This document shows positions 1 through 64,000 of a DNA stretch of 64,000 nt, in pieces. Each line of letters opens with the position of its first letter. Within the stretch, counting starts at the first letter, position 1. The DNA lies in the NCBI GenBank assembly GCA_017547755.1, contig JAFYOX010000107.1, positions 22,040 through 86,039 on the forward strand, in the 5' to 3' direction. Under the pieces are notes generated by a model that ran no database searches, was not told where the DNA came from, and worked only from the letters and a program-made list of their open reading frames with translations. A program made the translations under genes and the position numbers. Source of the DNA: Clostridia bacterium. Its GTDB lineage: Bacteria; Bacillota; Clostridia; Oscillospirales; CAG-272.

Positions 1-2434
1 CGATCTTGACCGTGAAATCGTGACCGATCTCTTTGACCATCTTGGAGATGTAAACGTCCCCGAGTTCGCCTTCCTTGGTGTAGACGATGTGCAGACCGTG
101 GTAATCGAATTTCCGTTCCACAGAACCTTTGACGTTGTACGCGTCGAATACAAGAACGATTTCGCGGCCCGTGTACGCCTGATAGTTCGCGAGAATGTCG
201 CACAGGTTCTGACGTGCTCCTTCAAGGTCCGTCTGTGCCAGTTCCGCCAGCTCGTCCCACGCGAAAATAACGTTGTAGCCGTCGACGATATAGAGCGATT
301 TCTTGAATTTCTGAGGGCTGACGTTGACGGTTTTCGGGACTTTCGGATCGCTGTAGACCCGGCGCTTGATCGGCCCGAATTCACGTTCCATGATCGCTTC
401 CAGTTCTTTTTCGTCGATGTTGAGATTCTGACGGATGACCTGCGGTTCTGGGATCTGCAGGTCTTCGGCCTTATCGAGCTTCAGCCCTTCCAGGTGCATG
501 TATTCCGGAACGCGGTCCCACGGAACGATGAACCCCGCACCGTGCGAGCAGAAGACCGAGTCGGGGGAATTGTCCATGTCCGCGGTCGGATCGTAGGAAA
601 ACTGTGCCAGAACTTCGTCCGTATTGTGGCAGGGGAAGTATCCTTCCACACGGCAGGAGAATTTCCCGCGTCCGTGGGTATAGGCTACCACTTCGCGGGC
701 ATAGCCGCCGATGGTCGCGACCGGTGCGCGTCCGCTGAGGACGGACGTACCGGGTTCCGCTTCATGTTCGTCAAAGGTACCGTCTCTCGCGAGAATGTCT
801 GAAATGGCACGTCCGACGCATTCGCCGGGCAGTTCCAGTCGGAAGGTATAATACGGTTCGAGAAGGACGGTCTTTTTCCTCGACAGCGCGGTCATGAGTC
901 CCTGACGGACGGCACGGTAGGTCGATTCGCGGAAGTCGCCGCCGACCGTATGCTTGAGATGTGCACGTCCGGAGACGAGGGTGATCTTCATGTCCGTGAG
1001 TGCCGAACCGGTCATGACGCCGAGATGCTGCTTTTCCTCCAGATGCGTAAGGATCAGCCGCTGCCAGTTGCGGTCAAGGAAGTTTTCGCTGCAGACGGTG
1101 TCAAAGACCAGTCCGCTGCCCGGTTCCAGCGGCTCCAGAAGCAGGTGGACTTCCGCGTAATGCCGCAGGGGTTCGAAATGTCCGATACCCTCGACAGCTT
1201 CCGTGATCGTTTCGCGGTACATGATCCGTCCGTCGTCAAAGCGTACATCCACGCCGTACCGTTCGGAGATCAGGCTGACAAGAACTTCCGTCTGCACCTG
1301 TCCCATGATCTGCGCGTGGATCTCGCCGTAGCGTTCGTTCCAGACGATGTGCAATAGCGGTTCTTCTTCCTCAAGCTGCTGCAGCTTCGGGAGAACCGTG
1401 CGTGCATCCACCTCCATGGGAAGCGCGATGCGGTAACTGAGGACGGGTTCGAGATACGGATGTCCCGCACTTTCCTCCGCACCGAGACCCTGACCGGCGT
1501 ACGTTCCGGAAAGTCCGGCGACGGCGCAGACATCTCCTGCTTCCGCGCGTTCGAGATTTTCGAATTTTGCACCGGAATACAGACGGATGCCGGTGATTTT
1601 TTCTTCTACAGGGTCCGCAGAGGCAAGCGGATGATACGTCAGAGGCTGACGGACACTCAGCGAACCGCCCGTGATCTTGAGATAGGTCAGGCGGACGCCG
1701 CTTTTGTCATGCGCAATTTTATAGACTTTTGCACCGAACTCTTCCGGCGGATAGTTTTTTTCGATCGTATACTGTTCCAGTGCGGACAGCAGAGCGTCGA
1801 CGCCGTCGAGTTTCAGACCGCTGCCGAAGAAGCAGGGGAAGAGTTTTCGTTCGGCGATCAGGCGTGCAATGTCGGCACCCCCGACGGCACCGGTCTCGAG
1901 ATAGGCTTCGAGAACGTCTTCGTCGGTCATGGCGATGCGTTCGGCGCGGCTGTCTTCGTCGGGATCGGTGAAATTGACGCATCCAGCGCCGAGATCGGCG
2001 TTCAGACCGCGCATGACCTCATCCGCCGTCCGGACGGCGAGGTCCATCTTCGTGACGAAGACGAAGGTCGGAACGTGATAGCGTTCCAGGAGATGCCAAA
2101 GAGTCTCCGTATGCGCCTGCACGCCGTCGGTGCCGCTGATCACGAGGATGGCACAGTCGAGAACGGAGAGCGTACGCTCGGTTTCCGCGGAAAAATCGAC
2201 GTGTCCGGGAGTGTCGAGCAGGGTGATGCGGAGTTTATCCGATTCGATGACCGCCTGCTTTGAGAAGATCGTGATCCCGCGTTCGCGTTCGAGCTCGTGC
2301 GTGTCGAGGTAGGTGTTTTTCCAGTCGACGCGCCCGAGTTTTTTGATTTTTCCGGTCGTATATAATAAGGCTTCGGACAGAGTCGTTTTTCCGGCGTCGA
2401 CGTGCGCCAGAATTCCGATGACTTGTTTTTTCAT
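1..2434 (-). CDS. Tet(M)/EF-G-like translational GTPase fused to a C-terminal YacP/Rae1-like NYN domain (3' end runs off the window)
   Basis: Absent from the ORF track because no stop codon lies in the window. Reverse translation from the ATG at 2434 gives MKKQVIGILAHVDAGKTTLSEALLYTTGK...LLDTPGHVDF...VTKMD (G1/G3/G4 motifs, colinear with the Tet(M) N-terminus). EF-G-like domains II-V follow. From about nt 300 downward the sequence reads KSLYIVDGYNVIFAW..ARQNL..YTGREIVLVFDAYNVKG..IVYTKEGELGD, which matches the YacP/Rae1 NYN pattern. No SD precedes the ATG; a TATAAA box lies 4 nt upstream, so the mRNA may be leaderless. Confidence 0.85.
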   Translation of the reverse strand, partial: MKKQVIGILAHVDAGKTTLSEALLYTTGKIKKLGRVDWKNTYLDTHELERERGITIFSKQAVIESDKLRITLLDTPGHVDFSAETERTLSVLDCAILVISGTDGVQAHTETLWHLLERYHVPTFVFVTKMDLAVRTADEVMRGLNADLGAGCVNFTDPDEDSRAERIAMTDEDVLEAYLETGAVGGADIARLIAERKLFPCFFGSGLKLDGVDALLSALEQYTIEKNYPPEEFGAKVYKIAHDKSGVRLTYLKITGGSLSVRQPLTYHPLASADPVEEKITGIRLYSGAKFENLERAEAGDVCAVAGLSGTYAGQGLGAEESAGHPYLEPVLSYRIALPMEVDARTVLPKLQQLEEEEPLLHIVWNERYGEIHAQIMGQVQTEVLVSLISERYGVDVRFDDGRIMYRETITEAVEGIGHFEPLRHYAEVHLLLEPLEPGSGLVFDTVCSENFLDRNWQRLILTHLEEKQHLGVMTGSALTDMKITLVSGRAHLKHTVGGDFRESTYRAVRQGLMTALSRKKTVLLEPYYTFRLELPGECVGRAISDILARDGTFDEHEAEPGTSVLSGRAPVATIGGYAREVVAYTHGRGKFSCRVEGYFPCHNTDEVLAQFSYDPTADMDNSPDSVFCSHGAGFIVPWDRVPEYMHLEGLKLDKAEDLQIPEPQVIRQNLNIDEKELEAIMEREFGPIKRRVYSDPKVPKTVNVSPQKFKKSLYIVDGYNVIFAWDELAELAQTDLEGARQNLCDILANYQAYTGREIVLVFDAYNVKGSVERKFDYHGLHIVYTKEGELGDVYISKMVKEIGHDFTVKI

Positions 2435-2456
2435 GAAATTTATAACAAAAATAATA

Positions 2457-2534
2457 GGGGAAAACTTTTTGAAAAAAGTTTTCCCCTTGAGACTTCCGGC
2501 GGAAGTCTCGTCCCTTCTTCAAAAACTTTTATAC
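2457..2534 (+). repeat. Dispersed intergenic palindromic repeat, copy A (core + inserted GC hairpin + tail)
   Basis: Core GGGGAAAACTTTTTGAAAAAAGTTTTCCCC at 2457-2486. Perfect hairpin GAGACTTCC-GGC-GGAAGTCTC at 2489-2509. Tail CCCTTCTTCAAAAACTTTTATAC ends at 2534. Confidence 0.85.
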
Positions 2535-2603
2535 TGGATGAGATAAATTACATTTATTATACCATAAAAAAGCGGGAAAAGGGAGAGTTTTTGAAATATT
2601 CTT

Positions 2604-3605
2604 TTATACGGGTTTGCAGAGGTCGAGAACGTCGTTCAGGTCGGCGGTCGCAAGACGGAGGATCGCGTCGCCTGCGCTGTGGTAGATGCGGAGTTTCCCT
2701 TCGTCATCCACAAGTGCCGCGCACGGGAAGAGAGCGTTTGTACGCATGCCTTCTTCCACTTCCCAGTATCCTTCCGGAGCCATCAGCGGCTCGTCCATTT
2801 TTCCGATGACCTTCCACGGCTTTTCGAGGTCGAGCAGGCACGCGCCGATGGTGTAGCGCTTTTTCCATGCCGCTTCCCAGCCGTTTTTGCCGCGCGACGG
2901 GTCGAAGTCGACGGCGTGATAGATCATGAGCCAGCCGCGGTCGGTCTTGATCGGCGGTGCGCCGGGACCGATCTTGTTGTTGGCGAACGGAACGTCTTCC
3001 ACACCGAGGACGAAACGGGATCTGCCCCAGTAGATGCAGTCCGGGGATTCGGACAGCCAGATGTCGAAGCGGTCGCCGCCGCGGGAGTATACGGGCATCG
3101 GACGTTCGAGACGGACGAACTGACCGTTGATTTTTTCAGGGAAGAGGACCATGTTCCGGTTGTCCGGAACAACAACGGACAGCGGCTCGTAGTTGTGGAA
3201 ATCGTCCGTGACGGCAAAACCGCCGCAGACGCCGTGGCGCGTGTCGATGGCGAAGCTGACGTAGAAGCGTCCGTCCATCGGTGTGATGCGCGGGTCGTAC
3301 AGACGGACGACTTCGCCGGGTTCGAACGTGTCGCCGAACCATTTGCCGTCGAGGACCGGTTCGGGTTCGACGTTCCAATGGATGCCGTCGTCACTGAACG
3401 CCAGACCGATGTTGGTGCCGTCGAGACGCTGTTCCTCATAGGAGCCGTAGTCGTTGCGGAACAGCATGATGTATCTGCCTTCGTGACGCACGATACCGGC
3501 GTTGAAGGTCAGTGCTGACGGATAGGGCACGTCGTGCCGGCTGAGGATGGTGTCCGGATACCGTGTGATGACCGGACTGGTCTTAAGATTACCGATAAGT
3601 TCCAT
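2604..3605 (-). CDS. GH130 family glycoside phosphorylase/hydrolase (beta-mannoside-type, DUF377 fold)
   Basis: 333-aa ORF. Five-bladed propeller GH130-type motifs (FNAGIV..EGRYIMLFR, YDPRITPMDGRFYVSF, IGPGAPPI, GWLMIYHAV). SD GGGAGA lies inside the upstream gene. Confidence 0.8.
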   Translation of the reverse strand: MELIGNLKTSPVITRYPDTILSRHDVPYPSALTFNAGIVRHEGRYIMLFRNDYGSYEEQRLDGTNIGLAFSDDGIHWNVEPEPVLDGKWFGDTFEPGEVVRLYDPRITPMDGRFYVSFAIDTRHGVCGGFAVTDDFHNYEPLSVVVPDNRNMVLFPEKINGQFVRLERPMPVYSRGGDRFDIWLSESPDCIYWGRSRFVLGVEDVPFANNKIGPGAPPIKTDRGWLMIYHAVDFDPSRGKNGWEAAWKKRYTIGACLLDLEKPWKVIGKMDEPLMAPEGYWEVEEGMRTNALFPCAALVDDEGKLRIYHSAGDAILRLATADLNDVLDLCKPV

Positions 3606-3606
3606 G

Positions 3607-4608
3607 TCAGTCTCCCATGTATTCTTTCGCCGTGTCGATCAGGGCGATGAGGTTTTCGTACGGGACGTCGGGCATGATCTCCTGCGACGGTGCAGTGATA
3701 TAACCGCCGTTTTTGCTCATCAGCTCGACGACGCGGCGGGTTTCACGGCGGACTTCGTCCGGAGTTCCGTTCGGAAGGATCCGCTGGGTGCTGATGCCTC
3801 CGAAATACGTGAGTTTATGCCCGTATTTTTCCTTGAGTTCGGCGAGATCCATGCATTCCGGCTGAACGGGATTGAGACCGTCCACGCCGATCTCGCACAG
3901 ATCGGGAAGGATCGCGTCGATCTTGCCGCAGGAATGGACGAAGACGTCCTTCTTCATGCTGTGGACAAGTTCGTATTCCATGCGTTCGCCTTCGCGGATG
4001 AGATTTGTCCACGACTGCGGCGACATCAGCAGACCGCGCTGGGTACCCCAGTCGGAGCCGAGAAGAACGCCGTCGATGTCGGGCGAAACGAGGAAGTTTT
4101 CGAGCATGACCATATTTTTGCGGATGATCATATTGAGAAGGCGCGCGGCGAATTCCGGTTCCCCGGCGATGTCGGCGAGGAAGTTTTCAAGACCGCGTGC
4201 GAAATAGGCTTTTTCGAAGTGGCTGCCCCAGATGGTGACCAGCTGATAGGCGTCGAAATTTTCGCGGAGGTATTTCCAGTGATTGAAGGAATCGCCGTAG
4301 GAACCGTAGCCGGCGGTGTACGGCAGAAGCGTCGGAGCTTCTTCGGTCGAATAATCTTCCGGGAAGGAATGCCATCCCCACCACGGCGCGTTGACGTAGA
4401 GCATGCAGTTGCCGATGGCGAGGGAGTAGGCTTCCACGAGATTCAGACGTCCGGCTTCGAATTCTTTTTTTACGTTGGCATCGCCGTAGCGTTCGATCAG
4501 CTTCGGACCGTAGAGGTCGTTGCTTTCGGGCGCGAGGATGATGGTGTAGGGCACTCTGCCGGTATTTTCGTGCGCGAGCGCCTGTTTGAGAATTTCACGT
4601 CTTGTCAT
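3607..4608 (-). CDS. Uroporphyrinogen decarboxylase (URO-D)-like family protein, function unknown in this context
   Basis: 333-aa ORF. The C-terminal half (VFVHSCGKI..LPDLCEIGVDGLNPVQPECMDL..GGIST) resembles the URO-D/MtaA TIM-barrel family. There is a 1-nt gap to the GH130 gene. Confidence 0.65.
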   Translation of the reverse strand: MTRREILKQALAHENTGRVPYTIILAPESNDLYGPKLIERYGDANVKKEFEAGRLNLVEAYSLAIGNCMLYVNAPWWGWHSFPEDYSTEEAPTLLPYTAGYGSYGDSFNHWKYLRENFDAYQLVTIWGSHFEKAYFARGLENFLADIAGEPEFAARLLNMIIRKNMVMLENFLVSPDIDGVLLGSDWGTQRGLLMSPQSWTNLIREGERMEYELVHSMKKDVFVHSCGKIDAILPDLCEIGVDGLNPVQPECMDLAELKEKYGHKLTYFGGISTQRILPNGTPDEVRRETRRVVELMSKNGGYITAPSQEIMPDVPYENLIALIDTAKEYMGD

Positions 4609-4617
4609 GGGGACTCC

Positions 4618-6180
4618 TTATCTTTTTGCGGATTCCAGACCTTCTTTGTAATTTTCGATGTACTTGGCAAATCCGGCCTTTCCGGATTCGGTCGGCGCAA
4701 GGGTCTTCACTTCCATGCCGCCGAAGACGTTTTCATCGAGGAAGTCGGGCAGGGACTTGCCGTTTTTCTTCATCATGTATGCCGCGAGGATCGCCATACC
4801 CCACGCACCGCCTTCTCCGGCGGTCTTCATGACGGAGATCGGCGTGTCGAACGCGTCGGCAAGGATCTGCTGTGCCACGCCTTCGCACTTGAAGAGGCCG
4901 CCGTGACCGGTGAACTTGTCCGCCGTGACCTTTTCGTTTTCGAAGAGGAGATCGTTGCCGATCTTCAGTGCCGCAACGGCGGTGCAGATCTGTGCGCGGA
5001 AGAAGTTTGCGAGGTTCATATTGCCGCCGAGCAGGCGGAAGTAGCTCGGAACGCCGACGTTCACACCGATGACGGGTTCGGCAGAAAGGAAGTTGTAGGA
5101 AACTACGCCGCCGCAGTCCGCGTCACCGTTGAGCGCATTGCTGTAAAGTGCCGCGTAAACGTCGGATTTGTCCATCGGATGTCCGCTGACTGCCGCGAAT
5201 TCGCCGAAGATCTTCGCCCATGCGTCGATTTCAGCGCAGCAGTTGTTGCAGTGTACCATCGCAACGGGAGCGCCGTCGGGGGTGGTGACCATGTCGATCT
5301 CGGGATAATAGGTTGAGAGGGACTTGTCGAGAACGAGCATGGAGAAGATCGACGTACCTGCGGAGACGTTGCCGGTACGCGGACGGACGCCGTTGGTCGC
5401 AACCATGCCAGTGCCTGCGTCGCCTTCGGGAGGACAGAGCGGAATTCCGGCTTTGAGCGTGCCGGTGGGGTCAAGCAGCTTTGCACCCGCTTCGGTGAGG
5501 ACTGCGCCGGTGTCGCCGGCGTTCTTGACTGCCGGAAGAACGGTGAGGATATCCTGTGCGAAGCCGTGTTCCTTCAGCTTTGCGGCGGTTTTTTCGATCA
5601 TTGCCGCGTCGTAATCGCCGGTGACGGAGTCGATCGGGAAAATACCGGACGCTTCGCCGACACCGACTTCACGGTGTCCGGTGAGGAGGTAGTGGATGTA
5701 GCCCGCGAGCGTGGTGATGTGGTCGATGTCGCCGATGTGATCTTCGCCGGAGAGGATCGCCTGATAAAGATGGGAAATACTCCAGCGCTGGGGAATGTTG
5801 AAGTTCAGAAGTGCGGAGAGTTCGTCCGCCGCTTCGCCGGTGGTGGTATTGCGCCATGTACGGAAGGGAACGAGCAGATTGTCGTTTTTATCGAACGCGA
5901 GGTAGCCGTGCATCATGCCGGAGATGCCGATTGCCGCCACGGTATCGAGAGGTTTTTCGTACTTTTCCAGAACATCCGCTGCGAGAGATGCAAAGCATCC
6001 CTGCATACCGGCGATAAAATCGTCGGCGGAATAGGTCCAGTAGCCGTTTTCGAAGCGGTTTTCCCAGTCGTACGCGCCGGACGCGACCGGGTTGAAATTT
6101 TCGTCGATGAGAACGCCCTTGATACGGGTCGAGCCGAACTCAATGCCGAGGAAGGTGTTCGCAAGGTTGAGGTCTGTCAT
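4618..6180 (-). CDS. FGGY-family carbohydrate kinase (xylulokinase-like)
   Basis: 520-aa ORF. N-terminal FLGIEFGSTRIKGVL ATPase motif and a GGLF...AWGMAILAAY C-terminal FGGY signature. Confidence 0.8.
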   Translation of the reverse strand: MTDLNLANTFLGIEFGSTRIKGVLIDENFNPVASGAYDWENRFENGYWTYSADDFIAGMQGCFASLAADVLEKYEKPLDTVAAIGISGMMHGYLAFDKNDNLLVPFRTWRNTTTGEAADELSALLNFNIPQRWSISHLYQAILSGEDHIGDIDHITTLAGYIHYLLTGHREVGVGEASGIFPIDSVTGDYDAAMIEKTAAKLKEHGFAQDILTVLPAVKNAGDTGAVLTEAGAKLLDPTGTLKAGIPLCPPEGDAGTGMVATNGVRPRTGNVSAGTSIFSMLVLDKSLSTYYPEIDMVTTPDGAPVAMVHCNNCCAEIDAWAKIFGEFAAVSGHPMDKSDVYAALYSNALNGDADCGGVVSYNFLSAEPVIGVNVGVPSYFRLLGGNMNLANFFRAQICTAVAALKIGNDLLFENEKVTADKFTGHGGLFKCEGVAQQILADAFDTPISVMKTAGEGGAWGMAILAAYMMKKNGKSLPDFLDENVFGGMEVKTLAPTESGKAGFAKYIENYKEGLESAKR

Positions 6181-6275
6181 TGGAATTTCTCCTTTGCGTT
6201 ATGTAATTGTTTTCATTATATCATATCAATTGGAAAAAGAAAAGACGCCGGAGAAAATTAATTCGCCGTTTCCAC

Positions 6276-6304
6276 TTTACAAACTGCCCGAAATCATGTA
6301 TACT
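6276..6304 (+). promoter_or_regulatory. Candidate sigma-70 promoter for the 6347 operon
   Basis: TTTACA, 17-nt spacer, TATACT. Confidence 0.45.
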
Positions 6305-6346
6305 GAAGACAAAATACTGTCAGAAAACAACAAAAAGGAGAGCATT

Positions 6347-7303
6347 ATGAAAAACATTCGTTTCGGCATCATCGGCGCGGGCAATATCGCAAACAAGTTC
6401 TGTGATGCGGCGAAGCTTGCAGACGGCGCGGAAGTCTGCGCGGTGGCGAGCAAATCCATGGAACGTGCACAGGCATTCGCGGAAAGAAACGGCATTGCAA
6501 AGGCGTACGATTCCTACGAAGAAATGCTGAAGACGGAGGACATCGACGCGGTCTATATCGCGACGACGCACAATTTCCACATGGAAAACATCCGTCTCTG
6601 CTTCGAATACGGCAAGCACGTCCTCTGCGAAAAGGCAATGGTGCTGACCGCGGACGACGCAAGGGAAATTTTCCGTCTGGCAAAGGAAAAGAATCTGTTC
6701 TGCATGGAAGCGATGTGGTCGAATTTCCTTCCGCAGACGCAGAAGGCAAAGGAATGGATCACCTCCGGCGCGATCGGGGAAATTCAATCGGTCAGCGCGG
6801 TCATCGGCTTCAACGGCGGCGAAAATCCCGAAAGCCGTCTGTATAATCCCGCACTCGCGGGCGGCGCGATGTACGATATCGGCGTATATCCCGTAGAGAT
6901 CGTTTCCTATCTCGTCGGAGAACCGATCGAAGACTGCATCGGCGTATGGCGTCCGCATGCTGTCACGGGTGTGGACGAACGTGTTTCCTTCATCGTCCGC
7001 TACGCATCCTGCGACGCGGCGATCCAGACGGTGCTGACCTCCAATGCGCGTGAATATACGATCATCAACGGAAGCAAGGGATGCATCGAACTTCCGTGGA
7101 GCAGCAGCGGCTACGTTGCCAAGCGGTATGACGGCCGCCGTCAGCTTGCGGAAACCTATGAAGACCGCTTTGAAAACGGCTTTGTTTTTGAAATCGAAGA
7201 AGTCGTCCGCTGCATCAACGAAGGAAAGATCACTTCCGACATCATGCCGCCGGAAGCAACGATCCAGTGCGCGGAACTCTTCGACAAACTTCTGAGAGGC
7301 TGA
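6347..7303 (+). CDS. Gfo/Idh/MocA family NAD(P)-dependent oxidoreductase
   Basis: MKNIRFGIIGAGNIANKF Rossmann start preceded by AAAGGAG. The track ORF (6092) is an upstream extension that overlaps the kinase gene. EKAM motif present. Confidence 0.85.
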   Translation: MKNIRFGIIGAGNIANKFCDAAKLADGAEVCAVASKSMERAQAFAERNGIAKAYDSYEEMLKTEDIDAVYIATTHNFHMENIRLCFEYGKHVLCEKAMVLTADDAREIFRLAKEKNLFCMEAMWSNFLPQTQKAKEWITSGAIGEIQSVSAVIGFNGGENPESRLYNPALAGGAMYDIGVYPVEIVSYLVGEPIEDCIGVWRPHAVTGVDERVSFIVRYASCDAAIQTVLTSNAREYTIINGSKGCIELPWSSSGYVAKRYDGRRQLAETYEDRFENGFVFEIEEVVRCINEGKITSDIMPPEATIQCAELFDKLLRG

Positions 7304-7305
7304 TC

Positions 7306-8508
7306 ATGAAAAATTTTGAAATTACATTCGACGTGACCGCCGGGACAGCATCTTTCGGTTCTTCCATGACGGCGGCATATGAAGAAAAACTGACCGTAAA
7401 ACTGACCTACGATTTCCGCGAACGTCCGCTGACCCTGACGGCGGATGCGGAAATCGGGGATAAGGTATCCCTGATCGTCCGTCCGCACCGGATCGAACTG
7501 CGCGTCAACGGTGCTCTTCTCGACGAAGAATGGCCGTGCGGAGATCACGGGATCACGGCGGATTCCGCCGTATCCGGCGATTTTGCGCTGACGGTTGCGG
7601 AGATCGCGCCCGAATGTCCGGCAGAACTGCCGTTTGTCACCCGTGCAGGGATCACAACGGACGAGATCCGTCTTCCCGGCGTGAATATCGGCGACACCAT
7701 CCCGTTCTCCGATGATTCCGCGGACAGCGATGGACGGTACCATCTCTTCTATCTCTACGACCGTCACCATCACGGAAGCAAATGGGGACTCGGCGCGCAT
7801 CAGTGGGCACACGTTTCCACGGCGGATTTTGTGACCTGGGACGAACATCCGATGGCGGTCGGCATCACCGAACCGTGGGAAGGCTCGATCTGCACCGGAT
7901 CTATCGTCCGTGCAGGCGACAAATTCTACGCATGGTACGCAGTCCGGATGTCCGACGGTTCCCCGGCGCGCATGACCTGCGCGGTTTCCGAAGACAACGC
8001 GCATTTTGTGAAGTCCGGAAAATACTTTACACTTCCCGCAGGCTATGAACCGTCAAGCGCACGCGACCCGAAGGTGGTCGAAATGGACGGAAAATTCCAT
8101 ATGTTCGTAACGACCACCCGTCTGGAAAGCGGCAGCGGATGTCTCGCTCACCTTGTTTCCGATACGGCGGATTTTGCACAGTTTGAAGACTGCGGCACGA
8201 TCCTCGAGTGGAACGACGGCAATCAGCCGGAATGTCCCGACTGGTTCGCGATGGGCGAATATTATTACCTCATCTATTCCATCCACGGAACTGCGCGGTA
8301 TCTGTATTCGAAGTCTCCGTTCGACGGCTGGATCAGGCCGGCGGAAGACAACATTCCCTGCGGACGTGTTCCGAAGGCGGCATGTCTCGGTGAAAAACGT
8401 ATTTTCGCAGGTTTCGTCACCGATCACGGCTACGCGGATGACGTGATTTTTGTCGAAACCATCCAGAAGGAAGACGGAACGCTCGATTTTGTTCCGTTTG
8501 CCCGATAA
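7306..8508 (+). CDS. GH32-like (clan GH-J) five-bladed beta-propeller glycoside hydrolase with an N-terminal ~130-aa extra domain
   Basis: YHLFYLY..WGLGAHQWAHVSTADFVTWDEHP, RDPKV and ECPDWF motifs. Start moved to the ATG at 7306 (MKNFEITF), 2 nt after the upstream stop. Confidence 0.6.
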   Translation: MKNFEITFDVTAGTASFGSSMTAAYEEKLTVKLTYDFRERPLTLTADAEIGDKVSLIVRPHRIELRVNGALLDEEWPCGDHGITADSAVSGDFALTVAEIAPECPAELPFVTRAGITTDEIRLPGVNIGDTIPFSDDSADSDGRYHLFYLYDRHHHGSKWGLGAHQWAHVSTADFVTWDEHPMAVGITEPWEGSICTGSIVRAGDKFYAWYAVRMSDGSPARMTCAVSEDNAHFVKSGKYFTLPAGYEPSSARDPKVVEMDGKFHMFVTTTRLESGSGCLAHLVSDTADFAQFEDCGTILEWNDGNQPECPDWFAMGEYYYLIYSIHGTARYLYSKSPFDGWIRPAEDNIPCGRVPKAACLGEKRIFAGFVTDHGYADDVIFVETIQKEDGTLDFVPFAR

Positions 8509-8511
8509 GCT

Positions 8512-9315
8512 ATGGGAAAATACAGCGGAATCCTGCTCGCGAGCGATTACGACGGAACGCTGGCGGCGTCCGACGGAACCATTCCGGAGAGGGTACGGCA
8601 GGCGATTCGTGAATTCATCGCGGAAGGCGGATATTTTACCGTTTCGACCGGACGGACGCTTCTCGGCTTCCATGCCTACGAGCCGGAGCTCATCAATGCT
8701 CCCGCCATTCTCGCAAACGGCGGCATGATTTACGATTATTCCACCCGTACGGTCACGGCGATGTTCGGTCTGGACGAAACGTGCATCCCCGATCTGCGGA
8801 AGGTACGTGACCGTTTTCCGGATCTTGCGATCGAGATGTACGCGCCGGACGATACCTGCTGCATCCATCTCAACGAACGTTCGCGACGCCATTTCGCCCT
8901 GCACCGGATCATTCCGCGCGAGATTGACGATCCGGCGGAGGCATCCTTCCCTTGTGCGAAGGTGATGTTCGGCGGAAGCGCGGACGATATCCTTGCGGCG
9001 CAGGCGTTTCTTTCGGAAAACTGTCCGACGCTCGGCTTTGTTCCGACGGACGGAACGTTATTGGAGGTTCTCCGTCCCGGTACAGGGAAGGGAACGACCC
9101 TTCTGCGGCTGGCGGAACTTCTCGGCATCGCACCGGAAAACGTTTATGCGGTCGGCGACGGTGACAACGACATCGATATGCTGAACGCCGCATCCGCCGC
9201 GTTTGTACCGGCGAACGGACATCCGGCGGCGAAGGCCTGCGCGTCCTGTATCGTCTGTTCCAATGACGACGGAGCAGCTGCCGAGGTGATTGAGATCCTC
9301 GCAAAAAATCGATAA
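8512..9315 (+). CDS. Cof-type HAD-IIB family hydrolase (sugar phosphatase-like)
   Basis: LLASDYDGTL motif I, VSTGR, and GDGDNDIDML motif IV. Confidence 0.85.
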   Translation: MGKYSGILLASDYDGTLAASDGTIPERVRQAIREFIAEGGYFTVSTGRTLLGFHAYEPELINAPAILANGGMIYDYSTRTVTAMFGLDETCIPDLRKVRDRFPDLAIEMYAPDDTCCIHLNERSRRHFALHRIIPREIDDPAEASFPCAKVMFGGSADDILAAQAFLSENCPTLGFVPTDGTLLEVLRPGTGKGTTLLRLAELLGIAPENVYAVGDGDNDIDMLNAASAAFVPANGHPAAKACASCIVCSNDDGAAAEVIEILAKNR

Positions 9316-9328
9316 CACAGCAAAAGGT

Positions 9329-9362
9329 GGGAGCCGGCAGGAAAATGCCGGTTCCCGTTTTG
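9329..9362 (+). terminator. Rho-independent terminator after the HAD gene
   Basis: 11-bp stem GGGAGCCGGCA/TGCCGGTTCCC followed by a GTTTTGATTATTTTTT tract. Confidence 0.7.
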
Positions 9363-9393
9363 ATTATTTTTTAGCGTTGTTTGAGAAAAAATC

Positions 9394-9422
9394 TTGCAAT
9401 TCCTCAATATACATGGTATAAT
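9394..9422 (+). promoter_or_regulatory. Candidate sigma-70 promoter for MBOAT operon 1
   Basis: TTGCAA, 17-nt spacer, TATAAT with an extended -10 TG (TGgTATAAT). Confidence 0.55.
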
Positions 9423-9456
9423 GTCCTAAATTCAGTCCGAAAAACGGGAGATTTTT

Positions 9457-10905
9457 ATGCTTTTTAATTCCATTGAGTTTCTGATTTTCTTCCCCATTGT
9501 CATTCTCGGATTTTTCGCACTTCCGCATCGGTTCCGGCGGTACTTCCTGCTGGCCGCAAGCTGCTATTTCTATATGTCCTTCATCCCGAAGTACATACTG
9601 ATCCTCCTCTTTACAACGCTTGTGGACTTCTTCGGTGCGCTCGGCGTCGAAAAAGCGCGGGAAGCGGGGAACAGGAAACTGAGTAAAACCTGTTTCCTGG
9701 TGGCCGTCTGTCTGAACGTCGGCCTGCTCGTTTTCTTCAAGTATCTCGGTCTTCTGGAAGATACCATCAATTTCTTCGGTCACATGATCGACATGAAGAC
9801 CGTTGTCCTTCCGGAAGTGGTTCTTCCGATCGGTATCTCCTTCCACACGTTCCAGAGCATGGGCTACCTCATCGACGTGTTCATGGGCAAGGAAAAGGCG
9901 GAAAAGAGCTTTATCGACTTTGCGCTCTTCCTGATGTTCTTCCCCCAGCTTGTTGCGGGGCCGATCGAACGAAGCGCCAACCTGTTCTCCCAGCTCAAGG
10001 CAGAACATTATATCCATTACGAAAACTTCTCCTACGGCGGCAAGATGATGCTCTGGGGGATGTTCAAGAAGGTCGTTGTTGCGGATAACCTTGCGATGTT
10101 CGCGGACGCAGTGTTCAACAATGTCCACGAGTACTCCGGCGGCGGTCTGATCATCGGGATCCTCGCGTTCACGATCCAGATCTACTGTGACTTCTCCGGC
10201 TACTCCGACATCGCCATCGGTGCGGCGCGCTGCATGGACATCCGTCTCATGAAGAACTTCGACACCCCGTATTTCTCCAGAAATGTCCCCGAATTCTGGC
10301 GCAGATGGCACATTTCGCTGTCCACATGGTTCAAGGACTACGTTTATATCCCGATGGGCGGCAACCGCGTCAGCAAGCCCCGCTGGATCTTCAACCAGAT
10401 GGTAACGTTCACCATCTCCGGTATCTGGCACGGCGCGGCGTTCACCTTCGTTGTATGGGGGATGCTCAACGGTGTGTACATCGTGATCTCCCGTTTCGTC
10501 AAGCCGATCCGTGACAAGATCAAGGAAGTGATCGGTCTTGCGAAGGCAAAGTGGATCGGCGACGGCATCGATATGATCGTGACCTTCTGCCTGATTTCGG
10601 TAACATGGGTCTTCTTCCGTGCGAACAGCTTCGCGGACGCGTTCTATGTGTTCGGCAATCTGTTCTCCGAAACGGTGGTCGACTTCCCGCACATCGCGGA
10701 TTTCCGAGGCTACATCGCACTCGGCGCACCGGTCCTGCTTCTCGCAGTCGATGCACTTACCAAGTTCCCGAAGGTTGCCGCATGGTATACGAAGCGCACG
10801 ATCCCGATGCAGTTCGTCCGCATCGCGTCCTATGCGATCATGCTCTTCATCATCGTCATCTTCGGCGCGTACGACAACAAGTCCTTTATCTACTTCCAGT
10901 TCTGA
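9457..10905 (+). CDS. MBOAT family O-acyltransferase (AlgI/DltB-like)
   Basis: 482 aa and polytopic. MLFNSIEFLIFFP start. FW(R)RWHISLS..W..DYVYIPMGG with the conserved His motif. Confidence 0.9.
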   Translation: MLFNSIEFLIFFPIVILGFFALPHRFRRYFLLAASCYFYMSFIPKYILILLFTTLVDFFGALGVEKAREAGNRKLSKTCFLVAVCLNVGLLVFFKYLGLLEDTINFFGHMIDMKTVVLPEVVLPIGISFHTFQSMGYLIDVFMGKEKAEKSFIDFALFLMFFPQLVAGPIERSANLFSQLKAEHYIHYENFSYGGKMMLWGMFKKVVVADNLAMFADAVFNNVHEYSGGGLIIGILAFTIQIYCDFSGYSDIAIGAARCMDIRLMKNFDTPYFSRNVPEFWRRWHISLSTWFKDYVYIPMGGNRVSKPRWIFNQMVTFTISGIWHGAAFTFVVWGMLNGVYIVISRFVKPIRDKIKEVIGLAKAKWIGDGIDMIVTFCLISVTWVFFRANSFADAFYVFGNLFSETVVDFPHIADFRGYIALGAPVLLLAVDALTKFPKVAAWYTKRTIPMQFVRIASYAIMLFIIVIFGAYDNKSFIYFQF

Positions 10906-10938
10906 TCCCCAACACTTTTACGGAGGTAACACATCCTT

Positions 10939-12303
10939 ATGACAGAAAAACATGAACTGCGCAGTCTGCCGATCATTTTCATCAAAGGTTTGATCGTGGT
11001 CGCTCTCGCTTTTCTGATGGCATTCGGACTCAACAGCGCGATGCAGTCCTTCCTGGACGATGAAGTTGCGGTCGTACAGGCGGCAGCGGAACGTGCGGCG
11101 AAGATCGAGGCGGCACTGGCGGCTGCCGAAAACGAAGCGCAGGCGAAGCGTCTTGCGGCGGAACTGGCGGTCAAGGAAGCGGAGCAGTACGAAGAATTCT
11201 ATCAGAAGTACAAGACCCGTCACTGCTACCACTACTACGGTCAGTTCTACGAAATGTTCGAAAATATGTATAATGCCGATACCATTTTCATCGGTACGTC
11301 CCATACGGCGCACGGCGTCAATCCGCTGTATATGGAAGAAGTCATGCCCGAAAAATCGTGGTTCAACTTCGCCCTGAACGGCTCCAACCCCCAGTACTAT
11401 CTCGACTGGTGGAAGGTTTTCCTGGAATCCGGTTATCCGATCCCGGAAACCATCGTCTACTGTGTCGACTGGTTCATGTGCGACGACGGCTGGCTCTGGC
11501 GCCGCATCGACTTTGACACCAACCCCGACTGCCCGGTCGATATCATGCGCAAGATCAAGACCGCGGAAAAGCGCAAGGAAGCTGTGGAAAATCACAACGC
11601 CAAGGTGGAAGGCGGAACCGTGACGACGGAAACCGAAACGGTTGAAAAGACGGAAACGCCCGAAAAGATCAACTGGTTTGACATCGACGAAGCGACCACC
11701 TACCTGTTCAGCCGGATTCCGATCATCTATTCCCGTGACCGTATCCCGGAAATGATCGAATACTACCGAAACGGCGGCACGTTCGAAACCGAGGAAGAGG
11801 AAGTCGACCTCGACGCCCTTCTTGCCGCGACCGATGACGAAGCACCGCTTCCGGAAGTTCCGGTTTATAAACACGAACATCAGGCGGACCAGGACAACAA
11901 CATCACCAGCTCCTACTACAAGGGATATATTCCGTGGGAACGCGGCTACAACGGCGGCACCGTAGCACAGATGTGCAACGACCGCGAATCCCAGTGGCAG
12001 GCGTTTGAAAAGCTTCTCGACATCTTCAAGGAAAACGACATCCATGTCGTCTTCGTGGAAGTTCCGGAATACGTCAACGGACGCCGCGAAAACAAGATGG
12101 AAAAAAACAATGACCGCATCGAAGAAATTGCCGAAAAGTATGGCATTACCTTCTACAACTACAACGAAGAACTGTACGGCGAAATCAACGAAAGCCCGAC
12201 CAACTTCTCCGACTGGGGTCACATGAACACCAAGGGAAGCACCGCCTTCTCCAAGCTCCTCGCACAGGACCTGAAAGAATATTTTGATAATCTGGAAGAT
12301 TGA
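10939..12303 (+). CDS. MBOAT-associated extracytoplasmic SGNH/DltD-AlgX-like protein (N-terminal TM + Ala/Glu coiled coil)
   Basis: 454 aa. One N-terminal TM segment, an AAAERAAKIEAALAAAENEAQAKRLAAELAVKEAEQ coil, IFIGTSHTAHG (block I-like), and a C-terminal SDWGHMNTKG (D..H block). Lies immediately downstream of the MBOAT gene. Confidence 0.6.
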   Translation: MTEKHELRSLPIIFIKGLIVVALAFLMAFGLNSAMQSFLDDEVAVVQAAAERAAKIEAALAAAENEAQAKRLAAELAVKEAEQYEEFYQKYKTRHCYHYYGQFYEMFENMYNADTIFIGTSHTAHGVNPLYMEEVMPEKSWFNFALNGSNPQYYLDWWKVFLESGYPIPETIVYCVDWFMCDDGWLWRRIDFDTNPDCPVDIMRKIKTAEKRKEAVENHNAKVEGGTVTTETETVEKTETPEKINWFDIDEATTYLFSRIPIIYSRDRIPEMIEYYRNGGTFETEEEEVDLDALLAATDDEAPLPEVPVYKHEHQADQDNNITSSYYKGYIPWERGYNGGTVAQMCNDRESQWQAFEKLLDIFKENDIHVVFVEVPEYVNGRRENKMEKNNDRIEEIAEKYGITFYNYNEELYGEINESPTNFSDWGHMNTKGSTAFSKLLAQDLKEYFDNLED

Positions 12304-12311
12304 TTTTTCTC

Positions 12312-12401
12312 GGGGAAACCTTTTTTGAAAAAAGGTTTCCCCGAACCCTTTCCAAAAAACTTTATACTATGAAAAAAGACAAAGTAAGTGCAAATTTGAA
12401 G
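12312..12401 (+). repeat. Dispersed palindromic repeat, copy B (core + tail + distal box)
   Basis: Core GGGGAAACCTTTTTTGAAAAAAGGTTTCCCC at 12312-12342. Tail GAACCCTTTCCAAAAAACTTTATAC at 12343-12367. Distal box GACAAAGTAAGTGCAAATTTGAAG at 12378-12401. Confidence 0.9.
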
Positions 12402-12437
12402 AAATAAAACGGCTGTATAGTTTACAGAATTTTATAA

Positions 12438-12552
12438 CTTCAAATCTGCACAAACTTTGTCTGTCATTTTTGTTTGAATGTTTTTGAAAAGGGGGGCAGC
12501 TCCGATTTGCGGAGCAAATCGGGGAAAAACTTTTTTCAAAAAGTTTTTCCCC
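12438..12552 (-). repeat. Dispersed palindromic repeat, copy C (inverted relative to B; has an inserted GC hairpin)
   Basis: Distal box at 12438-12461 (reverse complement GACAAAGTTTGTGCAGATTTGAAG). Reversed tail GTTTTTGAAAAGGGG. Hairpin GCTCCG-ATTTG-CGGAGC at 12499-12515. Core GGGGAAAAACTTTTTTCAAAAAGTTTTTCCCC at 12521-12552. Confidence 0.9.
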
Positions 12553-12564
12553 GGAAAACTCCAT

Positions 12565-13449
12565 TCAGCAAAGACCGGCGAGCTTGTCGGCGGGTGCTTC
12601 TTCGGGCGTGAAGCCGCTGTAGCCGAGCTGGGGCATTGCTTCGATTGCCGCGCGGTCTTCGGCGGAGATTTCGAAATCGAAGACTTCAGCGTTCTGGGTG
12701 ATGCGTTCCGCGTTTGTGGACTTCGGAAGGGGAAGGATGCCGTAGTCGAGGGAGAGACGGATGCAGAGCTGAGCAACGGACTTGTTGTACTTTGCCGCGA
12801 TCTTTGCAAGGGTTTCATCCTTCAGAACGGTGCCGCTTCCGAGCGGGCTCCATGCTTCCACGAGGATGCCCTTCTTCTGGTTGTAGCGGATGTTGTCGAG
12901 CTGCATATAGCCGGGGTGGAATTCGAGCTGGTTGACCATCGGCATGATTTCCGCGGTCTTTGCGAGCGCTTCGATCTGCTTTTCTTCGTAGTTGCTGACG
13001 CCGATCGCTCGGAGCTTGCCGGCCTTGTACATCGCTTCAAAGCCGCGCCACGTGTCCGCGTTGATTTCCGCCCATGCCGGATTGCTCAGTTCCACGCACG
13101 GCCAGTGAACGAGGTAGAGGTCGATGTAGTCGAGCCCGAGGTTTTTCAGGGATTCGTCCACCGCTTCGACGGTCTTCTGATAACCGCGGAAGGTGACCCA
13201 GTGCTTGGTCGTTACGAAAATATCTTCGCGCTTTACGCCGGACGCACGGATACCGTCGCCGACGCCGATTTCGTTGGCGTAGCCCCATGCGGTGTCCACG
13301 TGACGGTAGCCGAGATCGATTGCGGTCTTTACGAGATCCGCAGTCACATCGTTCGGAGTCTGCCAGGTACCGTAGCCGATCGCGGGGATCTTCACGCCGT
13401 TCGACAGGGTGTAGCAGTCGGTCAGAGAGGTAGGAAGATAAATGCTCAT
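12565..13449 (-). CDS. Aldo/keto reductase (2,5-diketo-D-gluconate reductase-like)
   Basis: 294 aa. GYGTWQ, GYRHVDTA, LDYIDLYLVHWP and IPKS-type motifs. Confidence 0.9.
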   Translation of the reverse strand: MSIYLPTSLTDCYTLSNGVKIPAIGYGTWQTPNDVTADLVKTAIDLGYRHVDTAWGYANEIGVGDGIRASGVKREDIFVTTKHWVTFRGYQKTVEAVDESLKNLGLDYIDLYLVHWPCVELSNPAWAEINADTWRGFEAMYKAGKLRAIGVSNYEEKQIEALAKTAEIMPMVNQLEFHPGYMQLDNIRYNQKKGILVEAWSPLGSGTVLKDETLAKIAAKYNKSVAQLCIRLSLDYGILPLPKSTNAERITQNAEVFDFEISAEDRAAIEAMPQLGYSGFTPEEAPADKLAGLC

Positions 13450-13607
13450 AATAGGAATTTCCTTTCTGGATGTTCAGTTTTGTTAAAGTAAGTTTACCAT
13501 ATACACACGCGAATTTCAATGCAATTTCCGGAAAATAAAAATTTCTGAGGAAATTTCCGAACCGTTTTCGTTTTTCCGACACTATATGGATGAAAGGGGG
13601 ATGCAGT

Positions 13608-15005
13608 ATGAACCGATCCGAACAGATTCTTGAAACGTATATGCAGCCGGTGTTTTATTTCGCCCTGCGGAAAACTTCCAGCCGGGAAGAGGCGGAAGAT
13701 TTTACCCATAATGTGATGCTCGACGTTCTCACCGCGCTCGGCAGAGGCTTCACGCCGGACAATGAGCGCGCGTGGGTGTGGAAAATTGCACGGAATCACT
13801 ACGCAAAATGGGCGGCACGGCAGACGAATGTGCGGCAGACGCTCGACGCGGACGAGATCCGCGAGACCGTATCCGACGGTTCCCTTGTGGAAGACGGACT
13901 TCTTCGGGAAGAGGAGACCGCACTTCTCTACCGGGAACTCGCGCTTCTGTCCCGGGATTACCGCACCATTGTCTGCGAATACTACTTCAAAAACCGGACG
14001 CTGGCGGATATTGCAGAGTCGCTCGGACTTCCCCACGGAACCGTAAAACGAAAAATTTCCGAATGCCGGAAACATCTGAAGGAGGCAATCAACATGGCAA
14101 GAACTTACGGAAAACGCAGTTTCGCACCCGAACTCATCGAATTCGGACAGAACTGGGATCCCACGACCGGAAAGGACGGAAGACGCTACGTCGAGCACCT
14201 GCTGGCGCAGAACATCCTGCTCGAAGCGTACGACAACCCCAGTACGGCGGAAGACCTGTGTCTCGCGCTCGGCATTGCGATGCCGTACATGGAGGACGAG
14301 CTGAATTTCCTCATGGAAGGCGAACTGCTGACCTGTGAAAGCGGGAAGTATCGCACGAATATCGTGATCCTGTCGAAGGAAGTACAGGAAAACATTTACG
14401 CGCTTGCGCTGGAATATGTGGACGAAATGGCGGAACTCGTGAAAAAAGCCGTCACGGAAGTTTATGAAAAGCCCGAATGTCCGAAAAAATTGTCGTTTGA
14501 CGACATGAAACTTACGCTCGTCGAACGTGTGATGAACGTCCGCGTGAAGGAAGATGTGAAAAATTTAAGCGGACCTCACATGATCAGACATAAAGACGGC
14601 AGCAAATGGGCACTCGCCGGATTCGAAAAGACGGATGTCAGTCAGGTGTGGCTGGAAGTCTGGGGATGGGATTATACGCAGATCATTATCCTTGGCAACC
14701 GTGGGAACTGGGATGAATTCGAATTCGACTGGTCGAAGGTTCCTGTTTTTGCAGAAGACAGTCTGGAAAACCTGTTTGTCACCACGCACAGTTTAGCGGT
14801 TGACGACCTGTACGACGACTACCTCGCCCGCCGTCACGCGCTTCTCATGGCGGATATCCCGACGTATCTTCACGGCAAAACGACCATCATGAGCAACGTC
14901 GATTTCCGCAAACTGGTGATCGACCGCCTGATCGAAACCGGCTGGATCACGCTTGCGCCCGACATGAACAAATCCGAAATGGGCGTGTGGAAGTACGCGG
15001 AATAA
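13608..15005 (+). CDS. Sigma-70/ECF-like sigma factor with a ~290-aa C-terminal extension (paralog of 60086..61627)
   Basis: Region 2 (EAEDFTHNVMLDVL, WVWKIARNHYAKW) and region 4 HTH (RTLADIAESLGLPHGTVKRKISECRKHLK), followed by a long soluble extension. The ATG at 13608 has an AAAGGGGGA SD. The track start at 13590 lacks one. Confidence 0.8.
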   Translation: MNRSEQILETYMQPVFYFALRKTSSREEAEDFTHNVMLDVLTALGRGFTPDNERAWVWKIARNHYAKWAARQTNVRQTLDADEIRETVSDGSLVEDGLLREEETALLYRELALLSRDYRTIVCEYYFKNRTLADIAESLGLPHGTVKRKISECRKHLKEAINMARTYGKRSFAPELIEFGQNWDPTTGKDGRRYVEHLLAQNILLEAYDNPSTAEDLCLALGIAMPYMEDELNFLMEGELLTCESGKYRTNIVILSKEVQENIYALALEYVDEMAELVKKAVTEVYEKPECPKKLSFDDMKLTLVERVMNVRVKEDVKNLSGPHMIRHKDGSKWALAGFEKTDVSQVWLEVWGWDYTQIIILGNRGNWDEFEFDWSKVPVFAEDSLENLFVTTHSLAVDDLYDDYLARRHALLMADIPTYLHGKTTIMSNVDFRKLVIDRLIETGWITLAPDMNKSEMGVWKYAE

Positions 15006-15007
15006 AG

Positions 15008-15034
15008 AAAATCCCCTCACCGAGAGGGGATTTT
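15008..15034. terminator. Bidirectional Rho-independent terminator between convergent genes
   Basis: AAAATCCCCTC-ACCGA-GAGGGGATTTT. Confidence 0.8.
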
Positions 15035-15037
15035 TGC

Positions 15038-16543
15038 TTACATCTTATTAAAAATCGGTTCCAGTGCGTGGTAGCATTCGTCGAAGCGTGCCTGCATTTC
15101 CCGATAGACCGCGCGGTCAGCGCCGCACGGTTCAAACCGGCTGACATTCTGCAGGAATTTATCGATCACGCTGAAATCCGCGAAGGCTCTGATGCCGACG
15201 CCTGCCGTGATCGCGGCACCCATCGACGCGGCTTCCTCGAGATAATTCGGCACGTTCAGCGGGAGTCCGAAAATGTCCGACAGGATCTGCAGCCATGCCG
15301 GATTGCGTGCGCCGCCGCCGAGGACGATCAGCTCGGAGATCCGTTTTTCGGATCGGTTGAAGGCTTCGAGGATCATGTTGAGGTTGTAGCCGACCCCTTC
15401 CATGACCGCGCGGATCATATCCTCGCGGGTATGTTCGAACGTCAGACCGATGTAGGCGCCCTTGGCGTGATTGTTCCAGCGCGGACTGCGTTCGCCGAGC
15501 AGGTACGGCAGGAACATCAGCCCCTTCGCACCGGCAGGGGATACTCCTGCACAGCGGTTGACGTCCGCATAGACGGCGTTTTTGTCGTCCGTGCGGTCCT
15601 TGTACAGTTCCCGCACCGCCCAGCTCATCGAACCGCCGCCGCACTGCATCGGACCGCACGGCATATAGTACCCCGGCACGATGTGCGCGAGGCTGAACGA
15701 GATCATGCCGTCGTTCACGATCGGATCGCGGGAGGCAAACGATATCCACGACGATGTGCCGAGGGAAAGATTTGCAACGCCTTCCTTTGTGATGCCGCTG
15801 CCGACCGCCGCACAGGGACCGTCCCCGCCGCCGGTGACAACGGGCGTTCCTGCTGGAAGTCCGCATTGTGCCGCCGCTTCCGCCGTGACATGTCCGGCGA
15901 CCGAAACGGACGGGACGATGTCGGGATATTTTTCACGATCGAGACCGCAGATCTCCAGCAGTTCGTCCGACCACTGCAGTTTTTTGATGTCCATCAGCCC
16001 GACGCCGGATGCGTCCGAGGGATCGGTCAGGAATTCGCCGGTCAGCCGGAGGATGATATAGTCCTTCGCGTTGAGCGTTTTGTAGGTTTTCCGGTAGGTT
16101 TCCGGTTCGTGTTCCTTCAGCCACATCAGCTTCGGCGCGCTGTAGGACGCACTGAGACGCTGTCCGGTGAGGTAATAATACGCTTCATCGGAAATCTGCC
16201 GGCGGATGCGTTCTTCCTCCGCAGAGGATCGGAGATCCGCCCAGATCAGCGAATCTCGCACCGGAACGCCGTCCCGGTCAACGCAGAGACAGCCCATCAT
16301 ATGGCCGCTGAACGAGACCGCTTCGATGTCCGACGGCACGATCTTTGCCTTTTCGATGAGCTGACGGGTGGTTTCGCAGACGGCGCGCCACCAGTCGTCC
16401 GCATTCTGCTCGGCGCGGTGTCCCGCAGAGACGTTCAGACCGTAGGAATACACGGTACTTTCCACAAGTACGCCGTCCGTTGTGAACAGCGTCGCCTTGT
16501 TGCCGGAGGTACCGAGGTCGTGTGCAAGCAAATAGGATGCCAT
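15038..16543 (-). CDS. FGGY-family carbohydrate kinase (xylulokinase/glycerol kinase-like)
   Basis: MASYLLAHDLGTSGNKATLF start preceded by AAGGATGGAG. The track start at 16639 reads through repeat copy D. GGGARN..W motif near the C-terminus. Confidence 0.85.
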   Translation of the reverse strand: MASYLLAHDLGTSGNKATLFTTDGVLVESTVYSYGLNVSAGHRAEQNADDWWRAVCETTRQLIEKAKIVPSDIEAVSFSGHMMGCLCVDRDGVPVRDSLIWADLRSSAEEERIRRQISDEAYYYLTGQRLSASYSAPKLMWLKEHEPETYRKTYKTLNAKDYIILRLTGEFLTDPSDASGVGLMDIKKLQWSDELLEICGLDREKYPDIVPSVSVAGHVTAEAAAQCGLPAGTPVVTGGGDGPCAAVGSGITKEGVANLSLGTSSWISFASRDPIVNDGMISFSLAHIVPGYYMPCGPMQCGGGSMSWAVRELYKDRTDDKNAVYADVNRCAGVSPAGAKGLMFLPYLLGERSPRWNNHAKGAYIGLTFEHTREDMIRAVMEGVGYNLNMILEAFNRSEKRISELIVLGGGARNPAWLQILSDIFGLPLNVPNYLEEAASMGAAITAGVGIRAFADFSVIDKFLQNVSRFEPCGADRAVYREMQARFDECYHALEPIFNKM

Positions 16544-16599
16544 GATTTTTCTCCATCCTTGTATGTTTTTTTCCATTATAGCATATTTGAAGAGACGTT

Positions 16600-16651
16600 G
16601 GGGGAACTTTTTGAAAAAAGTCGGAGCCAAATTCCGCAATAACTTTCAGTC
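16600..16651 (+). repeat. Dispersed palindromic repeat, copy D (degenerate, right arm replaced by a small hairpin)
   Basis: GGGGGAACTTTTTGAAAAAAGT, then CGGA-GCCAAAT-TCCG, then CAATAACTTTCAGTC. Confidence 0.6.
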
Positions 16652-16764
16652 GGAAAGGAAATCAACGGTTACTGGATTATTATACAAGGAATTGATAATT
16701 GCTTCTGCAGGATACGCGTGCTATAATGGGGGCACACCGGTGATATTTTATTTGGGAGGCAATT

Positions 16765-17928
16765 ATGCAGATTAAAATCGGCGACAAGATCCGTGAACTG
16801 CGGCGCCGTGACGGACGGCGTCAGGAAGACCTTGCGAATGCGCTCGGCGTGACCTGTCAGGCGGTCTCGCGCTGGGAGGCAAACGGCGGATATCCGGACA
16901 TGGAGATGATCCCGGCGATCTCGAATTATTTCGGGATCACGATCGACGAGCTGTTCGGTTATCACAGCGACCGCGAAACAAAAATCGATGCGATTCTCCG
17001 GAGGGTGGACGCGTACGATCTGAAGCACGACGGTGACGACGGCTGGGTGGACGACTGTCTTGCCATCCTTCGGGAAGGACTGGCGGAATTTCCCGGCAAT
17101 GAGCGGCTCCGGATCACCCTTGCGGAAACGCTGTGGGAAGCCGGATGGCGGCGGCACAGGGACTGGATCGGGTACGATGAAGACGGATTCATCCGGTACT
17201 GCTACGACCGGGAACGGAAAAACAGATACTGGGCGGAAGCGGAGAAGCTCTGCTGTCAGCTGATCGAAGAAAGCGGGAACAATGCGGTCTTCAGCCGGGC
17301 GGTGGCGGTGCTGGTGCCGCTGTACCGGAATTACGGGGAGTACGAAAAGGCGATCTCTCTTGCGAAGCGGATGCCGGGACTGGAACACAGCCGGGAATAT
17401 CTGCTCACCGAAGCGACGGACGGCCGTGCGGAAGCCGGATACATCGGAGAATTCCTTCTGAAAACAGCGAAGGAATTTTCCGAACAGATGATTTTCTCCC
17501 TGATCTCCGACCTCGGAAATTTCGAAAGCGATCTGCCTCTGGAAAAGGTAAAGGGAGCGATCGCGCTTTTCGATCTGATCTGCGACGACGGGAATCTGGG
17601 GATCTATCACGATTTTGTCCTCAAGCTCTGGCTGTATCTCTCGCGCCTGCAGTGGGAACGCGGGTACCGTGACGACGCGTTTGTTTCCCTTGACGAAGCA
17701 TTGAAGCACGCGAAGGCATACGTATCCGCAGCCGACGGCGAAGAACACCGGCTCACGGCGCCGCTCGTCCGCTATGTGGAATACCGCGCGGATCCCGGAC
17801 GGAATATTGTCAGACAGCTTCCGGACGAATGGCCCTTCTGGTGCAATCCCGACTGCAGCCGTGCCGCAAAAGAGATCCGTGAGGATCCGCGCTGGCACGA
17901 CTGGGTGCGTCGGACTGGGGAGGAATGA
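16765..17928 (+). CDS. XRE-family HTH transcriptional regulator with a helical/TPR-like C-terminal domain
   Basis: N-terminal IRELRRRDGRRQEDLANALGVTCQAVSRWEANGGYPDMEMIPAISNYFGITIDELF. SD GGGAGG. Confidence 0.85.
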   Translation: MQIKIGDKIRELRRRDGRRQEDLANALGVTCQAVSRWEANGGYPDMEMIPAISNYFGITIDELFGYHSDRETKIDAILRRVDAYDLKHDGDDGWVDDCLAILREGLAEFPGNERLRITLAETLWEAGWRRHRDWIGYDEDGFIRYCYDRERKNRYWAEAEKLCCQLIEESGNNAVFSRAVAVLVPLYRNYGEYEKAISLAKRMPGLEHSREYLLTEATDGRAEAGYIGEFLLKTAKEFSEQMIFSLISDLGNFESDLPLEKVKGAIALFDLICDDGNLGIYHDFVLKLWLYLSRLQWERGYRDDAFVSLDEALKHAKAYVSAADGEEHRLTAPLVRYVEYRADPGRNIVRQLPDEWPFWCNPDCSRAAKEIREDPRWHDWVRRTGEE

Positions 17929-18002
17929 GCGTACAATCCTCTTTACAATGCCTCCGTTTTCCTGTATAATAAAGGCAGAATTACAAAAACGGAGGTAGGA
18001 TC

Positions 18003-19544
18003 ATGACTGTAACCGAAAAAATGTCGCGTGACCGCGTGGACGGCTTTCTGACTGCCAAAAACGGAAAGATGTACAACGGACGCGGAGAAGAAATTCTGCT
18101 CTGCGGGATGGGCGTCGGCAACTGGCTGCTGCCGGAAGGCTATATGTGGCGTTTCGGCGGACGATACAACCGCCCGCGCACCATTGAAGCGCTTGTGAGG
18201 GATCTCTGCGGCAGTACGTTTGCCGATTATTTCTGGAAACGCTTCCGCGAGGAGTACATTACCGAGTCCGACATCCGCGCGATGGCGGAAAACGGATTCA
18301 ATTCCGTCCGTCTGCCGGTCAACTGGCGTGTGGTGATGGAAGACGAACCGGGGGTCCGCTGGAAAGAAGACGGATTCCGTGCGATCGACCGTTTCATCGA
18401 TCTCTGTGAAAAGTACCGGCTGTACGTCTGTCTGGATCTGCACGGAGCACCCGGCGGTCAGACCGGACATAATATCGATGATTCCATTGACGATATCCCG
18501 CGCCTGTTTACCGATACCGCATCCGACAGCCGGGAAAAAACGCTTGCGCTGTGGTGCGAGTTCGCACGCCGTTACCGTGACCGCTGGATCGTCGGGATGT
18601 ACGACCTGCTCAACGAACCCGTACGTTCGCCGCAGGACGGTGCGCCTGCGCTGGATTATCCGGTCCTGCGCGAACGATTGAAGCAGTTCTACCGCGACTG
18701 CATCGCGGAGATCCGCAGAATCGACGGCAGACACATGATTTCGATCGAGAGCGACATCTGGGCAAGCCGCGCGGACTTCTTTGATGAAAAATTCGACGAC
18801 AATATGTGCGCGCATTTCCACCGCTACTGGTGTCCGCCGCGCCGTTTCATGTACGACGAATTCACCGCCAAGCGGGAGGAACTGGATATGACGCTCTATC
18901 TCGGCGAAACTGGAGAAAACAATATGCTCTGGTTTGCCGCCATGTATCCTCTTGCCGCGGAACTGGACATCGGCTATAACATCTGGCCGTGGAAGAAGAT
19001 GGCGACCGATTCGTCTCCCTGTTCGATCCGCATGCCGGCGCTGTGGCAGAAAATCATGGATTACACGAAGGGCGGCGACCGGCCGTCCTATGCGGAAGCA
19101 CAGGCGGCGTTTGACGAATATCTCGACAACATCCGCTTTGAAAACTGCGACTGGGTGAAGAACGTGATCCCGTCGATTTTCCGGAGACCGGGCTGTTCGT
19201 TCCGCGCGTGTGATTACAGTACCGCGAACGACGGCGTCCGCTGGGTGGACAAAGACGGCGAGACGATCTACGAATGGGAGAAAACGCTCACCGAATTCAC
19301 GGGTGGCGGTGCCGCGGAATACCGGCTGTATTCGGACGGCGAACCCGGCGTGATCGAATTCACGTCCGATTTTGAAAATGCGACGCTGGAAATTTCCGCG
19401 GACGGCGAAACTCTGCTGCGTACGACCTTGTCCGGACGGCGGGACATTGCGGTCCGTCTGAACGGCGGTCATGACTGCACGCTGGGGATCGCCTGCGTAA
19501 AGGGCAGCTTCACACTCGACACAATCTCATGGAAGAAAGCGTAA
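18003..19544 (+). CDS. GH5 family glycoside hydrolase (cellulase superfamily)
   Basis: 513 aa. GFNSVRLPVNW, LDLHGAPGGQ and the YDLLNEP catalytic acid/base motif. Confidence 0.85.
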   Translation: MTVTEKMSRDRVDGFLTAKNGKMYNGRGEEILLCGMGVGNWLLPEGYMWRFGGRYNRPRTIEALVRDLCGSTFADYFWKRFREEYITESDIRAMAENGFNSVRLPVNWRVVMEDEPGVRWKEDGFRAIDRFIDLCEKYRLYVCLDLHGAPGGQTGHNIDDSIDDIPRLFTDTASDSREKTLALWCEFARRYRDRWIVGMYDLLNEPVRSPQDGAPALDYPVLRERLKQFYRDCIAEIRRIDGRHMISIESDIWASRADFFDEKFDDNMCAHFHRYWCPPRRFMYDEFTAKREELDMTLYLGETGENNMLWFAAMYPLAAELDIGYNIWPWKKMATDSSPCSIRMPALWQKIMDYTKGGDRPSYAEAQAAFDEYLDNIRFENCDWVKNVIPSIFRRPGCSFRACDYSTANDGVRWVDKDGETIYEWEKTLTEFTGGGAAEYRLYSDGEPGVIEFTSDFENATLEISADGETLLRTTLSGRRDIAVRLNGGHDCTLGIACVKGSFTLDTISWKKA

Positions 19545-19549
19545 AACGT

Positions 19550-19966
19550 ATGAAGAGTCTGAATGTATGTGCGGTCTGGTCACCGGACCGCGAAAAGATT
19601 CTGATGTGTCTGCGCCGGAAGGATCCGTACCGCGGAAAATACAACATGCCCGGCGGACACGTGGAGGAAGGGGAGGATTCCCTGGATGCGGCGTACCGGG
19701 AACTGTACGAAGAAACGGCGATCACGCGGGATGACATCGAACTCACGCGGTTCATGGATTTTGTCTACCATCAGCACGGATTTGTGATCGAGGTATATTT
19801 CGGGATCCTCCGGCACGAAGTGGATGTCCGCGGGGAAGAAAACGATCTGTACTGGATCCCGCTGACGGAAAATTTCTTTGATTACGGAAAATTTGCGGGA
19901 GACGGGAACATCGGACACATTCTCCGGCTGATTTCCATGTGGGCAGCGGAACGCGAAAACGGCTGA
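19550..19966 (+). CDS. NUDIX hydrolase
   Basis: Nudix box GGHVEEGEDSLDAAYRELYEETAI. The start is either the ATG at 19550 or at 19529 (which overlaps the GH5 3' end). Confidence 0.85.
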   Translation: MKSLNVCAVWSPDREKILMCLRRKDPYRGKYNMPGGHVEEGEDSLDAAYRELYEETAITRDDIELTRFMDFVYHQHGFVIEVYFGILRHEVDVRGEENDLYWIPLTENFFDYGKFAGDGNIGHILRLISMWAAERENG

Positions 19967-19997
19967 CAGCGATATAAGCGATAGATTGGACAGAAAA

Positions 19998-20031
19998 ACA
20001 GGACTTCCGGTCATACCGACGGAAGTCCTGT
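19998..20031. terminator. Bidirectional terminator between convergent genes
   Basis: 12-bp stem ACAGGACTTCCG/CGGAAGTCCTGT flanked by an A-run and a T-rich tract. Confidence 0.75.
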
Positions 20032-20038
20032 TTATTGT

Positions 20039-20515
20039 TTATTTCTGATTTTTGTCCGCTTTTCTGCAGAGGAATCCGTCGATGATAAAGTGGATGATCG
20101 ACGGTCCGGAGGATAGATCGGGCTCTTTTTCTTTCCGGTGGTCGAGGTGGCGGTAGATGAGCAGATCGTCCGGGGAAGGCTCAAGCGGTTCCGATGGATG
20201 GGTATGAGCGGTGAAGAGGACGCCCTTCTTTTTTCGCGGCGTTCTTTTGGGTTTCGGCGGGGTTGGATTTTCCTCGCCGAGCCGGAGGTCACCGAGGGCT
20301 TTCTTCATGGATTTCCGGTCGAGGATGATCGGTTCCGGTTCGTCTTCGAAGTTGCAGATACTGTCGCGTCCCGGACGTCCGAGCGGATTCTGCGTATACC
20401 ATGTTGCGAAAACGGAGGCGCCGTCCTCATCCAGAGTTTCGGGATTCATACTGCGGATTTTTGCGTAACGGATGATTTCCGGAAGGAGAAGGTCGTGGTA
20501 ATAATCCTTTGCCAT
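20039..20515 (-). CDS. Hypothetical protein (158 aa), co-oriented 21 nt downstream of marR
   Basis: Intact ORF with a central basic Pro/Lys stretch (PTPPKPKRTPRKKKG). I recognise no family. Confidence 0.55.
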   Translation of the reverse strand: MAKDYYHDLLLPEIIRYAKIRSMNPETLDEDGASVFATWYTQNPLGRPGRDSICNFEDEPEPIILDRKSMKKALGDLRLGEENPTPPKPKRTPRKKKGVLFTAHTHPSEPLEPSPDDLLIYRHLDHRKEKEPDLSSGPSIIHFIIDGFLCRKADKNQK

Positions 20516-20536
20516 ACGGATCTGCGGTCCTGCGGA

Positions 20537-21040
20537 TCAGTCGCCGTCCGTGGAAACAGGCTTCGGAGCGATGCCGCGTTCGAGGCAGTTTTCGGCATCA
20601 CGGCGCATGAGGGAAGACATGATTTCCGAACATTCGGCGATTTTTACCTTATCTTCCTCGGAGAATCCGGAAAGCGTCGAGAGAATTTCGTGAACGATTT
20701 CCCCGAGCATTTTTTCGAGGTGCTGGACCCCGCGGTCCGTGATTTCAATATAGACCTTCCGGCGGTTTTCCTTATTATGAGACCGGACAACATACTGCTT
20801 TTCTTCGAGATCGTTGACTAGCTTGGTGAGCTGCTGTTTCGTGATCCCCATTTCGTTCGCAAACTCCGTCATCGTTACCGGGCAGTTCCGGTACGCACGG
20901 AGTGCGTACAGCGTCGAAAATCCGTGCGAGTGCATCCGGTACTCATTCGCGTCCACCAGATGCCGCCGCATCATCGCATAATAATCAACCATAAAATCAA
21001 GAAATTTCCGCGCAATCGCTAAATCGTTTGCCTCTGTCAC
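20537..21040 (-). CDS. MarR family transcriptional regulator
   Basis: 167 aa. Winged-helix pattern FSTLYALRAY..VTMTEFANEMGITKQQLTKLVNDLEEKQYVVRSHNKENRRKVYIEITDRG. GTG start with a GGAGGG SD. Confidence 0.85.
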   Translation of the reverse strand: MTEANDLAIARKFLDFMVDYYAMMRRHLVDANEYRMHSHGFSTLYALRAYRNCPVTMTEFANEMGITKQQLTKLVNDLEEKQYVVRSHNKENRRKVYIEITDRGVQHLEKMLGEIVHEILSTLSGFSEEDKVKIAECSEIMSSLMRRDAENCLERGIAPKPVSTDGD

Positions 21041-21106
21041 TTACAATTCCCTCCGTTTCCTCCGCGTCTTCATTCGCCACGGCTGTCAAAATTCTTCATT
21101 TCTTTA

Positions 21107-21135
21107 ATTATATCATACTTTTCGGAAACTGTCAA
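21107..21135 (-). promoter_or_regulatory. Candidate consensus sigma-70 promoter for marR
   Basis: Minus strand: TTGACA, 17-nt spacer, TATAAT. Confidence 0.55.
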
Positions 21136-21283
21136 TCAGATAAACTATAATCATGTGTGAATTGTTTATACATGGAAAGGGTATGTTTTGTGCGGATTTT
21201 TTAAAAAGCGACCGTCTCCCCATTCCGCCACCTTTGCACAAACTTCCCCAAGCAGGAAAAAACAAATACAAAAATTCTTTCTA

Positions 21284-21312
21284 TTGCAAAATCAGATAGA
21301 GCGAGTTATAAT
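21284..21312 (+). promoter_or_regulatory. Candidate sigma-70 promoter for the 21365/21497 transcript
   Basis: TTGCAA, 17-nt spacer, TATAAT. Confidence 0.5.
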
Positions 21313-21364
21313 AGAGATACAGCAACCGGTGCTGAAATCCTCGAAGAAAAGGAGGTAATGTGAG

Positions 21365-21397
21365 ATGACAATTGCTATGGAGGTGGCTGTACTCTGA
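21365..21397 (+). CDS. Candidate 10-codon leader ORF (MTIAMEVAVL)
   Basis: AAGGAGG SD 9 nt upstream. Lies about 45 nt downstream of the predicted -10 and upstream of hairpin 21455..21481. Confidence 0.3.
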   Translation: MTIAMEVAVL

Positions 21398-21454
21398 CGG
21401 GATCCGGAGACGGAGACGTCGGTGTACCCACTTTGAGACAACGGGATAGGTGCT

Positions 21455-21481
21455 CATGGCAGGGGACTGCCGTGGGCTTTT
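21455..21481 (+). promoter_or_regulatory. Terminator-like hairpin in the 5' leader of the CD3324-like gene
   Basis: CATGGCAG-GGGA-CTGCCGTG (8 bp, one G-U pair) followed by GGCTTTTCCCG. Ends 16 nt before the ATG at 21497, which has no visible SD. Confidence 0.35.
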
Positions 21482-21496
21482 CCCGCGTTCTGACGA

Positions 21497-21814
21497 ATGG
21501 AGTCGTGCATTACGAAAGGCGGTACACCTATAGGCTACATAAATGCGGAGGAAGTTCTGCCGAAGGAACTTCTGGCACAGATCAGATTGTATATTGAGGG
21601 CGAAGCGATCTATATTCCGAAGGAAACGACGGAGAAGCGGAAGTCGTGGGGCGGCAAGACCGGAACCCGCGCCGAGTACGACCGCAGGAACCGCGCGATC
21701 GCTGAAGAATACCGCGGCGGACGGTCTGTGAACGACCTCGCCGAGAAATACTGTCTCTGCCCGGACAGCATCCGGAAGATTCTCCGGAACCGTATGGAGG
21801 AGGAAACGACATGA
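21497..21814 (+). CDS. CD3324/Mor-like small HTH protein
   Basis: 105 aa. YINAEEVLPKELLAQIRLYIEGEAIYIP plus a C-terminal SVNDLAEKYCLCPDSIRKIL HTH. Confidence 0.6.
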   Translation: MESCITKGGTPIGYINAEEVLPKELLAQIRLYIEGEAIYIPKETTEKRKSWGGKTGTRAEYDRRNRAIAEEYRGGRSVNDLAEKYCLCPDSIRKILRNRMEEETT

Positions 21815-22050
21815 AATGCCCGTTCTGCGGAAAAGATATGGAAAAAGGTTACATTCAGTCCCGTGACGGCGTCATCTGGCGGAAAAAGAAAAGTGCGGTG
21901 TCCGCACTTGCCTGTTTTGCGTCCGATGCGGTGGATCTCGGCACATCCGACGGGAACCCGTTCGGCGGCAGTTTTGCTGTCGTCTACCGCTGTGCGGACT
22001 GCGGAAAATTCCTCATCGATACCCAAAACGGAAACCATACGGAATCATAA
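21811..22050 (+). CDS. Small zinc-ribbon protein (DUF6487-like)
   Basis: 79 aa. CPFC..(50 aa)..CADCG. ATGA overlap with the upstream gene. Confidence 0.6.
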   Translation: MKCPFCGKDMEKGYIQSRDGVIWRKKKSAVSALACFASDAVDLGTSDGNPFGGSFAVVYRCADCGKFLIDTQNGNHTES

Positions 22051-22064
22051 TTTCCACGAAATAC

Positions 22065-22093
22065 AAAAAGGACTGTCCGAACAGTCCTTTTTT
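22065..22093. terminator. Bidirectional terminator
   Basis: AAAAAGGACTGT-CCGA-ACAGTCCTTTTTT. Confidence 0.8.
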
Positions 22094-22104
22094 CTGTTTT
22101 CCGT

Positions 22105-22644
22105 TTATTTTCGCATTTCCGCGAGTTTCCACAGTGTATCTTCAACGATGCGGTAACGCTTCGCCGCGTGACCGACGAACGCCGGAGATGCGATGAAAGC
22201 ATCCGCCGTGCCGCGCTCCAGCCAGATGTGATCGACGGTCTCGCCTTCCTGATAGATGACTTCCGGGCACGGTTCGTCGTCCGGAAGAATCAGCGCGTAG
22301 GCGTCCATCCGCCAGAGGTGACCGCCGCGCGCGATCCGGAGAAGGGACGAGATCGGCAGAAATTCCGACGGATCCCGCACGATCCCCGTTTCTTCCGCAA
22401 GTTCGCGGGAAGCACCGGTCAGGCTGTCTTCCCCGGCAACCACCGAGCCGCCCGTGTATTCCCACAGACCGCCGTACGGCTTGCGGGAATCCCGCTTCGT
22501 CAGCAGAAGTTTGCCGCGGTGGATGGTGTAGATCTCCACAACGATGTGGAATTTGTCCTGCGGGAACGGTTCGTCGCTGTCGCGGACGAATTTTTCGTCC
22601 GTGAGATTGCCGTGCAGGTCGTATAAATCCCAGAGTTCCGCCAT
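22105..22644 (-). CDS. NUDIX hydrolase
   Basis: Nudix box GGSVVAGEDSLTGASRELAEETGI. Confidence 0.85.
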   Translation of the reverse strand: MAELWDLYDLHGNLTDEKFVRDSDEPFPQDKFHIVVEIYTIHRGKLLLTKRDSRKPYGGLWEYTGGSVVAGEDSLTGASRELAEETGIVRDPSEFLPISSLLRIARGGHLWRMDAYALILPDDEPCPEVIYQEGETVDHIWLERGTADAFIASPAFVGHAAKRYRIVEDTLWKLAEMRK

Positions 22645-22645
22645 T

Positions 22646-23746
22646 TTATTCGTCTTCCTCCGTCTCTGAAAGTTCGTCCGTGATATCGGCTACCAGAGAG
22701 ATCTGTCCAGAGCCAACGGATGCGTCGTTTTTCGCACGGTACGGGATGCCGAGATGTTCGTAGCCCATCCGCGTGACCATGCGTCCGCGCGTTGTCCGCG
22801 CGAGGAATCCGATCTGCAGGAGATACGGCTCGCAGACGTCTTCGATCGTGATCGCTTCTTCGCCGATGGTTGCCGCCAGCGTTTCCAGACCGACCGGACC
22901 GCCGTCGTAGGAGCGGATGATCGTTTCGAGCATCCGGCGGTCGGTCAGGTCAAGCCCAAGTTCGTCGATCTCGAGCATCTTCAGTGAGCTCTGTGCCATT
23001 TCCAGCGTGATCCGTCCGTCGCCCTTGACCTGCGCGTAGTCGCGGACACGCTTCAGAAGACGGTTGGCAATACGCGGCGTTCCGCGGGAACGGGAGGCGA
23101 TTTCCATCGCGCCTTCTTCGTCGATCGGAACGTCCAGGATCGACGCGCTGCGCTTGACGATGATCGCCAGTTCTTCCGGAGTGTACAGTTCCAGGCGCTG
23201 CTGTACGCCGAATCGGTCGCGCAGAGGCGTGCTGAGCTGACCGGCACGGGTAGTCGCGCCGATGAGCGTGAAGTGCGGGATGTCGATCCGGATGCTTCGC
23301 GCGGAAGGTCCTTTGCCGAGGAAAATATCGATGGCGAAGTCTTCCATGGCGGAGTAGAGGAATTCTTCCGTGTTTCGGGTGATCCGGTGGATTTCGTCGA
23401 TGAAGAGGACATCGCCTTCGCTGAGATTGGTGAGAAGCGCGACGAGGTCGCCGCCCTTTTCCAGCGCGGGACCGGAGGTGATCCGGAGATTGACCCCCAT
23501 TTCGTTGGCGATGATTGCGGACAGCGTGGTTTTGCCGAGTCCGGGCGGGCCGTAGAGAAGGACGTGGTCGATGGTGTCGCCGCGAAGTTTGGCAGCGCCG
23601 AGAAGGATCTTCAGATTTTCCTTCGCACGTTCCTGCCCGATGTATTCGTCCAGCGAATGCGGACGGAGGCTGGCTTCGCCGTCCCCGTCTTCGCGCGTGA
23701 ATTCCGTCGTCACGATCCGGTTTTCAAAATCAAATTCTTCAAACAT
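22646..23746 (-). CDS. ruvB: Holliday junction branch migration helicase RuvB
   Basis: [19 protein letters not shown], Walker [15 protein letters not shown]. The start is the ATG at 23746 (MFEEFDF). The track start at 23809 reads through repeat copy E. Has an acidic C-terminal tail. Confidence 0.95.
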
Positions 23747-23763
23747 TATATGTGTATATTTTC

Positions 23764-23821
23764 CCGGGGGAAACTTTTTTGAAAAAAGTTTCCCCCGGAC
23801 CCCTTTCAAAAAACTTCAATC
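23764..23821 (+). repeat. Dispersed palindromic repeat, copy E (between ruvA and ruvB)
   Basis: Core CCGGGGGAAACTTTTTTGAAAAAAGTTTCCCCCGG and tail ACCCCTTTCAAAAAACTTCAATC. Confidence 0.9.
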
Positions 23822-23851
23822 TGTTATGGGTATTAAGTTGGGTTCAAATCG

Positions 23852-24508
23852 TTAGTTTTTCATCAGGACGGCGAGCGCCTGTTTGATGATGGTTTCGGTG
23901 GACTTTGTGGTGTCGACATTCTTCATGGCGGCGGTGACTTCCGAACGGGAGTAACCGAGGACGACGAGGGCATCACGCGCATCTGCGAGACTGCCGGATT
24001 TCGCCGGTTTTTCGGCTGCGGCGGGTGCGTCCGGTTCCGCGGTATTGTCGGCGGTGAACTGCGGGAAGTTTTTCGCAACTTTTTCCTTCAGCTCCAGAAC
24101 AACGCGCGCGGCGGTCTTTGCGCCGACGCCGGGAGCACGGGAAATGGCTTTGGTGTCTTCCGACGCGATGACAAGCGCGAGTTTTTTCGGCGTGAGAAGG
24201 GAAAGGATCGACATTCCCGCCTTCGGGCCGACGCCCGATACGCTGATGAGCAGGCGGAACATATCCAGTTCTTCGCGGCTGTAGAAGCCGTACAGTTCCA
24301 CGCCGTCTTCGCGGACCGCCATATGTGTGTAGATGCGGACCGGTTTTCCGGAGATCTGCGTGCCGTCCGGTTCGTATTCCGGCGCGGGAAGCTGGGCGAG
24401 TGTGTTTGCGGTCACCGAAACTTTGTAGCCGACACCCGCACATTCGATGATCGCGGTGCAGGCGAGGGCGTCGGTTTCAAAAATTCTTCCGTATAAGGTT
24501 TCGATCAT
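23852..24508 (-). CDS. ruvA: Holliday junction DNA helicase RuvA
   Basis: 218 aa. MIETLYGRI.., an HhH region (LLISVSGVGPKAGMSIL, ISRAPGVGAKTAARVVLEL) and a C-terminal domain III. Confidence 0.95.
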   Translation of the reverse strand: MIETLYGRIFETDALACTAIIECAGVGYKVSVTANTLAQLPAPEYEPDGTQISGKPVRIYTHMAVREDGVELYGFYSREELDMFRLLISVSGVGPKAGMSILSLLTPKKLALVIASEDTKAISRAPGVGAKTAARVVLELKEKVAKNFPQFTADNTAEPDAPAAAEKPAKSGSLADARDALVVLGYSRSEVTAAMKNVDTTKSTETIIKQALAVLMKN

Positions 24509-27258
24509 TGCTGTATATCCTCGTGTTGATGATGGATGGATTCTTCGGGAACGGCGGATCTCCTGCGTTTTTCGAGAAGCTCAAACGCACAGGCACCGGC
24601 AAAAATGAGAAGACCGGTGAAGGTCAGCAGAAGTCCGTACTTCACGCAGTCGGGCTTGTAGCGCAGCTCCAGTTCGTGTTCTCCGGGCGTGATCCGGAAG
24701 GCAAGGAGCGTTTCGTTCAGAACGGGAAGGGGCTCCGCTTTCTGTCCGTCCACGGTGACTTCCCATCCGGCATCGTAGGGGATGGTCGTGAAGACGACGC
24801 TGTCGCCTTCCGGCACGGTGATGGTGCCTGTGATGCGGTCATCCTTTTCGGAATACGCGTCCATATTGCCGTCCCGCAGTTCTTCGACCGCCTCGCGGAA
24901 GGCTTCTTCATCGAAATGCCAGAAGTACTGACAGCCGGACTGGAGGTACAGGTCGTTCTCTTCCGGATACAGACGGAAGTCGACCTGTTCGTCGACTTCA
25001 AACGAGCCGAGTTCGCGGATTGCGAAATTCTGGGAGTCGAAGAATGTGCCGATCTCGCGGTCGTTGACCTTTATCGTGCATTCCCGCGGCCAGTCGGACG
25101 GGAAGTAGACGTACAGCAGATCGTCGGACTGGATGTCGAGAATGTACTGCAGTTTCGGTGTAAGTTCGCCGTTGACCTCGTAGCCGCGGTGATTGGGCGA
25201 AAATGCCATGTCCACGCCGTAAACTTCGGAATTTTCGACGCGGCACGCGTGCCAGATCCTGACGTCGCGTCCGAGAAGAGCAGACATCATCTTGTTCATA
25301 TAGGTGAACGGATCGACGGGAACGTCGTCGTCCGGATCTTCCGGCGGAGCGTCGTAGGACAGGATTTTTTCGTTCGCGGAATACGCGACGGAAAGCGCGA
25401 AGGGATTTTCGTAGATATCGAGGTGTCCGTAGGTGGAGTCGTAATGCTCATACATCTGATGGATGTATTCCATGACCGGCTTGTCGTCCGTTTCGTCGAC
25501 GATGACATACTTTACGCCGAGCAGGGCGTCGGTCACGGCGGTCGCGCCGATGTACATCGACCAGTGAGACTGTGCCGCGTAGCCGAGCTGATGCATGAGA
25601 TCCACTGCACGTGCGTTGAGCGTGGAGGTGGAGTTGGAAAGACCGTTGAGGTCAAGCGCGAAATTGTCGTTTTTCCGGCGGTGAACGAGTTTTTCCACAC
25701 GGTAGAGCGCATTTTCCTCGTTTGCGGGGAGTTTTTCGACGGCTTCATCGTAGGTGTCGATCATCTGACGGTACGAATTCCGCTTGGAATAGGAAACGTC
25801 CGCGTCAAACTGATAGACCATTGCAAGCGCGTTGAGAAGCATTTCCGCCGTCACGACGGCAGCGAGAACGCCCGGCAGGATTTTTGAGGATGTCCGCACA
25901 GCCGTGGTCGGAACCAGCGCACCGTAAACGGCGAGCAGGAAGAGCCCGCCCCAGATCACGATGAAATCGTGCAGGAAATCGTAGTCCATTTTCTGGAGGA
26001 TCACCAGCATCGCACACCAGAACACGCCGGAGGAAAGGATCGTCCGGCGGTCGAAATGGCGGAGATTCTCCAGAACATCCGCGGTCAGAACGATCAGCAG
26101 GGCGACGAACATATAGGCAAAGCGGGAATTGAGCCAGTTCGGACGCTGCATTCCGTGCCAGAGAATATCGAGAAGGCTGAAATTGAAGCTCGCCGCGAGG
26201 ATCAGAAGAATGGCGGCATAGCCGACCTTCTTCCGCGTCGGGAAGCGGTCGCTGAAGAAATACAGCGGCGCGAGGATGAGCGCGAGCGTTCCGCCGAACA
26301 GGAAGGGCATTCCGGTCGGGCGGACGGTATCGTAGGAACCGAAGAACGCCTTGGTCAGGAGATCGGCGAAATCAAAGAGCTGTTCCGCCGTGTATTCGGG
26401 ATCGGAGAATTCCAGTTTCCCGAAGGAAAGCGAATAGTACACCGGCAGGATGATGATCGCCGAGATCGAGAGGGCGATGAGCGACCAGAACGCGATCCGG
26501 CAGAGCGTACGGAGAAAGTGCTTTGTTTCGCCGGACGGATTGCGTTCTTCCGGCGCGAACATGAAGTAGCGGATGAAGAACCAGATCAGCGTAAACAGGC
26601 ATGCCATGTAGCCGATGTAGAAGTTCGACATCATCGCGTAAACGAGCGAGAGGACATACAGCTTGTATTTCCCGTGACAGATCAGCGCGTCGATCCCCAG
26701 CAGAAGAAGCGGGAACGCGATGAGGTTGTCCGTCCACATGACGTTGTGCTGCATGACGACGGCGTACGACGACAGGGCGTACATCACCGAAAGCATCACG
26801 CGGTACGGCGGCTTCAGCCGGTGTTTTTGTGTGAGATAATACCCGAAGGTCAGTCCGCAGAACCCGCATTTCAGCACGAGAATGAGGTACATCGCCTCGG
26901 TGATGTTCTGCCGCGGAAACAATGCGACGAGGACGGAGAACGGGCTCGACAGATAGTACGCGAAAATGCCGAGAAACTCTCCGCCGAGCGCACGCTCGAA
27001 GGAGTACAGGATCGATTCTCCGGACAGGAGGATCTCGCGGAGCTGTTCAAAATAATAGATGTACTGCGCGTTGAGGTCAAGAACCAGGACGGAATTTTTT
27101 CCGACCGGATATACCTGCAGGCAGCAGTAGATGACGACCGTCAGAAACGCGGGCAGGAAAAAGCACCACAGGAGGGTCTTTGCGTTTTCCGACAGCGGGA
27201 TTTTCCGGAGAAAATGCCGCTCTTTTTTGTCAGTTTTTTCTTCCGTGATCGTGTCCAT
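24505..27258 (-). CDS. YfhO family polytopic membrane protein (glycosyltransferase-like)
   Basis: 917 aa. More than 12 TM segments in the N-terminal two-thirds plus a large C-terminal extracytoplasmic domain and a final TM. Its stop overlaps the ruvA start by 4 nt. Confidence 0.8.
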   Translation of the reverse strand: MDTITEEKTDKKERHFLRKIPLSENAKTLLWCFFLPAFLTVVIYCCLQVYPVGKNSVLVLDLNAQYIYYFEQLREILLSGESILYSFERALGGEFLGIFAYYLSSPFSVLVALFPRQNITEAMYLILVLKCGFCGLTFGYYLTQKHRLKPPYRVMLSVMYALSSYAVVMQHNVMWTDNLIAFPLLLLGIDALICHGKYKLYVLSLVYAMMSNFYIGYMACLFTLIWFFIRYFMFAPEERNPSGETKHFLRTLCRIAFWSLIALSISAIIILPVYYSLSFGKLEFSDPEYTAEQLFDFADLLTKAFFGSYDTVRPTGMPFLFGGTLALILAPLYFFSDRFPTRKKVGYAAILLILAASFNFSLLDILWHGMQRPNWLNSRFAYMFVALLIVLTADVLENLRHFDRRTILSSGVFWCAMLVILQKMDYDFLHDFIVIWGGLFLLAVYGALVPTTAVRTSSKILPGVLAAVVTAEMLLNALAMVYQFDADVSYSKRNSYRQMIDTYDEAVEKLPANEENALYRVEKLVHRRKNDNFALDLNGLSNSTSTLNARAVDLMHQLGYAAQSHWSMYIGATAVTDALLGVKYVIVDETDDKPVMEYIHQMYEHYDSTYGHLDIYENPFALSVAYSANEKILSYDAPPEDPDDDVPVDPFTYMNKMMSALLGRDVRIWHACRVENSEVYGVDMAFSPNHRGYEVNGELTPKLQYILDIQSDDLLYVYFPSDWPRECTIKVNDREIGTFFDSQNFAIRELGSFEVDEQVDFRLYPEENDLYLQSGCQYFWHFDEEAFREAVEELRDGNMDAYSEKDDRITGTITVPEGDSVVFTTIPYDAGWEVTVDGQKAEPLPVLNETLLAFRITPGEHELELRYKPDCVKYGLLLTFTGLLIFAGACAFELLEKRRRSAVPEESIHHQHEDIQQ

Positions 27259-27266
27259 GATAGGTT

Positions 27267-27476
27267 TTATGAATGTTCCTCATTATTTTCGGCGGGATAG
27301 ATCTTCCGGATGGCGTGTTCAAGCTTTTCACGCGGCAGAACCATGTCCCGTCCGCAGCCTTCGCAGACGATGCGGATGTCGCTGCCGATGCGGAGAACCT
27401 TGAAGCGGAGGGAGCCGCACGGATGCTTTTTTTTCAGTTCCAGTACGTCGCCGACCAGTATTTTCGGAATGTTCAT
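27267..27476 (-). CDS. DUF951 family small protein
   Basis: 69 aa. VGDVLELKKKHPCGS..F.VLRIGSDIRIVCEGCGRDMVLPR. Confidence 0.75.
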   Translation of the reverse strand: MNIPKILVGDVLELKKKHPCGSLRFKVLRIGSDIRIVCEGCGRDMVLPREKLEHAIRKIYPAENNEEHS

Positions 27477-27507
27477 GAGACTCTTCCTTTCAAAATCGTT
27501 ACATTAT

Positions 27508-27536
27508 ATTATAACACGGAAAGACGGTTTTGTAAA
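27508..27536 (-). promoter_or_regulatory. Candidate sigma-70 promoter for the DUF951-yfhO-ruvAB operon
   Basis: Minus strand: TTTACA, 17-nt spacer, TATAAT (tandem TATAATATAAT). Confidence 0.5.
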
Positions 27537-27573
27537 CCGTTTCCGGGGAGCACACAAAAAATCGGACAAAGAA

Positions 27574-27609
27574 CGTGGGAAAAACTTTTTGAAGAAAGTT
27601 TTTCCCACG
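27574..27609. repeat. Dispersed palindromic repeat, copy F (core only)
   Basis: CGTGGGAAAAACTTTTTGAAGAAAGTTTTTCCCACG, 6 nt past the symporter stop. Confidence 0.75.
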
Positions 27610-27615
27610 AAAACA

Positions 27616-29190
27616 TTATTTTTTATCCCTCGTATCCTCCAGCGAGGTCGAGGCACGGACGGTGATGGTGCGGTCGTAACATTCGAACATATCGTCGACC
27701 ATCTTGCTGTCCATCTTTTTCGTGAAGAGGCTGACGACCGGAACGACGATCAGACCGGTGACCATAGAGAGAACGCCCGCGTTGATCGGAGAGGAGAAGT
27801 ATGCGCTGATAAAGGGAACGCCTGCGAAGGTACATGCCATGTTTGCAAGCATGATGCCGACGCCGGTCACGAAGCTTGCCCATACGGCGGATTTCGTGAT
27901 CTTCTTTGAGTACAGACCCCAGAGGAAGGGCGCAAGGAACGCACCTGCAAGGGCACCCCACGAAATACCCATGAGCTGTGCGATGAATGTGACCTGCGAT
28001 TTTGCCTGAAGGATCGCAATTGCGGCGGAGATCACGATGAAGAATACGATCAGCACGCGGATGCAGAGCATTTTCTTCTTTTCGTCCATGGACTTTTTCG
28101 CCAGCGGAACGATCATGTCGAGCGTGAGGGTCGAAGAAGACGTCAGAACGAGCGAAGACAGGGTGGACATGGACGCGGAAAGAACAAGAATGATGACAAT
28201 TGCAACGATGACGTCCGGAAGACCGGAGAGCATCTGCGGAACGATGGAGTCGTAAACGGGTGCGCCGTTTGCGCCGTAGGTGATGGAATCGCCGTAGAGT
28301 CTGCCGAACCCGCCGAGGAAGTAGCAGCCGCCCGCGACAACGATTGCGAAGAACGTGGAAATGATGGTGCCCTTGGCGATGGCATCTTCGTTCTTGATGG
28401 CGTAGAACTTGCCGACCATCTGCGGAAGTCCCCATGTACCGAGAGAGGTCAGAAGGACAACGCCGAAGAGTTCAAGCGGCTTCGGACCGAGGAAGGAAAC
28501 GAACGCACCGGAGAGACCGGGATTGGTTTCCGCTTCGATCTTTGAGAGGGCGGCGACGGCTTCCGTGAAACCGCCGTTGGCGTTCAGAACCGCCGCAATG
28601 ACGGCGACGATGCCGAAGAGCATGACGATGCCCTGAATGAAGTCGTTGACCGCGGTTGCCATGTAGCCGCCGGCAATAACGTAGATCCCGGTCAGGATGC
28701 TCATGATAAGGACGCACCATGCGTAGTCGATGCCGAACGCGGATTCAAACAGACGGGAAAGTCCGTTGTAAAGGGAAGCGGTGTAAGGAATGAGGAAGAT
28801 AAACACGATGGCGGATGCGGTGAGCTTGAGAGCCCTGGAGTCAAAGCGCTGACCGAAGAATTCGGGCATCGTGCGGGATTCGAGCTTCTGGGTCATAAGG
28901 CGGGTACGTCTGCCGAGGATGACCCACGCGAGCAGAGAACCGATGAGCGCATTGCCGATGCCGATCCAGGTCGATGCAATGCCGTATTTCCAGCCGAACT
29001 GTCCGGCGTAGCCGATGAAGATAACGGCGGAGAAGTAGGATGTACCGTAAGCGAAGGCGGTCAGCCACGGACCGACACTGCGTCCGCCGAGGACGAAACC
29101 GTGAACGTCGGTGCTGCTCTTGCGGCACATAAAGCCGACCGTAATCATTACGGCGAAGAAAACGAGCAGGAATGAGATTTTGATAAGCAT
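27616..29190 (-). CDS. Sodium:solute symporter (SSS) family transporter, substrate unknown
   Basis: 524 aa and about 13 TM segments. SSS-type N-terminus (GFVLGGRSVGPWLTAFAYGTSYFSAV). SD AAAGGAG. Confidence 0.85.
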   Translation of the reverse strand: MLIKISFLLVFFAVMITVGFMCRKSSTDVHGFVLGGRSVGPWLTAFAYGTSYFSAVIFIGYAGQFGWKYGIASTWIGIGNALIGSLLAWVILGRRTRLMTQKLESRTMPEFFGQRFDSRALKLTASAIVFIFLIPYTASLYNGLSRLFESAFGIDYAWCVLIMSILTGIYVIAGGYMATAVNDFIQGIVMLFGIVAVIAAVLNANGGFTEAVAALSKIEAETNPGLSGAFVSFLGPKPLELFGVVLLTSLGTWGLPQMVGKFYAIKNEDAIAKGTIISTFFAIVVAGGCYFLGGFGRLYGDSITYGANGAPVYDSIVPQMLSGLPDVIVAIVIILVLSASMSTLSSLVLTSSSTLTLDMIVPLAKKSMDEKKKMLCIRVLIVFFIVISAAIAILQAKSQVTFIAQLMGISWGALAGAFLAPFLWGLYSKKITKSAVWASFVTGVGIMLANMACTFAGVPFISAYFSSPINAGVLSMVTGLIVVPVVSLFTKKMDSKMVDDMFECYDRTITVRASTSLEDTRDKK

Positions 29191-29220
29191 GATGAGTCTC
29201 CTTTGCTGGGATGAAGATAT

Positions 29221-29255
29221 AAAAAAGCTGCACGCCGTGATTTGGCGTGCAGCTT
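29221..29255 (-). terminator. Strong intrinsic terminator inside the symporter 5' leader (attenuator candidate)
   Basis: Minus strand: AAGCUGCACGCC-AAAUCAC-GGCGUGCAGCUU followed by a U-run. Ends about 30 nt before the symporter ATG. Confidence 0.75.
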
Positions 29256-29317
29256 ATGGACGGAATGTATATGGAAACGATCCGGTTCCGTTTTCGTAAT
29301 TGCATCACAAATCACTA

Positions 29318-29374
29318 TTACCTTTGGAAAAAGTAATAGTAATAATATGCAAATACGAAATTACGGTTTGCCAT
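29318..29374 (-). CDS. Candidate 18-codon Tyr/Phe-rich leader peptide MANRNFVFAYYYYYFFQR
   Basis: Verified codon by codon on the minus strand. AAAGGAG SD 9 nt upstream. Five consecutive Tyr codons plus 4 Phe. Ends in in-frame TAA-TAG-TGA. Confidence 0.55.
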   Translation of the reverse strand: MANRNFVFAYYYYYFFQR

Positions 29375-29407
29375 GTCGTTTTACTCCTTTGTTTGATGTT
29401 GTGGCAC

Positions 29408-29436
29408 ATTATAGCACCGCGTTAAAGCGTTGTCAA
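29408..29436 (-). promoter_or_regulatory. Consensus sigma-70 promoter for the leader-symporter transcript
   Basis: Minus strand: TTGACA, 17-nt spacer, TATAAT (both hexamers perfect). Confidence 0.6.
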
Positions 29437-29568
29437 GAGGGTTTTGAAAAGTTTTTTAAAAATATTGCGGAATTGTGATGGGACTGAAACATTATGCGGA
29501 ACGGTTGCATAAATAAGGGAAATGTGGTAGAATGGAATTGCGGAAATCGAACGACGGAGGTGCGGGGG

Positions 29569-29910
29569 ATGGATTTTGGAGATGTTTTTCTGGGATTGCT
29601 GGATACTCTGACAGATTCACGATGCAAAGCAGAATGGGATGAGGAACTCCTGATGCTCGGTATATTTCTGATCTTTGGTGTGATCCAGTGGCTGATGCTG
29701 AGATGCCGCAGAAGATGGATTCGCTATATCCCTGTGATTCTGATGACGTTTTTATGGATACTGACTGAATATATGGTTGCATCCGAACCCAGCATGGGGG
29801 CGATTCTTGCGGCGGTGATCGTGGGCTATCCCGTGGTTCTGGGATGGACGGGAACGCTTTTTGCCTGCCTTGTCTGGCACATCCGGAAGATTTTTCGCAA
29901 AACTGGATAA
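29569..29910 (+). CDS. Small membrane protein (113 aa, ~3 TM), hypothetical
   Basis: The ATG at 29569 is preceded by GGAGG. Hydrophobic segments LMLGIFLIFGVIQWL, IPVILMTFLWIL, ILAAVIVGYPVVLGW. Confidence 0.5.
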   Translation: MDFGDVFLGLLDTLTDSRCKAEWDEELLMLGIFLIFGVIQWLMLRCRRRWIRYIPVILMTFLWILTEYMVASEPSMGAILAAVIVGYPVVLGWTGTLFACLVWHIRKIFRKTG

Positions 29911-29916
29911 AAAACA

Positions 29917-29950
29917 AGCGGGTACTTTTTGTGAGTACCCGCTGAATTTT
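29917..29950. terminator. Bidirectional terminator
   Basis: AGCGGGTACT-TTTTGTG-AGTACCCGCT flanked by an A-run and a T-run. Confidence 0.8.
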
Positions 29951-29968
29951 TATTCATGCGCGAAGAAT

Positions 29969-32095
29969 TCAATCCGCTTGCGGATGAAATAATTCATCCG
30001 CTGTGCGGATGTCGGTATTTTTCAGGAAACGGATCATTTCCGCGACTTTCGCGCCGTCGTAATCCTCGCGGCGGTGTCCGTCGAATCCTACGCTGATGTA
30101 CATTCCCGCATCCCGTACAATCGCCTGTTTTTCCGGATCGTTCACAAAATCTGCGACGTACGGATGTTCTCTGTACCGGTGAATGCTGTCGTAACTGACG
30201 TTCATTTCCCAGAAGATCCCGCGTTCCGCCAGTTTTCCGAAGAATTCGCGCCGGTCGTATCCGCGGCTGTCGCAGTACGCGAACAGGTCGGTGTGCGCGA
30301 TGCCGCACCGGATGCCGAGTTTTTCGATGAATCCGAAGAGATCGTCTCTGGTCAGGCTGTCCGGATGGTCGATGTGTTCGAGCAGGCAGTAGTCGTATTC
30401 CGCGATTTCCGCCGGATCGGCAATGTCAAAGTTTCCGGGGATCGTTGCGATCTCGATCCCGCAGAGGATGCGCAGACGTTCGGCGTTGTCTGCGGCGAGC
30501 TGCCGCATTTCGCGGAGATACTGTGCTTTCCGCTTGCCGATGCCGTAGTTGTGGTCGGTGATGCCGAGCAGACGGACGCCGTTTCGCACCATCGTATCGA
30601 CCAGCTTCTGCGGCAGATCGCGTCCGCAGAAGCTGTAATGCGTGTGCGAATGGAGGTCGAACATCGGCACCGCCCGATCGAGCAGATCAAAGGTCACTTG
30701 ATATCCGTCTTCCGGACGGATCTCGAGAATCACCGGAGCCTTGGCAAGCTGACCGTTCTGCCATGCACGGAAGAACGAAGCGTACGAGATGTATTTTCCG
30801 TACCAGTCCCCGATCGGCTGATGATTTTCCGGAACACCGGCGGCGTTGAGGGCGTACTGATGGATGTGATAGCCGACGATTTCGCTGCCGACTTCCGCGT
30901 ACCATGCGCCGCTGGTGTAGTTCTGACTGAACGGAGCATTGTTCCGCGCATGACCGGTATCAAGGTGGATGCCGGTCTTTTTGGCGGTATGCTTCCGCAG
31001 GATGGCAAGGAATCGCAGGCATTCTTCCGGAAGATAACCGAAGCGGTGATTTTCCGGCGTATCCTTCGCGGTCATGTGCATATTTTCGATCCCGAGGACA
31101 AGGGAATCCGGCAGATCCGACAGAATTCTGTCAAGAAATCCGGCAATTTCGCCGAGAAATCCGTCCGTCACCGTATGTGCCGGGACGTTCGGAACGTGGA
31201 TCGTCAGGCGGTCGGCGGATACTTTTTCAGCGAATTCCGCGAACGATCTCCATCCGTCCGTGTTGAGCTGTCCGTTCATGACCAGTTCCGGTGCGTGCAG
31301 GGACAGCGTGTGACCTCCGGCATCACGCCAGCGCGCGAGCAGAGGAAGAACGGATTCCGTCAGAAGTTCGCCGCGCAGTTCGATACAGCCGAGACGGCGG
31401 TCCGCGGCGTATCCGATGTCCGCCGTACGGCGGCAGGACAGCCCCAGATATTCCGCAAAATCGTACGGGACGGGACAGTAATACTGCGTCTGACGCAGTT
31501 CTTTGGTATCCGTATCGTAATAAACGATCGCAGGGGAAGCGCCGATATTCTTGTCCGGATCGGCGGCCGGAAGGAGGCAGCTGCCGTCGTTCTGCCATCC
31601 CGCAAGGTGCAGATGCGCGGTGAACAGCGGCACATCCGGATGGGATTCCCGCCATTTTTTCAGCCGTGAACGGTGCGGCTCGGGAAAACAGCCGAACGGA
31701 TGATGCGCACAGACGACGGTGTTCTCATCCGCCGTTTCGAGCAGGGTATACGTTTCTTCGGTGAGCGCCTGCTCGCCGTCATTGAGGGAAAGAATACGGA
31801 TCCCGCCGGTCTCCGTGACAGTTCCGGAAGCCATGGCGCGGACTTCGGCGGCAGTCTCCGGCGTACGGAAGTCGGAATTCCCGGGGATGATGATGACGGG
31901 AACCGGGAACCCGTCAAGTTTTTCGCGGAAACGGCGGAGTGTGTCGGGGTGTCCGTTGGCGGTAAAGTCACCGGCGAAAACGACCGCGTCCGCCTGTTTT
32001 TTCTGCAGATCCTGCAGGGCCCAGGCAAAGACATCGTAATGCACGGCGTCGGGATGATAGGGCAGATGCAGGTCGGCAATCAGACAAAGTTTCAT
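29969..32095 (-). CDS. Three-domain fusion protein: metallophosphoesterase + xylose-isomerase-like TIM barrel + PHP phosphoesterase
   Basis: N-terminus MKLCLIADLHLP..VVFAGDFTANGH..PGNSD (calcineurin-like). Middle region ~240-500 with TIHVPN/..GIENMH..IHLDTGH (sugar phosphate isomerase/epimerase-like). C-terminus MFDLHSHTHYS..ITDHNYG..AHTD (PHP). An alternative upstream start lies at 32158. Confidence 0.75.
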   Translation of the reverse strand: MKLCLIADLHLPYHPDAVHYDVFAWALQDLQKKQADAVVFAGDFTANGHPDTLRRFREKLDGFPVPVIIIPGNSDFRTPETAAEVRAMASGTVTETGGIRILSLNDGEQALTEETYTLLETADENTVVCAHHPFGCFPEPHRSRLKKWRESHPDVPLFTAHLHLAGWQNDGSCLLPAADPDKNIGASPAIVYYDTDTKELRQTQYYCPVPYDFAEYLGLSCRRTADIGYAADRRLGCIELRGELLTESVLPLLARWRDAGGHTLSLHAPELVMNGQLNTDGWRSFAEFAEKVSADRLTIHVPNVPAHTVTDGFLGEIAGFLDRILSDLPDSLVLGIENMHMTAKDTPENHRFGYLPEECLRFLAILRKHTAKKTGIHLDTGHARNNAPFSQNYTSGAWYAEVGSEIVGYHIHQYALNAAGVPENHQPIGDWYGKYISYASFFRAWQNGQLAKAPVILEIRPEDGYQVTFDLLDRAVPMFDLHSHTHYSFCGRDLPQKLVDTMVRNGVRLLGITDHNYGIGKRKAQYLREMRQLAADNAERLRILCGIEIATIPGNFDIADPAEIAEYDYCLLEHIDHPDSLTRDDLFGFIEKLGIRCGIAHTDLFAYCDSRGYDRREFFGKLAERGIFWEMNVSYDSIHRYREHPYVADFVNDPEKQAIVRDAGMYISVGFDGHRREDYDGAKVAEMIRFLKNTDIRTADELFHPQAD

Positions 32096-32260
32096 AACAG
32101 CCTCGGAAGTCATAGAATAGATGCTTTGATTATAGCGCAAAATCGCGGCGGTGTCCATAGAAAAATCATACTCTTTGGAAAGAATTCCTAAAAATCCATT
32201 CCCAAAATGAAAAAATTATGCTATAATGGAATCAACTTTATTACACGAAAGGATAAAACC

Positions 32261-33640
32261 ATGATAACCAAAGCATTGCTGGAAGAAGTTCTCGCGAAAG
32301 CCATGTCCACCGGCGCGGATTTTGCCGAAATTTTCGTTGAGAACACCCGTTCCAACTCCATTTACATGATCGACGGCCGTGTCGACAGCATCACGGACAA
32401 CACCATCGCCGGTGTCGGTATCCGTGCGCTTCTCGGCGTACGCTGTGTCAGCGCGTCCACGATCGACCTTTCCAGAGAGGGTCTGCTCCGCTGTGCGGAA
32501 CAGGTAGCGGACGTCATCGGCGATCACCCGACCGCACTGGACATCCACCTCACCGAACGCATTTTCCCCGACATCCACGCGGTAAAGATCGTTCCCGATA
32601 CCGCAAAGAAGGCGACCAAGATCGACCTGCTCAAGGCAGGCTACTTCGCCGCAAAGAATTACAGCGACGATATTTCCCAGGTCTCCGCAAACCTTCTTGA
32701 CGTTGACCACAACATCCTCATCGCCAATTCCGACGGTCTGTACACCGAAGACCGCCAGATCCGTACCCGTATGGGTGTCAGCGCGATCGCAAGCCGCGGC
32801 GGTGAAACGCAGTCCGGCGGCATGAGTCCCGGACGCCGCATGGGTCTGGAAGTGTTCGATCTCTTCCCGCCGGAAGAAATCGGTAAGGAAGCGGCGCGTC
32901 ACGCGCTCGTCAACCTCAGCGCAGGCTACTGTCCCGCAGGCAAGATGCCCGTTGCCATCGAAAACGGCTTCGGCGGCGTTATTTTCCACGAAGCGTGCGG
33001 ACATTCCCTTGAAGCAACGTCCGTTGCAAAGAATACTTCCCAGATGGCGGGCAAGCTCGGTCAGAAGATCGCCAACGAAAAGGTCACCGCGATCGACGAC
33101 GGCACCATCCCGAACGGTTGGGGCTCCATCAACATCGACGACGAAGGCACGCCGTCCCAGCGCAAGGTGCTCATCGACAAGGGCGTCCTCAAGTCCTACA
33201 TGATCGACAAGCTCAACGGCCGCCGCATGGGTATGCAGGAAAACGGCTCCAGCCGCCGTCAGAGCTTTGCACATTCTCCGACCTCCCGTATGACCAATAC
33301 CTTCATTGCTCCCGGCGAAGACAAGAACGAAGACATCATCGCGTCCATTGAATACGGTCTGTATGCGAAGAAGATGGGCGGCGGTTCCGTCAACCCGATC
33401 AGCGGCGCGTTCAACTTCGCGGTCAGCGAAGCATACATCATCCGCAACGGCAAGATCTGCGAACCGGTGCGTGCAGCGTCCCTCATCGGTACGGGTTCCG
33501 AAATCCTGCAGAACATTGACATGGTCGGTTCCGATATGCAGACCGGACAGGGTATGTGCGGCTCCGCATCCGGCTCCATCCCGACCGACGTCGGTCAGCC
33601 TCTCATCCGCGTCAGCGAAATCACGGTCGGCGGACGATGA
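32261..33640 (+). CDS. tldD: TldD family metalloprotease
   Basis: 459 aa. HEACGH zinc motif. Start MITKALLEEVL (track start 32207 is an extension). Confidence 0.9.
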   Translation: MITKALLEEVLAKAMSTGADFAEIFVENTRSNSIYMIDGRVDSITDNTIAGVGIRALLGVRCVSASTIDLSREGLLRCAEQVADVIGDHPTALDIHLTERIFPDIHAVKIVPDTAKKATKIDLLKAGYFAAKNYSDDISQVSANLLDVDHNILIANSDGLYTEDRQIRTRMGVSAIASRGGETQSGGMSPGRRMGLEVFDLFPPEEIGKEAARHALVNLSAGYCPAGKMPVAIENGFGGVIFHEACGHSLEATSVAKNTSQMAGKLGQKIANEKVTAIDDGTIPNGWGSINIDDEGTPSQRKVLIDKGVLKSYMIDKLNGRRMGMQENGSSRRQSFAHSPTSRMTNTFIAPGEDKNEDIIASIEYGLYAKKMGGGSVNPISGAFNFAVSEAYIIRNGKICEPVRAASLIGTGSEILQNIDMVGSDMQTGQGMCGSASGSIPTDVGQPLIRVSEITVGGR

Positions 33641-33752
33641 GTGTGAATGTTTAGAGAGTGCAAGTCAATGTGAAGCGGATTCACACTCGAAAGAATTCCT
33701 TGAAAAATGGGACCAGCCATTTTTCATTGCCTTCGGCAACCGGAATTCTTTC
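33639..33752 (+). ncRNA. Highly structured intergenic RNA/DNA element between tldD and pmbA (4 perfect helices)
   Basis: H1: GAGTGTGAAT (33639-48) pairs with ATTCACACTC (33679-88). H2: GAAAGAATTCC (33689-99) pairs with GGAATTCTTTC (33742-52). H2 encloses H3, GAAAAATGG/CCATTTTTC (33702-25), and H4, TTGCC/GGCAA (33727-39). Confidence 0.5.
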
Positions 33753-33780
33753 AAGAATCTTGTGATTTTTAGAGGTAACT

Positions 33781-35133
33781 ATGGAAAAATTTGATATTCT
33801 GAAGAAAATCGTAAAGGAATGCTCCGAAAAACTCGGCATTGCCGAATACGAACTGTATTATTCCGAAAGCTCCGGCATCCGCGCGGAAACCTTCCGCGAC
33901 GAGATCAGCGCGTTCTCGTCCAGTGTGGGCGGCGATCTGCTCTACCGCTGCATCGTGAACGGCAAGCTCGGCTACGCAAGCACGCAGTACCTTGACGAAT
34001 CCGAAATGGAAAAGCTCGTTGCACGCGCGGCGGAAAACGCTTCCGTCATCGAAAAGGATGAAGAAGCGATCATCTACGGCGGTGCGGCACCGGAAGCTTA
34101 CCGCAAGGTTCCCGAATGCAAGTTCACCATGCCGAGCGCGGCATTTATCCGCGAACGTGCGATGAAGAACCGCAATCTTCTTTACGCGGCAGACGGACAG
34201 ATTGCGGACGGCACCGCATCCGGCGCATCCGCGGGACAGAGCCGTACCTTCCTGTTCAACTCCAACGGGCTGGATCTCTCCAGCTTTACCGGAAGCGAAG
34301 GCGAATTCTTCCGCGTTGTTCTTGACAACGGCGAAGAAAAGCAGACCGGCGGCGAATATCTCCCGAACGGCTTCGAAAAGTCCGACGACGAACGTACGGA
34401 AAAGATCGAAAAAGCGATCAAGGAAGCACGCGCAAAGTTCGGCGCGGGTACCGTGAAGACCGGCAAATACAATATCGTATTCAAGAACGACCAGATGGAA
34501 GCGATCCTCTCCACGTTCCTCTCCGCATTCTATGCGGACAACGTACAGAAGGGTCTGTCCCAGCTGAAGGGCAAGCTCGGCGAACAGATCGCGTCCGACT
34601 GCATTACCATCACGGACGACCCGTTCGCGGAAGACAATACCGTACAGGTACCGTTCGACGGCGAAGGCGTTCCGACGTACTGCAAGAACGTTGTGGAAAA
34701 CGGTGTGCTGAAGACCTATCTCTACAACCTCATGACCGCAAAGAAGGACGGCGTCGAAACCACCGGCAACGCATCCCGCGGTTCCGCGTCGATCGGCACG
34801 AGAGTTTACACCTTCTACATCAACAAGGGCGAAATGACCCGTGAAGAACTCCTGAAGAAGGCCGGAAACGGTATTTACGTCACCGGAATGAAGGGCTTCC
34901 ATGCTGGCGCGAACGCTGTCACGGGCGACTTCTCCATCGAAAGCGAAGGCTTCCTTCTTGAAAACGGGGAAATCGGCGCACCGGTCAAGTCGTTCACCGT
35001 TGCGGGCAACTTCTTCGAACTTCTGAAGCAGATCACCGATCTCGACAACGAACTCGACTTCGGCGGTCCCGGCGGTACGAGAATCGTCGCACCCGACGCC
35101 CTTGTACCCGGAATGTCCGTTGCAGGGGAATAA
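33781..35133 (+). CDS. pmbA: PmbA/TldE family protein (TldD partner)
   Basis: 450 aa with TldD/PmbA fold signatures and no HExxxH motif. SD AGAGG. Confidence 0.85.
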   Translation: MEKFDILKKIVKECSEKLGIAEYELYYSESSGIRAETFRDEISAFSSSVGGDLLYRCIVNGKLGYASTQYLDESEMEKLVARAAENASVIEKDEEAIIYGGAAPEAYRKVPECKFTMPSAAFIRERAMKNRNLLYAADGQIADGTASGASAGQSRTFLFNSNGLDLSSFTGSEGEFFRVVLDNGEEKQTGGEYLPNGFEKSDDERTEKIEKAIKEARAKFGAGTVKTGKYNIVFKNDQMEAILSTFLSAFYADNVQKGLSQLKGKLGEQIASDCITITDDPFAEDNTVQVPFDGEGVPTYCKNVVENGVLKTYLYNLMTAKKDGVETTGNASRGSASIGTRVYTFYINKGEMTREELLKKAGNGIYVTGMKGFHAGANAVTGDFSIESEGFLLENGEIGAPVKSFTVAGNFFELLKQITDLDNELDFGGPGGTRIVAPDALVPGMSVAGE

Positions 35134-35144
35134 ACGTCTGTATT

Positions 35145-35250
35145 CCTCAGATCTGCACCCGACATTGTCAATAAAATAGTATAAAAGTTTTTGAAAAGGG
35201 GTCCGGGGAGAAACTTTTTTCAAAAAGTTTCTCCCCGGAAACTCCATTTT
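35145..35250 (-). repeat. Dispersed palindromic repeat, copy G (distal box + tail + core, reverse orientation)
   Basis: Distal box at 35145-35169 (reverse complement GACAATGTCGGGTGCAGATCTGAGG). Reversed tail GTATAAAAGTTTTTGAAAAGGGGTC. Core CGGGGAGAAACTTTTTTCAAAAAGTTTCTCCCCG at 35204-35237. Flank GAAACTCCATTTT is shared with copy C. Confidence 0.9.
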
Positions 35251-35268
35251 ATAAAGGAGGACAGAACG

Positions 35269-36123
35269 ATGTTACAGCAGTTTCCCAGAACAATGGTCGG
35301 CGGCGTATCGCTGCCGAGAATTCTGATCGGTACGAACTGGCTGCTTGGCTGGAGCCATACCGGCGCGGCGGCAGACAAGGCGATCCAGGAACGGTACCAG
35401 AAGCCGGAGGATTTCTATCCGGTCTTCCGTGCATATCTGGATCACGGGATCAATGCCGTCATGGGGCCGATCAGTTCCATTCCGCTCGCGCTGAACGCGG
35501 TGCGCTATGCGGAACAGAAGTACGGTCAGAAGATCATCATCATTGACACGCCGGCGCTCGATGTAGACGACACGCCGGAAGCGCGTGCAAAGGCAAACGC
35601 CACGGTGAAGAACAGCGCGGCGTCCGGATGCACTTTCTGCCTGATCCACCACACCAGCCAGGAACAGCTCGTCAACAAGAACAAGGAAGAGATCACCCGT
35701 CTGCCGGACTATCTTGCGATGATCCGTGACGCCGGGCTGATCCCCGGTCTGTCCGCGCATATGCCGGAAGCCATCCTTTACAGCGACAAGAACGGCTACG
35801 ACGTGGAAACGTACATCCAGATCTTCAACTGTATGGGCTTCCTCATGCAGGTCGAAGTAGAAGCTGTTGCGAAGATCATCCGCAATGCGAAGAAGCCCGT
35901 TATGACCATCAAGCCGTTTGCGGCAGGACGCACCACGCCGTTCATCGGTCTCAACTTCAACTGGAACGTCCTCCGTCCGTGCGACATGATCACCATCGGC
36001 GCAGGCACCGAGCTTGAGGCACGCGAAGATATCGAATATTCCTTCGCCGCACTCGAACGCCGTGCTCCCGACGTCGAAGGCCGCGGTTCTCCCGTCAATC
36101 AGGAAGTCCTCGGTCATATGTAA
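35269..36123 (+). CDS. Conserved hypothetical protein (284 aa), family not recognised
   Basis: The ATG at 35269 follows AAAGGAGG. The track start at 35191 reads through repeat G. Alternating beta/alpha-like pattern. No diagnostic motif recognised. Confidence 0.6.
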   Translation: MLQQFPRTMVGGVSLPRILIGTNWLLGWSHTGAAADKAIQERYQKPEDFYPVFRAYLDHGINAVMGPISSIPLALNAVRYAEQKYGQKIIIIDTPALDVDDTPEARAKANATVKNSAASGCTFCLIHHTSQEQLVNKNKEEITRLPDYLAMIRDAGLIPGLSAHMPEAILYSDKNGYDVETYIQIFNCMGFLMQVEVEAVAKIIRNAKKPVMTIKPFAAGRTTPFIGLNFNWNVLRPCDMITIGAGTELEAREDIEYSFAALERRAPDVEGRGSPVNQEVLGHM

Positions 36124-36143
36124 ACGGAATTGTCTTTCATCTA

Positions 36144-36201
36144 TGGGAACCCTTTTTGCAAAAAAAGGGTTCCCAAAACTCTTTTCCGGAAACTTTATGC
36201 C
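36144..36201 (+). repeat. Dispersed palindromic repeat, copy H (variant core + tail)
   Basis: TGGGAACCCTTTTTGCAAAAAAAGGGTTCCCA plus AAACTCTTTTCCGGAAACTTTATGCC. Confidence 0.75.
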
Positions 36202-36254
36202 GGAAAAAACAGAATTAGAAATAAAAATAGTTCACATATATTTACAATCACCTA

Positions 36255-36283
36255 TTGACAAACAAAGATAAATATGGTATGAT
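36255..36283 (+). promoter_or_regulatory. Consensus sigma-70 promoter for the fab operon
   Basis: TTGACA, 17-nt spacer, TATGAT with an extended -10 TG. About 150-nt AT-rich leader follows. Confidence 0.55.
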
Positions 36284-36435
36284 AGTTCCCGGTATGAAAA
36301 GTAAGCGTATATTTACAGTAAACTTGCGGTTCGTACAAAGGGCATCATGCCTTTTCTTTACCGATGAACATTAGATATTAAAATAATAATCTATTATTTA
36401 AGGTATGCATAAGATAACGATAAAAGGAGGACGGA

Positions 36436-37392
36436 ATGAGTTTCAGAATCATCGGAACCGGAAGCGCAGTACCGTCAAAAATTATCACCAACGATGATCT
36501 GTCGGAAATGATGGATACGAACGATGAGTGGATCCGGACACGTGTCGGCGTGGCGGAACGCAGAATTGCCGTCACGGAAAGCACGGCGGATCTCGCGCTG
36601 GAAGCGGCGGAAAAAGCGCTGGAAATGAGCGGAGTATCCGCGGATTCCATCGACCTCATCCTTGTCGCAACGATCACTCCCGACCGGATCTGTCCCACCA
36701 CGGCAGGGACGGTGCAGGCACGTCTCGGTGCCTCGTGTCCCGCGTTCGACATCAGCTCCGCCTGCAGCGGATTCCTGTTTGCGCTGGAAACGGCGGCCGG
36801 ATTCTTCGCACGCGGGACCGTGAAGCGAGCGCTTGTCATCGGTGCGGAACGGATCAGCAGGATCATCGACTGGAACGACCGCAGTACGGCGGTCATCTTC
36901 GGCGACGGCGCGGGTGCGGCGGTGCTGGAGACCGGTGACGGCTGTCTCTGCTCGGAGATCTGTACGATCGGCGGAGATGAAGTCATCCGGATCCCCGCAT
37001 TCGGCGGAACCTCCCCGTTCACGGAGATCGAAAAAGAGGATCCCGTAATTTTCATGGAAGGGCAGGAGACCTTTAAGTTTGCGGTCGGCGCTTTCGTGAA
37101 TCATATCCACAGCATGGCGGAAAAAGCCGGCATTTCCCTCGATGACATCGATCACATCGTTCCCCATCAGGCGAACGAACGGATCATCCGGATGGCGGCG
37201 CGCCGTCTGAGAATGCCGGACGAAAAATTCGTCATGAACATTGACCGCTGCGGCAATACGGCGGCGGCAAGCGTACCGATCGCGCTCGACGAACTCAACC
37301 GCTCGGGAAAAATCAAACCCGGCGATCTCGTCGCAATGACCGCGTTCGGCGGCGGACTTTCCAGCGCAGGCTGTCTGATCCGCTGGGGCTGA
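36436..37392 (+). CDS. fabH: 3-oxoacyl-ACP synthase III
   Basis: 318 aa. SSACSGF active-site Cys context, VPHQAN and GNTAAAS motifs. Confidence 0.95.
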   Translation: MSFRIIGTGSAVPSKIITNDDLSEMMDTNDEWIRTRVGVAERRIAVTESTADLALEAAEKALEMSGVSADSIDLILVATITPDRICPTTAGTVQARLGASCPAFDISSACSGFLFALETAAGFFARGTVKRALVIGAERISRIIDWNDRSTAVIFGDGAGAAVLETGDGCLCSEICTIGGDEVIRIPAFGGTSPFTEIEKEDPVIFMEGQETFKFAVGAFVNHIHSMAEKAGISLDDIDHIVPHQANERIIRMAARRLRMPDEKFVMNIDRCGNTAAASVPIALDELNRSGKIKPGDLVAMTAFGGGLSSAGCLIRWG

Positions 37393-37459
37393 GCCCGGAC
37401 ATTTTCTTTGAAAAACATCAAACATATTTTTTAACTTACATTATCTGGAGGATACTACC

Positions 37460-37681
37460 ATGACGATCGACAAGATCAAGACCATTATCGCAGACCATTC
37501 CGGCGAAGACGAAGCAAATATCACCGCAGAAACCACCTTTGAGGAACTCGGCGTAGATTCTCTCACCACCGTGGAAGTTCTCATGGACATCGAAGACGAA
37601 TTCGGTGTGACCATCGAAGCCGCACAGGTCGGCAAGACCGTCGGCGACCTCGTCCGTGCCATCGAGGAGGCACAGAAGTGA
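37460..37681 (+). CDS. acpP: Acyl carrier protein
   Basis: 73 aa. LGVDSL phosphopantetheine attachment motif. Confidence 0.95.
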   Translation: MTIDKIKTIIADHSGEDEANITAETTFEELGVDSLTTVEVLMDIEDEFGVTIEAAQVGKTVGDLVRAIEEAQK

Positions 37682-38622
37682 TCCGGACATCCCTTTGTGA
37701 TCTCTGCGGGATCCGGTATCCCATTTTTCAGGGCGGCATGGCGCACGTGTCCGACGCACGTCTTGCCGCTGCCGTGACAAATGCGGGCGGACTCGGTATT
37801 ATCTCGGCAATGAGCCGAGACGGTGCCTATGTCCGGGAACAGATCCGTCTGGCGAGAACCCTCACGGCCGGTCCTGTTGGTGTGAACGTCATGCTGATGA
37901 GCCCGTACGTCGGAGAGGTCGCCGCCGTGATCGCCGAAGAAAAAGCGGAAGTGGTCACGACCGGTGCCGGAGATCCGTCCGCGTATGTGAATCTGTGGAA
38001 AACTGCGGGATGCCGTGTCATTCCCGTGGTTCCGTCTGCGGCACTGGCCAAACGCATGGAACGTGCGGGCGCCGATTCCGTGATCGCCGAAGGCGGCGAA
38101 TCCGGCGGACATATCGGCGAACTTGCTACGATGCCCCTTGTTCCGCAGGTCACCGACGCGGTTTCGATCCCCGTTCTCGCCGCCGGCGGGATCGGTGACG
38201 GACGCGGCGTTGCGGCGGCATTCATGCTCGGTGCATCCGGCGTTCAGCTCGGCACACGTTTTCTCGCGGCAGAGGAATGCGGCATCCATCCGCATTACAA
38301 GGAACTTGTGCTGAAAGCATCCGATACGTCCACCATCGTCACCGGACGCCGTCTCGGTCATCCGGTGCGCAGTCTCAAAACGCCGTATTCCCGCAATTAC
38401 GCGAAGCTGGAATACACCGATATTTCCGCAGAAGAGCTGGAAGCCCTCGGTGTCGGTTCTCTTCGTAAAGCGGCGGTGGACGGCGACGAAAAGGAAGGCT
38501 GCTACATCGCCGGTCAGATCGCCGGCATGGTGAACCGCGTGCAGACTGCCGCGGAAATCATTGAGGAAATCATGGCGGAAACCGAACAGGTTCTGAGAAA
38601 CGCCGTGAATTTTCTTGTATAA
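37678..38622 (+). CDS. fabK: Enoyl-ACP reductase II (FMN-dependent, nitronate monooxygenase family)
   Basis: 314 aa. YPIFQGGMAHV. GTG start overlapping the acpP stop, with a GGAGG SD. Confidence 0.9.
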   Translation: MIRTSLCDLCGIRYPIFQGGMAHVSDARLAAAVTNAGGLGIISAMSRDGAYVREQIRLARTLTAGPVGVNVMLMSPYVGEVAAVIAEEKAEVVTTGAGDPSAYVNLWKTAGCRVIPVVPSAALAKRMERAGADSVIAEGGESGGHIGELATMPLVPQVTDAVSIPVLAAGGIGDGRGVAAAFMLGASGVQLGTRFLAAEECGIHPHYKELVLKASDTSTIVTGRRLGHPVRSLKTPYSRNYAKLEYTDISAEELEALGVGSLRKAAVDGDEKEGCYIAGQIAGMVNRVQTAAEIIEEIMAETEQVLRNAVNFLV

Positions 38623-38658
38623 AGTTTTTTGAAAGGGGTTCGGAAAAACCTTTTCCGG
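38617..38658 (-). repeat. Dispersed palindromic repeat, copy I (tail + collapsed core; overlaps the fabK stop)
   Basis: GTATAAAGTTTTTTGAAAGGGGTTC followed by CGGAAAA-ACC-TTTTCCG. The fabK TAA (38620-22) lies inside the tail box. Confidence 0.7.
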
Positions 38659-38679
38659 TTTTTCACGAGATACTTCGTT

Positions 38680-39597
38680 TTGTCCAAAATCGCTTTTGTA
38701 TTCGCGGGACAGGGGGCACAGTATCCCGGAATGGGAGAGAATCTGTGCGAAAATTTCCGTTCCGTAAAAGAATTATACGATGCAGCCGATGCACACCGTC
38801 CGGGAACAAGCGGACAGTCCTTTTTGGGAACAGAGGCTGAACTGAAACAGACCATCAATACCCAGCCGTGCGTTTTCCTTGCGGATCTCGCCGCGGCTCT
38901 TGCCCTGGAGGAATCCGGGATTCACGCCGATCTCTGTGCGGGCTTTTCGCTCGGCGAACTTGCCGCACTTGCCTACAGCGGCGTATTCACACACAGTGAC
39001 GCTTTTGCCGCCGTCTGCGAACGGGCGAAGTGTATGGAAAAAGCGTCAAAGGAAATGGACGGCGAACCTGCCATGGCCGCCGTTATGAAGATCACCGCAG
39101 AAGAAGTCGAAGAACTCTGCCGCGGTCTTGACGGTATTTATCCCGTCAACTACAACTCCCCCGGTCAGACGGCCGTTTCCGGCACGAAAACCGGACTGGA
39201 AGCCTTCTGCGAAAAGGCGAAGGGCGTACGCGTGATGCCGATCCCGGTCAGCGGCGCGTTCCACTCCCCGTATATGGCGCAGGCTTCCGCTGAATTTGAA
39301 AATACGCTTGAAAAGATTACCATACATACCCCTTCCGTTCCCGTATACGCCAACCTTACCGGCGAACCTTATCCCGGAGATGTCGTATCCTGCCTCGCGG
39401 CACAGATGAAGAGTCCCGTGCGCTGGCAGACGTCGATCGAACGCATGATCGCGGATGGTGCGGATATTTTCATCGAATGCGGTCCCGGCAAGACCCTTGC
39501 GGGACTGATCCGGCGCATTGACAAAAACGTAAAGGTGTATTCCGTACAGGATACGGATTCCCTGAACGCCGTCCTTGCGGAACTCAGAGGAGAATAA
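38680..39597 (+). CDS. fabD: Malonyl CoA-ACP transacylase
   Basis: KIAFVFAGQGAQYPGMG and GFSLGE active-site Ser. The start is uncertain: TTG at 38680, or the track's TTG at 38629, which lies inside repeat I. Confidence 0.9.
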   Translation: MSKIAFVFAGQGAQYPGMGENLCENFRSVKELYDAADAHRPGTSGQSFLGTEAELKQTINTQPCVFLADLAAALALEESGIHADLCAGFSLGELAALAYSGVFTHSDAFAAVCERAKCMEKASKEMDGEPAMAAVMKITAEEVEELCRGLDGIYPVNYNSPGQTAVSGTKTGLEAFCEKAKGVRVMPIPVSGAFHSPYMAQASAEFENTLEKITIHTPSVPVYANLTGEPYPGDVVSCLAAQMKSPVRWQTSIERMIADGADIFIECGPGKTLAGLIRRIDKNVKVYSVQDTDSLNAVLAELRGE

Positions 39598-39598
39598 C

Positions 39599-40351
39599 AT
39601 GAACATTTTTCAGACAGACCTGCTTGCCGGACAGACGGCGATCGTCACCGGAGGATCCCGCGGGATCGGTCGTGCCATCGCGCTGTCCCTGGCTTCCGCC
39701 GGTGCGGATATCGCCATTCTCGACCTTTGCTCTCCCGAAATGGCGGCGGATGCCGTGGAAGCTGTCACTGCGCTCGGAAGACGTGCGGTCAGCTATACCT
39801 GCAACGTCGGCGAATCCGATCAGGTAAAGGAAACCGTCGCGCAGATCGTGAAGGATTTCGGACGGATCGATATCCTTGTCAACAATGCGGGCATCACCCG
39901 CGACGGGCTGATCATGCAGCTGACCGACGACAATTTCAATGATGTCATCAACACAAACCTGCGCGGCAGCTTCAACATGATCCGCGCGGTGAGCCGGACG
40001 ATGCTCCGGCAGAAGAGCGGACGCATCTGCAATATTTCGTCCGTTTCCGGTCTGATGGGCATTGCCGGACAGACCAATTATTCCGCATCCAAGGCCGGTG
40101 TGATCGGTCTGACCAAATCCGCCGCGCTGGAGCTTGCCGGACGCGGCATCACCGTGAATGCGGTAGCCCCCGGCTTTGTCGAAACGCCTATGACGAAAGA
40201 CCTCGCGGACAGTCCGCTTCTCGGAAGGATCCCGCTTGGACGCATCGCACAGCCGGAAGAAATTGCGGGAATGGTGACTTTCCTCTGTTCCCCGGCCGCC
40301 GCGTATATTACCGGCGAAGTCATTCGCGTCGACGGCGGAATGGCGATGTAA
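39599..40351 (+). CDS. fabG: 3-oxoacyl-ACP reductase
   Basis: 250 aa. TGGSRGIG, NNAG and YSASK SDR motifs. Start MNIFQ. Confidence 0.95.
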   Translation: MNIFQTDLLAGQTAIVTGGSRGIGRAIALSLASAGADIAILDLCSPEMAADAVEAVTALGRRAVSYTCNVGESDQVKETVAQIVKDFGRIDILVNNAGITRDGLIMQLTDDNFNDVINTNLRGSFNMIRAVSRTMLRQKSGRICNISSVSGLMGIAGQTNYSASKAGVIGLTKSAALELAGRGITVNAVAPGFVETPMTKDLADSPLLGRIPLGRIAQPEEIAGMVTFLCSPAAAYITGEVIRVDGGMAM

Positions 40352-40375
40352 ACGTATTATATCACTGGAGAAACT

Positions 40376-41611
40376 ATGGAACACAGAGTTGTTATCACCG
40401 GGATGGGGATCGTTTCCCCGATCGGTTCCAACATGGAAATTTTCCGTCAGAACCTTCTCAATGGGGTCTGCGGTATCGATTATATTTCAAGAATTGACGT
40501 CAGTGATCTCAAAGTGAAGGTAGCGGCGGAAGTCCGCGACTTCACAGCGACCGATTACATGACGAAGATCGAAGCGAACAAGAACGACCGCTTCACCCAG
40601 TTCGGGATCGGCGCGGCGGCACAGGCTGTGGAAGACAGCGGGATTTCCGGAAAGGTCGATCCGTTCCGGTTCGGCGTGTATTTCGGTTCCGGCATCGGCG
40701 GCTTCAATACCTTTGTATCCGAATACGATGTGATGAAGAACCGCGGTCCGCAGAGAGTTTCGCCGCACTTTGTCCCGAAGATGATCTCGAACATCGCGGC
40801 GGGACAGATCGCGATCAGATTCGGCGCGAAGGGACCGTGCATCAGCGCGTCCACCGCATGTGCGACCGGTACGACCTGCATCGGTGAAGCGTTCCGCGCG
40901 ATCCGTTACGACTATGCCGACGCGATCATCGCGGGCGGTACGGAAGCCTCGATCGAACCCCTCGCCATTGCCGGATTTACCAACTGTATGGCGCTCACCC
41001 AGACCGACGACCCGATGCGCGCGTCCATTCCGTTCGATAAGGATCGCAGCGGATTTGTTATGGGGGAAGGTGCGGGCGCACTGATCCTGGAATCCTACGA
41101 ACACGCGAAAATGCGCGGTGCGAAGATCTACGCGGAAGTGGTCGGTTACGGCAGTACCTGCGACGCGCACCACGTGACCGCCCCTGATCCGGATGGAGAA
41201 GGCGGCGGACGTGCGATCCGTCTGGCTCTGGAAGAAGCGGGATATATCGGCGAAGAAAAAGTCTATATCAACGCACACGGCACCAGCACGCTGATGAACG
41301 ATCCCACGGAAACCAAGGCGATCAAGTACGCGCTCGGCGAAGCGGCGTACCGTGCCAAGGTCAGCTCGACCAAGTCCATGACCGGACATATGCTCGGTGC
41401 GGCAGGTGCTGCGGAAGCGATCGCATCCGTGATCGCGCTGGAAACCGGTATGATCCCGCCGACGATCCATTATCAGAATCCCGATCCGGAATGTGACCTC
41501 GACATCACGCCGAACGAAGCGGTATCGTTTGATCCCGAACTTGCGCTGTCGGTTTCTCTCGGCTTCGGCGGTCACAATGCGTGCATCGCCGTCCGACGGT
41601 ACAGAGGCTGA
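40376..41611 (+). CDS. fabF: 3-oxoacyl-ACP synthase II
   Basis: 411 aa. ACATG active-site Cys, NAHGTST and GHMLGAAG. Confidence 0.95.
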   Translation: MEHRVVITGMGIVSPIGSNMEIFRQNLLNGVCGIDYISRIDVSDLKVKVAAEVRDFTATDYMTKIEANKNDRFTQFGIGAAAQAVEDSGISGKVDPFRFGVYFGSGIGGFNTFVSEYDVMKNRGPQRVSPHFVPKMISNIAAGQIAIRFGAKGPCISASTACATGTTCIGEAFRAIRYDYADAIIAGGTEASIEPLAIAGFTNCMALTQTDDPMRASIPFDKDRSGFVMGEGAGALILESYEHAKMRGAKIYAEVVGYGSTCDAHHVTAPDPDGEGGGRAIRLALEEAGYIGEEKVYINAHGTSTLMNDPTETKAIKYALGEAAYRAKVSSTKSMTGHMLGAAGAAEAIASVIALETGMIPPTIHYQNPDPECDLDITPNEAVSFDPELALSVSLGFGGHNACIAVRRYRG

Positions 41612-41623
41612 GGATCGGACGCC

Positions 41624-42064
41624 ATGAACAAAAACGAACTTATGAATATTCTCCCGCACCGTGACGCGATGCTTCTGGTCGATGAAGCGGAACTGCGTGA
41701 CGGTACGGCGTACGGTAAAATCACGATCCGCGGGGACGAATGGTTCCTGCAGGGACATTTTCCGGGTCGCCCGGTGGTTCCCGGCGTGATCCTCTGTGAA
41801 ATGATGGCGCAGTCCGCGTGCGTCTGCCTGATGGACGAAATGAAAGACGGCATCCTGCCGTTTTTCAGCGGACTCGACAAGGTGAAGTTCCGTATTCCGG
41901 TCACTCCCGGCGACGTTCTGGAGACCGAATGCAGCATCACCCGCGTGATGAAGCCATTCTATTTTGCAAAAGGGATCGGACGTGTGGACGGAAAAGTGGC
42001 TGTGGAAGCGAATTTTTCCTTCGTCCTGACCGAAAACGGAAACGGGGAGGGAAACAATGGCTGA
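41624..42064 (+). CDS. fabZ: 3-hydroxyacyl-ACP dehydratase
   Basis: 146 aa. LPHRDAMLLVD..HFPGRPVVPGVILCEMMAQ. Confidence 0.95.
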   Translation: MNKNELMNILPHRDAMLLVDEAELRDGTAYGKITIRGDEWFLQGHFPGRPVVPGVILCEMMAQSACVCLMDEMKDGILPFFSGLDKVKFRIPVTPGDVLETECSITRVMKPFYFAKGIGRVDGKVAVEANFSFVLTENGNGEGNNG

Positions 42065-42860
42065 AACGATGATCAGGTGTAAAAAATGCGGACAGGAAAC
42101 GGCAGATGCACAGCTTCTGAAAAACGGACGCATCTGTCCCTGCTGCGGCAATTATTTCCGGATGAGTGCCAGAGAACGCATTGCGCTTGTCACCGACCAC
42201 GGGACTTTCCGCGAACATGACGGCGAACTGAAAAGCAGAAATATCCTCCGTTTCCCGGAATACGACGAAAAACTGGAAAAAGCGGTCGAAACGACCGGAG
42301 AAAACGATGCCGTGATCACCGGATACGCGAAGATCGGCGGCGTTCCGACGGCTCTGTTTGCCATGGATTCGAATTTCATGATGGCAAGCATGGGCACGGT
42401 CGTCGGCGAAAAGATCACCCGCCTGTTCGAATACGCGGCGGAAAACCGCCTGCCGGTGGTCGGATTCATCTGCTCCGGCGGCGCAAGAATGCAGGAAGGT
42501 GTGCTGTCCCTCATGCAGATGGCAAAAGTAAGCGCGGCGGTGCGCTGGCACAGCGACGCGGGACTGTTCTATCTTCCCGTGCTGACCGACCCCACGACGG
42601 GCGGCGTTACCGCAAGCTATGCCATGGAAGGGGATATCATCGCCGCCGAACCCGGTGCGCTGATCGGATTTGCCGGACAGCGCGTGATCGAGCAGACGAC
42701 CGGGGAAAAGCTGCCGAAAGGCTTCCAGTCGGCGGAATTCCAGCTGGAACACGGATTTGTGGACCTTCTTCTGGAACGCCGTTCGTCCGGAACCGTGATC
42801 GGACGTCTGCTGACTGCCAATACCGCTGCGGAAAGGAGAGGAATGTATGAACGCGTATGA
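42057..42860 (+). CDS. accD: Acetyl-CoA carboxylase carboxyltransferase beta subunit
   Basis: 267 aa. N-terminal Zn ribbon CKKCG..CPCCG, and GGARMQEG. Confidence 0.9.
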   Translation: MAETMIRCKKCGQETADAQLLKNGRICPCCGNYFRMSARERIALVTDHGTFREHDGELKSRNILRFPEYDEKLEKAVETTGENDAVITGYAKIGGVPTALFAMDSNFMMASMGTVVGEKITRLFEYAAENRLPVVGFICSGGARMQEGVLSLMQMAKVSAAVRWHSDAGLFYLPVLTDPTTGGVTASYAMEGDIIAAEPGALIGFAGQRVIEQTTGEKLPKGFQSAEFQLEHGFVDLLLERRSSGTVIGRLLTANTAAERRGMYERV

Positions 42861-43623
42861 AAAAGTTGCTTTGGCACGTGCCTCCGACCGTCTGATGGGG
42901 AACTGGTACATCGGGCAGATCATTGACGATTTCACCGAACTCCACGGCGACCGGCGTTACAGCGACGACGGCGCGATCGTCGGCGGGATCGGGTTTCTTG
43001 ACGGAATGCCCGTGACCTGCATCACGATGAACCGCGGCGGAAGCATTGAGGATCGCATCAAGCGCAATTTCGGCTGTCCGTCGCCGGAAGGCTACCGGAA
43101 AGCACTCCGCCTGATGAAGCAGGCGGAAAAATTCCGCCGTCCGGTGATCTGCTTTGTCGGAAGTCCCGGTGCGTACTGCGGTATCGGTGCCGAAGAACGC
43201 GGACAGGGACAGGCGATCGCGGAAAATCTCTGGGAGATGTGCGCGCTGAAGACGCCGGTGATCAGTGTGGTCGTCGGTGAAGGCGGCAGCGGCGGTGCGC
43301 TTGCACTGAGCGTGGCGGATAAGATCCTCATGTTCGAAAACGCCGTGTATTCTGTGATCTCTCCGGAAGGCTGTGCGAGCATTCTCTACAAGGATTCCGC
43401 GAAGGCACCCGAAGCGGCGGAAGCTCTCCGTCTGACGGCGGCCGATCTTTACCGCATGAAGGTTGCGGATGCGATCATTCCCGAAACGTACAGAACTTCC
43501 GAGGAAACGGCGCGGATTCTGAAAAAGAGGCTCGTTTCTGAACTGACGGCGCTGAAAAAAGTGTCCGTTCCGAGACTGCTGGCATCCCGTTATGAAAAAT
43601 TCCGTGCCATCGGTGCGATGTAA
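42847..43623 (+). CDS. accA: Acetyl-CoA carboxylase carboxyltransferase alpha subunit
   Basis: 258 aa. FVGSPGAYCGIGAEERGQGQAIA and VVVGEGGSGGALAL. Confidence 0.9.
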   Translation: MNAYEKVALARASDRLMGNWYIGQIIDDFTELHGDRRYSDDGAIVGGIGFLDGMPVTCITMNRGGSIEDRIKRNFGCPSPEGYRKALRLMKQAEKFRRPVICFVGSPGAYCGIGAEERGQGQAIAENLWEMCALKTPVISVVVGEGGSGGALALSVADKILMFENAVYSVISPEGCASILYKDSAKAPEAAEALRLTAADLYRMKVADAIIPETYRTSEETARILKKRLVSELTALKKVSVPRLLASRYEKFRAIGAM

Positions 43624-43636
43624 AACCAGAAGATAA

Positions 43637-43668
43637 ATGACTGTCCGATTTCGGGCGGTCATTTTTTT
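43637..43668 (+). terminator. Rho-independent terminator of the fab/acc operon
   Basis: ATGACTGTCCG-ATTT-CGGGCGGTCAT (with G-U pairs) followed by a 7-T run. Confidence 0.75.
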
Positions 43669-43678
43669 CTGCAAACCC

Positions 43679-43707
43679 TTTACATCGCCGGATGCTTCTG
43701 TTATAAT
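43679..43707 (+). promoter_or_regulatory. Candidate sigma-70 promoter
   Basis: TTTACA, 17-nt spacer, TATAAT. Confidence 0.5.
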
Positions 43708-43747
43708 GAATCTATACAAGAAATTCCGGCGGAAAGGAAGATTTTTT

Positions 43748-44377
43748 ATGATAAAATGGCAGGATTTTGCTCCCTCTTCCACATCGAGAGTGCGGGAAGG
43801 GATCGAATGGAGCATTACCTATTCGTACAACGCCACGCAGAACGGCTGTCCGCGCGTGCTGCTGATCGGCGATTCCATCTGCAACGGCTACAACGGAAAA
43901 GTCCGCGAATTCCTTGACGGTGGCGTCAATGTCTCCTTCTGGGCGTCGTCGAAATGTGTGACCGACCCGGACTATTTCCGTGAACTCGATTTCATGCTGG
44001 ACGCGTATCCGTATGAGGCGGTCTGCTTCAACAACGGTCTGCACAGCCTCACGACCGACCGTGCGGAATGGGATGCGGCTTACCGTGCGGCGGTGGAATT
44101 CATTCAGGCGAAACTGCCGCAGACGAAACTTTCCCTGACCCTCAGTACGCCCTTGAAGGATGCGTCGCTGACCGCGGTTTCCGCGTCGCTGAACGGGACC
44201 GTTCTTGCGCTGGCGGCGGAAAAGGAGCTTCCCGTGATCGATCTGTTCGCCGCAATGGACGGACTCGACAGAGAAGAATACTGGTCGGATACCTATCACT
44301 TCCGTGCTCCCGCGATCGAAATGCAGGCGAAGATAATCTCGGCGCACGTACGGAAGCAGCTCGGAGTAGGAGAATGA
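43748..44377 (+). CDS. SGNH/GDSL hydrolase family protein
   Basis: 209 aa. LLIGDSICNGY block I, FNNGLH block III, and a C-terminal D..H (SDTYHF). Confidence 0.8.
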   Translation: MIKWQDFAPSSTSRVREGIEWSITYSYNATQNGCPRVLLIGDSICNGYNGKVREFLDGGVNVSFWASSKCVTDPDYFRELDFMLDAYPYEAVCFNNGLHSLTTDRAEWDAAYRAAVEFIQAKLPQTKLSLTLSTPLKDASLTAVSASLNGTVLALAAEKELPVIDLFAAMDGLDREEYWSDTYHFRAPAIEMQAKIISAHVRKQLGVGE

Positions 44378-44384
44378 GGACGAT

Positions 44385-44861
44385 ATGACAGAGTTTGAAT
44401 ACCGTTTTGCCGGAGAAAACGACGTCGGCACGATTCTGGAATTCATCCGTCAGCTCGCGGTTTACGAGAAGATGGAGGATCAGGTGGTCGCGACGGAGGA
44501 ACTCCTGCGCGAATGGATTTTTGAAAAGGGAAAGGCGGAAGTCCTGTTTGCCCTCGAAGACGGCAGGGAAGTCGGCTTCGCGCTGTTCTGCAACAATTTC
44601 TCGACGTTCCTCGGACGTGCGGGCATCTGGCTCGAAGACCTGTTCGTTCTGCCGGAATTCCGCGGAAAGGGTTACGGCAAGGGGCTTCTGAAACAGCTGG
44701 CGAAGATCGCCGTGGAACGCGGCTGCGGACGGCTCGAATGGTCGTGTCTCGACTGGAACAAGCCGAGCATCGATTTCTACCGTTCTCTCGGCGCGGTGCC
44801 GATGGACGAATGGACGACATATCGTCTCACCGGGGATACTTTGAAAAAAATGGCGGAGTGA
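44385..44861 (+). CDS. GNAT family N-acetyltransferase
   Basis: 158 aa. LFVLPEFRGKGYGKGLL acetyl-CoA binding motif. Confidence 0.9.
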   Translation: MTEFEYRFAGENDVGTILEFIRQLAVYEKMEDQVVATEELLREWIFEKGKAEVLFALEDGREVGFALFCNNFSTFLGRAGIWLEDLFVLPEFRGKGYGKGLLKQLAKIAVERGCGRLEWSCLDWNKPSIDFYRSLGAVPMDEWTTYRLTGDTLKKMAE

Positions 44862-44895
44862 ATCCGTGAAATTATACAAAAACAAGGAGTAAATT

Positions 44896-47505
44896 ATGGT
44901 AACAAAGACAATGTTTCCGCTTCAGGATTTTGCACGTCCGGAATGGCTGAACCTGAACGGACCGTGGGATTTCTCGTTTGACGAACCCAGGTATGATTCT
45001 GTCATCGAAGTGCCCTATCCGTGGGGCTCTCCGCTGTCCGGCATCGCGGAATCGAAGGACGGCACCGGCTTCTACCGCCGCAGCGTGCAGTGGAATCCGA
45101 AGGGTGAAAAGATCTTCCTCTGCTTCGGTGCAGTGGATTACACCTGCGAAGTTGCCGTCAACGGCAAGGCGCTCGGCGGACACAAGGGCGGTTACGCAAA
45201 GTTCGAATTTGACGTGACCGACGTATGGAACCGCGAAGGCGACAACGAAATCACCGTTTCCGCGACCGACACCGGCGCGAGAAACCAGACCTATGGCAAG
45301 CAGGGCTACGGCGACGCACGCGGGATCTGGCAGACCGTATGGATGGAAGCACGTCCGGCGGCGTATATTAAGTCCTTCTTCGTAAAGACGAAGCTCGACG
45401 GTTACGTCACCTATGACGTGGAACTGAACGAGGAAGCCGAAGGAATGATTCTTACGGCGGATTTTGCGGGCATTCATTCCGAAGTGCGTGTGGAAAACGG
45501 TCGTGCGCTAGTGGAAATGAACATCGAAAATCCCAAGCTCTGGACGCCCGAAGAACCGAATCTCTACGACGGCACGCTGACGCTCGGCGATGACGTGGTC
45601 TCCACGTATTTCGGTATCCGAGAAATCGGTACCGGCAAGTTCGGTAAGAACAACCGCAATTACATCACCCTCAACGGCAAGCCGTACTACATCAACGGCG
45701 TTCTCGACCAGTCCTTCAACCCGAAGGGATTCTTCACCCTTCCGACCGACGAAGACTGCCGCGACGAGATCCTCCGTCTGAAGCGCATCGGCATCAACAT
45801 GGCGCGTATCCATATCAAGGCGGAAGAACCGCTGAAGCTGTACTACGCCGACCGTCTCGGTATGCTCATTATGGAAGACATCCCGTGCTTCTGGGGCAAT
45901 CCCGAACCGGATACGCAGGCGCAGTACGAAATCGAAATGGAAGAACAGATCCTCCGCGACCGCAACCATCCGTCGACGTTCTATTGGGTCGTCTTCAACG
46001 AAACCTGGGGCCTCTTCACCAAGTGGAAGGATGAAGATGGCAATGATCGCCGCGAATACAAGAAGGAAACCGCGGAATGGGTGGAAAAGTGCTTCCGCCG
46101 CGCGAAGGAACTCGACCCGACCCGTCTCGTGGAAGACAACTCCGTCTGCAACCGCGACCATACCATCACGGACGTCAACACATGGCACTTCTACTCCAAC
46201 GGCTACGAACGCGTGAAGGGTGTCGTTGACGGCTTCTGCAACGGTGCATACGTCGGTTCTCCGGAAAACTATAAGGAAGGCTACACCATGCAGGATGTAC
46301 CCTGCATGAACAGCGAATGCGGCAATGTCTGGGGCATCAAGGGCAACGCCGGCGAAAGCGATATTTCCTGGCAGTACAAGTACATGATGAACGAATTCCG
46401 TCTGCACGACAAGCTCTGCGGCTTCGTCTTCACGGAATTCCACGATGTTGTCAACGAATTCAACGGCTACTACAAGATCGACAATTCCGACAAGGACTTC
46501 GGCTACGACGCATACGGCATGAGTCTCCGCGATCTCCATTCGCAGGACTACCTCGGCGCGGACTATGCTCCGATGACCACCGTCAAGGCGAGCGATACCG
46601 TGACCCTTCCGATGTTCGGCTCCAGCTTCACGGATGCCCGTCACGGCAAGGTGCTCGATATCGTATGGCAGCTGACCGCATCCGATCCGATGAACGGCGG
46701 TCTGGCGGAAGTCTGTGATTTCGGTGAATACAGCATCGTATGGGAAGGCTACGGCACCTTCAACGCAGGCGCGATCCGCGCAGTCATGCCCGAGATCGAC
46801 GGTCCGGCAGTGCTGTCCTGGCAGCTCATGGACGGCGATGAAGTCATCATGACCAACGCCGTCATGTTCGACGTACAGGCGGAACGTGACGACGTTCTTG
46901 CGATCGCTCCGGCATCTCTCACCGGCGAAGGCTTCGCACGTGCGTTCACCGCGCAGGAAGGCAATAAGATGAACGGTCTCGAAAGCGGTACGTTCTCCGT
47001 TACCGTGAAGACCGCGGACATCCCGAACTTCGCGGATGCGGATGATCTCCGGATCCTCTTCGAAGCGTCCACGAGAGCGCCGATGACCCATGACTTCCCG
47101 AAGGAAGAAGCGAACATCAAGGTCGATATCAGCTATATGCTCGGCTACCGCTGTGACCCGGGCGAAAACCGCAACTCCTTCCCGCAGACGGACGAAGTTC
47201 CGAATCCGGGCAATGTTACGGTTGCGGTCGACGGCGTACCGTGCGCGAAGGTTCTCCTGCCCGACTGTCCGGCAGACTCCCGCGGCGCACTGTCCCATCA
47301 CTATCAGATCGTGGACGATCTCCTCGACGAAGCGGGTACCTACGGTTACCTCTGCGACGTCCGCGTACCGTCCGCAGTCCTGCTCGGCATGAAGTATAAG
47401 GATGAAGTTACCCTCACCTTCTCCACCGACAGCGGAAACGGTCTCTCCCTCTTCGGCAGAAAGAGCGGTAGATACGGTGTGGATATCGTGCTCAAGGCAG
47501 AATAA
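44896..47505 (+). CDS. GH2 family glycoside hydrolase
   Basis: 869 aa. N-terminal sugar-binding domain (FYRRSV..FGAVDY.CEV.VNG..GGHKGGY..FEFDVT), TIM barrel with NHPSTFYWVVFNETWG and WHFY. Confidence 0.85.
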   Translation: MVTKTMFPLQDFARPEWLNLNGPWDFSFDEPRYDSVIEVPYPWGSPLSGIAESKDGTGFYRRSVQWNPKGEKIFLCFGAVDYTCEVAVNGKALGGHKGGYAKFEFDVTDVWNREGDNEITVSATDTGARNQTYGKQGYGDARGIWQTVWMEARPAAYIKSFFVKTKLDGYVTYDVELNEEAEGMILTADFAGIHSEVRVENGRALVEMNIENPKLWTPEEPNLYDGTLTLGDDVVSTYFGIREIGTGKFGKNNRNYITLNGKPYYINGVLDQSFNPKGFFTLPTDEDCRDEILRLKRIGINMARIHIKAEEPLKLYYADRLGMLIMEDIPCFWGNPEPDTQAQYEIEMEEQILRDRNHPSTFYWVVFNETWGLFTKWKDEDGNDRREYKKETAEWVEKCFRRAKELDPTRLVEDNSVCNRDHTITDVNTWHFYSNGYERVKGVVDGFCNGAYVGSPENYKEGYTMQDVPCMNSECGNVWGIKGNAGESDISWQYKYMMNEFRLHDKLCGFVFTEFHDVVNEFNGYYKIDNSDKDFGYDAYGMSLRDLHSQDYLGADYAPMTTVKASDTVTLPMFGSSFTDARHGKVLDIVWQLTASDPMNGGLAEVCDFGEYSIVWEGYGTFNAGAIRAVMPEIDGPAVLSWQLMDGDEVIMTNAVMFDVQAERDDVLAIAPASLTGEGFARAFTAQEGNKMNGLESGTFSVTVKTADIPNFADADDLRILFEASTRAPMTHDFPKEEANIKVDISYMLGYRCDPGENRNSFPQTDEVPNPGNVTVAVDGVPCAKVLLPDCPADSRGALSHHYQIVDDLLDEAGTYGYLCDVRVPSAVLLGMKYKDEVTLTFSTDSGNGLSLFGRKSGRYGVDIVLKAE

Positions 47506-47520
47506 AAAGTGAATAACTGA

Positions 47521-47554
47521 AAAATCCCACGTCTTTCGGCTGACGTGGGATTTT
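47521..47554. terminator. Bidirectional terminator
   Basis: AAAATCCCACGTC-TTTCGGCT-GACGTGGGATTTT. Confidence 0.85.
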
Positions 47555-47563
47555 TGCTATGGA

Positions 47564-48916
47564 TTAAATTTTGAAAATTCCGAGGACATCGAGGATGGAG
47601 GAGATCAGAATCAGAACGATGAACACCGGGGCAACATACTTGATGATGACGGTGAAGAGCTTCTTTGCCTTGAACGGTGCGGAAACTTCCAGTTCGTCGA
47701 TGATCGCCTGCGGCTTGAGAACGTAGCCGATGAAGATACAGGTGAGGAACGCAACAATCGGCATGAGAACGCTGTTGCTGACGAAGTCGAACATATCGAG
47801 GATGGAAAGTCCGAGAACGCTGATGTTTCCGAGAACGCCGAATCCGAGAGAGGACGGGATGCCGAGGATGAACGTGCCTGCGAGAACGAGGAGACAGGTC
47901 TTCTTGCGGCCGAAATTCAGCTTGTCTTCGAAAATGGAAACGATGGTTTCCATCAGGGAGATGGCGGAGGTCAGAGCCGCGAAGAGAACGAGAAGGAAGA
48001 ATGCCGCGCCGATGATGGAACCGCCGGGCATGCTGTCGAATACCTTCGGGAGAGTGATGAACATCAGGCCGGGGCCCTTGCCGAGTGCGGCTTCGTCACC
48101 GCCGGAGAAGGCGAAGACTGACGGGATGATCATCATACCGGCGAGGAAGGCGATGCCGGTATCGAAGATTTCGATCTGATGAACGGAAGATTCGAGATTG
48201 ACGTCCTTTTTCATGTAGGAACCGTAGGTGATCATGATACCCATCGCAAGGGACATGGAGTAGAAGAGCTGACCCATGGCTGCGAGAACGGTCGTTGCGG
48301 AGAAGTGGCTGAAGTCGGGGGTGATGTAGTAGAGGAAGCCTTCCATGGCACCCGGGATGAACAGACCGTAGATGGCGATGAAGAGCGTGAGGATGACAAG
48401 GATGGGCATCATCAGCTTGCTGACCTTTTCAACCCCCTTTTCAACGCCGAGCATAACGACAACCGCGGTGATGCCGATGAAGACGGCAAACCATACCAGC
48501 GGTTCCGCAGGCTTTGCGATGAAATCCGTGAAGTAAGAATCGTTTGCTGCCGCCTTTGCGCCGCCGGAAACGAAAACGGCGAGATACTTGGTAACCCAGC
48601 CGCCGATGACGGAGTAGTAGGGGAAGATGATGATCGGGATGATCGCCGCGATCACGCCGACAAACTTGAATTTCTTGTTCAGCTTATTGAACGCACCGAT
48701 CGCGGAGAGACCGGTTTTGCGTCCGAGTGCGATTTCGGCAACCATGAGAGAGAAACCGAATGTGACTGCGAGAATGAGATAGACGAGCAGGAAGATCCCG
48801 CCGCCGTATTTTGCTGCAAGGTAGGGGAAACGCCAGATGTTTCCGAGACCGACCGCAGAACCGGCTGCCGCAAGAACGAATCCGAGCTTACCGGTGAAAC
48901 TGCTTCTGTTTTCCAT
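47564..48916 (-). CDS. Neurotransmitter:sodium symporter (NSS/SNF) family transporter
   Basis: 450 aa. GFVLAAAGSAVGLGNIWRFPYLAAKYGGG signature. Confidence 0.9.
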   Translation of the reverse strand: MENRSSFTGKLGFVLAAAGSAVGLGNIWRFPYLAAKYGGGIFLLVYLILAVTFGFSLMVAEIALGRKTGLSAIGAFNKLNKKFKFVGVIAAIIPIIIFPYYSVIGGWVTKYLAVFVSGGAKAAANDSYFTDFIAKPAEPLVWFAVFIGITAVVVMLGVEKGVEKVSKLMMPILVILTLFIAIYGLFIPGAMEGFLYYITPDFSHFSATTVLAAMGQLFYSMSLAMGIMITYGSYMKKDVNLESSVHQIEIFDTGIAFLAGMMIIPSVFAFSGGDEAALGKGPGLMFITLPKVFDSMPGGSIIGAAFFLLVLFAALTSAISLMETIVSIFEDKLNFGRKKTCLLVLAGTFILGIPSSLGFGVLGNISVLGLSILDMFDFVSNSVLMPIVAFLTCIFIGYVLKPQAIIDELEVSAPFKAKKLFTVIIKYVAPVFIVLILISSILDVLGIFKI

Positions 48917-49020
48917 AGAGAATGCTGTGACTCCTTTGATGATAAATATACATATATGATATGTTATTATATTATGCCATAAAAAATCGTAAAAAGCAAT
49001 AACTATACGGAATTTAAAAC

Positions 49021-49049
49021 AAAAAGGACTCCGGAAGAAGTCCTTTTTT
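49021..49049 (-). terminator. Terminator downstream of the GH20 gene
   Basis: AAGGACT-(8 nt)-AGTCCTT flanked by A/T runs. Confidence 0.65.
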
Positions 49050-49063
49050 GCTGTTTGGGGGAT

Positions 49064-50470
49064 TTAACCGCGCAGCATCCGGGTGAGGACGGCGTCGGTG
49101 TGCGCATAGTATGACGCAAGTTCGTCCGCAGTGATGTCGGAATGAACGTTCCACGTTTTTTCCGCAAGAGCCGGGATGCGTTCGCGGATCAGGGCAAATT
49201 CGGTTCTGCACGCTTCTTCGTTGGACGGGATATTTCCCATGCCGTCGCCCCAGGCGCAGATCTGTCCGCCGAGGACCGGTGCGGTGTCCGGTACGACGAT
49301 CTCCTGCTTGCTTGCGATGGAGTTCGGCCACCAGTGCTGCCAGGTGTAGATGTTCCAGTTCAGGATTTCCGCCGGCGTCCAGTGCGTGTTCGGCGTGACG
49401 ATGTACAGCGGCTTCCACGAGCAGTTGAAAATGGTGAATCCGCCTTCGAGCAGATCGGGCGCGAGCTGATAGTACGATTCCCACGCGATGACGATGACGT
49501 CCTTGGAGATGAGATGGTTGTATTCCCTGGAGAAGCCTTCCCAGATGACCGGGGTTCTGCCCATGGCGAGGACCATGTCGGTCACGCGCTGCAGGAAGTG
49601 CGCATAGGTCGCGTGGACATTTTCGAGACCGTGTTCCGCCATATACGCGCGGCAGCCTTCACAGTTGTTCCAGCGGTCGATGGCAGCTTCGTCGCCGCCG
49701 AGATGGATGTACGGCGAATCGGGGAAGATCTCGATGACTTCACGGAGAATTTTTTCCAGTCCGTCAAATGCCTTGTCTTCCGCACAGATGATGCCGTGGG
49801 AGCCGAAAACTTCCGGGTATTTCTGAAGGAACTGCGTGCAGTGACCGGGCATATCCACTTCCGGAACAAGCGTGACATGACGGCTTGCCGCATAGTCGCG
49901 GAGCGCTTCGAGTTCCGCGTAGGTATAGTGACGGTTTTCCGAAGGAAGGTCCGGGAACGCCCTGCAGGGAAGGGTATAGCTCTGGTCGTCCGTGAAGTGG
50001 AGCTGGAGACGGTTGATCTTGTAGAGCCAGCAGAGGTCGACCGCGTCAAAGAGATACTTGACCGGATGCCATCTTCTCGCAAGGTCGATCATCAGTCCGC
50101 GCCATGTTCCTTCGGGATGATCCTGCCATTCGCCGATCTTCGGCAGGGTCACGCCGCTGTCGGATTTTTCCATCAGTAGGAGAAGGCTTGCCAGCGCGTA
50201 AGACAGCGCGGTGCCGTCCTTGACGCGGATGTCCGCTTCGCCGCCGGCAAAGGAGAGCGTGTAGCCGCCGTCGGCAAGGCTTTCGTCGGTGGTGATGACG
50301 ATGCCGCCTTCTCCGCGCGTGAAGATCACGCCGAACACACGGTCGGCATAGTCGGTGAACGTGCGGATCACTTCGGGATATCCGATGCCGTCGGCATAGC
50401 GGTAATGCAGGGCAAGTTCTGCGGAAGGTTCTTCCGCAAAGGCGATTTTCGGTCTGGGAAGTACGTTCAT
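49064..50470 (-). CDS. GH20 family beta-N-acetylhexosaminidase
   Basis: 468 aa. RGLMIDLARRW, HFTDDQ, EVDMPGH and the HLGGDE catalytic pair. Confidence 0.85.
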   Translation of the reverse strand: MNVLPRPKIAFAEEPSAELALHYRYADGIGYPEVIRTFTDYADRVFGVIFTRGEGGIVITTDESLADGGYTLSFAGGEADIRVKDGTALSYALASLLLLMEKSDSGVTLPKIGEWQDHPEGTWRGLMIDLARRWHPVKYLFDAVDLCWLYKINRLQLHFTDDQSYTLPCRAFPDLPSENRHYTYAELEALRDYAASRHVTLVPEVDMPGHCTQFLQKYPEVFGSHGIICAEDKAFDGLEKILREVIEIFPDSPYIHLGGDEAAIDRWNNCEGCRAYMAEHGLENVHATYAHFLQRVTDMVLAMGRTPVIWEGFSREYNHLISKDVIVIAWESYYQLAPDLLEGGFTIFNCSWKPLYIVTPNTHWTPAEILNWNIYTWQHWWPNSIASKQEIVVPDTAPVLGGQICAWGDGMGNIPSNEEACRTEFALIRERIPALAEKTWNVHSDITADELASYYAHTDAVLTRMLRG

Positions 50471-50499
50471 GATTGGATTCCTTTCGCTGAATGACAGTG

Positions 50500-51378
50500 T
50501 TACAGATAAAATTTCAGAGTGTCCTCGATCCAGTAGAGAAATTCCGCTTTCGGCAGGAGACGTTCGTATTTTTTCAGTTTCCGGTAAGCCGTCACACCGT
50601 CGGACGGATCGTGCCAGATATCGGCAAAGACGAAGTCGTATTTTCCGGCTTTCATGCGTTTTTCCGCGTACTGATACGCGTCGTCATGCAGGACGGTGAT
50701 TTTGTCCGCACACGGAAGCTGCGGACGGATGTACGTTTCAAACAGCCGGATCACATTCCGGTCACGCTCCACGACAGTGACGGACGGTACGTCCGGTTTC
50801 CGAGCCGCCATGAACGCGAAGTAGCCGAGCCCAAGTCCGAACGTCAGCACCTTTCCGTGCGCACGACGGATCGGTTCGCGCATGGTGACGATCTCGTTCG
50901 GCGTGATGAGCATCCACTCGCGTCCGTTTTCGAGAACGGCGGGATAGCGGAATTCCCGGTCGAAAAAGCCGATCTGCGGAATGACCCGTCCGTCGGAAAA
51001 TCCGCGGAGATCACCGCAGGCGAAGGCTTCATATGGCTTGTACGTTTCGTATTTCAGCTCCCATGTTCCTTCGGTTCTTTCCGGGACGGTGACGGTGCGG
51101 AGATACGGATCTCCTGCGAATTCGTCATAGTCGAGCCGCCGGAGCATCGCGGGAAAATACCGTTCGAACAGTTCGCGTGCGTCGGGATCGTTTTCCGTAT
51201 CCATCTCGACGGCGGCCGCAAGAACGAACGCAAAGGCTTCCTCATCCGTGAGTCCGCAGTCCGTGCAGAGTTCATCGATGATTTCCTTCTGCACAAAATC
51301 CGGCTCACAGTTGAGGAAAATGCTCATTTTTTCGAGGAGAATGTGGTTGTACCGGTCGAATTTTTCGTTGGCAGTCAT
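50500..51378 (-). CDS. Class I SAM-dependent methyltransferase / spermidine synthase-like protein
   Basis: 292 aa. VLTFGLGLGYF (motif I), VVERD and FADIW. Confidence 0.6.
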   Translation of the reverse strand: MTANEKFDRYNHILLEKMSIFLNCEPDFVQKEIIDELCTDCGLTDEEAFAFVLAAAVEMDTENDPDARELFERYFPAMLRRLDYDEFAGDPYLRTVTVPERTEGTWELKYETYKPYEAFACGDLRGFSDGRVIPQIGFFDREFRYPAVLENGREWMLITPNEIVTMREPIRRAHGKVLTFGLGLGYFAFMAARKPDVPSVTVVERDRNVIRLFETYIRPQLPCADKITVLHDDAYQYAEKRMKAGKYDFVFADIWHDPSDGVTAYRKLKKYERLLPKAEFLYWIEDTLKFYL

Positions 51379-51381
51379 GGT

Positions 51382-53151
51382 TTACCGTGCGTCAAACGCG
51401 AACAGGTGCACCTTGTCCGCCGTGTCGTTGTTCCAGAGAGCGTTTACCGTGATTGACAGCGCAGTGAATTCCCCGGTGACGGGAAGGTTCACGCAGTGGC
51501 GGAGATTGCAGTCATCCGCGTATAGCGTGACGGCTTCGCCGTCCGCTTTTACTGCGGTGACGACATAGCTTTTAGCAAGTGTCGCAGGCATTGCCATGGT
51601 CGGGGATTCCGGGACGATGTTTGCACGCATGGAGTGACGGCGTTCGCACCAGTCGCCGGGAACGGTCGTACGGTCGAGGTCGGAGTCAAAGACGATGTGG
51701 ATGTTTTCGAGCTTCTGCGGTTGTGCGAAGGTATAGCCGACCGGCTGACCGAGAGGGAAGAACACACCCTGATCTTCGGGACCGTAGGTGTGGTTCGTCC
51801 GGTCGATGCCGCTCCGGAGGTTGTCGAGTCCTTCCGGGATCGCCGCTTCCCTGAGGAACGCGGGGATCTCGCGTTTGTTGTACGGCAGAAAACAGCCGTT
51901 TTCCATCAGGCGCGCTTTAAGAAGGGAAAGCTGTTCTTCATAAACGCCGCGCGGACTCAGTTCAAATTCCCGTGCGATGTTCGCCGCCGTACCGACCGCT
52001 TCGCCGAGGGTTGCGCAGGTCGCCATGACGCGCGCACTGCTCATTGCCGCGTGGGTGAGGGAGATATTTCTGCCCGCGAAGAACAGATTACCGATATTTC
52101 TGGAGTACAGACAGCGGTACGGGATACCGTACGGTGCGGGGGTTTTTCCCCAGACGTTCGGATTGCCGTAGTGATAGAATCCGTCGGGATGGTGATCGTC
52201 GAGCGGCCAGCCGCCGAACGCTGCGATGTCGTCGAAATGACCGCCGGAGAGCACGTCGCCCTGCGTCATGATGTAGTCGCCGACCATGCGGCGGGATTCC
52301 CGTTTGCCGGGAAGGAACGCGAGGAAGTCAAGCTGCCAGAAATCCGCGTCTTCCACTTCGCCGCTGTTTTTGATATAGTCGAACATCCCGTAGGCGAGGG
52401 AAACGAGTTCGTCGCGCAGTTCTTCGGTGTCACCGATGGAGTCGCGGTTTCCGCCGAGTTCGAGATACCAGAAATTTTCCGAAGAAGACTTCATATTCGG
52501 CTTGCGGAGCGCGATTTCTTCGGGAGTCAGGCGTTTTGCCCACGACGGCAGGATGAATTCGGATTTCCGGTCGCTTTTCCGGCACTGGATGAGACAGCTC
52601 ATGCCCATCGTCTGACGGTCAGCTTCCGTCTGCGAGGTTTTTTCGCCGAATTCTTCGCAGGATTCGCGTCCGACGCGGTATTCGGCGCCGGTCAGCGGCG
52701 CAAGGATGCTGTCGCCGGAGCAGTCCGCGAAATATTTTGCTTCGACCCTGTGCCACTTCTGCGTGGTGGTCTGCCAGCCGGTGATGCTTTTGATGATGCC
52801 GTCTTCGGTCACGGCGTCACAGCAGGAGCAGTTGAGCAGATAGGTGATGTTTTCTTCTTCACGGATCTTGCCGTAGAGAAGACCGTCCCAGATGCCGTAG
52901 ATCTTGTCGGGATTGCGGTAGATGGATTCGAGCTGGATCTCCTCGATGATGCCGGTCTCTCGGTTGTTTTCGCCGTCGGAGCCGCAGACCCACATCCGGA
53001 TCTCGGACGACGCGTTGCCGCCGAACATGGGACGGTCCTGCATGATGACGACTCTGGAACCGCCGCGTGCCGCCGCGATGGCCGCGCACATTCCGGCGAG
53101 ACCGCCGCCGACCACGCAGAGATCACAGGTATGGAGAATGGTTTCGAGCAT
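51382..53151 (-). CDS. FAD-dependent oxidoreductase (GlcNAc/glycan-cluster associated type)
   Basis: 589 aa. CDLCVVGGGLAGMCAAIAAAR dinucleotide motif. The ATG at 53151 follows AGGAAATGAGG. The track start at 53283 is an extension. Confidence 0.8.
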   Translation of the reverse strand: MLETILHTCDLCVVGGGLAGMCAAIAAARGGSRVVIMQDRPMFGGNASSEIRMWVCGSDGENNRETGIIEEIQLESIYRNPDKIYGIWDGLLYGKIREEENITYLLNCSCCDAVTEDGIIKSITGWQTTTQKWHRVEAKYFADCSGDSILAPLTGAEYRVGRESCEEFGEKTSQTEADRQTMGMSCLIQCRKSDRKSEFILPSWAKRLTPEEIALRKPNMKSSSENFWYLELGGNRDSIGDTEELRDELVSLAYGMFDYIKNSGEVEDADFWQLDFLAFLPGKRESRRMVGDYIMTQGDVLSGGHFDDIAAFGGWPLDDHHPDGFYHYGNPNVWGKTPAPYGIPYRCLYSRNIGNLFFAGRNISLTHAAMSSARVMATCATLGEAVGTAANIAREFELSPRGVYEEQLSLLKARLMENGCFLPYNKREIPAFLREAAIPEGLDNLRSGIDRTNHTYGPEDQGVFFPLGQPVGYTFAQPQKLENIHIVFDSDLDRTTVPGDWCERRHSMRANIVPESPTMAMPATLAKSYVVTAVKADGEAVTLYADDCNLRHCVNLPVTGEFTALSITVNALWNNDTADKVHLFAFDAR

Positions 53152-53243
53152 AATGGGTACCTCATTTCCTGAGATATTTTTTTCATTATACCATACAAAC
53201 AGAAGCGATTCAAGAAAAGCCCGCATTTTATCGAAATCCACGT

Positions 53244-53272
53244 TTGACAATCCACGGTGCGGGGTATATAAT
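53244..53272 (+). promoter_or_regulatory. Consensus sigma-70 promoter for the HAD phosphatase gene
   Basis: TTGACA, 17-nt spacer, TATAAT. Confidence 0.55.
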
Positions 53273-53303
53273 AAGGACATCAATTATCTGCCGGAGAATT
53301 ATC

Positions 53304-53963
53304 ATGAAGTATAAAGCAGCCATTTTTGACCTGGACGGCACCCTTCTCGACACGCTCGACGACCTTGCGGATGCCGTGAATCATACCATGGACGCCTACG
53401 GTTTTCCGCGCCGTACGCGGGACGAAGTCCGCGCGTTTGTCGGCAACGGCGTCGAACGCCTGATCGAGCTTGCGATGCCGCAGGATGATGCGTGCAGTCA
53501 TCCGCAGTTTGCTTCGGTCGTTGCGGATTACCGTGCATATTATGCCGCCAATTCCGAACATAAAACCGCGCCTTATGCCGGCGTGACCGCTCTGATCCGC
53601 AGACTGCTTGCGGAAGGGATCGCCGTTTCCGTGGTTTCCAACAAGCCGCACGGCGCGACGGTAACTCTGTGCGCGAAGTATTTCCCGGAAATTTCCGTTG
53701 TCTGCGGGGAACGGGAAGCTGAAGGCATCCGCCGCAAGCCGTATCCGGATACCGTATTCAAGGCGGTGGCGGAGCTCGGATTCGACGTGAAGGACTGCGT
53801 CTACATCGGAGACTCCGAAGTGGACATCAAAACCTCGGAAAACGCCGGAATGGACTGCATTTCCGTTCTCTGGGGCTTCCGTGACGAAGCGGAACTGCGG
53901 GAAGCCGGAGGTACGGTATTTGTTCGTACCGCAGACGAACTGTACGGCGCGATTGTAAAATAA
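53304..53963 (+). CDS. HAD-IA family hydrolase (phosphoglycolate phosphatase-like)
   Basis: 219 aa. AAIFDLDGTLLDT, VVSNK and YIGDSEVDI. Confidence 0.85.
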   Translation: MKYKAAIFDLDGTLLDTLDDLADAVNHTMDAYGFPRRTRDEVRAFVGNGVERLIELAMPQDDACSHPQFASVVADYRAYYAANSEHKTAPYAGVTALIRRLLAEGIAVSVVSNKPHGATVTLCAKYFPEISVVCGEREAEGIRRKPYPDTVFKAVAELGFDVKDCVYIGDSEVDIKTSENAGMDCISVLWGFRDEAELREAGGTVFVRTADELYGAIVK

Positions 53964-53970
53964 TGGACAA

Positions 53971-53999
53971 GGGACACCGGGAGACGGTGTCTCTTTTTT
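53971..53999 (+). terminator. Rho-independent terminator
   Basis: GGGACACCG-GGAGA-CGGTGTCTC followed by TTTTTT. Confidence 0.75.
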
Positions 54000-54019
54000 G
54001 CTTTTTTGTCGAAATCTTG

Positions 54020-54048
54020 TTTACAAAGACGACGGAAAATGCTATAAT
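54020..54048 (+). promoter_or_regulatory. Candidate sigma-70 promoter for MBOAT operon 2
   Basis: TTTACA, 17-nt spacer, TATAAT. Confidence 0.5.
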
Positions 54049-54103
54049 AAAACCGAAACAGCGTACATCGTTTTTTCCTATTTTTTACCCAAAGGATTAC
54101 ATA

Positions 54104-55510
54104 ATGGTTTTCTCGAATCTGTTTTTTCTGTACATCTTTATGCCGGCGTTGTTTCTGGCGTATTTTATTATAAAAAACAACACTTACCGCCGCATCGTGC
54201 TTCTGGCGTTCTCCCTTCTGTTCTATGCGTGGGGTGAGCCGATCGCGATCTTCCTGATGATCGGGCTGGTGCTCGGGGACTATCTGTTCGGGCGCCTGAT
54301 CGATCACGTGTATTCCGCCGGCGCCAAAAAGCTATGGCTCGTGCTGGCGATCATATTCAATCTGAGTATCCTCGGCGTATATAAATATCTCGGATTCTTT
54401 ACCGAGACGTTCAACACGATTTTCCGTGCGCAGGTTCCCGTACTGACGCTGACCATGCCGATCGGGATCAGCTTCTTCACCTTCCAGACGATGTCCTATG
54501 TCATCGACGTTTACCGTGAGGATGCAAAGGTGCAGAAGTCGTTCTTCAGTCTCCTGCTGTACGTTTCGTTCTTCCCGCAGCTGATTGCCGGTCCGATCGT
54601 ACGCTACAAGGACATCGAGGAACAGCTCCCCGACCGCCATGTGGATCTTGCGGATTTCAACGAAGGTCTGTTCCGCTTCTCGGTCGGTCTTGCCAAAAAG
54701 GTGCTGATCGCCGACTGCTGCGATACCGTGGTCACGTCGCTTTACGGACTGACGGACGTTACCTTTGCCGCACGCTGGGCGGGTGCGCTGTTCTTTACAC
54801 TGCAGCTCTACTTTGACTTCTCCGGGTATTCGGATATGGCGATCGGGCTCGGCAAGATGTTCGGCTTCCGATTCCTTGAAAACTTCAACTATCCGCTGAT
54901 CTCCCGCAGTGCCACCGAATTCTGGCGCAGATGGCATATGTCCCTCGGTACCTTCTTCCGGGATTACGTGTATATTCCGCTCGGCGGCAACCGTCACGAC
55001 CAGCAGAGAAACATCCTTGTGGTATGGTTCCTGACGGGGATGTGGCACGGTGCGTCGTGGAACTTCATCCTGTGGGGTCTGTATTATGCCGTGCTTCTGA
55101 TGTGGGAAAAGTCCTCCCTTCTCAAAACCTTCGAAAAAATGCCGAAAGCGGTATCGTTTGTCGTATCACACGCATACACGCTGTTTATTACCGTGTTCGG
55201 CTTCGCAATTTTCTATTTCGACAAAAATCTCCTGAAGAATCTCGGCTACCTGTTCGGCTTCGGCTGTACGGGTGTGACCGACCTCTTCACCAATTCCGTA
55301 ATTTTCGACAACATTCTTCTCCTTGCGGCTGCGCTGTTCTTCGCGGTACCCGTCATTCCGACGCTGTGGAACCGTCTGAAGGAACGCGGCATGCTCCCCT
55401 ACACGGCGGAACGGATTCTCAAGACGCTGGTGCTGATCGCGTTCATCACGCTCGCATCGGTTCGTCTGGTCGGCAATTCCTACAGTGCCTTCCTGTACTT
55501 CCGTTTCTGA
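54104..55510 (+). CDS. MBOAT family O-acyltransferase (second copy)
   Basis: 468 aa. MVFSNLFFLYIFMP start. FWRRWHMSLGTFFRDYVYIPLGGNR. Paralog of 9457..10905. Confidence 0.9.
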   Translation: MVFSNLFFLYIFMPALFLAYFIIKNNTYRRIVLLAFSLLFYAWGEPIAIFLMIGLVLGDYLFGRLIDHVYSAGAKKLWLVLAIIFNLSILGVYKYLGFFTETFNTIFRAQVPVLTLTMPIGISFFTFQTMSYVIDVYREDAKVQKSFFSLLLYVSFFPQLIAGPIVRYKDIEEQLPDRHVDLADFNEGLFRFSVGLAKKVLIADCCDTVVTSLYGLTDVTFAARWAGALFFTLQLYFDFSGYSDMAIGLGKMFGFRFLENFNYPLISRSATEFWRRWHMSLGTFFRDYVYIPLGGNRHDQQRNILVVWFLTGMWHGASWNFILWGLYYAVLLMWEKSSLLKTFEKMPKAVSFVVSHAYTLFITVFGFAIFYFDKNLLKNLGYLFGFGCTGVTDLFTNSVIFDNILLLAAALFFAVPVIPTLWNRLKERGMLPYTAERILKTLVLIAFITLASVRLVGNSYSAFLYFRF

Positions 55511-55537
55511 TCCTCTGCAACGAAAGGGCTTTGTATT

Positions 55538-57436
55538 ATGAAACATAAAGTTGTAGACATCGTATGTCTTTCTCTGGCTGCTGCCATGTTCGGCAGCGTT
55601 GCGCTTCTCAATCTTGTTCAGCCGAACCGTCCGACGGAATCGGCGATGGAACAGCGCAAACTTGCGGAGATGCCGGCGTTTTCGCTGAAATCTCTTGCGG
55701 ACGGTTCGTTCTTCTCCGGAACCTCCGTCTTTGTGTCCGACACCTTCCTGTACCGCGACCAGCTGGTCGGACTTTCCAAGAAAATGGATACGCTCCGCGG
55801 CATCGATTACTCCGTCGGCGGCGAAGAGGACAGTTTTGTTCTTCTTGATAACGCGACCGGTGCGTCTGCCGGAGACGATGAAGCGGCAAACGCGGCTGCG
55901 GATCAGATCGCGGCGGCGTTCGACAGCCTTCTGAACCAGACGCAGACGGAATCCCCTGCGGAAGAAACTCCGGCGGTTCCGGAACTCACTGCGGAAGAAG
56001 AAATTGCTGATGAAGTGATCACGGAAGAAGCGGTGGTTCCTGCAGGCGAAATCACCGAAGAACCCGAACCGGAACCGACACCCGAGCCGGAAATTCCGGC
56101 GGAAGCGGTCGTCGATATCCCCGATGAAAATCCTGCGGAGAAAACTCCTGAGGCTCCCGCACCGGAAGTTCCCGCAGAACCCGCGGAACCCGCAGAACCG
56201 GAAGTTCCTGCAGAACCCGAAGCTCCCGCGGAACCGGTGGTTACCGCGATCCATCTGACGAAAAACAATCTCAAGCTGACCGTCGGCAGCGGTGCCGTGG
56301 TCAATGCGACGGTGGATTCCAACGGACATTCCGGAGCGAAGGTACGCTGGTCCATTTCCGATAAAAATGTTGCGACCATTGCAATGAATCCGAACGGCGG
56401 CATCGACGTCAAGGCAGTTGCGGAAGGCACCTGCACGCTGACCTGTTCCGCCGGAGAAGGGGATGCGAAGATCCAGCAGAAATGCGAGATCACGGTCAGC
56501 GCGGTCATTGCCCAGACGCCCGCAGAAGATGCCGGTCTGACGGCGGACTTCCTGCCGGACGGTCTGTTCATCTACGGTGACGGCGTTTACACGCAGGCAT
56601 ATTATTCCGCGACCAACTCGCAGAACTACGCCCAGACAGCGGCATATTACAAGACCCTGTTCGGCGCGGATACCCGCGTGAGCATGGTCATTGCACCGGT
56701 TTCCGCGATGGTGATCGACAATCCGACGGTCACGTCGAAGATCCCGGATCAGAAGGACATTCTCGACAAGATGGCGGCGTTCGTGGATCCCTCGGTCAAT
56801 TTCGTTGACGCATACACGGAAATGTACGAACACCGCGACGAATACCTCTTCTTCAAGAGCGACCACCACTGGACGGCGCGCGGCGCGTACTACGCGTACT
56901 CCGCGTTTGCGAAGTCCATCGGTCTCGAACCGACGCCTCTGGACGGCTTTGACTACAATGTCATGAACGACAGCTATCACGGCAGTATGTACAACTACAC
57001 GTATGACGCCCGTGTAAAGAATTTTGTGGACACCATCGAAGCATTCTTCCCGCGCAAGGCGCATACGATGACGATATCCGCGATCGGCGGTGCGACGTAC
57101 AATTACAACACCTCCATCGTCAGCACGAACAAGACGTACGTGACCTTCATCGCCGGAGACAACCCGTACACGGTCATCAACGTTCCGGAAAATCCGCAGG
57201 ACTTCAACGTACTGGTTCTGAAGGACTCCTTCGGCAACGCGTTTGTCCCGTTCCTGTGCGAACATTACGGCAACATCATCGTTGTGGACACCCGCCATTC
57301 CGGCATGAACGTCTATGAACAGCTGAAGGATTACGGTCTGTCCGACATTATTTTCGTGAACAACATTCAGGCGGCGAACTCGGCTTCGTGGTACAGTATG
57401 TACATGAAGGCGGTCGGCGTGAACATCGGCGGATGA
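55538..57436 (+). CDS. DHHW family protein with N-terminal TM, Pro/Glu-rich linker and Big_2 Ig-like domain
   Basis: 632 aa. FFKSDHHWTARGAYYAY motif and VLKDSFGNAF. Big_2-like segment ITAIHLTKNNLKLTVGSGAVVNATV...CTLTCSA. Confidence 0.8.
   Translation: MKHKVVDIVCLSLAAAMFGSVALLNLVQPNRPTESAMEQRKLAEMPAFSLKSLADGSFFSGTSVFVSDTFLYRDQLVGLSKKMDTLRGIDYSVGGEEDSFVLLDNATGASAGDDEAANAAADQIAAAFDSLLNQTQTESPAEETPAVPELTAEEEIADEVITEEAVVPAGEITEEPEPEPTPEPEIPAEAVVDIPDENPAEKTPEAPAPEVPAEPAEPAEPEVPAEPEAPAEPVVTAIHLTKNNLKLTVGSGAVVNATVDSNGHSGAKVRWSISDKNVATIAMNPNGGIDVKAVAEGTCTLTCSAGEGDAKIQQKCEITVSAVIAQTPAEDAGLTADFLPDGLFIYGDGVYTQAYYSATNSQNYAQTAAYYKTLFGADTRVSMVIAPVSAMVIDNPTVTSKIPDQKDILDKMAAFVDPSVNFVDAYTEMYEHRDEYLFFKSDHHWTARGAYYAYSAFAKSIGLEPTPLDGFDYNVMNDSYHGSMYNYTYDARVKNFVDTIEAFFPRKAHTMTISAIGGATYNYNTSIVSTNKTYVTFIAGDNPYTVINVPENPQDFNVLVLKDSFGNAFVPFLCEHYGNIIVVDTRHSGMNVYEQLKDYGLSDIIFVNNIQAANSASWYSMYMKAVGVNIGG
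55949..56236 (+). repeat. Coding low-complexity Pro/Glu/Ala-rich linker (imperfect tandem PAEP/PEPE units)
   Basis: Translates to ..EEPEPEPTPEPEIPAE..APAPEVPAEPAEPAEPEVPAEPEAPAEP inside the DHHW gene. Confidence 0.8.
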
Positions 57437-57486
57437 ATTTCCGGGGATTTTCGCGAGGAAACCCCACGTTATAAAAGGAGAACGCT

Positions 57487-58311
57487 ATGAAACTTGGTAT
57501 TATCAACGGCTGGAGCGAAGACAGCTTCGCTTATGTGGCGCAGAAGGGACTGCACGCAGTCGAATTCTGCTGCAACCACAACTACGACAGCATGGAAGTT
57601 GCCGGACATGTGGACGAGATCCGGGAACGGATGGCAAAGTACGATGTTGTGGTCGGTTCCATCGGCCGCTGGGGTCAGCGCAGAATCGATGAAAACGGAA
57701 ACATCATCGAATCCGCATTCCAGCACGACAAGAACCTGATCGACGCAGCGTCCGCGCTCGGCTGTCCGGTCTTCAACACCGGCTGCAACGCGGTGGAAGG
57801 CAAGACCTTCGAAGAAAACTGCAGGATCGCGATCGATTATTTCGGCAAGCTGCTCGACTACGCGAAGGGCAAGAACGTCAGGATCGCGGTTTACAACTGC
57901 TCCTGGGAAAACTTTGTTGTGGAAGATCCTGCATGGGAAATCGTTCTCGGCGCACTGCCGGATCTCTGGCTGAAGTATGACACGTCGCACTGCCTCGGCC
58001 GCGGCGGCGATTACATCAAGGAAATGTACAAGTGGGGCGAACGCATCGCGCACTTCCACCTCAAGGGTTCGATGTACATCGACGGCCGTCACTACGACGA
58101 CCCGCCGGCAGGCCTCGACCAGGTCAACTGGGGCGCCGTCATGAACCTTCTCTACACGAAGGGGTACAACGGCATGATCTCCATCGAGCCGCACTCCGGC
58201 CGCTGGATGGGCGTACGCGGTCAGTGGGGCGTCGACTTCACGATCAAGTTCATCACTCCCTACATCATGCCCGAAGACTACGAATGGAACGGCAACCCGT
58301 ACATGCCGTAA
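57487..58311 (+). CDS. Sugar phosphate isomerase/epimerase (xylose isomerase-like TIM barrel)
   Basis: 274 aa. HFHLKG, ISIEPH and a YDTSH metal-ligand pattern. Confidence 0.8.
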   Translation: MKLGIINGWSEDSFAYVAQKGLHAVEFCCNHNYDSMEVAGHVDEIRERMAKYDVVVGSIGRWGQRRIDENGNIIESAFQHDKNLIDAASALGCPVFNTGCNAVEGKTFEENCRIAIDYFGKLLDYAKGKNVRIAVYNCSWENFVVEDPAWEIVLGALPDLWLKYDTSHCLGRGGDYIKEMYKWGERIAHFHLKGSMYIDGRHYDDPPAGLDQVNWGAVMNLLYTKGYNGMISIEPHSGRWMGVRGQWGVDFTIKFITPYIMPEDYEWNGNPYMP

Positions 58312-58329
58312 GGAAAAATGGAGATTATT

Positions 58330-58420
58330 GGGGAAACCTTTTTTTCGAAAAAGGTTTCCCCAAACCCTTTCCAAAAAACTTCAGACAAAAAAGAATGATA
58401 AAGTTTGTGCAGATTTTTCG
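58330..58420 (+). repeat. Dispersed palindromic repeat, copy J (core + tail + distal box)
   Basis: Core GGGGAAACCTTTTTTTCGAAAAAGGTTTCCCC at 58330-58361. Tail AAACCCTTTCCAAAAAACTTCAGAC ends at 58386. Distal box GATAAAGTTTGTGCAGATTTTTCG at 58397-58420. Confidence 0.9.
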
Positions 58421-58437
58421 TAAAAGGAGATATAATT

Positions 58438-59355
58438 ATGTTTGTTGTGGACTCGCATTGTGACAGCATCGCGATGGTTGGAAATCAGCCGCTCGTGAAT
58501 CCGTACAATTACAGTAAGAAATATCAGCAGCTGCAGATGGTGGCGATGTTTTGCGCGCATCCGAAGGATACAAAGCAGGATTCGTGGGACCGTGCGCAGC
58601 ATTACATCAATGTTTTCAATCAGGCGATGATCGATGAAGCGGACGTTGTTCTTCCCGTACGGACGTACGCGGACATCGAAGCGGCATTTGCTGCCGGAAA
58701 GCACGCCGCGCTTCTGACCGTGGAAGGCGGTCTCGGCTTCAATACCGTGGAAAATTTCCGTGCGGTATGGGAAGCCGGCGTCCGTGTGTTCGGCGTGACC
58801 TGGCTGAGCAACGATATGGCAAAGAGCAACCGTGACAACGGTGCGGAAGATACGGGACTTTCCGATCTCGGACGTGAAATCGTCGCGGAAGGCAACCGTC
58901 TCGGCATGATTTTTGACGTATCCCACATTTCCGACAAGAGCTTCTGGGATCTCGCGGAAATCGCGGAAAAGCCGATCATTGCGACGCATTCGAATTTCCG
59001 TACGCTCTGCGGACACACGCGCAACCTGACCGACGACATGGCACGTCAGATCGTGAAGGGCGACGGCATGATCGGTCTGAACCTCTGCACGGGATTCGTT
59101 CATGACGATCCGGAACAGCAGACGATCGAAAATTTCTTCCGTCATCTGGATTACTGCCTCGAAAACTTCGGCGAAGATCACATCGGCTTCGGCGGCGACA
59201 TCGACGGTGTTGGCGGAGAATATCCGAAGCCGGTCAACGAAGGCTCGTCCATCCACGATCAGCTCATCGAATTCATGGAAAAGCATTATTCCGCGTCCGT
59301 GATCGAAAAGGTCGCGGGTGTGAATTACCTGAACTTCCTGAAGAAGTATCTGTGA
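58438..59355 (+). CDS. Membrane dipeptidase (peptidase M19 family)
   Basis: 305 aa. VVDSHCD, DVSHISDKSF and ATHSN. The ATG at 58438 follows AAAAGGAG. Confidence 0.85.
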   Translation: MFVVDSHCDSIAMVGNQPLVNPYNYSKKYQQLQMVAMFCAHPKDTKQDSWDRAQHYINVFNQAMIDEADVVLPVRTYADIEAAFAAGKHAALLTVEGGLGFNTVENFRAVWEAGVRVFGVTWLSNDMAKSNRDNGAEDTGLSDLGREIVAEGNRLGMIFDVSHISDKSFWDLAEIAEKPIIATHSNFRTLCGHTRNLTDDMARQIVKGDGMIGLNLCTGFVHDDPEQQTIENFFRHLDYCLENFGEDHIGFGGDIDGVGGEYPKPVNEGSSIHDQLIEFMEKHYSASVIEKVAGVNYLNFLKKYL

Positions 59356-59368
59356 GCGGGAGGATGTC

Positions 59369-59929
59369 TTGAATATTGCCGGACATCTGAAAACCGTCAC
59401 CCGTCACCGGATGCTGGTGCTGAAGCACTGCGTTCTCTGCGGGATCCCGTTCCGGGGACTGGTGCATGACCTGTCGAAATACTCGCCGGCGGAATTTCTC
59501 GCCGGAGCGAAGTATTACGAACAGGGCGGACGCAGTCCGAATGAGCATGAACGTGAAGTGAAGGGATATTCCTCCGCGTGGATGCACCATAAGGGACGCA
59601 ATCCGCACCATTACGAATACTGGTACGACGTCAGTCCGAAATCCCGGACGTACGAACCGGTGCCGATGCCGCTCGAATATCTGAAAGAGAGCTTCTGCGA
59701 TCGGGTTGCCGCGAGCAAGATCTACAAAGGGGATGCGTACACGGATTCCGTCGCGTACGACTATTTCAAAAGCCGTCCGTCGGAAAAGCTGATGCACCCG
59801 TGCACGGCGTGCATTCTCGAATCGTGGCTGAAAATGCTTGCCGAGGAAGGCGAAGAGAAGACCTTCGCCCATATCCGGAAGATCGACGAAATCAAATACT
59901 GCTCGGACTGTAAAAAACGCACAGACTGA
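59369..59929 (+). CDS. DUF5662-like (HD-related) protein
   Basis: 186 aa with a TTG start. HDLSKYSP..HH..NPHHYEYW His-rich pattern. Confidence 0.55.
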   Translation: MNIAGHLKTVTRHRMLVLKHCVLCGIPFRGLVHDLSKYSPAEFLAGAKYYEQGGRSPNEHEREVKGYSSAWMHHKGRNPHHYEYWYDVSPKSRTYEPVPMPLEYLKESFCDRVAASKIYKGDAYTDSVAYDYFKSRPSEKLMHPCTACILESWLKMLAEEGEEKTFAHIRKIDEIKYCSDCKKRTD

Positions 59930-59951
59930 TGTCCGTGCGGAAAGACTCGCG

Positions 59952-60005
59952 GGAGAATCTTTGAAAGAGGTTCTCCCCGATATTTTTTTGAGATTTTTTC
60001 GGAAA
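59952..60005 (+). repeat. Possible divergent copy K of the dispersed repeat
   Basis: GGGAGAATCTTTGAAAGAGGTTCTCCCC, then GATATTTTTTTGAGATTTTTTCGGAAAA, which resembles the distal part of copy J. Confidence 0.4.
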
Positions 60006-60085
60006 ATACAAAAATCATCTTAACCGTTTTCTCCTTCCGGCGACTATATATACGAAGGTACCTGAAAACGGAAACGGAGAAACCA

Positions 60086-61627
60086 ATGGATCGTGTAAAA
60101 CTGGAACAGCGGATCACCGAGAATATGAAATCGGTGTTCGGCTTTGCCCTGACAAGGCTTGGAAATGTAAAGGAAGCGGAGGAACTCGCCAGCGATATTC
60201 TGTATGCGCTTCTCCGGTCGGCGGAAAATCTGAAAGACGAAGAGCGTTTTTACGGATTCCTGTGGAAAATCGCGGAGAATGTCTGCGCGGATTATCTGCG
60301 GAAAAAATCCAGAAGCGCATCCCGCACCGGAGAACTCGACGGGACGATCGCCGGAGAAGGGGATACAGTTTTGGAAGAGATCGTCCGGAAGGAAGAACTC
60401 AATCTTCTGCGCAGGGAACTGTCCCTGCTGTCAAAGCAGTACCGCGACGCGACGGTTTTATACTATATCGAAGGTCTCTCATGTTCCGAAACGGCGGAAA
60501 AATTACAGATCAGCACGGAAATGGTGAAATATTATCTGTTCCGTGCGCGAAAAATTATCAGAGAGGGTATGAATATGGAAAGAGCATACGGCGAAAAAAG
60601 TTACAGTCCGTGCGGATTCGAGATCGATTACTGGGGGCTTGTCCGGTTTGATCCGCATGAATATGAGGATTTCAAAAATCGGAAGATCAAGGGCAACATT
60701 CTGCTTGCGGCGTACTACAGTTCGGTGACGATCCAGGAAATCTCCGTGGAACTCGGTGTGGCGCTGCCTTATCTGGAAGACGAGATCCGCCTTCTGGAGA
60801 AAAGTCAGTATCTCGTCTGCAGAAACGGAAAATATCTGACGAATATTCCGATCTTTACCATGGAATGCACGGAGAACATCGACGAAAAGCTGAAAGAAGC
60901 AACGGCGGCTGCCGCAGAAAAATTTATCGCCGCGGCGGATACCTTTGAAACCCGCTTCGGAGACCGGTTTGCGGATGAAAATCTTGCACGCTGGCAGAAA
61001 CTTCTGCTGAGCCTGCATTTTTCCCTGATGGAAACCGAGGGCGAGCTGAAGAACACCTACGGGGAATCCACCGAAAACGGACTCGGCGTTGTCTGGGGCA
61101 GAAGTTTTGAAACGCCCAGAGAGGGCGGACCGGAAGGAATTCTGGGCTTCTATAACGGCTGTGAATCCTCGGATGACCGCGGAAGCGTGATCGCGATCAA
61201 TTTTGAACAGACGCTGAATGCACAGATGTTCGAATACAGTATGACCGATCCCGTGGTCTGCACGGCGGTGGACTGCTTTGAATATCTGCCGGAAAACTGG
61301 AAAAATGATCTCGGCGGTCTCGGATATGCGAAAGACGGGAAGGCGAATTTCGCCGTCTGGACGAAGGCGGAATATGAGGAACTGCGGACGATTCTCAGGG
61401 AGTGCATTTCCGTGGTATCCGAACTGAACCTCCGAACCTCCGGCATTGCAGCGAATATCACGGCGGATCTTGCACCCGCACATCTCCGCAAAACGGCGGA
61501 ATACGTTGGAGCGTCGGTCTATCGCTTCCGTTCACTGGAACATTTTGTGAATGCCCTGTATGCCGCGCACTGGGTAAAAGACGTTGACGATACGGACAAG
61601 CCCGCCGTCTGTGTTGTGAAAAACTGA
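60086..61627 (+). CDS. Sigma-70/ECF-like sigma factor with a ~330-aa C-terminal extension (paralog of 13608..15005)
   Basis: EAEELASDILYALL, FLWKIAENVCADYLRK, and region 4 LSCSETAEKLQISTEMVKYYLFRARKIIRE. The extension shares NM.R.YG..S, N.LL.AY and LG.A.PY.EDE..L....L.C..GKY.TNI blocks with the paralog. Confidence 0.8.
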   Translation: MDRVKLEQRITENMKSVFGFALTRLGNVKEAEELASDILYALLRSAENLKDEERFYGFLWKIAENVCADYLRKKSRSASRTGELDGTIAGEGDTVLEEIVRKEELNLLRRELSLLSKQYRDATVLYYIEGLSCSETAEKLQISTEMVKYYLFRARKIIREGMNMERAYGEKSYSPCGFEIDYWGLVRFDPHEYEDFKNRKIKGNILLAAYYSSVTIQEISVELGVALPYLEDEIRLLEKSQYLVCRNGKYLTNIPIFTMECTENIDEKLKEATAAAAEKFIAAADTFETRFGDRFADENLARWQKLLLSLHFSLMETEGELKNTYGESTENGLGVVWGRSFETPREGGPEGILGFYNGCESSDDRGSVIAINFEQTLNAQMFEYSMTDPVVCTAVDCFEYLPENWKNDLGGLGYAKDGKANFAVWTKAEYEELRTILRECISVVSELNLRTSGIAANITADLAPAHLRKTAEYVGASVYRFRSLEHFVNALYAAHWVKDVDDTDKPAVCVVKN

Positions 61628-61635
61628 AGAAAAAT

Positions 61636-61670
61636 CCGCCGGAAGGTATTGCTTCCGGCGGTAAGTTTTT
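61636..61670. terminator. Terminator between convergent genes
   Basis: CCGCCGGAAG-GTATTG-CTTCCGGCGG followed by TAAGTTTTTT. Confidence 0.8.
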
Positions 61671-61681
61671 TATGCGTGATT

Positions 61682-62827
61682 TTATACGTGATCCGCGCTT
61701 TCCATATAGAGCGGGAGCGGGAACCATGCGCGCATGGCGGGAGAGAGCTTGCGGGTGTAGGGAGAATGGATGCCGAAGAGGAACTGCATTGCTTCCATGT
61801 GGGAAAGTTCGAAGTCGCATTCGCCGTCGTAATCTTCCACGGATGCGGTATTGTTTTCTACGGTAAGTTTGATCTTGCAGTCGCCGGCGTAGCCGTGGAT
61901 GAACAGGGTGAGCGTGCCGTCTGCGAGGGTATCGAGCGTGGTCTTGAACTTCAGGAATGCGTTCGTCACGTTCTTGTAGTTCAGAATGTTGAACATATCG
62001 CAGGACCCGATGTCCCAGTGTTCGCAAAGCTGCATTGCCGCTTCGTAGGTTTCATAGTCCCATGCCGCCACATTCAGTCCGACATTGCCGTACTTCTGGA
62101 CGTAATTGCGGATGACGTCGTTGAAGTATGCGCGGTCGGTCAGGGTCAGTTCGTTCAGATCGCCGCAGAAATAACCGATGAATTCGCCGTCCTTCAGGAT
62201 CGCACGGACGGGCTTGCGCCAGGAACGGGCGATGTCGAGGAACTTTTCGCGGGGACGGTTGACGCGGAGCGGACGGGTGTTGTGGAGTTCGTACATCTTG
62301 TCGATCAGTTCGGTGTCGCAGTCGTTCACATCGCGGATCTCCAGTTCGGTGAAGGGAACATCGCGGAAGATGTGGCGCATATTGGTGGTGTCGATCGAAA
62401 CATTGTACTGCATACCGGTATGGTCATAGCCGAAATAGCCGTAACGCTGACGTCTGCCGCCGAGAACGGAGAAGTCCACGCCGTCGCGGATCATGTCGGA
62501 GAGTGCCATGTTCATGCAGTCGATCATGTAGCCCTTGGAACGGGAGTACGGATGAACCGCTACGTTGCCGATGCCGCGGGACTTGAGTTCCACGCCGTTT
62601 ACGTTCAGAATAGCGTCAAACGCGCCGATGGCTGCCTTGAGCTTGCCGTTTTCCGTGACAACGTAATTGTTGTAGCAGGGATCGCAGTCCTTGTTGTAGA
62701 GCTTCGGCAGAAGCTTCTTGAAGTCGGAACTGGTGCCGTTGAAACCGAAGACGTAGTTCATGAAGTCCATGAGGTCGTCGTACATTTCCGGATAGCCGCG
62801 GCCTTTGTAGATGATGGGATCGTTCAT
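61682..62827 (-). CDS. GNAT family acetyltransferase, Eis-like two-domain type
   Basis: 381 aa. IGNVAVHPYSRSKGYM acetyl-CoA motif plus a C-terminal SCP2-like segment. Confidence 0.7.
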   Translation of the reverse strand: MNDPIIYKGRGYPEMYDDLMDFMNYVFGFNGTSSDFKKLLPKLYNKDCDPCYNNYVVTENGKLKAAIGAFDAILNVNGVELKSRGIGNVAVHPYSRSKGYMIDCMNMALSDMIRDGVDFSVLGGRRQRYGYFGYDHTGMQYNVSIDTTNMRHIFRDVPFTELEIRDVNDCDTELIDKMYELHNTRPLRVNRPREKFLDIARSWRKPVRAILKDGEFIGYFCGDLNELTLTDRAYFNDVIRNYVQKYGNVGLNVAAWDYETYEAAMQLCEHWDIGSCDMFNILNYKNVTNAFLKFKTTLDTLADGTLTLFIHGYAGDCKIKLTVENNTASVEDYDGECDFELSHMEAMQFLFGIHSPYTRKLSPAMRAWFPLPLYMESADHV

Positions 62828-62854
62828 ATTGTATATCCTTTCGTAGGAATAAAA

Positions 62855-63733
62855 TTATTTGATCTTTTTGATGACCGGTTCGCACGGCATGGCGAGGATC
62901 CCCTTCATGTCGAACGCGGCTTTTGCACGGTCGCGTGCTTCCGCATCAGTGAACAGACCGAAGACGGACGGACCGCTGCCGCTCATCAGGGAGATTTCCG
63001 CACCGAGTGCGAGCATATCCCGGCGGATCTGAGATGCTTCGGCGTGTTCGGGAAGGATCACGCGTTCGAAGGAATTGTAGAGATTCCGCGGCATTTCACC
63101 GTTCTGAATGGATGTCAGAACATCCTGCATGGACGGTACCGGTTCCGTAACCGGGGTTTCGTCCAGTTTTGCGTACGCCTGCGGCGTCGATACGCCGTGA
63201 CCGGCGTTGCAGATGAGGATATGATAGGGAAGTACCGGCGTTTTCACGGGAGTCAGGATTTCGCCGATGCCGGACGCCGTGCAGGTACCGCCGATCAGGC
63301 AGAACGGGATGTCCGCACCGAGCTTTGCGGCGATCGCGCACAGTTCGTCCATCGGTGCATTCACGTCAAAGAGGGAATTCATGATGGCGAGAACCGCCGC
63401 GCCGTCCGTGGAACCTCCGGCAAGACCGGCTGCTACGGGGATGCGCTTGTCGATGCTGACGGAAACTTCGCTGTCGATGCCGTACTTGTCGAGGAACGCC
63501 ATCGCACATTTTGCCGCAATGTTGCGGTCGTCGGACGGAACCAGACGGTCAGTGCAGGTGATCTTCACACCGCGCACCGTGGTATCCGTATCACGCAGAA
63601 CAGTCACATAGTCGAACAGCGTCACCTGCTGCATCACGCTTTCCACATCGTGATAGCCGTCCGGACGCTTCGCACCGACGTTCAGATAAAGATTGATTTT
63701 GGCATAGGATTTGATGGTTTTTGTTAAAATCAT
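62855..63733 (-). CDS. ispE: 4-diphosphocytidyl-2-C-methyl-D-erythritol kinase
   Basis: 292 aa. AKINLYLNV, the GHMP kinase motif IPVAAGLAGGSTDGAA, and SGSGPSVFG. Confidence 0.9.
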   Translation of the reverse strand: MILTKTIKSYAKINLYLNVGAKRPDGYHDVESVMQQVTLFDYVTVLRDTDTTVRGVKITCTDRLVPSDDRNIAAKCAMAFLDKYGIDSEVSVSIDKRIPVAAGLAGGSTDGAAVLAIMNSLFDVNAPMDELCAIAAKLGADIPFCLIGGTCTASGIGEILTPVKTPVLPYHILICNAGHGVSTPQAYAKLDETPVTEPVPSMQDVLTSIQNGEMPRNLYNSFERVILPEHAEASQIRRDMLALGAEISLMSGSGPSVFGLFTDAEARDRAKAAFDMKGILAMPCEPVIKKIK

Positions 63734-63748
63734 GGATGATACCTGTTG

Positions 63749-64000
63749 TTAATGAATCAGTTTGATGAGAAAATTCTGTTTCGTATCCACCGCGCCGATC
63801 GGGCAGAGTTCCTGACAGCAGTAGCATTTGATGCAGTCTTCGCGGAGGATCACGGCGATCTTTTTGCCTTTTTCTCCGCGTCGTCCGATGCGGATGGTCT
63901 TTTTCGGGCAGGAATCCGCACAGCGTCCGCAGCCGACGCACTTCTTTTCGTTGATGACCGGACGTGCGCTGAAGACATCGACAAGTTTTCCGCCGAGGAA
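63749..64000 (-). CDS. 4Fe-4S ferredoxin-domain protein, C-terminal part (5' end outside the window; DUF362-type C-terminus)
   Basis: Not in the ORF track as a full ORF. The reverse strand reads ..FSARPVINEKKCVGCGRCADSCPKKTIRI..EDCIKCYCCQELCPIGAV..LIKLIH* with two CxxCxxCxxxCP clusters. Stop at 63749-63751. Confidence 0.75.
   Translation of the reverse strand, partial: FLGGKLVDVFSARPVINEKKCVGCGRCADSCPKKTIRIGRRGEKGKKIAVILREDCIKCYCCQELCPIGAVDTKQNFLIKLIH

Follow-up and report, generated by a model that had tools for sequence, protein, structure and literature searches.

In a 64-kb stretch of DNA from a Clostridia bacterium (hereafter the window), tldD and pmbA are separated by a densely folded insert that is probably a rare mobile (or horizontally copied) element, structured and non-autonomous, of ruminant-gut Clostridia and their phages, and not an ancestral part of the operon. 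We favor a mobile element over a built-in operon regulator because the sequence is missing from near-identical relatives and present in phages. At each of two unrelated loci, between tldD and pmbA (two bacterial clades) and between portal and prohead-protease genes (two phage lineages), some near-conspecific genomes carry it and others lack it. All copies share one orientation and sit exactly at the junction of an upstream stop codon and a downstream ribosome-binding site. Weighing against a mobile element is that only these two target loci are known. Of the first-pass annotation of this spacer, the structure stood, being real and with its helices maintained among copies, while the proposed role dedicated to tldD-pmbA did not.

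Fold and covariation of the element

The upstream gene, tldD, occupies 32261-33640 on the plus strand (as do all features below), matches all three Pfam PmbA_TldD domains and ends in TGA at 33638-40. Its mechanical open reading frame begins at 32207, and the true start is likely ATG 32261; the conserved promoter TTCCCA-17-TGCTATAAT falls within the 32207 frame, relatives align from about residue 14-19, and the gene caller gave 459 aa for tldD in contig L081. Downstream, pmbA (tldE, 450 aa, 33781-35133) matches Pfam PmbA_TldD_1st and PmbA_TldD_3rd, and the exact protein occurs on two more ENA contigs. The expectation that the two genes are normally tightly linked held among related species, whose spacers have a median of 12 nt and are at most 25 nt long in 67 of 78 cases.

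Reading the sequence, we recovered all four of the perfect Watson-Crick helices that had been proposed for 33639-33752. H1 does begin inside the tldD stop codon, starting from the last two bases of the TGA, and joins 33639-48 (GAGTGTGAAT) with 33679-88 (ATTCACACTC) into a 10-bp stem that, with a 30-nt loop, forms a hairpin at 33639-33688; the first 20 nt of the loop, on its 5' side, vary among copies, and the GTGAAT...ATTCAC motif of H1 is common to the window and phage copies. H2 (11 bp, 33689-99, GAAAGAATTCC, with 33742-52, GGAATTCTTTC) follows H1 without a gap, so that the two form a coaxial stack of about 21 bp, carries GAATTC in both arms as had been noted (sites at 33693 and 33743), and closes H3 (33702-10 with 33717-25, loop GACCAG at 33711-16) and H4 (33727-31 with 33735-39, loop TTC) into a three-way junction at 33689-33752. 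We extend this description in two respects: H3 is longer by one pair (T33701-A33726) than the 9 bp first given, the only unpaired junction residues being T33700 and C33740-C33741, and the unit now reaches 33771 through a 3' tail (33752-33771) bearing a small hairpin, H5 (33752-55 with 33759-62). This tail is the part that varies most, differing among all four variants compared (W in the window, L, and the phage copies P1 and P2).

Folding the 114 nt with ViennaRNA returned the same structure at -42.7 kcal/mol vs -24.8 +/- 3.5 for shuffles (z = -5.17), a stability that none of 200 shuffles reached. For the opposite strand the fold is just as good (z = -5.59), the element in its 151-nt context gives z = -3.26, and z-scores over all bacterial and phage copies range from -5.1 to -5.5. 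With covariance model R1 the three-way junction reaches 95.5 bits, and the rest of the window 22.5 bits or less.

Covariation, which the first-pass annotation had suggested testing, was found in the form of compensatory changes between the window and phage copies: eight pairs changed on both sides and none on one side, with 36/36 pairs Watson-Crick in each, and neither G-U pairs nor one-sided changes appear in the 72 pairs of the two together. The three-way junction alone accounts for six two-sided changes, a number reached by 0/500 shuffles, and H5 adds one compensatory pair (CAAGaatCTTG in the window vs CAGGaatCCTG in the bacterial copy L001). Across the core, the window and L001 are identical at 63 of 64 positions vs only ~70% of third codon positions in the flanking genes; the H3 loop and the junction residues are conserved between copies.

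These pairing data bear on the reading of the element as a DNA-level site, with the inverted repeats serving as protein-binding or recombination sites in double-stranded or cruciform DNA and the RNA fold arising as a by-product. The exclusively Watson-Crick pairing, the equal folding of both strands and the GAAT/ATTC half-sites that recur in H1 and H2 are in keeping with such a site, and use of the same target site in two lineages per locus suggests site-specific recombination. Nevertheless we judge a DNA-level site improbable: compensatory changes in H3 and H4 alter sequence and keep pairing, which a folded single strand fits better, and we found no recombinase gene adjoining the element. A second occurrence of an H2 arm (GAAAGAATTCCT) at 32178-89, in the tldD promoter, was rejected as an operator and is a chance match; neither L001 nor the empty allele L002 keeps the GAAAG part, the conserved promoter block starting only with AATTCC. 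We likewise rejected GAATTC as a restriction-related signal, the window holding 53 sites vs 38 expected.

Filled and empty alleles in bacteria and phages

Comparison of filled with empty alleles that have identical flanks placed the whole insert, variant W, at 33639-33771 (133 nt, GC 0.40). The structure is the core of this insert, because the spacers of relatives are short and near-identical contigs are empty with identical flanks. Five such contigs (L161-L165), 95-97% identical to the window over tldD and pmbA, are insert-free, with a junction reading 'CGA TAA TCACGAGTGGAGGTAACT ATG' and zero SNPs relative to the window for 130 nt upstream and 110 nt downstream of it. Insert W takes the place of 11 nt (AATCACGAGTG) of the empty allele and lengthens the spacer from 18 to 140 nt, leaving host spacer GAGGTAACT at 33772-33780. 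The 5' end of the element supplies the TGA stop of tldD, T being host and GA insert. The ribosome-binding sequence AGAGG, which had been placed just downstream of the structure, was located at 33771-75, ahead of the pmbA ATG at 33781, and combines A33771 from the insert side with host spacer; the empty allele has GGAGG. A right-flank SNP, GAGGTAA(C/T)T, follows host lineage. The element is about 130-134 nt long, and copies of 130-133 nt have a GC of 0.40-0.46 vs 0.55 for the window.

Conservation in orthologous tldD-pmbA spacers, whose lack the first-pass annotation had named as counting against its proposal, is essentially missing: 76 of the 78 related species lack the insert, and among them all only L001 shares the sequence. 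L001 and L160 form a second bacterial clade with the insert at tldD-pmbA, and L160 shows a precise loss of the 27-nt H3 hairpin and no other substitution vs L001, the flanks of the two being only 92.7% identical. Empty alleles were also found in L157-159, L155/156, L150, L151 and L002. A single ancestral insertion followed by vertical descent was rejected, since every filled lineage is nested among empty ones.

Homologous copies of 130-131 nt occur in two phage lineages (carriers L083/L143 and L166), in each case between the Phage_portal and CLP_protease genes. They are flanked on both sides by the 11-nt GGAAAGGAGGA, a target duplication that regenerates the ribosome-binding site, and the right-hand copy in each lineage bears that lineage's own flank. 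Empty relatives have one copy of GGAAAGGAGGA and include L169/170 (portal 95% identical in amino acids), L167 (95.5-97.8% DNA identity), L168 and L144-147. Between P1 and P2 there are four differences in 117 nt, and their flanks are 82% identical. The bacterial insertion replaces 11 nt and does not duplicate them, so that spread of the filled allele by homologous recombination among relatives is possible there.

This distribution largely refutes the original reading of the structure as a cis-regulator or small RNA specific to tldD-pmbA, variously an element setting tldD:pmbA stoichiometry, a regulator of pmbA translation or a locus sRNA. Its position between both genes, some 20 nt 5' of the pmbA ribosome-binding site, and its very stable fold would suit that role. 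Yet the element is absent from nearly all orthologous spacers, near-identical contigs included, has lost H3 in L160, recurs between the portal and protease genes of phages, belongs to no Rfam family and lacks any convincing promoter or terminator, leaving an operon-specific role very improbable. A regulatory-looking RNA structure in an operon can thus be a recent passenger, and presence or absence in close relatives is worth checking before a function is assigned.

We consider it barely conceivable that the palindromes arose by chance or that the structure is an artefact of assembly. All data do come from metagenome assemblies, and nothing further speaks in favor of an artefact; against it stand the identical insert in three independent assemblies (the window, L081 and L082), the variants in L001, L160, L143 and L166, the fold z of about -5 and the empty alleles in more than 10 independent contigs.

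Searches for kin and candidate roles of the fold

No riboswitch or sRNA class had been recognised in the structure at first, and Rfam agreed, giving no gathering-level match in the window; at E <= 10, over the window and phage copies, the best sub-threshold E was at least 1.2, with implausible families (snoRNA, U5). The structure also proved unrelated to the dispersed repeat, as had been claimed, showing no kinship with the window's GGGGAAAAC...GTTTTCCCC palindrome family. We looked for other copies with blastn-short and nhmmer over the window and 80 loci, with a helix-descriptor scan of 1.2 Mb, and with model R1, run with filters off on the window and also on 27 loci. The 64-kb window holds a single copy, and the 1.2 Mb of related loci gave no other. 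IMG/VR pattern scans yielded nothing besides L083, JGI metagenomes no sequence with exact H2 arms, and BLAST against GenBank phages and PLSDB plasmids no genuine new copy. The remaining matches of the copy searches were chance ones in coding regions or terminators, and the one in L136/139/142 is a bidirectional terminator and not a copy of the element.

Near the element we found no transposase or reverse transcriptase, and six-frame translations of W and P1, joined as a chimeric query, matched none of 5.8 billion proteins at E <= 1. Coding potential, or read-through of the TGA, was rejected: W and L have stops, and P2 shifts the frame (131 + 11 nt). P1 has an ORF of 41 codons that runs in frame to the native GKEE*, but no ORF is conserved among copies, and by our own codon reading each of the four substitutions between P1 and P2 in the first 117 nt would be non-synonymous in the sole long frame. 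DGR-like diversification of the H1 loop was also rejected on direct reading, 10/20 differences between W and L not being adenine-specific.

A portable, useful RNA module of operon mRNA, spreading by its benefit to the carrier and either steering processing or stability (for example as a cleavage site for RNase III or RNase Y, or by blocking 3' exonucleases) or insulating translation so as to set the ratio of upstream to downstream protein, is possible but clearly the less likely account. Several observations are consistent with it: copies have the same coding-strand orientation at both loci, H1 and H2 stack coaxially over ~21 bp, the core is conserved well above its flanks with covarying stems, and no terminator follows the element. 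No copy has a U-run after H2 that would make an intrinsic terminator, the phage tail reads CAAAGTCC..., and the only terminator-like call in the tldD-pmbA spacer is a weak 5-pair stem. In a clostridial operon, moreover, intergenic stem-loops are reported to control both processing and stoichiometry (PMC10311766). Against an RNA module, the element is dispensable (missing in near-conspecific genomes, with H3 lost in one carrier) and very rare, and its lack of G-U pairs and of one-sided changes, together with equal folding of both strands, is atypical of RNA-only selection.

If, as we think probable, the element is mobile, its fold would be a property that it needs for itself, and may act as an intermediate, in the form of single-stranded DNA or RNA, or as a recognition structure for an enzyme encoded elsewhere. 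The fold may also render insertion harmless, there being no terminator and the compact helices holding stop codon and ribosome-binding site close. Effects on the host operon would be incidental, with translational coupling loosened by the longer spacer and the pmbA ribosome-binding site weakened (GGAGG to AGAGG); altered pmbA expression may follow as a side effect, at most an incidental one. The strong conservation of the core could nonetheless reflect a benefit to carriers. Filled and empty alleles offer, in either case, a natural experiment on the spacing and structure that translational coupling tolerates.

Comparison with known systems

The closest comparison is with MITEs, defined in one account as AT-rich, non-coding sequences of <500 bp with terminal inverted repeats (TIRs) of 4-30 bp and flanking direct repeats, multicopy and related to an autonomous IS (PMC10969869). 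Like MITEs and other small non-autonomous repeats (Correia/NEMIS, ERIC/IRU, RUP, bcr1), the element is <500 bp, AT-rich, non-coding and intergenic within a transcription unit, and it shares with MITEs very stable predicted stem-loop transcripts, presence/absence polymorphism and, around the phage copies, direct repeats. Its ends differ from theirs: comparing the first 25 nt with the reverse-complemented final 25 nt in W, L and P1, we counted 3-6 end-anchored matches of 25, local alignment of the ends gave p = 0.4-0.99 and no TIRs, and the inverted repeats that do exist (H1, H2) are internal. MITEs are also multicopy, whereas the available sequence has a single copy in the 64 kb of the window and no other in the loci compared, and we saw no partner IS. 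An IS630-family element in L144-147, the sole IS in the vicinity, is not supported as a source, its TIR (GAGCAATTCC) matching the H2 arm at only 7/10 positions and its duplication being TA. Further differences are that the element hits the same target repeatedly, with an 11-nt duplication in phages vs an 11-nt replacement in bacteria, and that its core is a three-way junction where MITEs form one long hairpin.

REPs are GC-rich imperfect palindromes of 20-40 nt present in tens to hundreds of copies, and IS200/IS605-type derivatives (PATEs) carry subterminal hairpins and insert 3' of a fixed 4-5-nt target, with no target duplication, by means of a Y1 transposase. Both groups resemble the element in being extragenic hairpins, often lying just past stop codons in operons, for which the single-strand fold matters and classical TIRs are lacking. 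The comparison also draws on reviews by Delihas (PMC2229807 and PMC3184786). We rejected a REP/BIME identity, since size, composition and copy number all differ; the window has its separate palindrome family. For the IS200/IS605 type, a left-end hairpin is present, but the left flanks differ (..CGAT vs ..GGAGGA) and the phage copies carry the 11-nt duplication, unlike the duplication-free insertion of PATEs.

Integron attC sites are imperfect palindromes of ~60-140 nt that separate co-directional ORFs; they are recognised in the form of a folded single strand and conserved in structure over sequence, with core sites R''/L''...L'/R' (RYYYAAC...GTTRRRY). Size range, co-directional setting and conservation of structure over sequence are shared by the element. 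Direct reading of the window and phage sequences showed no GTTRRRY core, however, and the element also differs in having no RYYYAAC core, extrahelical bases, integrase or cassette array, its neighbors being tldD/pmbA or portal/protease and its helices perfect and branched.

Processing sites in operon mRNA form a further group. The RNase III sites of phage T7 are intercistronic processing stem-loops. In the cip-cel operon of Ruminiclostridium cellulolyticum, intercistronic stem-loops are described as setting mRNA processing and stability (PMC10311766). Like both, the element lies between cistrons of one operon, has long perfect helices and could shift the ratio of upstream to downstream product, but those stem-loops are fixed in their operons, whereas the element is polymorphic, shared by unrelated bacterial and phage operons, and associated with target duplication.

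More speculatively, and with rather low confidence, the element might represent a new class: a tiny, TIR-less, site-selective mobile element that homes to the stop/ribosome-binding-site junction of translationally coupled genes in gut Clostridia and their phages. The active single-stranded substrate would then be the branched fold itself, made up of a hairpin and a three-way junction and bearing the conserved loop GACCAR; this fold could also be a ribozyme or template for reverse transcription, and staggered cuts of ~11 nt would yield the 11-nt duplication in phage and the 11-nt loss in the bacterium. A mechanism of mobility, if found, could bring to light an integration chemistry, or an enzyme acting in trans, that is new. 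Set beside other small mobile DNA of bacteria, the element is unusual in combining ends that lack TIRs, a covarying branched fold, repeated use of a stop/ribosome-binding-site target and sharing between bacteria and phages.

Structure and empty counterparts of the tldD-pmbA insert

Between two genes that Pfam confirms as tldD and pmbA, the sequence at 33639-33752 matches exactly the four-helix structure described in the first-pass annotation. H1 (33639-48 with 33679-88; GAGTGTGAAT/ATTCACACTC, 10 bp) does start inside the tldD stop codon, its first bases being the GA of TGA (33638-40), and H2 (33689-99 with 33742-52; GAAAGAATTCC/GGAATTCTTTC, 11 bp) closes a three-way junction holding H3 (9 bp plus an extra pair, T33701-A33726, with loop GACCAG) and H4 (TTGCC/GGCAA, with loop TTC). 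Pairing is Watson-Crick throughout, leaving just three residues unpaired in the junction. The 114-nt core folds at -42.7 kcal/mol versus -24.8 +/- 3.5 in dinucleotide shuffles (z = -5.17, 0/200 as stable), and its complementary strand folds equally well (z = -5.59). No riboswitch or sRNA class had been recognized here, in agreement with an Rfam check that gave the window no gathering-level match and the element only implausible matches at E <= 10.

Scanning one genome per species yielded 80 tldD loci in MAGs of gut Clostridia, many of these from ruminants. The presumed tight linkage of tldD and pmbA holds among these, with a median spacer of 12 nt in the 78 loci including pmbA, a spacer of <=25 nt in 67 of the 78, and a typical layout of stop codon, GGAGG and start codon. 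The earlier suggestion of an operon regulator is not supported, since among the 78 loci the 140-nt spacer recurs only in L001 (a goat caecum MAG) and close relatives are empty. Closer sampling came via the protein collection, where the PmbA proteins of the window (P0122) and L001 (P0121) form one 90%-identity cluster. Loci L161-L165, with PmbA 98.7-99.1% identical to the window's and DNA 95-97% identical across tldD and pmbA, possess an empty site reading 'ggcggacga TAA tcacgagtggaggtaact ATGGAAAAA', against the window's filled 'ggcggacga TGA [gtgtgaatg...gattttta] gaggtaact ATGGAAAAA', with no SNPs between them over the 130 nt preceding or the 110 nt following the junction. Comparison of these alleles thus indicates that 11 nt (AATCACGAGTG) were replaced by 133 nt (33639-33771), such that the T of the window's tldD stop codon is the host's and the GA the insert's, while the right boundary lies left of a SNP, GAGGTAA(C/T)T, that follows host lineage. 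Further empty relatives include L157-159 (PmbA 97.3% aa identity to the window), L155/156, L150, L151 and L002. The element is an insertion rather than a conserved spacer.

Several other features surround this junction. Unrelated insertions occupy it in seven other lineages, two of them extremely structured, namely a Faecousia MAG insert in which perfect palindromes are nested over 172 nt, lying between TAA and GGAGG (L057 4396-4567, z = -7.75), and an L064 insert combining a perfect hairpin of 15 bp with a second one (4381-4486, z = -5.45), so that structured passengers seem common at such junctions in these bacteria. The spacers of L075 (159 nt, two copies) and L030 (37 nt) have in common a direct-repeat motif, (A)CGGAACTAAA(AA), that may be another small repeat family. 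Upstream, a promoter TTCCCA-17-TGCTATAAT (32199-32227), conserved in L001 and L002, lies inside the mechanical tldD ORF; the mechanical start at 32207 is probably wrong and the true one likely ATG 32261, with AAAGGA just before it and relatives aligning only from residue ~14-19. A 12-mer of the H2 arm upstream of tldD was rejected as a second site, being a chance extension of this conserved promoter, and GAATTC was rejected as a special signal, being ordinary in this genome. Directly downstream of pmbA, ORF 35191-36123 (~284-310 aa) has no Pfam match and is kept in position in filled and empty relatives (as a 284-aa gene in L081, L150, L151, L157, L160 and L161).

No second copy of the element was found in the window by blastn-short/nhmmer, a helix descriptor or an unfiltered covariance model. 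The window's dispersed palindromes (GGGGAAAAC...GTTTTCCCC) form a separate family, as the first reading had held. Perfect copies (GGGGAAAACTTTTT..AAAAAGTTTTCCCC) lie at 2455-2492, 12310-12347, 12520-12557, 23764-23801, 27575-27612, 35204-35241 and 58329-58366, often flanked by AAAAGGGG and CCCTTTCCAAAAAACTT, with one 70 nt past the pmbA stop. Their appearance is that of a genomic repeat of REP-like or terminator-like kind, unrelated to the element. A run of 9-nt tandem repeats at 56161-56250 (ACCGGAAGT / TCCCGCAGA / ACCCGCGGA ...) is probably a repetitive coding segment.

Copies in a second bacterial clade and in phages

The pmbA DNA of L001 is only ~86% identical to the window's (third codon positions ~70%), whereas the element core is conserved far above this flank level, with 63/64 positions of the three-way junction and 20/20 of the H1 stems identical. 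Differences fall in the H1 loop, on its 5' side (10/20 positions), and in the tail (5 of ~19 positions), where the small hairpin H5 has one compensatory pair, CAAGaatCTTG in the window versus CAGGaatCCTG in L001. Locus L160, 92.7% identical to L001 in DNA and differing at 5/13 of the last 13 nt of tldD, possesses the L001 variant without substitutions and with the H3 hairpin precisely deleted (27 nt), which we interpret as a decaying copy. L001 has its insert at the same boundaries as the window although its nearest relatives, L155 and L002, are empty, and with the window's nearest relatives also empty, the filled state is not monophyletic. Filled bacterial sites may represent repeated hits on the same target, recombinational exchange of the filled allele, or both.

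A pattern scan of IMG/VR anchored on the H2 arms identified one contig, L083 (opposite orientation, L143), with the element on the coding strand between Phage_portal and ClpP-type prohead protease genes (fold z = -5.38). This 130-nt copy, P1, agrees with the 133-nt window insert beyond the search pattern, in an H1 hairpin (GTGAAT...ATTCAC) directly abutting H2, junction residues T and CC, and an H3 loop of GACCAA against the window's GACCAG. In a portal-protein search most relatives end ...GTGKEE, while P0137 ends ...KEDA, as in L143; its contig, L166 (82% identical to L143 in DNA), holds a second phage copy, P2 (131 nt), which departs from P1 at 4 places within the first 117 nt and whose tail has diverged. 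Empty relatives of L143 (L169/170, portal 95% aa identity) read 'GGAAAGGAGGAATAAGAGATGGC' at the site, and that of L166 (L167, 95.5-97.8% DNA identity) reads 'GGAAAGGAGGATTAAGGAATGGC'. In both filled phages GGAAAGGAGGA stands on either side of the element, the right-hand copy with the lineage's own downstream sequence, making it an 11-nt target-site duplication that regenerates the protease gene SD. The filled phages' portal stop is the element's TGA within TGCG-TGA-ATG, changing ...KEE* to ...KEDA*.

An IS630-family IS (HTH_Tnp_IS630 + DDE_3, TIR GAGCAATTCC) with a TA duplication sits at L144 4297-5322 (also in L145-L147), 20 nt downstream from the phage target site, where it splits the prohead protease gene behind codon 6; derivation of the element from it is not supported, as neither its TA duplication nor its TIR matches.

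Helices are kept by compensatory change

Helix-by-helix alignment of window and phage copies revealed 8 pairs changed on both sides (H1 2, H3 4, H4 2), no one-sided changes, and 36/36 Watson-Crick pairs without G-U in each. The three-way junction alone accounts for 6 two-sided changes, its count or covariation score was matched in 0/500 shuffles, and its pairing collapses on sliding partners by 1-3 columns. These results come from few sequences, representing two independent lineages together with close variants. The absence of G-U and equal stability of both strands argue against selection on RNA alone, and fit a structure that also forms in DNA or on either strand.

Nature of the element

A discrete ~130-nt unit is variably present at two unrelated stop/SD junctions, the two target loci known, in bacteria and phages, all represented by metagenome assemblies. 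Most likely it is a mobile element, non-autonomous, that requires its branched fold in order to propagate, possibly as substrate of an enzyme encoded elsewhere that acts on it in single-stranded form, as DNA or RNA. Among the neighboring genes examined, none adjoining any copy encodes a transposase, reverse transcriptase or recombinase. We speculate that the phage duplication and the bacterial loss, one case each, both derive from 11-nt staggered cuts. The fold may also let an operon tolerate insertion: with the 5' and 3' ends of each domain side by side, the stop codon stays spatially close to the SD. The element moreover brings no terminator, supplies a stop codon and preserves an SD. For the host operon one would predict a weakened SD (AGAGG in place of GGAGG) and coupling that is no longer tight.

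Comparing the element with known classes, we rejected protein-coding sequence, given stops in W (window) and L (L001 variant) and a frame shift in P2; within the first 117 nt, moreover, each of the four substitutions between P1 and P2 is non-synonymous in the sole long frame. Without a downstream U-tract the element is no terminator, without core sites no attC site, and, as its loop differences are not adenine-specific, it is not DGR-like. A REP-like identity was set aside given the window's separate palindrome family, and a classical MITE because the ends are not inverted repeats and the element is not multi-copy in the sequence searched. Judged from sequence, it is best described as a rare and novel variant among small structured mobile DNAs.
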